A stretch of DNA of 64,000 nucleotides, taken from the NCBI GenBank assembly GCA_038496445.1, contig JALMLS010000573.1, positions 186,001 through 250,000 of the forward strand, in the 5' to 3' direction. The notes below the pieces were generated by a model. That model saw nothing but the letters and a program-made list of their open reading frames with translations. It did not search any database and was not told where the DNA came from. The position numbers were made by a program, and so were the translations under genes. Of the stretch, positions 1-64,000 are shown in pieces; the stretch's first letter is position 1; every line of letters starts with the position of its first letter. The DNA is from Trichosphaerium sp. ATCC 40318 (taxonomy: Eukaryota; Protista; Tubulinea).

Positions 1-342
1 GTATGGGGTGGCATCTACTTTCCAATGTTCACCTATTTAAACAATATTACAAAGCCAGACGTGGGAGAATCGTGGATGACAAAGATAGGTTGCATGGCGT
101 GTTCGGCAGCAGTTGCAACAGCACTAGCTTCTGGAATTGATGCAGTAAGATTGCTACAAATGAGAGCTCCTAAAGAGGAGGGTCAATATATATCTTTGTG
201 GTCAGCTATAGAGAAAGCTAATAGACTATCTATGAGGAATCTAAGCTCAACATTAGTAGGTGTAGTTCGCGTTACTCAAACGACAGTATTGAGTCATGTA
301 ACATTTTTAAAATTGATGCAAGTGGAAACAAATCATTGGTGA
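1..342 (+). CDS. 3' part of a mitochondrial carrier family (SLC25-like) protein, truncated by the window start
   Basis: Frame is open from base 1: VWGGIYFPMFTYL...AVATALASGIDAVRLLQM resembles the carrier IYFPxY helix and a degenerate Px[DE]xx[KR] motif. Stop TGA at 340-342; AATAAA at ~401. Confidence 0.55.
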   Translation, partial: VWGGIYFPMFTYLNNITKPDVGESWMTKIGCMACSAAVATALASGIDAVRLLQMRAPKEEGQYISLWSAIEKANRLSMRNLSSTLVGVVRVTQTTVLSHVTFLKLMQVETNHW

Positions 343-957
343 TTACTCACGCCACAGAAAAGTGAGGTGTAAATATCCTACAGTAGTAGTACAATTTAAG
401 AATAAATAAACGAAATGCTGGTCACGTGACTCTCCCTAACATTAATTTAAAACATTGGCTCAGCTTGTGCTATTTCTAAACAACTTGTAACAACGTACTT
501 ACGATTCCTTTTTTCGGACAGAAGAGAACCGTAACAATATTCCGGTATTCGAATATAAAAGGAAACTGATTTTATTCTATAGCCACAAGCCTCAAAAATC
601 AAAAAACGACTTGTGTAAGTGTTGTAGGTTTAGGATAGGTGTATTTCAGTATTATTGCAGTTTTCTGAAGGTATTAATATTTTTTAGAGTTGTCTTGTAG
701 TTATTTATTCATCATTGGTATATTCTACGCGGTTTTAACAAATATAGAAAACGATACAGTGGTTTTTAACTCGAGAAATTGACAGCGAAATTCGAACTTG
801 AACTTCTTTAATCAAATCCACAAATTCTCACAGATTGCAACACTTCAGGGCAAGCCGTTTTACGCTGTACTGATAGGAATTCAAATACTGTTGTACAATT
901 ACTTCTAGACCCGTTCCACGTATTAAAGGCTTCAATCGCCTTGTAAGCCCTCAAAAA

Positions 958-1743
958 ATGGATACAGCTTTCGATAGTTCACAAAGACGACGAAGAAAGG
1001 TCAGGCGATCAGCCTCTGTTGGAGGCGTAGCTGCTTCACGTTCTACTACATCGTTTCAACGACGCCCTAGCATGCTTAGTGCACAAGGCCCAAGGAAAGT
1101 TCACTCTAAAAGTGTACGAGGAGCCAGGAACAGTAAACGTCTTCAACAAAGGCGGAAACCAAAGAAAAGGATAGCCAAGGAGTGTACAGAAGAGCAAAAG
1201 GAACATATCAAAGCAGCTGTGCGATTAAACCGGAAAACGGTTCAGCGTACATTTTTTACACGTCCTAATAACTCAACACGCGACCCTCATAACATTGTGA
1301 TGGATGCTATAGCTGCGGCTGAAATTAGAATAGATGTTATGGCGAGATCGATCACAGACTTCGCAATAGCGCTAGCTCTTAATGATAGAAGAGATATACC
1401 TATACGCATTCTAGTGGATAAGACAAACTTGTGTAACAACGAGTACTTACGCCGTTGCATGAATTTAATCGCAAAACGTAACAAACGCGTCTCTTTCAAA
1501 CAATGGCCTCCTGATGACGCAGATAAAAACATACAACTACGCATGAAAGCCATGATTATTGACAGATACTGTGTACTCTCTGGGACGTACAGTTACTCCA
1601 TAGCAGCCAAACGCCAACACAGTGAAAATCTAGATGTCACTGTTGACCCCAGAACAGTTAAGAGTTGGAAAACAATGTTCGAAACACACTGGAAAGAAGG
1701 CGCTCCGTTCATTGTGACCGATGAAAGAACCAAAGCAGAGTAA
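958..1743 (+). CDS. Intronless single-domain phospholipase D superfamily protein (PLD6/Zucchini/Nuc-like) with degenerate HKD motif and basic N-terminus
   Basis: IDVMARSITD..IALAL..IRILVD, then LRMKAMIIDRYCVLSGTYSYS...SENL, matching HxKxxxxD-x6-GSxN...EN with H>R and N>S. N-terminal ~75 aa are R/K/S-rich. Confidence 0.8.
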   Translation: MDTAFDSSQRRRRKVRRSASVGGVAASRSTTSFQRRPSMLSAQGPRKVHSKSVRGARNSKRLQQRRKPKKRIAKECTEEQKEHIKAAVRLNRKTVQRTFFTRPNNSTRDPHNIVMDAIAAAEIRIDVMARSITDFAIALALNDRRDIPIRILVDKTNLCNNEYLRRCMNLIAKRNKRVSFKQWPPDDADKNIQLRMKAMIIDRYCVLSGTYSYSIAAKRQHSENLDVTVDPRTVKSWKTMFETHWKEGAPFIVTDERTKAE

Positions 1744-1877
1744 AAGTGCAAAAAGGGAAAAACGCACTCTAACGATTTTACAAGTACACTTCAACCGAGT
1801 TCACGCGTCTATAAACGCTATAGAAATAAAGTAATGTTTAAAAAACTGCCTGAAAACTTTTTCTGAAAAACAAGGCC

Positions 1878-4212
1878 ATGCTTCAACAACCTACACAAAT
1901 AGTATGTACAGTTTCATCGCCAATTTCGACTAAGTGAGATAAAAAATGTTGCTGGTATTCAGTGATGTTACGAAAACGGTTTTTGACTAGAAATGACTTT
2001 TAGTATGCACAAATCAAAGCACGTCTTCAATTTACTTTACGCAAACTATATAGACCATCTACCCAAAGTGCTAAAGCATATATTGGAGTGTATTACGAGT
2101 AACAGGAGGTAGTGTAGCAAAGGTGCTAACAGTATCTGATTGCATAGTACGAGATAGAATTAACGAAAAAAATGAGATAAACGGCAAAGACTAACATTGA
2201 ACTATTTTGATAAATGTTAACCGTCTGAAATCAACGACGCTACCACGTAGAGTATGGTATGCGATTTGTTCGCGCTCAGACTCGGATACCTCGTATAACA
2301 GTCCTGTGTTGATAAACGTTAATTATGTGTAGATCACCCTGAATTATCGAGTCTAGAGCATCAAAAAAGGGTATTAGACCGAGCCACGGTATTGTTAAAC
2401 GTGAGAAGTACTAAGGACTGGTACAACGTAAAAAATGAGGTCCTTAAGCGGGCTGGTGGCGCAGAGGCTCTTTTAAAGTAACATAACAGTTTTTATACAT
2501 AATTCGTAGCTAAAACAGCGTAGAAATAACAATTCGTTATCTAAGACGCTTAATTATGTATATCCTGAGCTTTCTATTGATACTAGATCTTTCAGGTGCG
2601 TAAACCGGTCTAATCGTAAAAACAATCATTTCAAACGCCTTACTAACTTCCTAAAATCTCTAGTAAAGTCCCACAAAACTTTTGGATGAGCGTAGAGAAC
2701 CAAAGGAAGAAATTTGAAGATATTTCGATTCTACTGAATTTGAAGACACTCTGTGATTGGTATACTGTATCTGCACAACAAGTGATGTGTCATGGAGCAT
2801 CTGAAATCATGCACAAGTAAGTAACAGCGCTTTAGTACTCATTACAACCCAAACAAAAAAGAACAAAAAAACACGTGTCAGAATGACATCTTGCGTGTTT
2901 TTGCTAACTTCTTATTAGGTATGGCGACTGTATTTCAGAAGCTGTTGCTAAAATATTTCCTGAGTATAACTGGGAGCCTTGGCAGTTCAAGTACGATAAC
3001 AGTTTCCAACGCAAAGTGTTTTTTGTTCGCACTCTTATTTGAAACTGCTCATTGCTCTCTGAGCTGAACAGTTTCTATGTGATGAGTACTAATATTATTA
3101 AGGTATATCCCTAGAAACTTCTGGGGTAAATGTGAAAACGTCAGAGAATGTTTTAATAGTGCCAGTAAAGAGCTTGACATTAAAATTTTAAGCGATTGGT
3201 ATAAAATATCAAAGCAACAAGTAAATGAAGTCTTAGGTGCTGGTATCCTTTCTCAGTACGCTTTTTTTAAAAGTTCATATATACTCTTATTTACTTTGTA
3301 TTAGTTATGGAGACTCACTGTGTAATGCGCTTTGTCACGTGTTTCCAAACCAAAAATGGCAAAAAGAAAAATTCATGTATTCCATTTTGTTCTTTTAAAT
3401 CCATGTACTTACTGACTTTGAAAAAGGTCGTCTACCGGATACTGGGATCGCCCTGACAACCAAAGAGCATTCTTCGATGATCTTGGTAGAAGTGTTGGTA
3501 TTAGTTCTTTATACGACTGGGTTAACGTACAAAAGAAGCATTTGGAAAAAGCTTCTTTTATTCTAAGAAGGTACGAACTTTTCTTTATTTACACCTTTCT
3601 CTTTGATTTCTACAATGGTATTTCATATAGTCTATACTACCACTTTAAACTTGTGATAGTTTACAACTATTTTTGTAATTAATCACAACGTCCACACAAG
3701 GAGTTTGTTAATTGTTTTTCTTTTATTGTATTTTTTTTTTGTTTTGACCTTGTCTGAAGATACTCGTTTTCTCTATCCAACGCATTATATTCAATGTATC
3801 CAGAACATATGTGGGATATGAGTCAGTTTAGGTAAGATCTAGTATTATACTTAAAAACCTTACTGGGAGACAGAAAAGTGCCAACTCAATATTGGGAAGA
3901 TGAAGTAAATATTATACGTTCATTGAAACGTATTGAAGCTACTCTTAATGTATCACAACCTGAAGGATGGTACAATATATCTCAAAATCAAATGGCAAAT
4001 CTAGGTGCTAAAGGATTGCTTCGATATTTCCCAAGAGCCCTTCAAGCTGTACACCCAGATTACAACTGGAACTTTGACGTTTTTAGAAAACGAAACAAAA
4101 ACTCACAGCAAAGGTAATCAAATTACTCGTAGCTACTTTGTTAATTTTTATTTTATTTAGGTGGTTATCTCATGGCGTTAAAGGCTTGTTTGTAGTTCCA
4201 CGCCTAATGTAA
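1878..4212 (+). CDS. Multi-exon protein with ~5 tandem ~75-aa Trp-rich repeats (FW..xNQR..F......L.I....DWY.V...YPEY.W...F); start uncertain
   Basis: Spliced units include VPQNFWMSVENQRKKFEDISILLNLKTLCDWYTVS, IPRNFWGKCENVRECF...SDWYKIS, LPGYWDRPDNQRAFFDDLG...YDWVNV and VPTQYWEDEVNII...EGWYNIS...HPDYNWNF. Introns fall at repeated positions. Stop TAA at 4210-4212. Confidence 0.7.
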
Positions 4213-4822
4213 AAAATGTATTAAAATGTAATTTTCACTCACTGTTTTTGCCTGTTTGTTCGAATTCTCGCCGGGTGAGGTCAAGTATACAGAATATATG
4301 GACAAATGCTAATTCCACCTGCAAGATTAAAGCAAATCCACAGAAATTGAACATCTTTACCTGAAAACTTGCTTTAGAAACATAAGTTTGAACTTTGCTA
4401 ATTTGGTGCACCAATACCTGCCAAAGGTAGTCGTCAACGAAGGCAAACAGCGCTAGCTGTTAGGTTAGATTCGTTATATATTGATTCTTGTATAGAGTTG
4501 TTAGGTCCACATTAGGTATTTTTTTTCTATGGACTTCTTTTAAGGACGGTGCGAACCAAGTGACAACCTAACCTGAATCCTTTTGTGCAACAATTTTCTG
4601 TAACAATGAAGTTTTGTAGTTTGCTCCAATATTGATTAGTCATGATGGTTTATTTTCATCAAACAACTAAAAATGTGCTGCGCAGCAACAATACTACATG
4701 CTATAACTTGTTTTGCGATAAAAATAACAAAACATATCTTTTTCGCTGAAAATAAAAAACCCTCACAAATTGTTGCACAAAAATCAACGAAATTCAATAT
4801 TTAATTGCAAACAACTACAATA

Positions 4823-5572
4823 ATGACTACATCACGTACTAGAGAGTATAAAATAGTTGTTCTTGGAGATGCTGGTGTTGGTAAATCAGCTCTAACCGGT
4901 AGAGTTCGTTAAAACAATTGTATATCGTTTTTACTCATTAAAAACACTCTAGTTCGTACATGGTATCTTCACAGGGAACTATGATCCAACTGTAGAGGAT
5001 GAATATAAAAAAACAGTTGAATTCGAAGACGAGATGTACAGACTAAGTAAGCGACGCGCTGCGCTGCCTTTTTTATATTCGGAAAACGTTTTTATTGTTT
5101 GCTATAAAACTAACTTTACGCGTAGCAATACTTGATACGGCTGGTACAGAGCAGTTCTCAGCAATGAGAGATATATACATGCAAAGCGGAAATGGTTTTC
5201 TACTTGTTTATTCAACAATCGCTAAATCGACTGTATTTACTATAACTCAGATATACGAGCATATTAAACTCGTCAGAGAAAACGAAGATGTACGTACAAC
5301 AAACTTTAAGCTAAATTGGACTAAAACTTCGCTATTAGCTTGCTATTGTATTAGCTGGTAACAAAATCGATCTCTCTGATCAGCGTTCAGTAACTACGGA
5401 AGCAGGAGAAGCGCTTGCAGCTAAGATGAACGCTGTTTTTCTTGAAACATCAGCAAAGACGCAAATAAACATTACAGAAGCTTTTCAAGAGCTCATGTCA
5501 GGAATGAGAGATAGAGATATTGCTAAACCAACAGTAACTGACCAACATAAGAGATGGTGTTTGCTCCTGTAA
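4823..5572 (+). CDS. Rap-like Ras-family small GTPase, 4 exons
   Basis: REYKIVVLGDAGVGKSALT, YDPTVEDEY, DTAGTEQFSAMRDIYM (Rap-type T61), GNKIDL, ETSAK, and C-terminal CLLL CaaX. Confidence 0.93.
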
Positions 5573-5964
5573 ATAAAAACTGTTTAGTCTGTTTTAGTGT
5601 TCTTATTCTTTTCTTATTTATTCAACACTTACGTGATCCTAGCTAAGATGATGTCAGCATTACGCCTGCATACAATGTATTCCCATCACTGACAAAGGTA
5701 AAAATGGTGCTTGTTAGATTAGAGTGCCTTGCAGATAGCAAATACTAAATACAACTATGTTGAAAACAATTGATTCTTCTTCATTTCCAGCTTCTAGTAC
5801 ATGAAAGTGAAGGACGTATGAAGACCACCGTTTCCATTTCAATCTGGTATCTTTCTTCGGATAAAACCCTTTGCGAAATAAACGGAACATTTTATCACGT
5901 GCTTTATTCACAACATTGAATAAAAACCTCAAAAGAGATTCTTCAGTGTCGAAGACTCAAAATA

Positions 5965-6881
5965 ATGGTACCTCAACTACAACGAAGGTAATTGTACTTA
6001 GCAAACACCACAGGCGTCACCCTGTACTAAGCCGACAAACCTTACAATCCAACGCTTGACGATTGATTTTATTGATAAGACTGTCAATACGGTTCTTGAG
6101 GTTTTCACTACCTCAAACACGGTTGTGAAAGCACTGGGACTCAATTCAGATGAAATGAGACCTTATTTCGCTAGTGTCGTTCAAAAAGCTTCAAAATACC
6201 CATCAGTACGTTATCGCTGTTGTGTCCACGCTATGAAATGTATTCAGATAAGTTTTAAGCTTAACCTGCCGTGTCTTGTTGTAAGAGGTTCTGAGACTCA
6301 TCAATTTTACTAAGGTCATTGCTCTGGATGGCACTGATGTTGTTGGGTTTGACCTATGCTTCGACTATAGAGTTAAAGATAAAGACACTATCCAAATAAA
6401 AGATCTCTCGCCTAAAATGCAGATTTGGAAGCTGTTCTATTCTCAGTGTGAGGCTAAAGCTCTCCCTGCTTTTAACCTCAAGAACCTACCAGAAGAAGAA
6501 GGCTATATAATACGTTCAGCAGGAGCCGGATTAAAGAAGGCGTACACCGGACAAGGACATTTAGCAGCAATGGTATTGATACTTAATTTCAAAGCAATTT
6601 GATTTGTGGATTCTACTTATCTTCCTAAGGTTGTTAAGTTTGTTGAGGGTTTATTGGACGCAGGGTATAGATGCGTATATGCCATAGCTACCCATCACGT
6701 GGTTCACAGGAATATTTCTAGAAGTGACATTCTTCACGAACAACACTTTGATTTGTTCACGTGCAAAGATGGGACAAAGCCTTTGTCAAAGATAATAATT
6801 CCACCAAGTGCTCTCGTGTATGTGTCAGAGTTGTCACATGCGCTATTGAGAGGGTTAGTCAATAATCGCGCCAAATTGTAG
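5965..6881 (+). CDS. GNAT-fold (insect AANAT-like) acetyltransferase paralogue 1 with C-terminal PTS1 (-AKL)
   Basis: ATG-only exon 1, then ASPCTKP...VIALDGTDVVGF...AGLKKAYTGQGHL (acetyl-CoA motif A)...GYRCVYAIATH...RAKL*. A clear paralogue lies at 26899-27864. Confidence 0.65.
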
Positions 6882-6980
6882 TCTTTCAATGAAAGTCGCT
6901 GTAAGCTTTTTCAATACACTCTAGCAGTTAACACCAGTCTATCTAAAATATAGCTTAAATAAGGGAATAGCCAGCCTGAC

Positions 6981-9113
6981 ATGGATGTAATTGGAAATGC
7001 GCCTAAGCAAGCCAAAGCAATCTTACGAGCGTCTGGTATGCCATTTAACGGTTTAAACTCCAACTACAATGTCGTTTAAACGTCAGATGGTTATTTAATG
7101 TTTATTAGATAATACAGGATCCAAACCTACTCTAATAAGAATTCTTTGGCACAAACCAGTTCTTAAACACTTTCTTGAGCACTGTTCATTCGAAGAAGTA
7201 TCTACATTGACTTTATCGTCTAAAACCTTACGGCAGACATTATTCAAAGGGTTTGTAACGAAAATACTTAAAAATAGATTCCGTGGAGTCGAAAAATCAA
7301 AAGAACAAGGGAAGATTTTGGCGTCTGTAAATGATTGTTTTGATGATGAAAATCTAGTGGACTATCAACGATGGATATTGATTGGTATACGAGGCATTGC
7401 GAGGAGAGCTGGTATAACACATACAGGAGAAGGGTTTTACACTATCGCCGAAAACACGTGTTACCTTATAATTAGACGGTACACCCTTTTTTTTTCTCTT
7501 TTTTTTCTTCTTACGGGTAGGTGTTGATTAAACTGCTAGGATATTGCTTGAAGCGTCAGTTATCATTGGTAATGCATCAGATAGTTTCAAGGTTATTGGA
7601 TACGATGGTATAAGAATAGCAGTCGAAGAGCTTAGGAACGAAAGCATGTATGAGTGCTTGAGGTACTTCAGGTTTATTTTTTTATGGAATCCTTTAGCTA
7701 AAAATAAAACTACAGCGCAGACCTTGACGCTATCCCTCAAACTTGTGATGTACCTTTGGAGGTTGACGATAATTCTAAGGCATTTTTAAGAGTAGCTGAA
7801 TTTGAGCTGCCACCACCTGCGATAATTGTTACGTCTTCAGAACATAGAGTAAGAGAAGTCTTTGCAGCGAAGGTATATTTTATTTTCTAAAACCTGTTGA
7901 AGCGAATGCAATGTTTTTACAATTTTTTAGGCAGCAAGGAGGCCTTACTTTCAGCCTATGGCGTTATTATGCTTATTGAAAGAAGAGGGATACCATATCA
8001 CATTAAAAGCATTTCTTAGTATTGATAAGCACATACATGATTGCATGTTATCTTTGCTTACAATGGTTAAAAAAATCTCGCTTACGAACGATTCAGCTAT
8101 TGTCACATCTCAAAATTTTGAGTTTGTTCGGGACTTTGTTCACAAGATTGAGGTAAATGGAGGCATTTCTTGCACTAGTGACCATCAACAAAACGCACAA
8201 GAGCAAGCGAAAGCGTATCAAATTGAGTACGCACCTGTTCTTCTTGTAACTTTGTTTTTTGATTTTTTTTAGAGTTGATTTGGATAGTATTATGACGAGA
8301 GAGTTACCTTGTATCATAAGAGATGGAACAATGTCTTTTTGTGATGTCACGTTTATTATAGTTGATAAAGATGTACCAGTATTCAAAGTAAAATCATCAA
8401 AATATGCCGTTTGCGCTAATAACAAGTGCGTACAAGTAAAACCTTTTTTTTTTGCTCTTTTTTTTTTGAACTTACTTTTTGTTTTTTTTCAAAAGGTACT
8501 TTATGAATCAGTTCACAGGTGGTTTCAAACAATCAGATGTCATACCATATATCCTAGTTCAAGATGAAACACCTGAGTCTGCTTTTTATTTCTTGAATAT
8601 TATGACAAGTATGAACCATATAGCAGAGGTAAATACTCTCAAAGAGAAGAAACTACCTTATAAAACACTTAAAGGTATTGTTGTTAAGCTCGGAAAGGTA
8701 CTTCATAACCTACCCTTTAATGAAACTAGAAATGTACTAATAGTATACTCTCTTAGGTATTGGCTGAGGATCTTCAGAGTTATGTATTTTGGACGTTAGT
8801 TATTGAATGTGATATTGAGCTATTTGATTTGCTGGAAGATGCTAATAGTTTATTGAAAAAACCAAGTTTTGATAAATGTGGTGAATTGTTTACATTAGTA
8901 TCAAAGAATTACTTGAAAGGAAATGGGTTCATGTATTATCTTTTCCAGAATAAGAAAAGAATAAGGATTCCTGAAGCATTGTTGCTTATATTTATTCAAA
9001 AATGTGAAGAAATCAATTCTTTTTTTACGTCAAAAGCAGATCTATGGATACTCGCAAGTACGCCTTTTAAAAATAATCCAGCAAAATTATTTTATTATGT
9101 AGCGGTCACATAA
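6981..9113 (+). CDS. Multi-exon protein with H4-like and H3-like histone folds followed by a BTB/POZ domain
   Basis: IRGIARRAGITHTGEGFY...SFKVIGYDGIRIAVEEL aligns to H4. RVREVFAAKAARRPYFQPMALLCLLKE...VTSQNFEFVRDF aligns to H3. FCDVTFIIV...YFMNQFTGGFKQS...DETPESAFYFL is BTB-like. GT-AG junctions keep the frame; the 3' end is uncertain. Confidence 0.7.
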
Positions 9114-9354
9114 CTATGTACCAAAAGGACTAACAACGAATTAGAATTATAAATTTACTTCCAAGTTCGCTTTGATTTCATTCAAAAAAAACATGTTTCT
9201 ACTTTAAATACAACTTTGTACTCGCTTAACCAATGCTTCGTACAACTTTATGTTACTTGTAATAGTAAAACCTGTATAGTTGTAACATTGGCTAAGCGAC
9301 TACAACAGTGCCAATATCATAAACAACTATTAAACTAATGTTTTTTGAATAAAG

Positions 9355-10178
9355 GAATGGGGTCACATTTTCGTATAGCTGATGAATTAGCTAAAGAGTT
9401 ACCACCTACATTTGCATCGTATCTTTACCTTTGTAAAGATAAACCAAAAGTACTATGGTGGCATGATTTCTTGGGTTCTATCGTAACTTCGAAGGATCTT
9501 AACAAGAACGCAAAAAGCTTCCAACAGGCTTGCACTGATACAAAACCAACAAGGCACATGAATACCTTATATTTACAATAACTCAACGTTTTTGTCAGGT
9601 GGGTCACACTAGGGTCAAGGAAAGTTACTTTTGATTCTTCTAAAAAGTATTCTTTAATCGCAGGAGGGTTTCTTTGGTACTTAAAATACCTTTAGTCATC
9701 AAGTTCATTCGACTTTTATCATTGTTTGCTACTTTTGATTTTTTTTGAGTTGTCAGGTTTGTAAAGTTCTACAGATAACTGTTATATCTACCTCATATAC
9801 TAAATAAGAACAGCAACACCAGTGATAAAAGTTGAATGAACTTGAAGGATCCACAGTCCTTGATGAGTTTTTTAAAATCAAAGGATTGTTTTATTTTGTT
9901 AACATTTTGTCTTTGTTGGTAGGTCTTGTACAAAAGAAGGAGATCATTGTGTTATGGCACTTGAAAAGGGTATTTGTAATATACTACATATGGGTTACAA
10001 AGGCATAATAACACCACATCGTACTGGACTTGCTAGAAGCCAAAAACTACGTGTTGAGAATATCAGAGGTAGATGTGTTGTACAAATGAGGCTTCCAATG
10101 AAAAAAGCAACACAGTTTACTTTTGAGATAATGGGTTGTGTTCCAACAAAAGGAACAGTAAACCGTGTTGTATTGTAA
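9355..10178 (+). pseudogene. Exon-like fragments of an unidentified gene, possibly disrupted
   Basis: Open segments (GSHFRIADELAK...; GDHCVMALEKG...VVL*) are bounded by splice-like sites. The middle exon has stops in all frames. Confidence 0.3.
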
Positions 10179-12153
10179 AAAAGAAGGACGTTATGTACCA
10201 ACAAGAAGATAATAAATACACGAACTATCTTTTATTGTTTTGTTTTCATAGAAAATAGAGAGTGCTTCGGGGTTACCAGTTTGGATTCATTATTTTATTT
10301 ACCATCAACCCACTTGTGCCATTGACTTGAGTGGCTTGTCATGAGATGGGTAGATGCCAGGCAAATAGTGCAAGGTTCAAGACTGCCATGGAATTGTAAG
10401 GAAGTCATCAATGAATGGAATATGCACCTGTCACAGGTTTAATTGCGCTCAAGAGCAACACACATGTATGTGGATAGGCAACAACAACTTGTTTAATGAT
10501 CGTATCAACGCACTCTGTTTTTAGCAAATAGAGTCTTTCTGTTTTTGTTTTTCATCTGAACAAAAACTTGCTAGCAAGTTCATTTGTATTCTCCATTTCG
10601 TTTACCAACACCAGCCAACATCTTAACAACCTCATCTGTTATTGATTTGGTCCGTAAACCCGATAGTAAGTACACCTCACTACGTGCAAGTTACCTCAAA
10701 GTTGTCGTCTAATTATTGTATGTACTAAGATTAACCTTTCGTATTCTTCATATGGGCCTGCCAGAAAGTGGTCTTATATCATAAGCCCTGTTAACATTGA
10801 CTTAGTGTATCCAACGTGTTTGTGAACAATATTTCGCAAAAGAGAGCATGGTTGGGCTGTACGAGCGTGTAGTCATAAGCAGAATTTAACCAACAATACT
10901 TTCAGTATTTTTTCTTATGGAGTTACCCGTTCGCCACCACGTGGCTACAAAGGTCATCCACCACTTTTCAGAAAATATAAGACTAAAAAATGAGCTGCGC
11001 TCTACATAATGTACAAAGCCAAATTCGAAAATGAATTCGCGAAAAATAGTTTCAAATTTGAGCTACCCAAACTTTGGTATTGTACGTTTTGTTAAGCACC
11101 TTTAAACGTATGTTGTCGGTTATAAACGTTTTCAAGTGTGTAGTACTACTAACGAACCACTTTTCAAAACACACCAGGAAGCTGATGTCAACAGAAAATG
11201 TGGTTTAAAAACAACAATGGTTTGTACTATTTCTCCGCGTATTAGTATGTTATGGAAGCTGGTTTGTTACTTCTGTCTGTCTTTCGATATGTCTGATACC
11301 CATAGCGTAGAAATAACCGGCAATGGTAAAGAAAAAAGGCTATCGCTTCTTTTTGAAGATTGTTTTGTCTTCTTACCTGGCTATTGACAAATTTCGTTCT
11401 GTACAATATGTTCATACTCGTAACTATGTTTTAGTATGTCGGTAGCAAGACCACTCTTCATTGAACATTAAAATGTGCATCATTCAACGCGTAAATCTTT
11501 TGTGAGTCGAAAAGACTGTAGTTGTTTGAAACTCTTTGTGTTTAGTTTCGTGATCTTGTTGTAGACAAAAAAAAGTTTGTTCACATGGTTTAAAGCGAAG
11601 CTGAACATAAAATCCAGATTGCCCCATTGTGAAGCCCAAAGCTCTCCGCATCGTTTTTACAGGGTCATTTTAGAAACCAGTTTGCGTATAAATGCTAACA
11701 AACACTTTTAAGGGGTTCTTATTACAGTACACAACTTTTTTGCTTATCAGAAGATAAACCGTGCTGTTGTAATTTTGAATTACTCAAAGGGTAAAACCCA
11801 TTTGCGCCATTTATCATGCATGAACCATGTCATGTTAACCAAATAAAGGTACCCACAATATAGTAGTTTGGTGTTTAAGAATTCACGACACCCAACCTGT
11901 ACTAGCGCTAGTTGTTTTTATTTTAAAAACTTTCGAGTGAACAGTAAACAAGAAACAATTTGATACCTTTCTTTGTAACTCCATACGTCTATAGGGCTTT
12001 AACAGGACCTATGTCACAGTAACCTTTTGTAACAGAAAGAATACTTCGGGTGGTACCCAAACACACCCAACAATGAGTTACACAACAACGCAAGAAGCAA
12101 TGTGATTTTATCACAATCCAAAACAGAAAGCATTAAGTTTAAACTACAACAAG

Positions 12154-12363
12154 ATGCGTACCTCAACAATTCTTATCTTCTTTACACTAGCTATTCTATT
12201 CTTGGGAGTAGTTTCAGACGATTGTGAGGTCGCTTCTCTTCCACAACAATCTTGCGAGGACTGCGACACAAAAATCCTTAAGTACAGATGCTGTATTCGC
12301 TATTTTCCATGCAATAACGGGTGTTCTGACTTCTTGGCGTGTATGAGCAAAGCTCCTTACTAA
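12154..12363 (+). CDS. Small secreted cysteine-rich peptide (69 aa, 8 Cys)
   Basis: Hydrophobic signal peptide MRTSTILIFFTLAILFLGVVS. Mature part has the pattern C-x9-C-x2-C-x8-CC-x5-C-x3-C-x5-C. A-rich start context and AATAAA at ~12403. Confidence 0.75.
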   Translation: MRTSTILIFFTLAILFLGVVSDDCEVASLPQQSCEDCDTKILKYRCCIRYFPCNNGCSDFLACMSKAPY

Positions 12364-13759
12364 ATTGTATGAAAAAAGCTACTACTTCTTCAAGCATACG
12401 CAAATAAACAACACTTCAATTAATCCTTTTTCTGTTTTATTTTTGAAATCAAAGTTTCACTTGTTGTAGTCAAAAAACTTGTATTTTATCATTGTATGTA
12501 CTTTGTTTCATTCCGTTTTCTTCCAAATTTGTCATAGATAGAATAAGTAGTACGCTGGCATAGAATGCCTTGTTGTCGAGTTTTTGTAATTATTTAAATA
12601 AGCGTGTGTTACATTGTCAAGATTGTAGCCAGCAATAAAAAGCATCTCATAGCTTAAAGTAGTCACAAACCTGTCTGGTGGCACTTGCAATTTTGAGTTT
12701 TTGGTATTTGTGGGATTTTGATGAATCTTTGAGACGGTTTTACTCACTTCAGACCGTCTTAAACTTCAGTTGCAGCCTATATTTCGAATCTCATTAGGGA
12801 ACTATTGAGGCTGTGAAGTGGTGATTACCAGTTCTTTAGTCCATTTATCAGTTTGTTTGTATGTATGTTAGATTCATGCGTTCTTGTTGAGCTACAATAC
12901 CAGATTGGAGGAGAGAATACGTCCCACTCAGCTTCGATCCCCTGGATCGCGTAGCCAGAGACTTTTCCCATTTATTAAATTCGAGTTATCTCTTGTACAC
13001 ATACAAATTACATATTCAATCAATCAACACAACAACTTTTTGAATCGTAATCTGCCATTGTATAGAACTGCTACTTGCTGATGTTGTTTTACGATACTAA
13101 CGTACTTAAACAAATACCTCTCACTTATCAAACGCCAGCAAAATACTTATTTATACTGTCATTAATGCGAAAAAACACAAATTTCTAGCTTGGAGAATCC
13201 GTTTTTATGGGAATATGAATAAAGTATGTTACCACAATATTGTAACTCTATTGGCAGAACAATTACTGAATGCCAATGATGATTATGAGGATATTTGTTT
13301 GGTTTTTGGTTTCGCATTGTGTCAACAGAGGAAGGCCTCAGGCTTTCTGACCAGCAGTATAGCCAATCAGAATTAAAATTGAACTCACGCTTTTCGAAGA
13401 TGGTCTGGAAAATATTAGTAAAACTTAAACGCCAGCCAATATGTTGAGTATGGTTTTCTGCCAACCTCACAACGTAATGTATCGCCATTGTCAAAATTAT
13501 TGGGGAACGTGCCTTGCTCAAATGTACAATGTCTTTTTGACAGCAACTACTTTCAGTTGTACTACTTTGGATTCGCCCTGAAATAACGCTATTTTATTGT
13601 AACGTAGCTGCTCCAGATTAGTATCACACGTGATTTTCTGTTGGAATGCTCACTTGAAGAAGTCCACTACGATTAGCTATAGAGTTGCAAAAGGCTATCT
13701 ATGTTCACAAGCTGTCCCAAAAAATCAGGAGTAGCGCTAACACAAAATAGTGTTATTTC

Positions 13760-14842
13760 TAGAGGTGGCAAATACCGGTCCGATACCGGTCCGGTTTCAA
13801 TACATCGGTTTTCGGTCCGTAACGGTCCTTGATTTAGAACAAGAGCAGTATTCATTCAGTGAATAACAATGTAAGTGGCTTCTTTTTGAACCACCACTCA
13901 CTTTATTTTGAATAAAAGTAGCCTGAAACGCCTTAAAATTGAGAGTTCTACACATAGAGTGGTTGAAAGCCCTCAATCAGCCCGTTTTAACCAAATTAAG
14001 TTTAGCGCGGTAAAACAAAGTCACGCTGGCCTAACGCCCTTCCGTTATGAATACAAGCAATATTCATATTCATTGTCCCGTAAGCCATATTCATTAATAT
14101 TCATTCATGAATATTCATGGGCGTTTGGTGAGTCAGGATGTTGAGGAGCTTTTGGTTTGTAGCACCTAGCGATGTTCCAAATAGATAGATTCAACAAGTT
14201 GCATTTGAAAACCGAATCGGAATAGTCAACAGAACACCAAAAGCCACAAATCCAGTCAAAATCAGCCATCAAATTGCGCAATTTTCGACCGTTTACTGTG
14301 TGCATGAATAATGAATGAATTTTTTTAGTCGTGAATATTTGTGAATGTAGGCTGTATTTGAATATTCAAATTATTCATTCATAATGGAAGGGCGTTACGC
14401 TGGCCTAACCGCTACTTTTTTTGAGTCAAAATGTGCCTGTGGTGACGTTATTTTGACATTTGGACAAAATCACGTGATGTTACATACTTTCATACACTTT
14501 CACCCAAACATCTTTTTATCACTTTGTGCGCGTAGAGCAACTTATCAAGTGCATTGCTTGCGCGAAATAATAGTATCTAAACTATTTTAGGTATGAAAAA
14601 AAAAAAGTGGTGATATTCAAACCTGCCACAAAAAGTGTACAGCCACCTTATGTGCATGCACACAGTGAGTAGGTCAATAGATGGAGGGTTCTGAGATTTT
14701 GTGAGGAGTACCCTTTGACAAAAATTCCTTTTTCGGCTATTTTTCCGATTTTCCAAGGGTACTCCCTTTGACAGCGGACCGTTTGGACCGTTTACGGACC
14801 GGTCTTTGCGTTTCGGTCCGGAACCGGTTTCTGCCATCTCTA
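13760..14842. mobile_element. Non-autonomous hAT-type element (MITE)
   Basis: TIRs TAGAGGTGGCA...TGCCATCTCTA with subterminal ACCGGT/GGACCG repeats. 8-bp TSD GTTATTTC at 13752-13759 and 14843-14850. Confidence 0.9.
14032..14397. mobile_element. 366-bp MITE nested in the previous element
   Basis: TIRs TAACGCCCTTCC(G/A)TTATGAAT with many TATTCA/TGAATA subterminal repeats. 8-bp TSD CGCTGGCC at 14024-14031 and 14398-14405. Confidence 0.9.
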
Positions 14843-15401
14843 GTTATTTCATGTCAAATCCTCCTAGCCGAATTATCATTTTTAGATTACAAGATATATA
14901 TCGTGACTACGCTTACTTAATTGTGAAGGTCAATCTTATACCTTCTCTTAAGTAGTTCAGACCGGCAACGATAATTAAACAAGCGGAAAAACTCAGCTCG
15001 TGATGTACCAAACTATACTACTTTTCGTGTACAAATTTGAAGTCATTTGAAGCTGATACCAATAAGTACGCCATTGTTCCAATACTAGTCATAGGTAGTA
15101 CAACCAGATAGTACGCTATAAACTCAAACTGAGCACAATCTATTGAAGGAAGGATAGGATACAGTTGACCAAATGTAAGAAATGAGGTGGAGTTGCATTG
15201 ATGGGATGTAATGGGAATAATGGGTTATGTTGCCTACTTGTGCACCATATTAGAAAGTCACGTGAACTAGTAAAGACCTTCATTAGAACGCAAGCGTCTT
15301 GTAGTCTCTACCGTATTAAAACACCGCGCTTGCGCACTTCACTAACCAACTCGCACTAATCACTTAATTACATAGCGGCGGAATCTCCACGTGGCGCTAT
15401 T

Positions 15402-17579
15402 ATGGCAACGAAAGGTGTAGTATTTTCGTGATACTGTAGTTTTCTAATTTTGTTGTTGCTGTTCTAGACACTTCTGTGTTTCTGTTACTGTTTGTTTTGT
15501 CTGCTTTCTACAATAGTGTAGACTGTTTCTTGGTTATAGAAGAACCTTCTTTGTTAAAAGGTACTTACAAGGCTGTTGGGCACGTGCTTGGTTCGGTAGA
15601 GGAAAATTGGCCTGGTAAAAACATCACAATTGTAAGACGTGATAGTAGTGACGTGTCAGGTACTGTGGTTGTAAATCACGCGTAAAATAAGATTTCGAAT
15701 AGGAAAAGCTATTATCATAGACAGTGATATTCACGAGTACGAAAACGAGTACGACACCATTTTAAAGAGCAATAAAACACAAAAAACCAGTGTTAAACCT
15801 TGATGAAAAATAAATATCAGCTAGTGCGTTTGATCTTCAAGAAAGAGGTGCCATATTGGTACTTTATTCCGTCAATGATCGCACTAACCTGGGTATGGGT
15901 TACCAAAATTTTTATATCTCTAAACTAAGCAGGAATTGTTTCTTATCGTCTAAGACACCCTCGGAAAGACTCTCGAATGAATATTCCAATTGTGACAATA
16001 TCAAAAGAAGATATTCACCCTGGTCTTATTAATAAATCTCAACAACTTAGTGGCTTCATATTTCCAGGCACGAAGCTTTTGAACTTTTTTTTTTTTTACT
16101 CACGTGATTGTGCATTTGTCTCAACATAATGTTCGAAGCCCGAAAGCGGCAAAAAAAATTTTACACTTATTTCCCCACCAATGGCCATGTTACAACCTGA
16201 AAATGCCCCCATTAGGGGCGTAGGTAGGCATAGCCAGCGTGGTGATTGAGCGCGCACAACCAACCTATACTTTTTTTTTTTGAACACTTTTGGACTTTGC
16301 CTGATACTGAACAAACAGCTGACCATCGAGATTTTTTCTTTATCCGTTTGTAGGTGTTGCTCATTTTATGTCTTAGATAGTAATTCTTTTCATCAAGTAT
16401 CTACACATTGGGCTTTTCACACCACGATCACTGTACTTATTATTTATACTTTGAGTTCATTTGCAGTATCAGCTGTTATATTGTGGAAACGTATGCTTAG
16501 TCCGCGTTTCAGAATAGATATTTTAACTATCCCGATTGTTTGTCTGGTATTTGAGGTAGTTGCAAATGTTTGTACGTCTTTCAATACTGTTTAGAAAAGG
16601 GCAAATGAGCAGTCAATCTCCTTGGTTTTTTATTGTTTCTTCTATATTTAATTTCTATTTCTAGTACGGCTGGTGTTGCTTATTGATCCTTTACAAGGGC
16701 ATCGTATTTATCCTTATACGGTGCAACAAATATTTATAGCAATATCACTACCGTTTTCTCTTGGTAGTGCGTTACTTGTCTCTTTGTATTGGTACACCTT
16801 TTTTTCTGTCAGTTTTTTGAAATGGCTTAACATTCTAACAAAGAATTGTAGGCATGAGGCTATTATAAACAAAGAAGTTAAAGTCACTTACTTTATCTCA
16901 AAAACAAGAAAAGCGTTTATATGCATTATAGTAGCGCTATTCATATTCTATATTGCCTCGGCTATATCTAGAGCATTTGAGAGCAATAATATTGCTGAAT
17001 ATATGTCAATACTTCGATGGGTAGGCCACTTTTGATTGTTGTACTGCATATTTTAATGTTGTATTGATGTGATACTCTAGACAGCTACAATTCTCTCACT
17101 TGCTGTTATTGTGGTCTATAGTATTATAGTTAGTCGTTCTTTATTTGTACACATCAAGCGCATGACAGTCGAGTCAAAAAGACTGTTAAAGGTACACATG
17201 AAATTAATAGATAAAACTAATACTGTTGTTAAGATGAGAGCCCGTCTCATTGCTTTCTCATCCTTACAGGCATTGTTGCTCATTGATTTCTTTGTTACCT
17301 TTGTAGTTGATTGTACGTATGATAACCTTTTTTTTGTTTGACAATCACGTGGTCTACAAAAACAAAAGGGTAGTGTAACTTGTTTTTTTAGTTAAAGCAG
17401 CTGATGGCTTTTGGTATGCGATAATTTTTACTACCTACATTCTCATACTGGATTCTCTATCCATTGTTCAAAGCGTACCTTTTTGGATACATACACACAA
17501 AGCAAGTAAACGTACTCCCTCAAGCTCACTCGACACACCGAATGTAAAACTCTCAAATACTCCACAAGTTACTTTGTAG
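15402..17579 (+). CDS. Signal peptide + PA (protease-associated)-like domain + ~7 TM receptor-like membrane protein
   Basis: Spliced: FLVIEEPSLLKGTY...GKAIII...LQERGAILVL...NIPIVTISKED (PA-like), then about seven hydrophobic helices including SALLVSLYWHEA, and a Ser/Thr-rich tail. Stop at 17577-17579. Confidence 0.65.
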
Positions 17580-17854
17580 AATAAACAAAAAACAGACAAG
17601 GTTTTTGACATCCTTATAAAGCAATAAAAAACGTGGTACTTTTCGTTAAGTACGCAAACTCAAAAAAAATTATCAGTTCTCCATATCTAACGTCTCTAAA
17701 TTACAATTATTATTATGGAGCAATTATGATAGCAACTATTAATTGCTTTGGTGATTTAGAGGTTTTAGCATAAACCAATTCACTAAAAAAAAATGAGCTG
17801 GAATTGTTTATCGTAAAAAAAAACAATTTATGACCATCATAAAACTACAAACCC

Positions 17855-19035
17855 ATGGAAGCTGTACTAATAAAGCCAGTAAAAATTAGCTACTCGGAAC
17901 GCTCCAAAACCCCAGATTGGCAAAACATCTGCGATGATGTCTTATTCGCAATACTTCAATCTGTATTACAAAATTACGGCTTCGAGAACTACCACAGCCT
18001 ACAATTAGTTTGCAAATCGTGGACAGCTGTAGCAAAGAGCGATGTGATTTGGAGGAGGGTCCTAAGTACAATGGGTGACTTGGGGAGGCTTAAACAAGAA
18101 TTATCGAAACAACAGTTTTTTTCAGGTTTAGCTTACCAAAAATCACCTAAAGACATTAAACCGTGTTGGATAAACGTCAGGGATGGTAAAAACGTCATTG
18201 AAATGACCAGCGGCTTCGCTTTGACATTGTCCGTGGCAAACAAGAGCATCATAGATTTTAGAGATAGACACCGGCATTCTTCATCTGAACGTTTGTTTTG
18301 TTCTGCATACCCCGAAAGGGATGCGAAAGCAATGGCAGACATGAAACGTATCACCTGGCAACTCAATAATGGATTCATCTTTCCAGATTTGCCTCTACAC
18401 GTGCAATTCCAACCGTTTTTGAACTTGTTTACGAACGGCGAATATTTGGTCAGGATTCAACATCGTGCCTTTGTAACACGTGTTATACATGACGGACTTC
18501 GATCAAATGTTCGCAGCCAAGCAAGTATTGTCAATATCGGACCTTTCGACCAGTACTGCCCCATGAATGGACAAATGTACTATGGAGAATATGCTCATGT
18601 AACGGATGAATATGGCAAATATCTTGATCAATCACGTGTTAAGTACTACGAAAAGCTTATAACTGAAACTACATGCAGACCTCTTGAGTAATGTTGACGC
18701 CTGGAAACTACAAACCTACCAGATTACACCACTTTAGAGGTTTAGACTTGCCACGGGCCACTTCCTTTTTATTAGACGGACACCACAAGATGCAAGCGTA
18801 CGAGAATTGTAAAATGTTCCCTTCAGTATTGCGCATTCAGTGTTTTAACCAAGGCACTCTTGAGAAATACAAAAGTATTTTTACTGGCTTTGATGATGCA
18901 TCAGAGAAGTGGAAGTTGTTTTCACGCTGGTTCAATCAGTATAACCGATCAATTGATATCAAAGAGGACGAGTATTTTGAGATGACACCAGAAGAGGAGC
19001 GTGCCATGTGGAAGGAGATAGAACGAAAAATGTAA
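17855..19035 (+). pseudogene. Intronless F-box + ParB/Sulfiredoxin-like domain gene with a single frameshift at ~18686-18691
   Basis: F-box ICDDVLFAILQSV...LQLVCKSWTAVAKSDVIWR. LDQSRVKYYEKLI...RPL continues in the next frame as VML...FLLDGHHKMQAY. Adding one base restores a single ORF. Confidence 0.65.
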
Positions 19036-19301
19036 CATAAATAAAGCCAATACGTTTCTATTTATATGCTCACGTAAAGCTCCGTAAGGATACACAAATA
19101 GCTTGCATAGTTGCAAAAGGCTACCTTACCTATGTTCACAAACCGTCCCGAAACTCAGGTTTAGCGCTAACACAAAATAGAGGTCAAATTTGACTAAACT
19201 TCAAATGCGTAAATATCAGTAGACTTTAAGTAGTGAGTAAACAGTTTTATTGCGCCTATGATTCTGACTTGCTATGCCTTTGGTTGACCCACGAAGAAGC
19301 A

Positions 19302-21773
19302 CTAAAGACTATCTAATATCTCCGCGGCAGCACGTTGTCCAGATTCTACTGCGCCTTCCATATAGCCTATAATTAATTTACAACAAAGAAAAAGGGTTAA
19401 AGGCAACAAAAACAAAGCACGTACCACACCATGAAGTAGCTAACTCAGTACATGCCCAATGCAATGAAGAAACTGGAACTCGCATTATTTTTCCATACTT
19501 GGTTAGCACTCCTGGGGCCATATACCCAGCGTAGCATCCTGAAGATTGTTTAGGTATTGTTCAAGGAACAAAGATAATAAAAAAAAGGTACCTGCGGAGT
19601 ATTCTTCAGAACACCAATCTAAATCAGCGTAACCAATGAGGTCACCTGCTTCCTTCATTTGGAATCTCTTTTCTAGTTGCTCACATATAGCTTTGCGTCT
19701 TTCTTTCTTTGATTTTTGACACCAGTCTGGGATACAAAGGTCAGACCAAGTAACGTTTAGTTAGGAAATGTAATCTAAAGTACCAATGCAATCCTTGCCA
19801 ATGATGAATGCAACCAAAGCTGGGGTTGTTTGATATTTCCCTTTGTCTGTTACTTTAAAGTCTGCAGAAAATGATTGATCAATAACATAGCTAAGAGGAC
19901 CTTCATCACTGAGCTGTTGTACAAAAATGTTAATTAATTTGTAGAACTGTACTGTAAAGCGTGCCAATTGCCCACTCAAACCGGCATCTCTCCACCAATA
20001 GGTCTTGTAAAACAAATGAACTTTTATCACAGAACCCATAGGTACACGCGCATGAAATTGTTCACGTGCACAAGGAAGCTGAGGGGAGAAACGGATTTTC
20101 TGGCAAAGCTAAAAAAAACAGTCAAACATCCATCCTAACTATTTCGAGGCTATCTTACGAGTGGTGCCATCGCTAAGATACACTTCTTAGCCCTGAATTT
20201 GTTTCCATTTCTGCATGTTACTTTAACTCCTTTGTCTTTATACTCAATATTACTGACCGGATGCGAAAGTTTCTACAAAGTAGTTAAGAAAAAGAGCAGA
20301 AAACGAGACTTGTTTGTACAATTGTCTTCTCCAATATCATCAGCCATCATTTGTGCAAGTTGCATTGTTCCACCTTCAAAAAGCCACTCCTCTGGTCCTC
20401 CCTCTCCGTCTTCAAAAGCGTCTAATCCACCCGCGCTCTGTATGTAATGATTAAGAAGAAGTCACTTTTGTAGCTTTATAATTACCTGCAAAGTGAACAG
20501 AAAAAATAGAAAAGACATCTCATCGTGTTCGCATGCAAAGGCTTTAACGAGTGATTCTATGACACTGCGAGTTTTGGTCGTCCAAGACTTTGCCTTAGTC
20601 ATACTAGCAATTGTTTGACTATCATACTTGAGTGCCTAAGAACACTTAGATTCTGGATTCAAACAAAAAACAAAAAACAAAAGCAAATGATCTCTTTTTG
20701 TTTTGTACGTACAAATTCATGCTCCCAAGGCGCTTTTGGGTCAATCGAACTAGCCATTGAATCAAACTTCTTTATCAATCGGTACATAGAGAGCAAAGTG
20801 AAAATACCAAGGCCCATACTTTCCCCTTTGTATTTCTAAAAGAATGAATATTACATCGGAAATAGAGAAAAAAAAACTTGATTCATTAGTTTCACGTACC
20901 AACCTCTCTCCATGGAAGTAATTCAAGTGAGTCCCTAACAATTATTGTCAAAAAAAAAAGTGTTGTACTGAATGGGCATGCACTACTTTTCGCGGCTTTA
21001 AAGAAGTGCCGTCTTCCGAAAAATTGCTTTTTTTTGGAGTAGGAAGCTTTATTTTTCCTCAAGTCACGTGTTTTGTCAATTTGCTAAGTAGCAAACCCAT
21101 TGCTACTGTACCTTTAAAGTAGGTAGTGTAGAGCCTTAATCCGTATTCCTCAACTAGCTTTTTCATTCTTAGTTGTCTTGGACCCTTAAACGATTCATTA
21201 GGATAAAGATGCATGTAATAACCCTTGACGCTAAAGACGTACGATCCACATAGCTCCGTAATCAACTAGAAAGGTCAGAAAACACTTTTTTTTAGCCGGT
21301 TCATTACCTGTTCTTTTTGTTTTGCCATCATCAAGTAGTACATCAGCAGTAAAAGAACGACCTCCTACTCTATCTCTAGCTTCCAATACGAGAACTTTTT
21401 TTTTCTTCTACAAAGAATCTGTAAGTTGAGATACAAAAGTTGTTCACTCTGATTTTTGCGTTGCCTCTTGGAAACCGAAAATAAAAAGAAAGTGACCTGA
21501 AGCAATACTGCGTTTTGATTTGTAAAAACTCCAAAAAAAAAAACAACACGTGTAGAGGAAAGTAACAAAGAAAGCGCGGCGAATGTTCTACACCAAAAAC
21601 TGAAAAGTTTTTTTTTCGTTTCGCACGCTGTTCAGCTCTTTTGCTGCTGCTAGACCACTGAACCCTGCGCCTATACAACGTTATAACCTCAGTACGCCTC
21701 GTTTAGTTGTACCAATGATAATAACTTCGGAATCTTGTTTCGAAGCTGTAGTCTCTGCTTTTTTTTCAGCCAT
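19302..21773 (-). CDS. Flavin-containing monoamine oxidase family protein, multi-exon
   Basis: EVIIIGAGFSGLAAA (FAD-binding), VLEAR.RVGGR, PMGSVIKVHLFYKTYWWR, WCSEEYSAGCY (covalent-FAD Cys position), GYMEGAVESGQRAAAEI*. No C-terminal membrane anchor. Confidence 0.92.
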
Positions 21774-22018
21774 AGCCAAAGTAGAACTAGTATTGCACTT
21801 ATTGTAGTTTCTTAACAAATTATCCTGGCTGAGACAGTTCGGCTTAACTGAAAAATTCCTAGCGACAAACTACCAAAAACACTGCAAAAAAAATGCACGA
21901 CAGCAATATTCAAGCATACGTAATTTTAGTTCGCCCGATTTCGAAGGTTAAGCAGATGTACCTTAAAGAAATATGAAACGTTAAGTGTTAAACGTTTACA
22001 AACATTAAACATACTATT

Positions 22019-22237
22019 AAAATCCACTCGAGTGGATTTTGGTACCTAGCACATATTAACCTGTGCTGCCATACCCACCAATGGATGACATTTTGTGAGC
22101 GAAGGTCGGGTTCTTGTCCCGAGCGAAGCGACGGGCCCGACCGAAAGCGAACAGTGCTCTATATTAGCTGTCCCATACTCGAATAGTGTTAAACCAAAAC
22201 TGTGGAATACAAATAATCCACTTGAGTGGATTTTGGT
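22019..22237. repeat. Short element bounded by two directly repeated palindromes, with an internal GC-rich hairpin cluster
   Basis: AAAATCCACTCGAGTGGATTTT at 22019-22040 (perfect palindrome) and AATCCACTTGAGTGGATTTTGGT at 22215-22237. Internal GGTCGGG...CCCGACC stem with GAGCGAAGCGA. Confidence 0.6.
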
Positions 22238-22939
22238 CTACATTTGTGGAAAATGTGTCTGCTACAAACATCTCTCTTCAGAATAAGTTTGTTGGCGAAT
22301 GTACCTTTCGGAAGTGTATTCACACTTATTAACCTTGGCGCATGTACTTCGTTTCCTCCTATTGTATTTACACCAGGCTAGTGTACTTCGCTAAGTTATC
22401 ACCACAATACAATAGCGTCAATTCCAACAGCACCAAGTGCATCAGAAAGCTGTGTACTGCTGTAAACATTGGTTGGTCTACTGATCAAATTGCATCGCGT
22501 AGTGGCAAGAAAGCAACGTTTGAGTTCACTTTTTTTTTACACATGTGTACAAATATCACGAAATCTCTTTTGCATCCAAAAAGATCTTGCAATCTTCATG
22601 AAAGTGTCGGGTAGCATATCATCTGTCGATATACCTTCTGACATGCTAAAACATAATGCCACTTCTACATTATCGGTTGCACTTTCTAATCTCTCTACAT
22701 ATAAAATAAGAGAAAGGATAACAAGAAGTAATAATAATAAAAAAATGAAGTAAAGTTGATTTTTGTTCTTTCACAAATACACGTGTACAAGCTATTTGTA
22801 AAACAAGTCATTTTTTACAAATACTACAAAAACAACAAATAAACTGTGAAAGTACTTCTAAAGGTGACTGTTCGCATTCATATAAAAAAATCTTGAGAAA
22901 GTTGTTTTAGTTTGTTTACTGTACCATAGTTCGCTTCTA

Positions 22940-24708
22940 TTATAGCCATAAAAAAAGAGTATAACACAGGATGCCCTTCAAACAACTATTAGATAACATC
23001 ACAGATAAGATAAACAAGAAACACATACCACAAACACAAAATACATCCCATATTCGAAAAACAAAACTCAACTGTTTGAAACTATCCATAAAACACGTGA
23101 TAAATTTGAAAGAACCTATATTAGCACCAACATTCAACAATCCCTTAACAGAAAAGTAAGCTATGTACCTCACAATTTTAATGATAGCTTCATATAGTCG
23201 TACAGGTTTATCTCTTATCTTAGGAAAGTAACATGTTATCAGGGTGATTAACTTCTTGTGCACTTTGCGTAAATGTTTCACTGTTTGTTTTAAGTAAGAA
23301 TAAAATGGGAATGAACTAAAAGTTAAACCTATGGACTACTGCGTACCTGTTTCTGCTTGTGGACCAAAGAAACGTCGCATTTGATATTTAAATGTATTGA
23401 ATAAACATACAAATGTCCAAAATGCGTGCTACCAGAAAGTCACAAGATAGCTATTTAACTTTTTTTAAGTCAAAAATAATGCTTACCTCCTCAGACATTA
23501 CTAGAAGCAATAATGATACTAGCCGTGCTAAGCCTGATTTGATTTATAAGAATTAACTAATCTACATAATAGTATACCCGAACAGTAACCAAAACTTGGG
23601 TCGTAGCTGTGATAGGCATAAAGTATGTTAACCAGCATGCAAGTCCTAAGGTTAAATTATTACTTTAACAAAACGGCTTGTGTACCTTGGACTATCCATT
23701 TTTGCGAAATCTGGATGATCGTGGAATGTACGCTTGACATCTCTAATAACCATGGTTGTATACTCACGTCTTACAGGAAGTGATACATCACTGAAAAAAG
23801 TTTTCACGTATGTCTACAAAAAAGAACACATTACTTTCTCGGAGCACAGGATTTTTTTCAAATAAGCGAAAACAACCAGTAATTAAATATAACGTTGCGT
23901 TGTTGTTACGGAAAAATACCTTGTAGCTGATTGTAGCGGTTGACATTGCTTTAAATCCACCAGAAATGTGAAAATACGATTTTCCTTTTGTGGCAAAAGA
24001 GTAAGCACGTGATACTTGTAAGTTGTAAACGTACCTCTAATGCCTTTAGGAAATCCACTCCAAGCAAATTGGTCAAACTAATTGAATTAATTAAGCTACA
24101 CACGAGTGTATTGAAGCAAGAACTGTCTAGAACAACAAAAAACAAACATTTCACCTTTTTAAATTCTTTAGCAGTGCAACTACCAGTTTGAAAATTATCG
24201 AGCCTTGGCGTTAACCACGCAATAGCAGCGCTTTGTTTTTCATGCTCTTGTGGTGTATTTATACTAATATAAAGTTACAAATGTTTTAGAGGTAAATCTC
24301 TTTTGGTACTATGTCAAAAAATATCTTTGTTTGCATTCTGGAAACGAAACACGCTGAAGAGACTGAAAATCTTGGTCTGCCAATACCACAGGCGGTCTAG
24401 ACCAATACACTGATGCATATACAAGACTATGAGCCTACATACAGAGTCAGTTAATTAATTTGTATTTTTCTGGCGTCAAACTGCGTTAAAAGAACAGGCA
24501 GTGCGTAACAAAGCTGTAACAAAAACAGAAGTTGACTTCTGATGTTTACCTTTGCGCTTAACAGCCTACGCCACACGTAATCGCATTCAGCAATATTCTT
24601 GACACCCCTACACACTTGAGACAGCGCCAAGCAATCATTTAATGTGACATTTGATATTATCAGCAGCCAGACCTCAAATGGCAGCTCTATAAGCGACGCT
24701 GATTGCAT
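22940..24708 (-). CDS. F-box protein with C-terminal hydrophobic/transmembrane segments, multi-exon
   Basis: LIELPFEVWLLIISNVTLNDCLALSQVCRGVKNIAECDYVWRRL is a canonical F-box. Downstream exons are hydrophobic. Confidence 0.7.
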
Positions 24709-24984
24709 TTCATCATGCGTAGCACTAAATAACGCGTTTTAACAGATGTAGTACAAAGTTCACGTGCTTGACTTGTTTTTCACTCATTCCTGAAAAGAAA
24801 CGCCTCGTTTGGATAATTGTTGACTTCCTAATTCGTTAATAGCACTCCAATACTCCGGATAGCACTACACAACCGTATTTAGTGTATTAGAACGTACCAG
24901 TATAATATCTGATTGATTCTTGGTGAAACACGTCCAGAGAATTCTTGATTGATACTATACTATCTATAAAACAGTATATACACA

Positions 24985-26124
24985 ATGGCAACAGCTCCAG
25001 GACAAATAATCATCAACGCTTTTAGGTAACCCACCAACGCATTATTTTCGATCACTAATCGTATATTTCTCTAGTGCGCTATCAAATGGTAACTTAATGG
25101 TACTACAGAGGATGCTGGCCTGTTACCCCAATATTGTTGATTACTGCGATGCAGATGAAGATACTTTACTCCATGTCGCAGCGTATGAAAAGAATACAGC
25201 AGCTATACAAATTCTACTTGCCGCAAACGCGCCAGTAAACGAAAGAGGTTGCAGTATGCGCACTCCACTACACTGTGCTGCATGGGAAGGTACACAGCAA
25301 TACTTTTAAAGCGTTTTCCGCCTGAATTACTACAATTAACCTAAAACATCGTTAAATACATACTCCTCGCTAATGAAATGCGTTACACGCGTTTTTGAGT
25401 GATTATGTATTTTAAGAAGCGCTATTCTCCTCTTTCCATTTTCGACCAACCACAACCACTGACTCTCTTCCTAGGTCACAAGGAAGGTATATCCAAAAAC
25501 TCTGTGTGACAAATTGTTGCTAACCGTACCCATAGGATGTCAACTATTACTGGCTAATAACGCTGCCATACATTTACAGGATAGCTTAGAAGAAAACGCA
25601 ATTCACAAGGTACAATAAAAAAAAATCAAAACAACACTTTTTCTTGTTATCTGTAACAGATGATTGTCATCTCTGAACTTGAATTGATAATACTCAGTCT
25701 TAATGTAGTGTGTCTACTTTTAAAAGATTGCGACAATTTTCTGTTTGACATGAACTTAGTTATTCTTACTTTTTTCGTACTTGATTGTTTACTTTTTTTT
25801 TTTAGGCTGCTACATTAGGACATATTGAAGTATTATCCATACTCTTACGAGCACAAGAGCCTCATCACCAATGTGTTAATACCCAAAATGTATTGGGTTC
25901 TACACCTCTACACCAAGCCTTAGAACATGGCCACCAAGAATGTGCCAGGTACGTACAACAAGTTGTTTTTTGCAGTAACTTATATGCTTGTTTCAAGGTT
26001 ACTAATAGCACATGGTGCTAATGGAAATATAACTGATTTCTTTGGTTATAAGCCAATGTTATTGAAGTATATGACAAAACATAGAGAACGCGGATACAAT
26101 AATAATAACGTAATGGCCTTATAA
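24985..26124 (+). CDS. Small ankyrin-repeat protein, multi-exon
   Basis: DEDTLLHVAA, MRTPLHCAAWEGH, ENAIHKAATLGH, GSTPLHQALEHGH, LLIAHGAN. Confidence 0.88.
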
Positions 26125-26898
26125 CAAAGACAAAAAAAAAAAGAGTGTAAATTTAAACCTGTACAAATTATATTTTAATGATTCTTCTTATCGTAAGTTC
26201 ATTAACAAGTTACACTACAAACACATACCGCCTAACTCTAATATGCATACTACACCGCTGCTGTAGCGTATTGATTGCGGTTATTGTAGTAGTATACTAC
26301 TGTGTCCTTACTTTGTTTTTCTGTGCACTATCTTTTTTGTCTTTTGAAATACATAGCAAATAGACCGAATTGTCACTTTTTTTTTGTACCATCTGAAGTG
26401 TGGCACCGAGATCAGGAGACTGAAGAACAAAATCGACATGAAAAACCCTATAGAAGTACTTTTTTGCAATACCAAAACACGACTTTTATATACCTCTTTC
26501 AGCTTGTATTGTTTCACATCGATTTAAGGTGTAACAAAAATTCTCGTTAAAGTTTGTATTTTGATGATAAAATACGGTGAAGACGTAGAAAGAAGTACCA
26601 AAAGAGATTAGAAATTACACGAGACGATTATTTTCCTAAAGGAATGAGACATCTTTCTTCGTCTTTCTTTACATCAAGTTCATAAAATGTTTGGCTTCCT
26701 CATTTCATACCTCTATCATCAATCATATGTTAAAGTAGATGATGAGAGTAACGCACTTTGTATACTTACTGTTAACTGTACCAATATTAACTTCGTATTT
26801 CTGAAAACAAATTCAATGAGGAAACTGGACACGTGTACTTTGCAACGATACCCGTTTTCTTGAAAATTTAGTATCACCTTGTTTTAATTTTATAAACA

Positions 26899-27864
26899 CT
26901 ACAACTTGGCTTTTTGTTCGTATTCCGTAGCTGCTTTAGCCAAGACACTATGAGAAAAATTTACGACATACACTTTAGCACTTGGAGGGCTTGATATAAT
27001 AGCCAATGGCTTTGTTCCATCTTTACACGTGAATGAACTCCAAGGTTTTTCTAGTATGACATACTCTTGCATTATGTTGCGGTGAGTCACAGCATGGGTT
27101 GCTATACCATAGGTATACTTGTAGTCTGTATTTATTAACCACCTCAAGTACTCATAGCCCTAGTAAAACATCAGTACACGTATGCTAAATGACATTCATA
27201 CAAAATAAGCAAAGCTCTGTTGTCTGGTGTATTCCTTCTTTAGACCTCCTGCTACCCCATATAGGACGTTACCATGTTCTAATGGAATACCTTTTTGCTT
27301 CAAGACAGGGAGAGCCTCATCCTCACATTGAGATATGAATGATCTCCATATTTGCACCTTTGGTGATAAACCACATGTTTCTATCGTATCTTTAACTGCA
27401 TAATCGTAGCTCAGGATAAAACCAACAACATTACTGCCACAAAGAATGACCATCTTAATAAGTCAGAAATTGCTGTACATAGATATTTTAAAGAAAACAC
27501 TATTTTAACATGAAATGTGCTGTCGTGAACATAAGGATCGTGATTTTTAAGATAGTTTTTGTAACTTCGGAAAAACAAACTTTATGCAACGTATATGCAT
27601 CAAATATAACCATATTTGTAACGTACAGATGGGTATTGCGCTGCCTTTTCTACAATACGAGCCAAATAGGGCCTGATTTCATTACGACTGAGTTCTAACC
27701 CTCGGGCGATGGTGTTTGAGCGAATCCATATGTCTACTGCAGTTTCTACGGTTTTATCGATGTACGCAGCTGTTAAAGGTTGGGAGGATAGTTTAATTGG
27801 TTTTGTTGTATAAGAGGACGCCTACATTTGGTTATTTTGTTTATAACATTTGGTTTCGTGCCAT
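26899..27864 (-). CDS. GNAT-fold acetyltransferase paralogue 2 with PTS1 (-AKL)
   Basis: Same exon layout and clear similarity to 5965-6881 (IDKTV, RPY, YPS, LSPK.QIW, GLKK.YT.Q, IATH, FTCKDGTKPL, AKL*). First intron is GC-AG. Confidence 0.7.
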
Positions 27865-28141
27865 TGTAAATGCAGTTATATCACCGGAGTATAGTTGTAC
27901 CAGAATTGTGAATCCGTTCACACACTGCGAACTATTAATTATACGTATGACGTCATAGAGACCTTTAAGGTACTGATAAAAAGTCCAGTTGATTATAAGG
28001 GTACCTCTTTAATGCAATAAATTAGTTGTAGCGCTCCTAACGTTCCGGATTTTGAAATGTTTTATAAACTCTAAATTATTTACAGCGTACTCCTTGCCAG
28101 GATTTGACTTGAAATAGGGCTATTTTATCGTAGCGCTGAGC

Positions 28142-28639
28142 CTACTTTTTAAGAGGCCACTCCGATATGTAGAAAGCACGTGACTTTTCTTTTATGCTCA
28201 CATGAAGTACTCCATAAGGATACACTAATGTAATAGCTAGCAGAGTTGCACAAGGCCACCCTATGCTCACAAACCATCCCGAAAAATCAGGCTTAGCGCT
28301 AAACCAAAATAGGTTATTCCGGGTCAAATCCGCAGCAATCCACCAGAAGACAACGCAGATAATCATCTCGCAGTAAATAATGGCCTTTATTTTTTGAAAA
28401 ACTGGTGGTATTTCAAAAGCATGTGTCACATTTCTTTTGCCTTTCCTCATACGTACCAAATAAATAGTTGCGAATCTTATTACAATAAAGCACTTCAGGC
28501 TCAAACCAGGCAAGCTAATGCTATGATGCCTTATGTCTTCAAGGTAAATGCCACGAAGTTTATGTTGCATCGAAATAGGTTCATATATATCCAAGTGGAT
28601 AAATGGAATACAACAATCAGGATTCAAAAAACTTGACAC
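28142..28639 (-). CDS. Hydrophobic membrane-protein ORF or gene fragment of a dispersed family
   Basis: 165-aa ORF with TM-like segments. Nucleotide homologues lie at ~13675-13759 plus 14851-14870 (split by the hAT insertion) and ~19070-19190. Confidence 0.4.
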   Translation of the reverse strand: MSSFLNPDCCIPFIHLDIYEPISMQHKLRGIYLEDIRHHSISLPGLSLKCFIVIRFATIYLVRMRKGKRNVTHAFEIPPVFQKIKAIIYCEMIICVVFWWIAADLTRNNLFWFSAKPDFSGWFVSIGWPCATLLAITLVYPYGVLHVSIKEKSRAFYISEWPLKK

Positions 28640-28690
28640 TATTCAACAAGTATTTTTTGTTTTTTATTTTGATGAGATACAACAAATCTT

Positions 28691-30784
28691 CTAGTATGTG
28701 AAAACAATACCGTTGCTCTTTCCAAATGCGCATTGGAATGTTTCATTTACAATTGTCTTGAAGTCACCAGGTGTTGCGTATTTAACGCCAATTGTGATCT
28801 AGAGAAAATAAATAAATAAAATCAAAAAATAAGAAAAAAAACGCAAGGTTTTTGTATTGTGACTACGCTGTGCACTTTTCAAAAAACAAGATCCAAAAGC
28901 AGTAGATTTAGGCGAAAAGTACAGTGAATAATAATAAAGAAAAAACTAAACAAGTGGTACGCAAAATAAATCAAAAAAAAAAAGAAAACATTACACTTAA
29001 GAAAACGAGAAACAAAAAACGTACAGTATCATCATCGTAGACTCTGACATTAGCGTAATCATAAATCCATCCGTAAGCACCAGGATAATCAATAAGCTTT
29101 GCTTCGCTAAAAGCAACGTATCCACGCTTGCCTATTCGAGAAGTAAATACATAGAGACACAAAAGAAAGAAAGGTCCATTGATATTAATTATCCGCGTAC
29201 TAATAAGACCAGGTAAGAAATATTCCCATGTAGCAACATCTTGACCTCCAACAGCTTTTGGTCCTTTTCCTGGACCTCCATTGAATTCACACTGAACAGA
29301 AGTAAGAAATAAACAAAAAACAAAAAAAAAAAAGGAAATAAAAAAAGTGGTAACGCACGTTGTAGTAATAGTAGATACCGCTTACTTTTGAACCACTCTC
29401 AAGAACTGACATTAAATGTTTGAAAGTAGTAATCTCAGTTTTTTCTGACTATAAACCATGTAAGTACCCGCAATAAAGAAAAAAAGAAAAGTTCTTGTTG
29501 TTGCAAATTTTTTTGTTTGTGTTTGACACGTACAGCAACTGGACGATAAATGATTGGTGTGTGGTATGGCATGACACTCTTTCCGTTAACAAGGACATCC
29601 TCCTATGACATAGTCGTTAGTACGTGATAATAAAATGATAAATAATGCATCAAACTTGTTAGCGTACCATAACAATGAAAGCGTTCATTGAAATTGTTTC
29701 ATTAAGAATAAAGGTACCACGAGTACCAGGCGTCTTAGAGTAGATGTGGAAGTTGCTGTTTACAGGATTGTATTTGTATTCAGCTGGTGAGAACTCTGCT
29801 GAAACCTGTAACACAATTATAAGAAGGCAATCAAGGATTTTCAAAAAAACAAAAATAAAAGATTGAAACGCTTTCTTTAGAATGCGGTGTACTGAAAATG
29901 TTTCTTTCTACGCGCAGTGAGGCTGTTGGGCTATAAAATTGTATAGCATTTTTAGGCACCTTTTTGTTACAAATCGTTCACTACTCGTGAATACGCGTAA
30001 AATGCTTGGAGCGGACAAAACGTTCGCAAATGAACCAACAAAAGGGGAAGCGGTAAACAAAAAAATCAAAGTCGTACTTTGAGCTCGTTGTAGTCGATGG
30101 ACCAAGTGAGATCATCCAATTTGAAAGTATCAACTGGTATACGCTTTGGTATGTCATACGCAGTGAGTCTTACAGCTCCAGTCTGTAAAAAACCGGTCAA
30201 TAAATAATTTAACCGCAAAGTCATTTTAATAACGTAAGCATAGGCTACAACAGTAACGCCCGCGTAGGGTTGTACTCTCGTGCTCCGAAAAGTACCAAAA
30301 AAGGAATTTGATCAAATCGAGAAGTAAGGCGGACATACCTGAGTTGATGAGAAGTAAAAGAGGTAAGGTTTGTACAAAGTAGGTTTTCCTTCAAATCTGG
30401 AAGAAACAAAGTTAGTTAACAACACAATGACGAACAAGTTGGCAAACGTCATGGTTTCTTGCTACGTACGTGTAGTATGACTCTTCCAAGGCGAAAAAAC
30501 CGGAAAAATCTTGAGGAAGGTTGGAAATACGACCGTTTACGTCACCTGCAATGTGTCTAGTACCGGTAGGGTTAAAAAGCAGTTCAGAGTTCGACGATTG
30601 GCTAAACGTACTGCGAAAAAGGGTGAACTACGTTGTTGTATGCGCGTTCGAGGTCCATTTGAGCACTATTATCAAGTTTCCTGTCGAGAAAAAACCCTTT
30701 GAATGTGTCTAGCTGTGAAGCTTGTGCTAACGCAAAAACAGCGCATGATACTGCAATAACTAGTAAAACCGAGCGGTTGTGCAT
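28691..30784 (-). CDS. Secreted protein with an N-terminal CpcT/CpeT-like domain and a C-terminal VirK-like domain, ~9 exons
   Basis: Signal peptide MHNRSVLLVIAVSCAVFALAQA; LDNSAQ...HPFSQHI...FALEESYY...YKPYLFYF...VRLTAY; then ITTFKHLMSVLESGSKV...C...AVGG...VAFSEAKL...YDYANVRVYDDDT...FQC. Stop at 28691-28693. Confidence 0.6.
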
Positions 30785-32459
30785 TATGAATTACTGGTTA
30801 GAAAATCGGAGCTTGCTAAATTCAACAGAATTAAACAATGACATTTCGTTTAACTTTCTCGAACTATTTTTGCACTACTTGTATGTTTGACTACGTGTGC
30901 GTATGACATCGCACTCAATCTTATACCCATCTAATTACCCTTGTACAGAACTGTAGTACAAAATTAGAAAGATCTGCTTATTAGGAGTTGGCCGTATTCT
31001 CGACACAATCCTAATGACAGCCTTTGTTCCTGTTACGCTACAGTTTTATGTCGACTTCCACCAACTTGAAACGTTTCCGCCGTTGTACGGCCTTTATTTG
31101 CGTAAGAGAGCGAAGTGTGATTCTTTGCATGCGTTTCGCGTAAGAGGGAATTGACTCAGATTATCGATAATCTTTTGTGTCGATACTTTTTTTTGAGATG
31201 TTGTTGTTCAGGCTCTTATGCCGGCTATTTTTCTCAAGACCGACCATCCATTGCACCACTTTCGGTTGGTTTTCCGGCTGTCAATAAAGTTAGTCAGTGG
31301 CTGGAACTCATGACTAGGCGTCCATGACCATGGGTCTTGGTTCTTTAGTACTCCGTTGACAATGCTGGTGCTGTAAAAGTAGAGCACCAATACCTAAATG
31401 TAGCCACATAACCCTCCAGTACTGTACAATCAACCATCTCCCGTGTAGAATCCTTTTGTATGTTTAACATCATGCTGCCTGAACTTCACCTAAACAAAGA
31501 AGTACTCTTTTTGTAGTACACAGGGTTCATTGAGGAACATGAAATATAGAAGACCTACAAAGAAAGTCCGATTGCAATAGGTTTGCCTTGTATTTCGATA
31601 AAGTATATTTATTAACGTTGTAACCACATCTTCTCTGTATTGCGGTGAAATATTGCTTTTCATGTACTACGCCATTATTTTTCGAAATCAGACCTAAACA
31701 TTTAAATTTTTCAATTGGTAGCATGATGAACCATGCTAAGTGGTTCTTTTAGCTGCTGTGATTGGCCAGGCATGTACTCACTGATTCCAATTAAATAAGT
31801 TTGATTGTAAAAGAATCATATACAGGCTGAAGTACTGCCAGCTATTTGGAAACCAGGCAAGTCAAACAGTGCTGCTTTTGTTTTTGTAATTTATAAATTG
31901 ATACTTTGGTAACTCGTTACTTTTTCACTGCTTATGTTGTAATGCCTTGAGATATACCTTGCAAAGTCTGTGTATCTGGCCTGTAAAATTAAGAGGCGTA
32001 TTTGTATGGCTAATAGAGTACGCAAAAAGCATTCTGAGGTGAGTAAGGATATCATACTTATGCAGTGGGAATTCGTAGCTAGTGGTGAAGTTGTTATCAC
32101 CACAGGGAATGACTACCTCAATGTTGCAACTTTCTTTTACCTGCAAGGTTCCCTGGTATAACATGCGCATCATAAAAAAACAGTTGGCTAGGCTCATGCA
32201 ACTGGGAACAAAATTCGTATGTTTTTTAAGTACTGTAGAGGTGATATAAGTTGACACCCAATACCTCTTGATATTTTGCTCCTGCCATCCGAAGCAACCT
32301 GGGGTTAATGAAAACACCAATCTCTTTCTTGTGTTCAATATCGTCTTCGCCTTTGTCTGTATCTTCGGTATAGAAGCATCATATAAGCCAGCATACCTCT
32401 ATGTGCCTATTGTTGTTTGGAGTGAGTTTGAAAAGTTTTTGAATGTTATCCAGTAAGGG

Positions 32460-34765
32460 AGTTGTGATCCTTGAGATATTCTAAAGTCGTCTACGTTGTT
32501 TTGATTCCCACTATATCCAAAAGAATTTAAGAGCTCCTCTAAAATTACACCAGTTTGTTATCTGTACACCTAACAGTTCAGAGATCGTCCCCAATTAGGG
32601 ACTCTAAAGAGCTTCCGAGTTGGATTTTATTGTAAAAAGGGACCGAGACGAAATATGGTAGCTAAAAGTGTTTGGTAGGAAATAATTATTAGTAGCTTTG
32701 TGGCAGATTAGGTCGTAACCATTAAACTTAGAGCCATCTGTAGGCAACGTGTTATTTGTAATTTCATCATAGATTCATACAATATGATGGAAGAGGTGAG
32801 ATCTAATGTCGAACGAATTGTTAGAGCATTGGATCAAATGTTGAAAAGTTTCAGCTGGAAGGTCATAGAGGGAACATCTAGGATTGGGATAACATATACG
32901 TTGCATACGGTGATAAAGACATAGAGATACTTAGGTAGTCTGTGAAAGACTGTGTTATTGATATATAATGCGTGATGTTTGACTCTAAACGAAAAATCAA
33001 CAACATTCTCAGAGTTGATGTACTTAGTAGTGATGATTGACAAGTCTGTAATTAACTCTTCTCTACTGCTACCTTCTTTGTAGCGGATATATTGTTTATG
33101 CATTCAATCTTTGTTTGTTCTGCTTGTTTTTTTAAAACCTTCCAAAAGGGTCTTTTTTGATATAAATAATCAGAAATTAGCAGCGCCGACAGGGTGGACT
33201 CCAGAACCCAAGAGACTCCTTCCAAAGAGTGACAATTATGACAATATGGAGTCAGCATAGGTTCATAACAATGGCAAGTGGGACTAGTTCACTGAGAATT
33301 AATACGTGATAATAGCTGCTGTTTTTTCCTTTATCAGTCTCGAGAGTATGGCTAGGGTACCATATGATCAACACTACCTGAACGTTCTGATATTAGCTTG
33401 TAACGATGAGAATGGGAGGTGGTTATGTGATGATTGCCATCTCAATAGCCTCAAGTTCCGCCCCGTTTGAGTCCGTGTGGAAAACCGGCTTTCTATAATA
33501 ATATTAATTATAGTTAGGTCAATAGTATGAACTCCTACCATCATCTGTAATATAAAGGCAGCTGTCGGAATGTTAGAAAAAACTTGCACTTGGGAGCTTC
33601 TGCTCGTTTATGGAAGTACTCAGTTATATACTCATAATAATACCTAAACTATAGCACTGCATCGAGCGTTCTAAAAGTACAAACTAAATGGATAACAATA
33701 CTTGTATTGAAGAACTTGATAAGTGAACTACGCAACTGCTATCTACCAATCAACGTTACAGATTTAATATGGGCAAAGGGTATTGGCTGTACATACCAGG
33801 TTTTACGGACTTTTGAGACTAAGGGAGGTCACTCGGAAAAGTTGTTGGTTTTCGGATAGTGTTATTTTGACTTTAGTAAAAGAAAGGCCTTAGGATTCGT
33901 GACCAAGGGTCAAGCCAAGAGATAGGTTCTTCTCTAATCTGGTGTTGTTGTTTGCACGTTAGTGATCTAATGCTATTTTTGTATAAATTGACATATGAAT
34001 ACCGCATTCAGATTAGTGAATCTAATACGAGATTGCTACCTGGTTTATGAGCTGTATTTTTTGACCAGTGGTAAAGTAATTAGTGTTAACTAAAGAGACC
34101 GTAGACATAAAAGACAAGCTAAGCTCTTTGAACTGTTATGTAAAATATTATGTTGGTTAGTATTCCCTGGTATTTGTACGATTCTGAGGCTTTAAAATAG
34201 GGATGAGCGTATCTTTCCAAAAGAGTGGATTGCTTCTGATAGATATATTATTCTCTTCGGTGTTGGATGTAACTGTGGATTTTTCCGTGTTACCTTGAGT
34301 TATAGAAGTCGCAACAATTGGGTAGTGTATCATAAAGTTTTTGAATGTTTTCAAGGTTATTTGCTAGTAGTCGTCTATGTATGCAATGACTGATGTTACG
34401 TCGCCATGTGAATCCATGCACCCAACGTTCTGTGAGTTTAGCTGGTGAAGAAGGGTTAATAGTTAACTTGTGATACATTGACATGGCTTTCCTTGTACTT
34501 GCTAAATCTGTGCCATACAAGTCTTTTGTTGATTGCCCAGTAAGTTATCGAATCATACGCTTTCCTAAGGTCTATATAAAGAGCATAACAGTTGTTGCCT
34601 GTGTTTTTAGCGTCTCGGATAATCGAAAAGAATTGCTTCTGTGCCATGTGAATTGATTTGCCTTTAATAAAGCCAAATTGTGATGGTGACATGATTTTTC
34701 CCTTGATGGCAAAGCTCTCCAATGTGTCAGTTTGCATTCTAGAGTATATTTGGTACAAAGAATTT
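32460..34765 (-). mobile_element. Heavily decayed non-LTR retrotransposon (RT region and 3' part)
   Basis: RT motifs MSPSQFGFIKGKS and LYIDLRKAYDSI survive. Many stops and frameshifts downstream. Confidence 0.7.
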
Positions 34766-35400
34766 TGTTTATTGTTTAGTGTCTGGGGTTGACTTATCAG
34801 GGCGCAGATAAGGCCACTTGGAGATAGTCGCCACACCATCCGACATGGCTATACCCTTTACAATAAAGCAGCCAAAAGAAAAGTTGGAGGAAAAATAGTG
34901 AAACCTTCCCTTGCTGGAAAAAGCCCCCTTGGCGTAAAAACCTGTACACAATCTCCATTCCAAGCACATTTTTGACACTCCATCTTCCCTCATTTCCATT
35001 TCCCCTTACGCATTACAATCCTTTTTTTTCCTGGTGGATTTCCATCTGTTTCTTCCAGTAGTTCTACATCTCGTTTCTGAACTTCGCTTCTGTGGTACAC
35101 CGTACTTTATATTTACAGTGCAGTAATGTGATATATGCCATATTGATAATCCTAGTAGCTGCTTCCGCTTTAGCGTTCTCCAGACCCAGCATGTTCGCTA
35201 CCGTCTCCGCCATTCCCTTCATAACCCATTTGTGATCTGATAGTTCTTCAGCCCTATCGACCATAGGCAACCCTGGTACATTACGTTGACATAGCATTCT
35301 CCGCTCGCGCTTGACCATGAGGGCTGTTGGCAAAGGAAGGAAGTAAATCCGTGCTGGTTGGGTTTTTTGAACAGAATTTTCTCAAACACGTTAGCGAGTA
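34766..35400 (-). mobile_element. 5'-truncated 3' end of the RNase H LINE family seen at 60619-62607, inserted in or next to the older LINE
   Basis: WVMKGMAETVANMLGL...KYKVRCTTEAK matches WVMKGMMERVANVLGL...KYKARCTMEAK. Shared 3' UTR ...CTGCGCCCTG..AAGTCAAC.CCAGACA.TAAACAATAAACAAA. Confidence 0.85.
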
Positions 35401-35559
35401 TCATAAATACATGGTTTGTGTTAATGTGTAGTTTTTAGTGCAATCATACCTTTTTTATTCCCCTACAGCTCTTCGATGCTTTCTTTGGTTTGTGTAGGGT
35501 GTACATGCACACCTGATAAATACTATGGTCATTTTGCTCATTTGCTTGAGTTATTGTTT

Positions 35560-35790
35560 TTCGTTGCCATTGAAATATCACTTGCACTTAAGGTACCTAA
35601 GGTCATGTGATACGTATATATTGCTGATGGCACCTGCATCCCAAACTAAAGTGACATGTAAACAGGTTCACATTGTGCTAGTTCTCTCAGAACTGTCAAG
35701 TCTTGTAAGGTCTGAAAGAAGTTGCAAGTTTTTGCTAGAAATAGAAACTGGCAAAAAATAACTTGAATGACACTGACAATACTCTGTGTT
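35560..35790. mobile_element. Partial copy (one end) of the MITE family at 55530-56046
   Basis: Shares TTAAGGTACCTAAG.TCAT, GTTCACATTGTG.TAG and AACTTGAATGA....GACAATA with 55886-56042. Confidence 0.55.
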
Positions 35791-35913
35791 TAGATGCTAT
35801 TTAATCGAGAGTAGAATAAATAGCCTCGATAGATAGTTGCCACGCAGTGGCAACATGCAAAGCATAGAGAAAATAAAGATTCCAAGTTAAGTCCCTTATT
35901 GTCTGAATCTCCA

Positions 35914-36420
35914 TTAACCCTTCACAGATTTAGCTATAATTTACTGTGAGTACTCAACACACCCATTTCTACACTTTAGGTAGCGCTAAATATTTTTTCC
36001 GCTAAATAGAATTGCGTTTTTTTCTTTAAAATAAGCGACTTTTCACGCTCAGCTAACCCCTCTTCAATTCCGCTGTAAACTTCCACCAAACACGTATTTA
36101 CAGTCTTAAATGGTAAAGTATGGCTTAAAAAGTTATTGCACAGCACACAACACAGAATTTTGAAAAAAACATAATAATGTTTACGGTAAACACAAAAAAA
36201 GTACAAGTTTTTGATAAGCAAAAAATAACACTTAAAAATTACTTTTTTTCCCCAAAAACTGGACAGCTTATAAAATTCATAGATGGGTGCCATGGGCCGT
36301 GATGAAATGAACATAAATAATTTTTCATACAAGTAATGTAAAAAATGCTTACTGCTTAATTCGGAAGCAATGTGGAAAAAGCACGTGTCTATCATATCGT
36401 GTGGGTGTTGAGGTCATGTG
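35914..36420 (-). mobile_element. Possible diverged piggyBac terminal fragment
   Basis: Starts TTAA|CCCT. Patchy similarity to the reverse complement of 51500-51969. Confidence 0.35.
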
Positions 36421-37309
36421 GTTTAAAGTGCTAACAAAAAATCAGGTTAAAAAAACAGTTTTTTGTCAATATAGGACTCCACCTACCTGAGATTGATAAC
36501 TAAACTGCCAAACCTTGCTACAAGAGCAAGGTTGTGTCTAGTAGCAACTAGTGTGTAATCACAGGTACGCACACTCAGGGATATAGATCATCAATCAATG
36601 TATTACGGCACCTCAAGTGCCAAGTGATTGACTATTGCTGTAAAACCAGTTCTGGTATCCCCTCCTCGTTCTGTGTTTCCCTCCTATTTCAATCATAGAC
36701 TACCAAACCCGATCTCATACTCACAAGCATGGTGACAGAAAATAGTTCTCGTATCTACCCCTCCTAGTAAAATGTGTATTCCACATTATTCAATCATAAA
36801 AAAACCATTCAACGCTGATCTATCACGGATAGGTGAAAAATCAATCTGTGTTTTTAATAAAAGTTGTTTAAACACCCCAAATCGCATTGTTATCCTCTAT
36901 TGTTAACCTTTATGGAGAATCAATCAGACATGAATGAAACAGACAATAAAGGACAATTCACGTGCTCGTAAAACGCCATGGAACCGTATAGCAGCACTTT
37001 GTGGGAGTTAGACAACCAGTCAACTCGCAAACTTCTCAACAGTTTACTGTCAGGTAAAATAGGTATGAATAATTAATGAATTTTTAAACTCATAAATACT
37101 AGTGAATAGTGCTGTATTTGAATATTCATATTATTCACCATTCATATCAGAACTGCCACTTTAAAGAACCCTGTGCTATTATTTTCAAAAGGTGCATAAA
37201 GTTGAGTAAAGGCCTACTGCAATTTTTTTTTACCCATATTGTAAACTCTTGCTCAAAGGCCACCAGCTGGCTATACTTGAGTTGTTGGGAACCACTCACA
37301 TAGCTATTA

Positions 37310-37660
37310 ATAACCAAATCTATAGTGACAAGACTCAAGATGAGTGTTTTTTCATTCTTTCCTAAATATCATGTGAACAATCATGGTTTATAATTTTAAG
37401 TGTAAGAAGTAGGTATGAGAGGACACATAGTACTTTTGTAACATACTGTGAAGTATATCCCTTACCAAAGTAACCAGCATCCAACAAACTTTGAAATTCC
37501 AAAACCATCCTTACAATACTGTAAGCTGATTTCATGGACAATATACATCACTGGTGACTGGACAAGAGTTTTAATGTAAGATGGTTTTGAACTAGAGTTA
37601 CAAGAAGCAAATAATAAGGTTGATAAAACTAGAGAAGAGCTATGCAAACATGAACAAACT
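37310..37660 (-). pseudogene. Decayed duplicate of part of the ankyrin gene's C-terminal region (42950-43330)
   Basis: Shared blocks AGTGACAAGACTCAA, TACTGTGAAGTA.ATCCCTT, CCAAAACCA.CC.TTACAATACTGTAAGC. Confidence 0.6.
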
Positions 37661-37844
37661 TAAAAGGAACATATTGTAACTGCATAAATTACTGCAGCGA
37701 TGAACCTGCAATGGCCACCATAACGACTAAAAGGCTGGGATATCAGCATGTAAATACTATTATTACCGTCGGTATCTTTGAATGGTCAGTGTGCTCAAAT
37801 AAATCCATAACATGCTGCCAATGACACAACAATTTTCACAGCGA

Positions 37845-38110
37845 AAATACAGAAAAAAATAAGAAAGGTAAATTTTATGGCAAACACGGTCAAGTTCAGT
37901 TCTGATTTTTTCGACAACAGATCTACATGTCAATGCACATGTTTTGTATTTTCAACGAGAAAAAGATTTATAAACATTCCTCGTTTTTGGCTCAAAAAAA
38001 CCAGAAAGAAGTCCTCACAGCTGTCTCGAAAAATCGATTTTTGACCTGATTCTTTGCACACTAATGCGACATGTATATGTGCGTATAAAACTGTAATAAA
38101 AATATTTTCG
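37845..38110. mobile_element. Partial, diverged copy of the foldback element at 40977-41428
   Basis: ACAGAAAAAAATAAGAAAGGTAA..TTTATGGCAAACACGGTCAAGTTCAGTTCTGATTTTTT is shared with ~41157-41218, and similarity continues into the right arm. Confidence 0.75.
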
Positions 38111-40976
38111 ATGCTTGGTTTTCATTGAATTCGAAAACATTTGAGAAAAAAAAAACAGCAGAATGAACAAAAATTTTTGACTTGTAAGCATAATGTTACC
38201 GTATACGGAGCCTCATATTGTACGTGCCCAAGCAACACAAGGAAGAAAACAGAAAAAAATAGTTTCTTTTTACCATTAGTGTAAGGCATAGCGCTGGTTA
38301 CTCAAGACTTTCACTTGGATTAAATGTTAACTATGTTGGCGAATGAACCAAATAACCAAGGCGAAGCAGTACACGGAGGGCATCTCATCTAGATCACAAC
38401 TATTCAAACCCGAATGACACGGATTGCTATGTGAACATGTCATCACCAGTGGATACTACATCATTTAGGTTTAGACAACAAATGGTTGGAAGCGTTCATG
38501 GTTGCTACGAAGATCAAACACACAAAAAAAAAGTTGTTGCAAAATACTTATGTAGTGGTGTTAGCGCTCAATACTAGTAATGCAATATATTGGCTATCTG
38601 CTGTGGTTGGGCAATGAAACGACTGGATGTCAGCTTGCGCAATTATAAAGAAATACCAAACCCTCAACAAAAAAAAACGGAACGAAGCGTGACGGCTATG
38701 AGACGTAGGGAAAAAGCACTTTAAAACCGCAGACTCAATTTTTTTCGACATAACGCCTGTTGGCACCATGTTAATCTTCTACGTCATAGATACACAAAAT
38801 AGCAGAAAAAATTGTTGTAGTACATGTTCTTTAGAGAGTAGATAGCGTATTATGGCGCGTAAGGAGTTCGTTGGTGCCGGTTTCATGCCCGCAGTGTTGT
38901 TGGTTCTGTTCAGCTCAAAATACAGTAATTTAAATAGCCATCGCCTACCCTGACAATATAAAGTGTCACAAATGAAACAAGGGGAAGATAGAAACTAACA
39001 AAACACGAAAAAAAATCTATCTCAAACATGTGATCGCACAAAAAAACCCCAAGTGATTACAGCGTCTGCCTAGCGTAAAAACAGGTCGACGAGTTCATTG
39101 TTGTGTTCCCGGTTCTCGTTATGATAATGTTTGTTATAATAACACATTGTTGCCTGTCGGGTTAAAAAATAGTCCGCGAAACCAGCGTTCTACATTACTG
39201 CAAACTACAAAGAAAATAGGTTTTGCCATCCAAAGGGTTTTTCTTTGTTTTCACAACTGTATTTTGAAAAACCGGTGTTGGAACTTGTTTCGCTCTATCA
39301 CGACATCTCGTAAAATCACTTGCTAGCTTCACAATTAACGCTGTACTACTGAAATCTTACCTTCAGCCTCTTTACAACGCGTAATGACCACAAGACAGCA
39401 ATGAAATCTTTGTTGAGGCTTTTTAAGATAAGAACTGGCGTACCGTAACAGTAGCGACTACAAATACAATCTCTTTGGGTTTGGATTGGTTATTGCTTGA
39501 CAACAATCTTAGAAACAAGAGAAAAACTGATTTTACGTTTAAGATACTTAGTGCAAAGAAACAATAATTCATTTCCGCGTTGGAAGCGTTCATCTAGCAA
39601 ACCTACAAAGTAACACATGTTATGAGGATGATAGAGCCCAACGTTAAACATAGGTCCTTCAAGAGCAGCGTGACAATGAGTTGCAACCGGCAAGGCAAAC
39701 ACCTTATCTTGATCTTAATGATACTTTGTTTTGTTTGGTTCTATTTAGTGTAAAAGCGTTCCAGAATGGACAAACACTAACAATCCATTAATTCTTTATT
39801 TGTTTTAACTTAGTGCCGTCATATCTCACATCAATGCTTTAGCCTTCATCTGTGACAAACATGTGCTTATACCATTGTTATATTAGGCAAGAAGTGAATA
39901 GTATAAACTTCAGCCAACGCTTTCAGTCCTTTAGCTGTCACTCAAATGTTCAAGATATTACATTACCACCAGCTAGCTGGTGACTACTTCACCTGTGGGT
40001 CTAGTACCAGTGATACAAGCGTAAGTACTAATCAGTTCAAGGTACAACGCTATTGTATTTAATAACATTATAGCTAGTCTTTGCTATAAGATATCTAATT
40101 CTGGAACAAACATGAAGGAATCGTCTTTGTAACATGGCACTATGGTCACTGATATATATGTACTATTCCCGCCGCCACAATCCCGACACTCCCTCGAGCA
40201 TACCGTGTATACCTCATTCAATTCGCATTGCGAATCTCTGCATGCTATGAAAATAATGACAAAGTCTTCCTTTCAATTCAATAAATCCTGATATTTGATC
40301 CAATATGAGCACTTCCAAACACATTGTTTTAGCAAACAAATCTAAATTGGAGTTTTAAACCTAGTGATGAACTACAATATGTATTTGCTGAAGTTTATTT
40401 CAAGTACAGATGGCTAACAGTTTTCTATATTGACTCTTTGTCTTTAAGAATGCAATCATTATGGAAGCATCCAATCCTATGTTCATGTATAAACACTAGA
40501 AGAGTTCTGCTGAGTATGGAAGTTGTTCAGAAATATTAAAAAAGCAACATAAAGACTTCCACACCTTGAGAATTTGTTGTGAAGATCTCTTTGCTCTAAC
40601 AGAAACTCCTAATTATATTCCATATACTCTATGCGCCCTTACAATACTACATGTGACATATTTCAGAGAGAACTGAACATTTTCAGAGCCAATACATGGA
40701 ATCTAAGTAGAGTTTCCATGTATCCTTTCCATGCTTCCACAGTGCAGTGTTGTACTAGTTTAGATGCCCTTCTTTGCTTTCCTCACTTGTTCTCTTACCA
40801 ATAGCCAATGCGAAGGACCAGATATCTTTGACCAACAGTACACAGTGCCTTAGGAGCAACAATGGAAAAGTAACTTGCTGTTTTGATCATCCAAGTACAA
40901 GAGATGAAGGACTAACATGTGTTAATATGTCAAAAGTTGTTCTCTGTGTAGTTTTTTAGTAGCGAAAAACGCACGT

Positions 40977-41428
40977 GCGTTTATGAAAACCAGCGTGGAA
41001 AAATTATTTTTATCGTCGGATTCTATGCACTGATACATGTTGCATTGGTGTGCAAAGAATCAGAGTCAAAATCGGTCTGGTAAGCCAGAAATTTTGACTT
41101 TTTTGTCAATTTTTTGCTTCAAAAACGAAGACTTTTGTTACTTCAAAAAAAAATTACAGAAAAAAATAAGAAAGGTAACATTTATGGCAAACACGGTCAA
41201 GTTCAGTTCTGATTTTTTACACAATACACCAACATGTCAATGCGCGTATTTTCAAATTTTTTTGAAGGTAAAAGTTCTTCGTTTTTGAAGCAAAAAATCG
41301 ACAAAAAAGTCAAAATTTCTGGCTTACCAGACCGATTTTGACTCTGATTCTTTGCACACCAATGCAACATGTATCAGTGCATAGAATCCGACGATAAAAA
41401 TAATTTCTCCACAGGTTTTCATAAACGC
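40977..41428. mobile_element. Foldback MITE with ~160-bp near-perfect terminal inverted repeats
   Basis: 40977-~41137 is nearly the reverse complement of ~41270-41428. No clear TSD. Confidence 0.85.
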
Positions 41429-41599
41429 TTTACAAGTAGAATAGCCTTGTAAATATTGTTTTGTTGTGCTTCTTAGGCGTGGTTTGTTATGAGTTGACTG
41501 GTAGTAACATGTTAACAATCGATTAAGTAACTTAAAGCAAATAGTAGTTTACGTATTGTCTGTTGGGATGATTGGCGACTTCATTGAGTGGATCCAAGA

Positions 41600-44500
41600 G
41601 TGAAAACAAATAGAGGCCTATACAACTACAAAGCTTTTTAGTTTGTGAGTTGAATGGGCACGTAACTACTCACAGTGTTTATTGTTGTCCATCGTTGTAG
41701 TACTCTTCTAAATTTCATCGTGTACACAATTGTATAAAGTAACCAAAAGACCAGTATTGTTGGTTCGATCAGTATAATTAAACAACTCAACCAGTACGCC
41801 ATTTTCGTTATTGTTCTCCTTCCTCTTCAGCATTTATATAGCACTATTGGGTATGAAACATACTGTTAATGAACGTCTTAAGCCCTTCATGACATTTACC
41901 ATGGCTCCATTGCTGAATTCTTGTTTTGCCCCGATATGTGCTTACACAGTGCAATGTTTGGTACCGTGTACACGCCAAGTATGATAATTTTATGCTATGG
42001 CCCGTAAACAAAGAGTACAATACGTTAAGCTAACTGATTGTTTATTTGTGAGAGAATATTGGCAATTGCTTACATGGATCTACTTCGTTGTACTTTCAAG
42101 GTTGGGCTAGTTTGGCTAGTAGAGTGGCGTTGCTCTCTTGTAGGCTACTGGCTCTTTCTATTAACTTGGCAATAAGTTGTTGTTCCTTCAAATTGGTGTC
42201 TTCTAAGCTATTGACGTTTTTTTCTATCTTGCCTTTGTCTTGCTTCAAGTTGGCTATGCATTGTTGTTGCTTTTCAATGGCTTGCCGTAAATTCTCATTA
42301 ACTTCCTTCGTATTCGCATTGCTCTTCTTTAGTTTGTCAACCTCATGGTTGGCTTTTGTTAATTCTATTTCAAGATTGACATCATTGACGTTGTTGTTAG
42401 TTGACAGTTGGTCGTCGGTTGAGTCCACATGAGAAGCCCACAATTTTCTAGTACAACAATATAAGCTATTCAAGAAACCTAAATTGTGATGTCTTACCGG
42501 TTGCTAATAAGATTATCATTCTCAGAATCGGAGAGATCATCTGAAACTTGATCTTTTTCAGTTTGTTTATTTTCTCCTTTCTCTGTCTTTTTATTTCCTT
42601 TCTTGGGTTTATTTTTGTTGCGTGTTTTCTTTTTTCCTTGTTTCAGCGCAACTTTGATGACATATCGAGCAACAGCTTGAGTATCTGATAACATGATGCT
42701 TAGATTTAGATCGAAACTTCACTTTTTTTTAAAGAGTTACCTTGTGCAACAACAAGCTCATCGCATACTGCATTGGCGACTTTATCTTCTGCGACAGGTC
42801 TACCCAATTTATCTACCAATGTGTAATGACTTTGGTAGCCTGGTTTTATTGGCTTTCCTCCCAGGTCGTTTTTTGGGCTTACCTTTTTGTAATCATTAAT
42901 TAATACATGATATAAAATTCTTGTTTGTGTACAGGATATACGTTGCCAGGAGTGACAAGACTCAAAATAACTGTTTTTCCTTTTTTTCCTGTTCTATCGT
43001 ATGAACAAGCATACTTTATACTCCGCTACAGTGGAAAAACTAAAGTGAATAGAATGTCATGTTGTTTTGTGCGTACTGTGAAGTAGATCCCTTGGCCATA
43101 GTAGCCAGCATCCAAAGCACTCACAGTTCCAAAACCAGCCATTACAATACTGTAAGCCGCTTCTTCACTTGTTCCATGGGCCATCAATATCACTGGCAAC
43201 TAAACAACAGGTATGTAAGTGCATACTTTTTGATGAACATTACCTCTTGTTCTGAGATGTCTTTGTTATTGGTATTTGTATCATTTTGAGTGGGTATGGC
43301 ATTGTATTTTTCGTAAACTCTCTCTTTGTACTCTTTGCAGACATCCTTTTTCCAATCTTGCTTTTTAAACCTCGAAAGTTCTCTGCCATACATTTTAGAC
43401 TAACTAACTTATAAATACGTACTTATGCTTGTGTTTTAGTATTTTGTTGGATCGACCAAAATTCTCTGTCAAGATATGATTGTAAACAAGAGTTGCTTCA
43501 ATGATATCATAATTGTCACATCCATGCATTTTTGACATCTCCCGTTTGAGGATCTTGAACTCTCTGACAGCCACTTTGTCAGTTTTATCAAGAAGATTCA
43601 GTGTTCTATAGTGCGTTGCCTTTACAATAACACCTCTTTTTGTAAAATAAATAAACTAAAACCAACAGTTGACAACTCTTTGAACGCACGTGCTATTAGA
43701 TCTGTCCCAATTGTTTGCAAAATACAATCGCGGATTCAGGTTCCATGCGTTTTCAGCCTTCACCCCTTTTGTAATACCTTTTAGTTTTTGTAACAGAAAC
43801 AGCAACTTGTTACCTGCAGTGGTGTCTTTTAAGTACTCATTTTGATCTGTATTGCTCCATGCATCATCAGGCATATCATACAAGATACCTTGCATTAATT
43901 GTCCATTTTGTTTCCAGAAGTCCTGATAAACAAAGAGTGTTACAAAAGTGTATTTATGATTTGTGGATATCGTACTGGAGACATTACAACTTTGGGATCG
44001 AATACAGAGCATATTAAATAACATGTACCTTTTTCCATTGCCAGGTTAAAATATGAACGTGTTGGCTGAAGGTTGTATATTAATAATCAACAAAGGATAT
44101 TATATAATGTAGGCATACCAAGAAACGAAACCACTTTATCATTTTATCTTTATCCATTAATTCAGAGGAAAGTGCTTTCATTTTTTTGGTTGCAAATGAT
44201 GAACATGATTTCCACAGTGTACTGCTTTTTTTACCACATGGAAATCGTTTTAAAAATGTTATAAACCAGTCAACAAAAAAAGGGGTATTTGATATCACTC
44301 CTTGAAACAACATGAGAAAAATGTCTTGCCACTTTTCTTTGTCAGGTGATAAAACTAACAACATTAATTTTCCTTTCAACAAATAGTGCTACAAGATAAA
44401 TTGCAATGGTACCTGAATCAGGGTTTTTTCCGCTTCCATTAACAACATCAAGATTGGCTTTGGCATTGATTAACATTGATACAATTGAATCGTGTCCATT

Positions 44501-46274
44501 TTTTACTAAAATAGTAATGTCAGTTTAGATACTGTATTTTAATAGTGTCACATTACTTACCTGCACACATCAATGCTGTATCTCCAAGTTTATCAACAGC
44601 ATCAATATTGGCTTTGGCATTGATTAACATTGATACAATTGAATTGTGTCCATTTTTTGCTAAAATAGTAATGTCAGTTTAGATATTGTATTTTAATAGT
44701 GTCACATTACTTACCTGCACACATCAATGCTGTATCTCCAAAATAATCAACAGCATCAAGATTGGCTTTGGCATTGATTAACATTGATACAATTGAATCG
44801 TGTCCATTTTTTGCTAAAATAGTAATGTCAGTTTAGATACTGTTAATAGTGTCACATTACTTACCTGCACACATCAATGCTGTATCTCCAAATTCATCAA
44901 CAGCATCAAGATTGGCTTTGGCATTGATTAACATTGATACAATTGAATCGTGTCCATTTTTTGCTAAAATAGTAATGTCAGTTTAGATATTGTATTAATA
45001 GTGTCACATTACTTACCTGCACACATCAATGATGTATCTCCATAATTATCAACAGCATCAAGATTGGCTTTGGCATTGATTAACATTGATACAATTGAAT
45101 TGTGTCCATTTTTTGCTAAAATAGTAATGTCAGTTTAGATATTGTATTTTAATAGTGTCACATTACTTACCTGCACACATCAATGCTGTATCTCCAAATT
45201 TATCAACAGCATCAAGATTGGCTTTGGCATTGAGTAACATTGATACAATTGAATCGTGTCCATTTTGTACTAAAATAGTAATGTCAGTTTAGATATTGTA
45301 TTTTAATAGTGTCACATTACTTACCTGCACACATCAATGCTGTATCTCCAAAATTATCAACAGCATCAACATTGGCTTTGGCATTGATTAACATTGATAC
45401 AATTGAATCGTGTCCATTTTTTGCTAAAATAGTAATGTCAGTTTAGATATTGTATTTTAATAGTGTCACATTACCTGCATACATCAATGCTGTACCTTTA
45501 ATAAAACCAAATGTATTAACAGCATCAAGATTGGCTTTGGCATTGATTAACATTGATACAATTGAATCGTGTCCATTTTGTACTAAAATAGTAATGTCAG
45601 TTTAGATATTGTATTTTAATAGTGTCACATTACTTACCTGCACACATCAATGCTGTATTTCCAAGTTTATCAACAGCATCAAGATTGGCTTTGGCATTGA
45701 TTAACATTGATACAATTGAATCGTGTCCATTTTTTGCTAAAATAGTAATGTCAGTTTAGATATTGTATTTTAATAGTGTCACATTACCTGCATACATCAA
45801 TGCTGTACCTGTAATAAAATCAAATTTATTAACAGTATCAAGATTGGCTTTGGCATTGATTAACATTGATACAATTGAATCGTGTCCATTTTGTGCTAAA
45901 ATAGTAATGTCAGTTTAGATACTGTATTTTAATAGTGTCACATTACTTACCTGCACACATCAATGCTGTATGTCCATAATCATCAACAGCATCAAGATTG
46001 GCTTTGGCATTGATTAACATTGATACAATTGAATCGTGTCCATTTTGTGCTAAAATAGTAATGTCAGTTTAGATATTGTATTTTAATAGTGTCACATTAC
46101 TTACCTGCACGCATCAATGCTGTATCTCCAAGTTCAATTACATGAGCACTTGAATGATAGAGAGTGTTGGTTGGTTTAACTGCTAAGGTTCCTGTAACTG
46201 AATAGAGATGGTTTCAAGTATTGTTTTTTCTCACCTGTTAAACATTTGTTTTCTTCACTTTGTGGTTCTGTCAT
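41600..46274 (-). pseudogene. Large ankyrin-repeat gene (~11 repeats + unknown domain + coiled coil + Cys-containing tail) with lesions in its 3' half; 3' end approximate
   Basis: ATG at 46274 (MTEPQSEENKCLT), followed by the ankyrin exon array. An apparent +1 base in the T6 run at 44424-44429, with further stops downstream. Coiled coil at 42096-42430. Confidence 0.65.
44413..46130 (-). repeat. Tandem array of ~11 units of ~154 bp, each one 99-nt ankyrin exon plus one ~55-nt phase-1 intron
   Basis: Exon consensus (A/V)(K/Q)NGHDSIVSMLINAKANLDAVDxxGDTALMCA. Intron GTAAGTAATGTGACAC...CTGACATTACTATTTTAG is almost invariant. Confidence 0.95.
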
Positions 46275-47434
46275 GACGTGTTGTCACCCTTGAGGTTAAA
46301 TAGTACAAAAGTAGTGTTAAGTCAGTGTTAACTGGATATGAGATTTTTCGTTGAATTGTTATTGCGCTACGGTTCTGGTTTTGTGTTTACTGATTCATTA
46401 CAATAACAATAATTTTGTTTTCCTTGTGCCTGTAGCGCTATAACACAATACAAAGACATTACACTGTGTTCAGTTCGAAAAAAAAAACCAAGTGTTCAAA
46501 AAGGGTAGTTAGTTATTACCACAAGTTTTCGTTTGCAGTTTTTGCCGTTTTTGCCGTTTTCACCATTCCACATAGCGCAATCACGTGATTTTTGTATTCT
46601 GTTCCCACAATTATAAAGACGATGTAGTAACTAACATTCTTGTAAAGTGAAAGCGCTTGTTTTCAATATGTACAGTTCAAAATCGTTCAAGTTCTGAAAT
46701 TTTTATTAATAAAACGCGTTGTGTGTATTTCGCTTATAAAACAGTATTTCCAAGTGGAAAACAAGTAGAGCGTTATCTCTAAACACTGAATGCCAAACTC
46801 ACTGTAATTAATTAAAAGCTTCCGGAATCATCTCCGCTGTTCTTTTATAGTGCTACTGTGCTGTTTCTGGCAGTGGTAAAATGCATCCAATAGGCATGGA
46901 TGTTAGCCTTTTTTTATACCTTAATCTCGAGGGTATCTTGCTAGGGACTATTTTTGTAAGCAGTTCACACCTCTTATATCTCTGTCGACTGAATAGTCTC
47001 AAAGTGCATTTGGGGACCTGTACATCTTACAAACTGTTTCCACATCATGTGGCTAATCATTTGAGCAACATTAGAGTGGATACAGAACTAGTTACACATT
47101 TTCTGGAAATGCTATGTAAAATAAAACTATTTTCACGCAAAATATTCGAAGAACTCCACACTTGTCAAAAAATCCCTGTACACTGTTAACCATGGAGCAG
47201 AGTGAAGGTACATTTATTAAACGCTTTTACAAGTATAGAACCTCAAATAGTTACTCTATGTATGTAAACAAGCTTTTTATGCGTATGAAATACAGAAACA
47301 GATGCAGAAATGGTTTTTAATGCTACTCACGTGATTTTTGCTTTTATGTATCTGATTCAGTGTTTTATACTCAAAAGTGGCTACAAGTTACTTTTAAAGG
47401 CTTTCACACTAACTTATTTGTACTAGAAATGTTA

Positions 47435-48392
47435 ATGGCAGTACCTACATGGAAACGCCACAGTTGCCCGTGGGATGCTGTTTTTACTGCTTTACGGGTA
47501 GTTAGTGATGTTTGTGTGCGAAATTCAGTTAATTACAATTTTTTGTTAACACGTGCTAGGTATTTACAGAAGCTCCAAGGCTGCTTGTACATCACAATGT
47601 TGATGCAAGCCGGGATAGATTTTACTACATGTTTTGCCAACACTTGTGCAGTTTAGAACAAAATGCTGAAACAAGAGAAGAGTTGCTGGCTGAGCTAAAA
47701 GCTCACCGAAATGGCATGTATTCATATAAGTGTACTGTTCAAGAAGTACACAGTTATGCTCGTAAAATGTGCAGTGCATTCCATGTTACATCACACTGGT
47801 CCAATTGCAATTGTAAAGGTACTACAAAGGTATTTTTGTTTGTTCTTAACGCTGATGTAGATGAGGACATAATTGATGCTGTTGTTATTGTTGACTATGG
47901 CGATATACAAGCACATGTATCAAGATGGCTTTACAAATGTCTTACTGCATCAAAAGAATGTAATTCGTGTTGGAGTGGAGGTTTCAAGTCTGTTAAAGTA
48001 TGTGTCACTCTGCTACCATAGCTTATGTTGTTATTGTAGAGTGTTACAATCCCACCATTGATTTCTGTGTATCCAAGTAGCAAGTCTATTATACCTCAGA
48101 CCATTGAATTATACGGCCAGTATGTGAATAATTTTTTTGTGAAAAACTTATGGATGTAGAGTATGGCATGCAAGTTATTTTTTAATGTGGCAACCGAATG
48201 GTCCTCACTTCACTACATATGTTAATTATAATGATACTTGGTGGTTTGTTGATTGTAATAGCAAGCCCAATAAGACTAAACAATCAAACCCATGTACATA
48301 TGAATACAAGTATAAGTTTCACTTATACAGTATAGGGGATAGCACCAAGTCACATGCAAACAAATGGAAGGTGTGTGTCGTTGTATATAAAG
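47435..48392 (+). CDS. USP-like (papain-fold) cysteine protease exons inside the piggyBac element
   Basis: Cys box WKRHSCPWDAVFTAL; zinc-finger-like CNC and CNSC; IPPLISV...IPQTIELYGQVW; His/Asp box GPHFTTYVNYNDTWWFVDC; terminal VCVVVYK. Confidence 0.65.
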
Positions 48393-48460
48393 GCAGTACA
48401 CACACTGTTGCGCTAAAATTAGCACAGTATAAATTGCGGCACATATCAAGACCCAAATAG

Positions 48461-51290
48461 ACTTGCTTGAAGCTGATCATAGTAATATGGACATAGAAAG
48501 CTGTTTTAGTGACTATGAACCACCTAGTGAACACTCAAATGATCTGTCAAGTGAGGAAAGTGGTCAAAGACATGTATTAGTTCAATGTAATGACGAATCA
48601 GCAGACCAAGTATTGAACAATGTACCCAAAGGCACTTTGAAGATAGAATACATAACTAACAGAAGAAAAGCACGAAAAGAAGAGCAAAAGGTAACCTCAC
48701 CAGAAGATAGTCTACTAACAAAAACAAGGGCTCTCGCAAATGGATCAATGAAGTTGGTTTGAGAACAAATAATGGGATAAAAGACTGTACATTATGGGAG
48801 GCAGATGTAAAGCGTATTGAAGGCTACAAAAGTGCACTTAAAAAATTCAAAGCACAATCCTTTATTACCAAGGGTGTACGTTACATGCCATATGCTTGAT
48901 TAACTAACATTTTTAGAATTGGCAACCAGGAGCAACCAATGAAATACGAGCACACAATGGGTTGAGTCCATTAAATCACATAGCCTCTGACAAAATTCTT
49001 GGAGTTGATAAGGAACAGTACGCCAACTGGAGCGGTAGTACACCACCGACAATAGCAGATGCCATTGAATTGTGGTTAAATCCTATGTTTGAACTAATTA
49101 AGGAGCAATCATCGAAAGGTACCAGAAAAATGCTTGTGTTACTAAGTTAATGAATTTCAGGCGTTAAGACTCTTGGCCAACATCACGATCTTTGTACAAT
49201 CAAACCATTATGCTAGATATCTTAAATAGCACTAATGAAAAGCAAAATGAAGCAATCAAACAATATCCAGGCATGTGTACTTCATGAACAATATCTAACA
49301 ATGTGTTAGGCATAAAGCAAACATCATGGTATGAGAAAACATTTAAAAAGACAACAATGCGGCTGCAAAAAGCAAAAAAAAAGTGTGGAGATACAACTCT
49401 TGAATTGCTTGTTGCCAAAGTTAACATAGACGCATATATTCAGGCAAAAAAGAAAAATTCACATTATAAATGGACATGTGCCGGCAACTGGACAATGGAT
49501 TTGGTGAAATACCACTTTGGTGTGTTGTTGGCTACGAAACTGTCACCAGAACAGAAACTAAAACATTTTTGGAGTACTAACAAATTGTATGGCAATATAG
49601 GTACATACAAGGTTCAACCTTATGTCTGTTTACTAATAGAATGTAGCTATACGCAACAGTTGCACCTTAGAACAATGGCAAGAACTTACCAGGCAAATTG
49701 ACTACCATCCGTTGAAAATACAAAGGTATTTAAAAACAGTGTATTTGAATTAATAATGGTAGCCTTTTGAATTGTACAATACAAGTAAGATTTAACCCAG
49801 GTAAAAAAAGCTGTTTAGATGAAACTATGCTTCCTGGTGCAAGTGCGTTGATGCTGATGTTGGTAATTATTAATACTAAAAACAGAGGTGTGGTTCACTT
49901 GTTACTGTTCACGTAAACCAGTTAAAGAAGGATTTTGGGTATTTGAACTTTGTTTTAAGGTATGTTGGTAATAAATCTCCATTTTTGATGTTAGTATAGA
50001 ATGGCAATGATGTTTGGCCGTGGATATTAGATGTTAGGTTTGGTGGCAGCACAATGCCACCTTCATATATGGCTCACTTCATTGCCCAGACACTATTAAA
50101 GAAATATCCTAAAAGTAAAGTTACTGTTGCAACAGATTCATACTATACAAAGCCAGTAGCTGCAACATTATCTCCTGATCACTGTTACAAATTTGTTGGT
50201 TTGATGAGCTCTGCTAAAGCTTCTAACATGGTTTCTTATTTGAAAGATGTACTCAGAATCGTCATGCCAATGTCAAAGCTCATAAATTTTTTCAGATGCT
50301 GGGAAGCAGCAGCGTTGGGTCACACACATGGGTGTATGATGCAAAAACAGTGCAACATGACACACCTGTATGTGCAGGATTATTCAAAGATGTAAAAACA
50401 CATGTGTCATATTTGTCAAATGTTGGAAACCCCAATATCTCTTCTCCTATCAAAGAAACCATTCGATCTAAAGAGGTTATTGTTGAAAAACCAAATCCTG
50501 TTGTGTTATACTCAAAGCTTAAAAATGCATGTGATATTTTCAACAGATAGTAAGTATCATGAGATGATTTGATTTATTTTTATGTTTATTTAGTGTGCTT
50601 AAATACAAAAGAATACATACTTTTAGAAACACTCGATGGACTACAGCATTGCTTGCAGCATATTTGTATTTACAAAACTAAACTATCTTAGTGATTTGTT
50701 TCTAGCATCTTCATTTTGTTGGTACTCTATGCTTACAAAAGATACTAAAAAAACAACATACAGTGACTACATTGAAAGTGTTGCATCAATATTGATGGGA
50801 CTGGATACTGGCAAGCCATTTTGCATCCGTAGCAGACAGCCTAAAAGTACAACAAGTTCCAAATGTTCAATGCTGTTAACTTATCAACTATAGCTACCAA
50901 ATGCCATGAATCGGTTGTTAGATGCACTAGACAATCTCTTAAACGTAAACACACTTCAAAAGAGTGTGCAGAAGTCCAACCAAGGATCAAACGTCAACGC
51001 AAGCACTATACACATCATAAGTTAGTGAGTTTGAAGAGCTCCCACCTAAGCAAAAAGTTGTATAACACACCAACAGCTAAATGTATTGGCTGTTCTAAAA
51101 GAAACTTATGGAGGTACAAGTACAACATGTAAATATACAATCTAACATCACAAATAGGTTTTGTGAAGGTTGTCCAAAAAGCATCAAGCTGGTTAAGATA
51201 TCCAAAAGTAGACGACAGAAGTTGTGTGTACCAACATTTTATTGTAGTGAGTGTTTCTTCACACATCACAAGGTTAAATGTACTTTGTAA
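48461..51290 (+). CDS. Intron-rich piggyBac DDD transposase (about a dozen exons; one probable frameshift near 49170-49210)
   Basis: HFGVLLATK...HFWST, NPGKKSCLDETM (D1), RKPVKEGFWV, VATDSYYT (D2), KPNPVVLYSKLKNACDIFNR (D3), TRWTTAL, and a C-terminal Cys-rich domain CIGC..CEGC..CSECFFTHH*. Confidence 0.88.
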
Positions 51291-52310
51291 GTCCCTCAAG
51301 CGGACAGAGAATAGCACTAATTGTAAGTCCCAAAAAGCGGGCACGTGCACAGCAATGTCAGAAAATAAAATGTAAAATTTTTTGTATTAAAAAAGGCTGC
51401 GGATGCTGCTCAAAATGACGAAAAAAAATGTACAAATATACGCATTCAATCTAACGCCTGTTGTAGTCCCTTATCCCCGCTGAACACTTTACGACAGGTA
51501 CCATCAAAAACGGATAAGCACACACTATTCGGTCTATGGAGATATCAAAGCTTTAGCGTGTTAATGTATCTCTAGAACGAATGGCTCTATTGTTATGTTC
51601 TAAGTGTGAAATAAATTATTTACTTTTTTACATGTTTTTTTGGCGTACTTTTTTTAATACACAGCTAAAAAAGCTTCAATCGAGCTTCATTGAGAATAAA
51701 GCACATGATTCGAGCCTAGAATCATCATTAACGGCTCTTGCAAATAAATTTATGCATTATGGGCTAAAATAAAGCTTATGGTACCACAATATGAACGTGT
51801 ATGTACAATGTACCTTTAAACGGCGTTTATCGCTCGGAAAACGCTTAAAATGTTGGTTTGCTGTGTTAATATTCTAGTCAAATCGAGTTCCCCAATACCG
51901 ATGTAGGGCAAGCGTGTACAAGCTTTTAAACGGTGTACATACATTTAACAGCTATTTGACATATGTTAATAAGGGTTTCAAGTCTGTACAGCCTTGCGTA
52001 ATCTGTAAATTCCAATATTCCGTCCTCTGTTACCATAAGCAATTTTACATTTTATGAAATACCATGAGTAATTGAAGGTCCCTTACTCTTTGAAAGTACA
52101 GTCCACACTGCATATGATACAGCATAACTTTCAGCAATAGTTAAACAATTGTAGCAGCATAGTTTCAAAGAAACTGTTTTTAGCAAGTACTGAAGTATCT
52201 CCATGTAAAAAGTAAGTTCTGTCTCTGAAACTTCTGTAGTGGTAAAACATAACTACAGCAAGCTTTGTGGACCTCTGATTCAATAAAGTACCAAGCAAGA
52301 GTGAGTATTT

Positions 52311-52348
52311 GGAATTGACTCAGATTATCAATAATCTGAGTCAATTCC
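52311..52348. repeat. 38-bp palindrome (18-bp arms); partial copy at 31147-31173
   Basis: GGAATTGACTCAGATTAT-CA-ATAATCTGAGTCAATTCC. Confidence 0.85.
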
Positions 52349-53919
52349 TTTTGACATTTTCATTTAAATATTATGTTCATCAACTTCTATTAAAAAGTAA
52401 CTTCCGTGTTTTGATACCTAAATTATTAAATACTCTATAACTGCGCATAGGTACACAATGGTTTATTGAGCACCTGCCGCCAAAAGGAAAGATTTGAAAA
52501 AGGTATCTGTGGGTTAGAATGATTGTTCAAAAGAATGACCAATTTACAGCAATCAGGTGCAGAGACGGGTGATGATAACTTTATGTGGAACACTGAAAGT
52601 GATAAAAAATGCAAGAAACGACAGAATGTAATCCTTAATCACTATGTTGTGAAAGAATTACCTGTAAAACATGGTGGTGTTAGAGGAGAAGAATATGATC
52701 CAAAGCAGAAAAAACTCGTTTTTATATTCAATGAAATAGTTTATTGAAGTACACTATTAATTACCAGCAAGTTCTGGTTCACCCAAATTGTAGACACAAA
52801 TGCGTTCTGAAGCATACCCAAAATTTGGCCAAAAATAACGTTTTTGAGGTGTGCTAGACTTTTTTTGAAAGTGTGAACTGCTTACAAAAATCGTCCCTAC
52901 ATACCTGTCAAACTCCAAAACCCTTTAAGAAATACCAGATACTCACTAAACTAAAAAAAGAACGCGGGACAGGTTAGTGTGTCCAAGAGTTGCTTTTGAA
53001 TCTCTCAGAAAAAACTATTTTTTTGGGATATTGTCGTTTGGCTTTGGAAGCTTTGCTTTGAGTTAAGCCTCAATTGTACGGTGCCTCTGTGGTTGCTTAA
53101 AAAATGAAAAATAAAACGATGTACACTTGCATATTGTAAAACGATGTGGTATATGCTGTGCTTCCATACGAGTTGCATTTACTATCCAAAATGAGATAAT
53201 TCGTAATTGTCAAATACAAGTAATTAAAAACCCAATTGATGATTTAGTGCAAAGCATACGTGCGTATGTGCTCCTTCAAGTACCAGGCAAAATTACTTGT
53301 TCTCCACTTTAGATTGCATTCAAATAGTGTAGCATGTCAAAGGTATCGTAACATATCGCCACTTCCTGTTGCAATATTGTGTTCTATTTCAACACATTAG
53401 AGTTGGGGTTGGAGTTTGGGTTGGTGCTTATAATTGTCCATCTGAGATTGAGATTGCGGTTGGTTAACATGTACTTGTAGACGCCCTTTCCTTTGCTGAT
53501 AAACGTTTGTTCTGAGGTTGTACTGGAGGACTAGCAAAATATTAGTACATAACAACCTTGCTCATCAAATGGTGTTGGAAACTCTACAACCGAGCTCGTC
53601 ATGGTGAAGGATTTTATAGTCTTTCTCAAATGGCTTTATTGGTTAAGATAGATATCAAAGAGACTTTCATCAAAATTGGTTTTTACCAAAGTGAGGTTAG
53701 GCGGTCGGCCCTTCCTTACTATTAACACTTGTACAATTGTAAATTTAACCTATGTGAAGGGGTGTAGCGGGTCAGTATGTATGTTGCTGATTAGGTGATA
53801 AAATAGATTGAAAACAAGCTATAGGGTAAATGAGTCAGCAACTTACATAGTAGATTGAAAGGTAATGATAGAATTAATGGAAGGGCGTGAGGGTCAGTAC
53901 CTCATATTGTTGGTAGCAG

Positions 53920-54005
53920 AGGAACGTAATGCCTTTGGCATAAGCGCTACCGTCCTGTCAAAGATTCATACTGTCAAGCAGGTTCGATCCCTGTGTTTGG
54001 ACGCC
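53920..54005 (+). other. tRNA-like remnant (pseudo-tRNA or SINE head)
   Basis: T-arm GCAGG-TTCGATC-CCTGT and A-box-like TGGCATAAGCGC. No convincing acceptor or anticodon stem. Confidence 0.3.
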
Positions 54006-55529
54006 CAGCACTAGTTGGGTTCTCTTTTTGAGGTAATTGGAGTTCATTGACGTTCATGTATAGACTAATAAAATCAAAATCAGGTTGAGCAAGGGAGATA
54101 GGGGTGGGGATAAACAAGGGGCAACTGTAACACTAGCACGAAATACGCAAAAAACCTAAAATTAAGTGGGATTTTTTGGGTACGCTATTAGATGGATATA
54201 GTTGGGTTAATAGCTGTCTGTAGAAATACGCCTTTGTATACCATTACATCGTTTTCTTCTTCCTCCTTGTTGCCTTATTTCTTAGTCATAAGGCGCTGTC
54301 TTGTGCGTTTGGGGAACTAGATTTACTACTAGTGCTACCTCTGAGAAGCTCAAAGTGCCAGTTCTTGAAATAAGCTTGTGCTTAGGTTGTTTACCTATTC
54401 AGAAAATAGTTAGTGCTTGGTGTTTGTAGTCTCTACAGGGACTAAAATACTATCCAAAAAAACAAAAAAATAGATTGACAACTAAATGGCACAGTACCTC
54501 TCTTAGACACTGTTGAAGCTCCCTTTTCGCATATAACTGTAGGTTGGGTACGAGAGTCCTCAAAATCGACAATTCCATGTTAGAGCACTGCAATATGATG
54601 ATATTTAAAAAAGACCAAAAAATACAACAACTTTTTTACCTAGTTGTTACTTACCTTACCTTCTACTTCTCTATTTCGGCTGAAACCTGTCTGTGCCTAT
54701 TCAAAATATGTTCTCAGACACCTCTTTGGGTTGCTTGATGCCCTTTTCAAATTCCACTTGACCTATGTAGTCACTAGAAATAAGAGTGAGTGAGGTTTAA
54801 TTTGATTAACAAGATGGTGTTGTGTTGTTTTACACAGGGTAAATACTAATGCTAACACCAGCACTATTAATACTTACTTGACATTCTCTGGTAACAAACT
54901 GAGAACATGTCAAAGAACAACTTCAACATTTGAAAATGTCAAGTGTTGTGCCAGGTGATGTGTCTGAAAGGCAAGTCACATTGTTCACAGAGAATACGAA
55001 TGTCCTACCAGAAACTTGAGAACAAAGGTGCTAGTACAAATAGTAGACTTTTTTTCTATGCAGTTGAAACTTAAGAAAAATAATTTTGAGCCATCAACAC
55101 AATTTCACAGTCTGTAATAATATTTGCTGTTGCTACATACGGTTGGCATGTATAAAAAAAGTTTTGATACTGTGATGCTTGTAGTTGGTGCAGGGCAGTA
55201 CACTTGTTGCAACTACTTTGCTTTGTTTTGCGTTTTCCCTAGAACAGCGGGTAGTTAAAAAAAAAATAGCTTACTTTATGACACTTTCAACTTCAGGAAA
55301 GTCAATTATCATGGCTTCCACTATGTAAGTGTTCTTTGGTGTAGAGCACGCATAAGCCAAGTGTGACAACATATTCAACGCAAAGAAATTCTTTATGAAC
55401 TCATTTTGTGCTTTTTTAGAGCATGCTGCTCCATCTGCTCTATTGTGAGCACGTAGGGTACTAAAAAATTCCATGTAAAAATAGCGTTGGCATTGCGGCG
55501 CTGTATACGGAGTTGAAGTTTGGCAACAG

Positions 55530-56046
55530 CATAATGTATTGCCGGTTTCATTCAAGTTTTGAGACAGACTGACTTTTAGCAAAAAAAATCCAGTTTCTGC
55601 CCGATCTGTCAGATCTGACGGATTTGACACTTCTGATAGATCTTGCAAATTGTCATTTTTTAAATGTGAGCTACCCGTACGTTGAGTTTTTGAAGCAAAA
55701 CTAAAGCAAACAGTGTTTGAGGCATCTTACCGTGTTTGGCGGTAATGCGATAGTTTTGTACGACATCACACCTTTTTAATTCGCTTTTAGCGCATTGAAC
55801 CTTATGTGGTTTGATCGTACAGTTTGCGTGGGTAAAATGCTGCGATTTTCTTCCATGGTCTGTTGAAACTTACATTGAAAATCTTAAGGTACCTAAGTCA
55901 TATAATGAAGGACAACATTGTAACACAAATAGTTCACATTGTGATAGATCTACGCCATTTGACAGAAGTGTCAGATCTTGCTAGATCTGCTAAAAGTGCT
56001 AAAAACTCACTTTCTAGCAAACTTGAATGATATAGACAATATTGGA
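55530..56046. mobile_element. MITE with imperfect TIRs and AGATCT-rich subterminal repeats
   Basis: TATTG.C....TCATTCAAGTTT at the left end and AAACTTGAATGA....GACAATA at the right end, plus inverted GACACTTCTG/CAGAAGTGTC. No TSD found. Confidence 0.6.
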
Positions 56047-56274
56047 TATTTTTTAATGTTCCTTTTTGCAACGAGTAGTTTTTTGGTCCGTTTACTTTAC
56101 TTTTATTTGTCTGCGTTGCACTGAACGACCCAATCGCAGGCTAGCGTACATTGGGGCTAGCCAAGGGTTTACATAGGAGTTGCACCTACCGCTCTCAACG
56201 CGGGAAGAACAGGACGCCTCCTACTAGGACCGTAATTGTGTGGGTGTGACCCAACCGCCCTGGGAATGATCGTG

Positions 56275-59200
56275 TCAAGCTGAAAAAGCTGACCAGGTTC
56301 GTAGAAAGTTCGGAATAATGTTTGACTTAAGAAACGCCTGTAGGCGCTCGTGTTTAAACTTGTGGAGGAATTGTCGTCGGGAGCACATGCTACTACCGTG
56401 ATGTATGTTGTTGTATTCAAGCCATACCATGCGTAATAAGACTAAGAATTCGACTTGATGTTTAGGTTTGAGATTAGCCAAGTTGTATAGTGTAGATGGA
56501 GTGTATGGGTATGCAAGCCTTTCAGCAGCACACAGGATAGTGGCTAGGTTAGCCGGAGGAGATTTGAATAAGATCCAAGTAATAGTGATTTGTGGGGTAT
56601 TGTAAGAGCATTTAAGTGTGCGGATGATAGCACGATGAGCCAGATCACGTAATAGAGGAAGATTTGTCCAAGGATGGAGATCTCGCCAAGCGTCTATAGT
56701 GAAGTGATACGAAGCGCCTTTATCACTCCACAACCCAAGGGCATGGTACCAGTCGTTCCATTGTTTATGGTAAGGTTGTGAGCCGTATTTAAACAGAAAG
56801 ACCTCAAAGAGACGAGCCAGCATTGCTTTGTTGTGACGAGAGGGGTCCATGAGTGCAAATCCACCAACTTTGACAGGGTTATACAAGCGGCTAGGTTTGC
56901 GTCTGGTAGACCAGCTAGTAAAGAAGAACTTAGCTGTGATAGTGTGAATAGAGTGATGCTGATGAGGTACAGCGGCCAACATTCGAAAGAAATAAGTGAA
57001 GCAAGGGAGTCCATATGACGTGTACAACACCTTTTTACTGCGCATGGTGTGCGTGAGGAACTGCCATCTGGACATCATACCGTCATACTTCTTAAGGACT
57101 TTGTAGATGTTGTTGATGATACCTTCTGTGTCAAAGTCAAAGCCAAGGTACCGGACTTCCTTTGGAGCATTGTAAGTTGGAACAACACCTTTAACTATAG
57201 ACATGCATTTAGAATGATTAGTGGTGAGGCCAGTAGCGCGTGCAGCTAGGTCAAGACACTCCACCAAGGTAGAAGCATCATTGGCACGACATGGGGCAGC
57301 AAGATCATCTGCAAAGGCCAGAGATGTAACTTTGATACCAGCAAAATCAAACCCAATGTTTTTGTCTTGCAGCATCGCCAATAAAGGCTCTAATGTAAGA
57401 ACAAAAAGTGTAGGCTACAAAGGATCACCTTGTTTGACACCTTTGCGAACCATAAATGGCTTAGAAAGTTCATTGTTGGCAGTGACTTGAAAGGAAGCAC
57501 CGTGAAGCGTAGCCATGATCAAGTTGAGCAAGCAAATAGGAACTTTCAAGTGCAAGAGTGTGCGGCGTATAGCCGAATGTGCAACAGAATCAAAGGCCTT
57601 CTTGAAATCAACAAATATTATCTCAAACTCGTCACACAGAGGGTCTTCTTGGGTTTTGAAAAAGCATTCTTCCAGCATAATGACATTGGTGGAAATGTCT
57701 CTGCCAGGAACAAAACCGTTTTGTGTAGGTGAGATGGTGTGAGGTAGGGCCATAGAGAGTCTGTTGTTAAGGAGAGTGGTCAAGATTTTATAATCCACAT
57801 TGAGCATAGCTAAGGGTCTACGAGAGGCTGGAGAGAGTATGTCGCCCTTTTCTTTGTAGATAGAGATGAATATGCCTCTAAGGAACTGAGACGGGAGTGT
57901 AGTAGCACCATTAGCTCTGAGGTCTTCAAAAATACGCAAAAACATTTTAGCAGCACCACTATTCTTGTGGTAAAAGAATGCAGGCAGGCCATCAATACCA
58001 GGGCTTGAGGTGGCTTTGAGCTGGTGTATTGCTTTTTTGACTTCTTTCAAGGTAAAGGGTGCATTCAATAGCTCCATAACTTCATCAGGTATAGTACGCT
58101 TCAAATGCTTCAATAAGATGCTGTGGATTTTGGGATGGTTAGCACGCCTAGCATACAACTTCTCATAAAAACTGCGCAGAACTTCCAAAGTAGATGTGGA
58201 TCCTTCAGCCAGTGTACCATCAGCACGTTTCATGCGGTTCAAAACGCCACGCTTAACCCTAGCTTTGAGCCTTGCTGAGAGGACCTTGTCTGGGATCTCA
58301 GTATGAGCAGGATTGTGTACACCAAGCTTAATGTATCTAGCTAATCGGAACTTGCTTTCATAATAATGCAGCTGGTTTTTAAGAACCAAAAACCTATCAG
58401 AGTTGTGATCAGTCTTGGCCATGATCGTCTTAACCAGTTCACGCTTTTCACGTATAACTGTGAACAGGTTTAGTTGGTATTGCTTGAGTTGCTTAACCAC
58501 CAATCGTTTTAGTTTGAGCCAGTCTTTCAGGTTGTTAACACTGTCATAGTTGAAGGAGTCTTTAGCCTTGTGGAGAGATGACGTGAAGCGCATCCAGTTA
58601 TGAAGCTTCCAACGAGGCTTGACACCTTTTTCCACCTTGCCAGTGCGAATGTGACAGTACAGCATACTGTGATCATATCTGCTGTAACCAGAATCAGTGC
58701 CAAAGTCATTAACATGTGAAGCAAGCTCATGGGTAGTAAAAATATAGTCAATTCGACTCTGCTGATTTTTAGAGTCATGTGTATAGAACTTGGTATCCGG
58801 GTCCAAATCTACCAAGTAACGTTCATTAACCAAAGTACATAGGTTATTGGAACCAACGTATCTCCTAGAAGATGGTGATATGTCAGTGCTGACCTGCTTG
58901 GCATCAAAGATGGTGTTGAAATCACCAACAAGGATATCTACATCAGCTAGAACAGAGCGCATATCATCAAAAAACTTAGGGCGATAGTTGTATTTACAAG
59001 GTGCATAAACAACAGCAACCTTGTACACACGGTTGGAAGCATGAATATCAGCAGTAATAAGGCGTCCTTGGAACTTAGAGTGAGTCAAGACATTGTGCAC
59101 TGACCATCCATCCCAGAACAGAAGGATAGCAGTACCAGAGAACTTACCACCTAAGGAATAAGGAGCAAAAAAAGTATCTTGTTTAATAAAAGCAGGTTTG

Positions 59201-59340
59201 TTTTGTTTCCAGTGTGTTTCGGCTAAAAAAAGAATATCTAGTTGATGATATGAAGCTTTATTTAGTACAAATTTGTATTTATTTCTAGATCTTAGAGCGT
59301 TACAGTTCCAAAAGGCAAATTTAAGATCAGACATTGCCAT
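56275..59340 (-). pseudogene. LINE ORF2: AP endonuclease + reverse transcriptase, with one in-frame stop at 57415-57417
   Basis: FWNCNAL, LAETH, VGDFN, SRIDYIF, YDH (APE). SPGIDGL, RPLAMLNVDYKIL, QNGFVPGR, VDFKKAFDSV, QGDPL*PTLF, LAFADD, YLG (RT). Confidence 0.95.
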
Positions 59341-60322
59341 CAGGTTCTCACATCATACAGACCATCTCCATGTCTAGGCTTCTTAGCACCATAGTCGTTG
59401 AGAGAGGCACTGTTATCCACCTTCATAGGAGTTGGAGTTTTAACAGGGTATACCGGCTCTGCAACAGCTGTAGGTGGAGGAGCAGAATAGGAGTTGGAAG
59501 AAGGATCACCAGGTTGGAGAGTAACAGTTGCAGCCATGGTATTGCTATTGTTGGAAAGAGCCACTACCTCAGAGAGAGCTTTAGCTTTGGCAGCTTCAGC
59601 TTTTTGGCGTTCTCATTGGCGTTTGTTAGGGTGCTTAGTACATTTATGCTGAGGTTTATCCTTAGACGGAACAAAACCACTTGAATGATAGCGGATGCGA
59701 ACTTCCTCATTATCTGTACGAACCACAAAACTACCATACTGGAGTTCTGGACACCGTGCTGATAATTTAGCAACTACTCGGTCGGTTGGAAGGCCATTAC
59801 CCAGCGTAACACGCTCACAGCTAATGATGCAAGCGCCAGCAGCAGTGAGCATGCTAGTGAGCACAGCCGTACAGACCAGACCAGGAACGCCGATAAAAGT
59901 AACAGTTTGGTGGGAAGGAAGCGTACTTTTAAAACTGTCCAAGAAGCCCCAGACAGGTCACTGAGCATCTCATTACGGCCAGAAGTGATGGCTTGAAAGC
60001 ATAGTTGGTCATGAGGTCCACTTCCTCAGATGTCGGTTTGACGCCAGCAAAAGACGTAGGCCTAGTTAAATAAGTACAAATCATGTGTAAAAACAATAAA
60101 TAAAAACAAATAAAAGAATAGAAGTATTTAAATTGGTTGGGCCTCATACCATGTAGAGGTGTTCGGAAGCGTAGCATCAGGCTGTTTCTCGCGAAGGGTA
60201 GCTTGTGCTTGCTCATAAGGTACGAAAGTGGCCCAGACCATCAAGGTAAGAGGGTTGGCTCCAGTCTTTTCGTCTACGAACTTGGCCAGTTCAATTTCTA
60301 ACCGGTCGGTGACACTTGTCAT
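59340..60322 (-). pseudogene. LINE ORF1 with an apparent 88-nt intron (60062-60149), at least one frameshift and one TGA; its stop overlaps the ORF2 start (TGATG)
   Basis: MTSVTDR...PNTSTW|PTSFAG...TVTFIGVPG...KRQ*ERQKAEAAK...DVRT*. Confidence 0.65.
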
Positions 60323-60618
60323 GCTTGTAGTACTAAAACAAAGGTAAGGCACTCGATACGCAGTAAAGGTCCCGTACACCATAATTGTAATTTCCTTTGA
60401 GCGGGAGAAGTTGCGACAATGGTAAGTAGTTAAGTCGGCCTTTTGGTCCGTTTATTTAATGAGTACATAGTACGAGTAAATTAGGTCCTAAAAACAAACG
60501 AGTGGTGAATTGGGCTTTTTCTTTCGATAGCACTTTTTTGTAGACACACCAGAAACTGGCTTGTCTTGCTATTTCAAAGAAAAGCGCCTCGCTTAATATG
60601 TATTATGATAACGTACTT

Positions 60619-62607
60619 AAAGAAACGCTATTGGAGTTACTCAAAAAATCAGAATGGAAGGTTGGCTTTAATGACGGCCCAAGAACCGAACCAATGATAG
60701 CGAGATATAAAAAGGAAGTGTTTGAGAGTTTTGTTCTCTCTGTAGTAGAGGATGGAATCACGAAATATGTTATCGGATCTGATGGAAGCGTGATAGAAAA
60801 CGCTGAAGCGTTTTCAGCTGTAGCGTTTGCAGATAACAAAAGGGCATGCATCAAGTCAGCTACACTATTTCACGATGACTCCACAGGATCGGAACTAGAG
60901 GCCATCGAACTGGCTATTAAGGCTACGCCAATAGACACTCATATTATTAATATTACCGACTCTCTGGGTTCTAAACAACTTATAGAGGGCTACAATGACA
61001 AAACAAAAGTGGAAAAGTTTTGATGCAAATATGGACATACCTTAACTCGGATCACAGACCAAATAAAGCGCCGCAACATAGCAGGCGCTACCACCGAACT
61101 GATCTTCTACCCTAGCCATGCCAACACTAGCTTGGATAAAAAGAAAAAAGCTGACAAGGTTCGTAGAATACTAAAGAAGAGATTCAGTGACGCTGATATT
61201 GACAAGTTTCAAAAACTTAACGAGCGAGCGGATTGGGCAGCTGGCACTGATGAAATACCAGTACAAAACAAGTCCTTGATTAATACCATAGCGGTCCCAG
61301 TTGGAGCCCCAAACTGGAGCATGCATAATAAATGGAATGGTAAAAAAGTGTTCCATGACCCATGGATGGAATTCCGGAATGAAGGTGAGGCAAGTAAAAT
61401 AAAAGAAATGGAGACTGTCTCGGTTGCCAACAGACGATCGCGTATAGGGATTCAATACAAAGACTCCTGGTTTCCTGACAGTACGTACACACAGGCTGCT
61501 ATTAAAGAGTTTGTGTTTAGAGCTAGAAATAATTCTTTGCGCCTTAACAAGGCATGTCATAATACAAGAAGAGCAGGCAAGGCCGAGTCTGTGTGGTCCA
61601 AACACAACCACATTATGTACCCGTACCCATACTGCGGAGTTTGCCACAAAACAGGTAGTGAAGTTATAGAAGACTATTATCACTTTTTGGTTTGCGAAAA
61701 TGGTGATTTTAACTTTCGGTTTCATTTTATTACACACATTTGCCGTATTGTTAATCACGTTCTTTTCTGGAAACACACTAGACTATCGTGGGAAGAGTCA
61801 GATGCCAATAGGTCATGTATCATTAGGGTTACAGACGGAAATGTATTTGTATTACTGGATATGGTAAAAACATGGAAAGTATCTAACGAGATGCGAGAGG
61901 TAGCCATGCTCGGTATGAGCGAGGAAAAAACCACCATGTATCGAGAGCTCTTCACAGACAACATGCATCAAGGCATGCCTGTCATCACGAGAGCGGAGGA
62001 ACTAGCAGAGATGTGGGGTGCTCAAAAAGATATAAATGACAACTTTGCGTATCGTACATCACAAGGATGGGTTATGAAGGGCATGATGGAACGAGTGGCT
62101 AACGTATTGGGTCTGAACAAACATAAGGCAGCCCAGGCTACTAAGATGATCAATAATGCGTACATGACGCTAGCGTACCGTAAATACAAGGCGAGATGTA
62201 CTATGGAAGCGAAAATCAGAGAAGAAAGGGGTAGGAAAGTTGGTAGAGGTTGTTGGAGAGCTAGCCGGCGGTCCCGGACACAAGGTCCGGACGCAGGCGT
62301 TACATAGAACTAGTATACTATGGAATGGACAGGAAGGTATTTGGAAAATCACAGAAGATACGGATATGGATGTAATGGAGGAATGGATATGGAACGAACT
62401 ATGTAAGGGTAAACAGGTTTTTACGCCGGGGTGGCTTTTCCTGTGTCTGGGAGGTTTTCTGTAACTTTTCCCCCAATACTTTTAATTTTTTACAACTATG
62501 GTCCTAGTGGCCGTGTCGGGTGTTTGACGACTTCTTTAAGCGGCCTTTTCTGCGCCCTGCAAGTCAACGCCAGACAATAAACAATAAACAAACAAACAAA
62601 CAAACAA
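60619..62607 (+). mobile_element. 5'-truncated RNase H-encoding LINE with (AAAC)n tail
   Basis: 14-bp TSD ATGATAACGTACTT at 60605-60618 and 62608-62621. RNase H motifs GSDGS, SELEAI, ITDS, PSH, NERAD, then zinc knuckle CGVC...HFLVC. Single in-frame TGA at 61021-61023. Confidence 0.9.
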
Positions 62608-62783
62608 ATGATAACGTACTTGTCATGCATCAGTTTACAGCAGATGATTTAGCTGTTGTAGAGACCTCTCATGACTATCTTGCCTTCTACACCTGGTAGA
62701 GTATGTCAGCGCTGTAATCAAGTCGCTCCTTCCTCTAGTTACAATTTCTGTCACGCTTGTAGCTATGATTTACGCATATGTAG

Positions 62784-63673
62784 TGTAAGGGTACGAAGGT
62801 TGGATATATGGAAACTAAGTATTTATTTAAGTAACGTAGTTAAGTACAGAGCGTTACAGATACTCCCTCACTAGGACAAACGTGGTGAAGAATCGAAGAC
62901 CACGTGTAGGCTGGAAAAAGTAAAAGGTCTGTAATTAACAAAGTTGGTTGCTGACATGAGTGTCCAGAGTTTCTTTGGGATCTTGAGGCCACTATCTGTG
63001 AACAAAAGTTTACTATGAGCGTTTTGGTACTAATCTTAAGGCCGGCTATTTGTTAACAGGATCTTCGCTTACTTTATTGCTACCTGAACCTATTGTAGAT
63101 GCCTGATTTTCGCTTCAGCTTCATGCTTCTGTTGTTACCATGATCGCTTGTTGGATCTCGAGCTCTTTTGGGTTAACATTTTGAGGATTTTTTTTTTTTT
63201 TTAGGATTTATCTCTTTCTTTGAGTACCACCCCATCAACCGGAGCCACAGGTATTTAACACCTCGTGCCATAATAGAATTTTCTGATGCCGTGTCAACGT
63301 TTTTGATGTCTTGTGGACGATCTAGTTCAAATTTATGTGAGAACAATCAAATAAAACCTTTTTTGAGAAAAGGAGTGAGTTTCCGCCTGTTTTTGGCCAA
63401 TACTGTCCAGTTATCGTATTTTTTTCTTCATTAAGGTGAGATTATTTCTTTGAGGTCGGCTTTGCGGTGGGGTGTCCCTAGTACCCTCTGCTCGCTTTTT
63501 TGAATTTGTTGCCTTGCTCTAATCTCCACCTTGTCCCACTTTCTCGAGTTATTGGGCTCGAATATAATATGCAGGTTAAAATCGCGCTGTGTTCGCCATG
63601 TAAGGGTACGAAGGTTGGGTATATGGAAACTAAGTATTTATTTAAGTAACGTAGTTAAGTACAGAGCGTTACT
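62784..63673 (-). mobile_element. TRIM-like non-autonomous LTR retroelement (890 bp) with 75-bp LTRs
   Basis: Direct repeats at 62784-62858 (TGTAA...TTACA) and 63599-63673, 2 mismatches, both flanked by GTAG. On the minus strand, PBS-like TGGCGAACAC directly follows the 5' LTR and purine tract GAGGGAG precedes the 3' LTR. Confidence 0.85.
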
Positions 63674-64000
63674 GTAGCACAAGATTTCCACCAATTAACT
63701 CTGTAACGTTCCAAAGTGTTGTCTTAATAAACTTGTGAACGCCTCGCACAAAGGCGAAGCCTTTGGTACTCGTCTACTTAATTAAAGCGACTCGTACAAT
63801 ACGCTTTGCTATTGTCCTCGTCTTATAACGCACTCGTTATTCAGATAACTCGTTTTATTCATTAATGGCGACCTTCGTGAGAGCGTATTCGCTGAATACA
63901 GGTAAAAGACTTAGTCATTTTTCGTTCGTTTATATGAGCAGTAGCAGTACGCACTAAAACCTTACGCACTGTAATCTCTGGCCTTTGTAAAGCAAGACAC

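Follow-up and report, generated by a model that had tools for sequence, protein, structure and literature searches.

Gene structure and transcript evidence

The window, that is, the whole 64,000-nucleotide stretch of DNA that was analysed, contains at positions 6981-9113 of the forward strand the coding part of a single eight-exon gene with a 570-residue product, as derived from splice sites, reading frame and RNA contigs. Seven short, T-rich introns of 46-73 nt with GT..AG boundaries connect three reading frames into one open frame, which fills this interval exactly. The gene is real and expressed. A preliminary description had proposed an intron-containing gene on the plus strand over the same interval, which was confirmed, and the peptides quoted in it are present in the spliced protein. 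The features of the locus are listed in the table below.

Transcript evidence was obtained from run X1, the sole public run that contains 6913-8407. This run is not recorded as RNA, and its derivation from cDNA follows from the absence of introns in its contigs. Three spliced contigs span 6913-8407 and comprise five GT..AG junctions (7035/7109, 7478/7540, 7662/7716, 7872/7931 and 8226/8273), which correspond to introns 1-5. The acceptor of intron 1 was set by the RNA at 7108/7109, which yields three residues more than the alternative at 7118. At the 5' end of contig 1, position 6913 is preceded by 9 nt of non-genomic sequence, GAGTACGGG, and, because this tail resembles the end of a template-switch oligo, the transcript probably starts at about 6913. 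The segment between 6913 and 6981 contains no ATG, so that the first one is that at 6981. Contig 3 joins exon 5 to exon 6, and the histone-like exons and the first BTB exon are therefore parts of one transcript rather than of separate genes. Intron 6 is supported by the Pfam BTB alignment, which is continuous over the 8425/8496 junction.

The coding region immediately upstream (6417-6881, plus strand) leaves a gap of only about 30 bp to the transcript start at 6913, a very tight intergenic spacing; the 91-residue ORF at 6606-6881 matched no Pfam family. Further ORFs on the plus strand of the window include one of 261 residues at 958-1743 with a PLD-like domain (PF13091, PLDc_2, E=2.4e-8, with SACK1 also matched) and a very basic N-terminus rich in Arg, Lys and Ser. 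A single-exon ORF of 278 residues at 17855-18691 was assigned to the F-box-like family PF12937 (E=3.9e-5) and is followed, with a stop/start overlap, by an ORF of 114 residues at 18691-19035 that was attributed to no family.

Table. Features of the gene, with positions in the window and the basis of each assignment.
Feature	Position	Strand	Basis or remark
5' untranslated region	6913-6980	+	contig 1 of X1
Exon 1, start codon, residues 1-18	6981-7035	+	junction 7035/7109 in RNA
Exon 2, residues 19-142	7109-7478	+	acceptor from RNA
F-box-like motif in exon 2	7123-7248	+	Atlas features, in-register alignment
"H2B-like" stretch in exon 2	7252-7344	+	claimed in the preliminary description
Histone-like segment 1, first half in exon 2, intron 2 inside	7387-7633	+	
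Exon 3, residues 142-183, later half of histone-like segment 1	7540-7662	+	both junctions in RNA contig 2
Exon 4, residues 183-235, acidic linker, pI 4.5	7716-7872	+	RNA junctions; no Pfam match
Claimed H3 alpha-N-like stretch, at the end of exon 4	from 7846	+	
Histone-like segment 2, claimed as H3-like	7846-8152	+	
Exon 5, residues 236-334, most of histone-like segment 2	7931-8226	+	RNA junctions
Exon 6, residues 334-385, start of BTB	8273-8425	+	junction 8226/8273 in RNA contig 3
Exon 7, residues 385-452, middle of BTB	8496-8697	+	inferred from GT..AG sites and frame; outside the RNA contigs
Exon 8, residues 453-570 and stop; BTB ends at ~8801	8757-9113	+	inferred phase-0 splice; outside the RNA contigs
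C-terminal helical region in exon 8, 103 residues	after ~8801	+	no Pfam, PDB, viral or metagenome relatives

BTB domain and N-terminal motif

Pfam searches with single exons retrieved no family anywhere in the protein, BTB included, and PDB sequence searches with exons 6 and 7 taken singly returned chance matches only. A 67-residue core spanning the exon 6/7 junction (8334-8604) matched the Pfam BTB family PF00651 with E=8.8e-4 and 19.9 bits, just under the gathering cut-off of 20.5 bits. The match is borderline since the submitted peptide represents the domain incompletely, covering profile positions 9-71 of 110. The same core was used for a PDB sequence search, in which all the matches (15 of 15) were to the BTB domain of KEAP1 in the same register, at weak E-values of 0.16-1.1. 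The profile match and the common KEAP1 register point to a divergent BTB/POZ domain at about residues 345-467, which we judge to be real but very divergent, and they uphold the earlier placement of a BTB domain downstream of the histone-like exons.

Residues 24-65 display a hydrophobic pattern like that of an F-box. According to Atlas language-model features, the nearest neighbours of exon 2 were F-box clusters, with a score of 0.92 over only 133 shared features. A local alignment likewise brought the motif into register with the product of the Pfam-positive F-box-like ORF at 17855-18688 in the window (p=0.023), and a single-sequence AF2 model placed three short helices at this position, with the low confidence that applies to exon 2 as a whole (pLDDT 48). 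Neither exon 2 nor sub-pieces of 47 and 70 residues matched the Pfam F-box families (PF00646 and PF12937) at E<=10. With each line of evidence at p about 0.02-0.1, we consider it likely that the N-terminus is an F-box. The weak H2B likeness that had been noted just downstream of this motif found no match in Pfam or in the PDB sequence search.

Tests of histone similarity

The preliminary description had read the centre of the protein as a pseudo-histone doublet, in which an H4-like segment is followed by an H3-like one. Comparison of the 62-residue segment 1 with the H4 string given there yielded p=0.015 in local and p=0.0016 in global alignment; these values overstate the similarity because the segment had been chosen for its H4 likeness. 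Scanned over the whole protein, the H4 string reached p=0.065, so that the alignment does not rise above chance. The alignment to H3 alpha-N was at chance level (local p=0.91). Neither the single exons nor the joined 62-residue segment matched a histone-fold family in Pfam at E<=10, and no histone chain was retrieved by PDB sequence searches with exon 2, exon 5 or the joined segment.

Given that the filters of hmmscan conceal weak matches, custom HMMs were built from 120 archaeal histones (collected with an HMfB seed, whose sequence is 100% identical to P0002) and from 120 H4 proteins (collected with the H4 string of the preliminary description as the seed), and were run with all filters off. 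The archaeal-histone HMM reported no domain on the protein, whereas 40% of 5000 shuffled sequences did obtain one. The H4 HMM scored -2.7 bits over residues 111-123 only, corresponding to p=0.12 against 5000 shuffles. As a positive control, the archaeal and H4 HMMs detected each other's families at 14-28 bits.

Profile-profile comparison with hhalign gave P=0.011 for segment 1 against the H4 profile, over 10 columns only, which correspond to the motif IRGIARRAGI, and nothing for segment 2 against the same profile. A two-row profile of both segments reached p=0.06 with H4 and p=0.23 with the archaeal histones, as assessed against column shuffles. The corresponding control, H4 against archaeal histones, was aligned with Prob 92% over 59 columns. 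A gap-free alignment of the two segments over 69 residues, in the same register, had a non-significant score (p=0.8), and an internal duplication giving rise to both histone-like halves is not supported. Nor are the segments basic, with pI values of 5.8 and 8.1.

Thus, Pfam, PDB, the targeted HMMs and hhalign revealed no histone-fold match at the sequence level while the controls worked as expected, which leaves the doublet claim unsupported. The likeness to H4 and H3 would appear to consist of a 10-residue chance motif combined with generic helix-loop-helix spacing, with no demonstrable homology. Very divergent histone folds, such as those of Sos and ABTB2, could escape sequence tests of this kind.

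Structural leads in the central region

Both central segments have helix and loop lengths as in the histone fold, with an alpha2 of about 27 residues and short loops containing a strand each. A single-sequence AF2 model of exon 5 (pLDDT 52) had the order helix-strand-long helix-strand-helix, again as in the histone fold. Searches with this low-confidence model in Foldseek and VIA-align returned weak rows with winged-helix-like entries on top, and no histone chain was among those listed; overall, the models of exons 5 and 2 retrieved weak, unrelated rows only. Atlas features of exon 5 pointed exclusively to histone-fold families, with scores of 0.75-0.77, a range below the value of 0.8 under which a third of shuffled proteins also score. 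The Atlas result for exon 7, namely fragments of acetoacetate decarboxylase at low recognition, was rejected as noise. As exon 7 belongs to the BTB domain, Atlas may mislead when applied to exon fragments. The single-sequence models (pLDDT 48-52) are too poor to decide the fold, and a very divergent histone fold therefore keeps a small share of the probability.

Relatives and origin

A search of 1.84 billion cluster representatives produced no true relative of exon 2, and a word search with exon 5 yielded no candidate. PDB sequence searches with exons 2, 5, 6, 7 and 8 gave chance matches only. Scans of IMG/VR with exons 2, 5 and 8, as well as two scans of JGI metagenomes, found no relative, both types of scan being sensitive to close relatives only. 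The window contains no paralogue of the gene.

Two types of candidate were discarded during these searches. The match of exon 2 to P0001 was spurious, as it involved a translated tandem repeat that hit one 27-residue stretch 13 times, and two IMG/VR entries (L001 and L002) shared a 10-residue word by chance in a phage ORF. P0001 is a protein of 1245 residues with about 13 near-identical repeats of 85 residues, and its E-value of 1.8e-20 was attained purely by summing the short match "KGFVT..K..F". This case illustrates that repeats can mimic a strong match in a search of representatives. Separately, the source genome is seemingly absent from protein collections, because the gene's own exons were not retrieved either.

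The window is AT-rich eukaryotic DNA, with a GC content of 0.31-0.44, and the composition of the gene matches that of its flanks. With its seven host-type GT-AG introns, the gene is cellular, as had been supposed.

Interpretation

In our assessment, the locus somewhat more probably than otherwise holds a lineage-specific, expressed amoeba gene for a 570-residue protein of the cullin-RING-ligase adaptor type, which combines an F-box-like motif, an orphan centre and a BTB domain, and whose histone likeness is due to chance. The proposed layout comprises the F-box-like motif at residues 24-65, a mostly helical centre at residues 66-335 (~270 residues), the BTB domain at about residues 345-467 and a helical tail of 103 residues. 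In the most likely mechanism, dimerisation and/or attachment to a cullin-3-type scaffold would fall to the BTB domain and Skp1 docking to the F-box-like motif, while targets would be bound by the orphan central region. The earlier suggestion of an E3 adaptor or histone-chaperone decoy may thus be retained as to the cullin-adaptor type, which appears reasonable in view of the BTB domain and of an F-box-like N-terminus that had been overlooked, and is dropped as to its histone part.

A link to ubiquitin ligases would be missing altogether if the BTB domain only self-associated, as it might in a transcription or scaffold protein, and the N-terminal motif were no functional F-box. Consistent with this, Pfam does not recognise the F-box, and the position that we take, from a motif located by eye, to be the hydrophobic-x-Glu of cullin-3 adaptors reads F-K-Q in the predicted BTB domain. 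Several roles of BTB domains beyond cullin-3 docking are also described in a BTB survey (PMC1257465). However, the protein carries two distinct cullin-adaptor motifs, of which the F-box-like one aligns in register, and we regard an exclusively self-associating protein as rather improbable.

Alternatively, the centre may indeed be a double histone fold, though an extremely divergent one, whose two folds pair within the chain as in animal ABTB2/BTBD11 or Sos and which is joined to the F-box-like motif and the BTB domain, in which case the protein would be a histone-mimicking or histone-binding adaptor. Several of the above observations fit such a fold: the alpha1-L1-alpha2-L2-alpha3 spacing of both segments together with their gap-free, if non-significant, mutual alignment; the order of elements in the exon 5 model; and the restriction of the Atlas features of this exon to histone-fold families. 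A precedent with a BTB domain is found in animal ABTB2 (PMC13088155). Against it stand the failure of Pfam, PDB, the targeted HMMs and hhalign to provide statistical support under working controls, the missing histone chain among the Foldseek and VIA-align entries for the low-confidence exon 5 model, the non-basic character of the segments, and the frequency with which shuffled proteins match Atlas scores in this range. Taken together, the sequence tests lower the prospect of a double histone fold, which we consider unlikely. Still less should be expected of the more specific proposal that a diverged double histone fold is here combined with BTB and F-box as the first such architecture outside animals and independently of ABTB2.

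An acquisition of the gene, or of its histone-like part, from an amoeba giant virus with an H4-H3 doublet of the Marseilleviridae type had also been suggested. Amoeba giant viruses encode histone doublets, and these are readily recognised as histones, whereas no H4 or H3 similarity is detectable here. BTB and F-box proteins are also numerous among the products of such viruses (PMC4209131). Nevertheless, the seven spliceosomal introns are short, T-rich and of the host's GT..AG style, the GC content matches that of the flanks, and the IMG/VR scans of exons 2, 5 and 8, which are sensitive to close relatives only, disclosed no relative, so that the suggestion lacks support and a viral source is most improbable.

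On balance, we regard the gene as that of an ordinary, fast-evolving and lineage-specific cullin adaptor with an unexplained central domain. If so, it is another F-box/BTB adaptor from a repertoire that is expanded in amoebae, their viruses and their symbionts, and its main interest lies in the presence of two cullin-docking motifs in one chain and in a centre of 270 residues with no detectable relatives. A double histone fold, if true, would extend the known range of its combination with BTB beyond animals (PMC13088155). A ligase adaptor equipped with such a histone-dimer mimic would, in addition, point to histones or their chaperones as targets.

Comparison with known systems

With the H4-H3 (and H2B-H2A) doublets of Marseilleviridae, the protein shares only the claimed order of H4 before H3 and the 10-residue motif that resembles the end of H4 alpha1. 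It differs from them in that H4/H3 profile similarity is not significant and the segments are not basic, as well as in being encoded by a cellular, intron-containing gene for which no viral relatives were found, and in the fusion to ligase-adaptor motifs.

ABTB2 consists of a double histone fold, which is defined by an intramolecular pseudodimer, followed by ankyrin repeats and BTB, and it is known from animals only (PMC13088155). The present protein is similar to ABTB2/BTBD11 in that two successive helix-loop-helix segments, each as long as a histone fold, precede the BTB domain. In contrast, it has no ankyrin repeats, as no exon matched Ank, and only ~35 residues lie between segment 2 and BTB; furthermore, it possesses an F-box-like N-terminus, and a histone fold is not demonstrable.

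The cullin-3 BTB adaptors of the KEAP1, KLHL and SPOP classes are matched in the BTB domain, as judged from the Pfam profile and the KEAP1 register, and in the helical extension that follows it. Here, however, the BTB domain is very divergent, with the tested part just under the gathering cut-off, it has no Kelch, MATH, zinc-finger or ankyrin partner, and it is located near the C-terminus, after an orphan region of 270 residues and the F-box-like motif.

SCF F-box proteins are resembled in the N-terminal hydrophobic pattern of ~42 residues, in its register with the F-box-like protein of the window and in the Atlas similarity. Unlike in these proteins, the motif is Pfam-negative and is combined with BTB in one chain. 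A limited literature search found no published description of an F-box and a BTB domain in the same chain, which does not prove that none exists, and in the consulted passages of the BTB survey the F-box appears only as a partner of Skp1 (PMC1257465). Both types of protein have been expanded in amoeba-associated bacteria and giant viruses too (PMC4209131).
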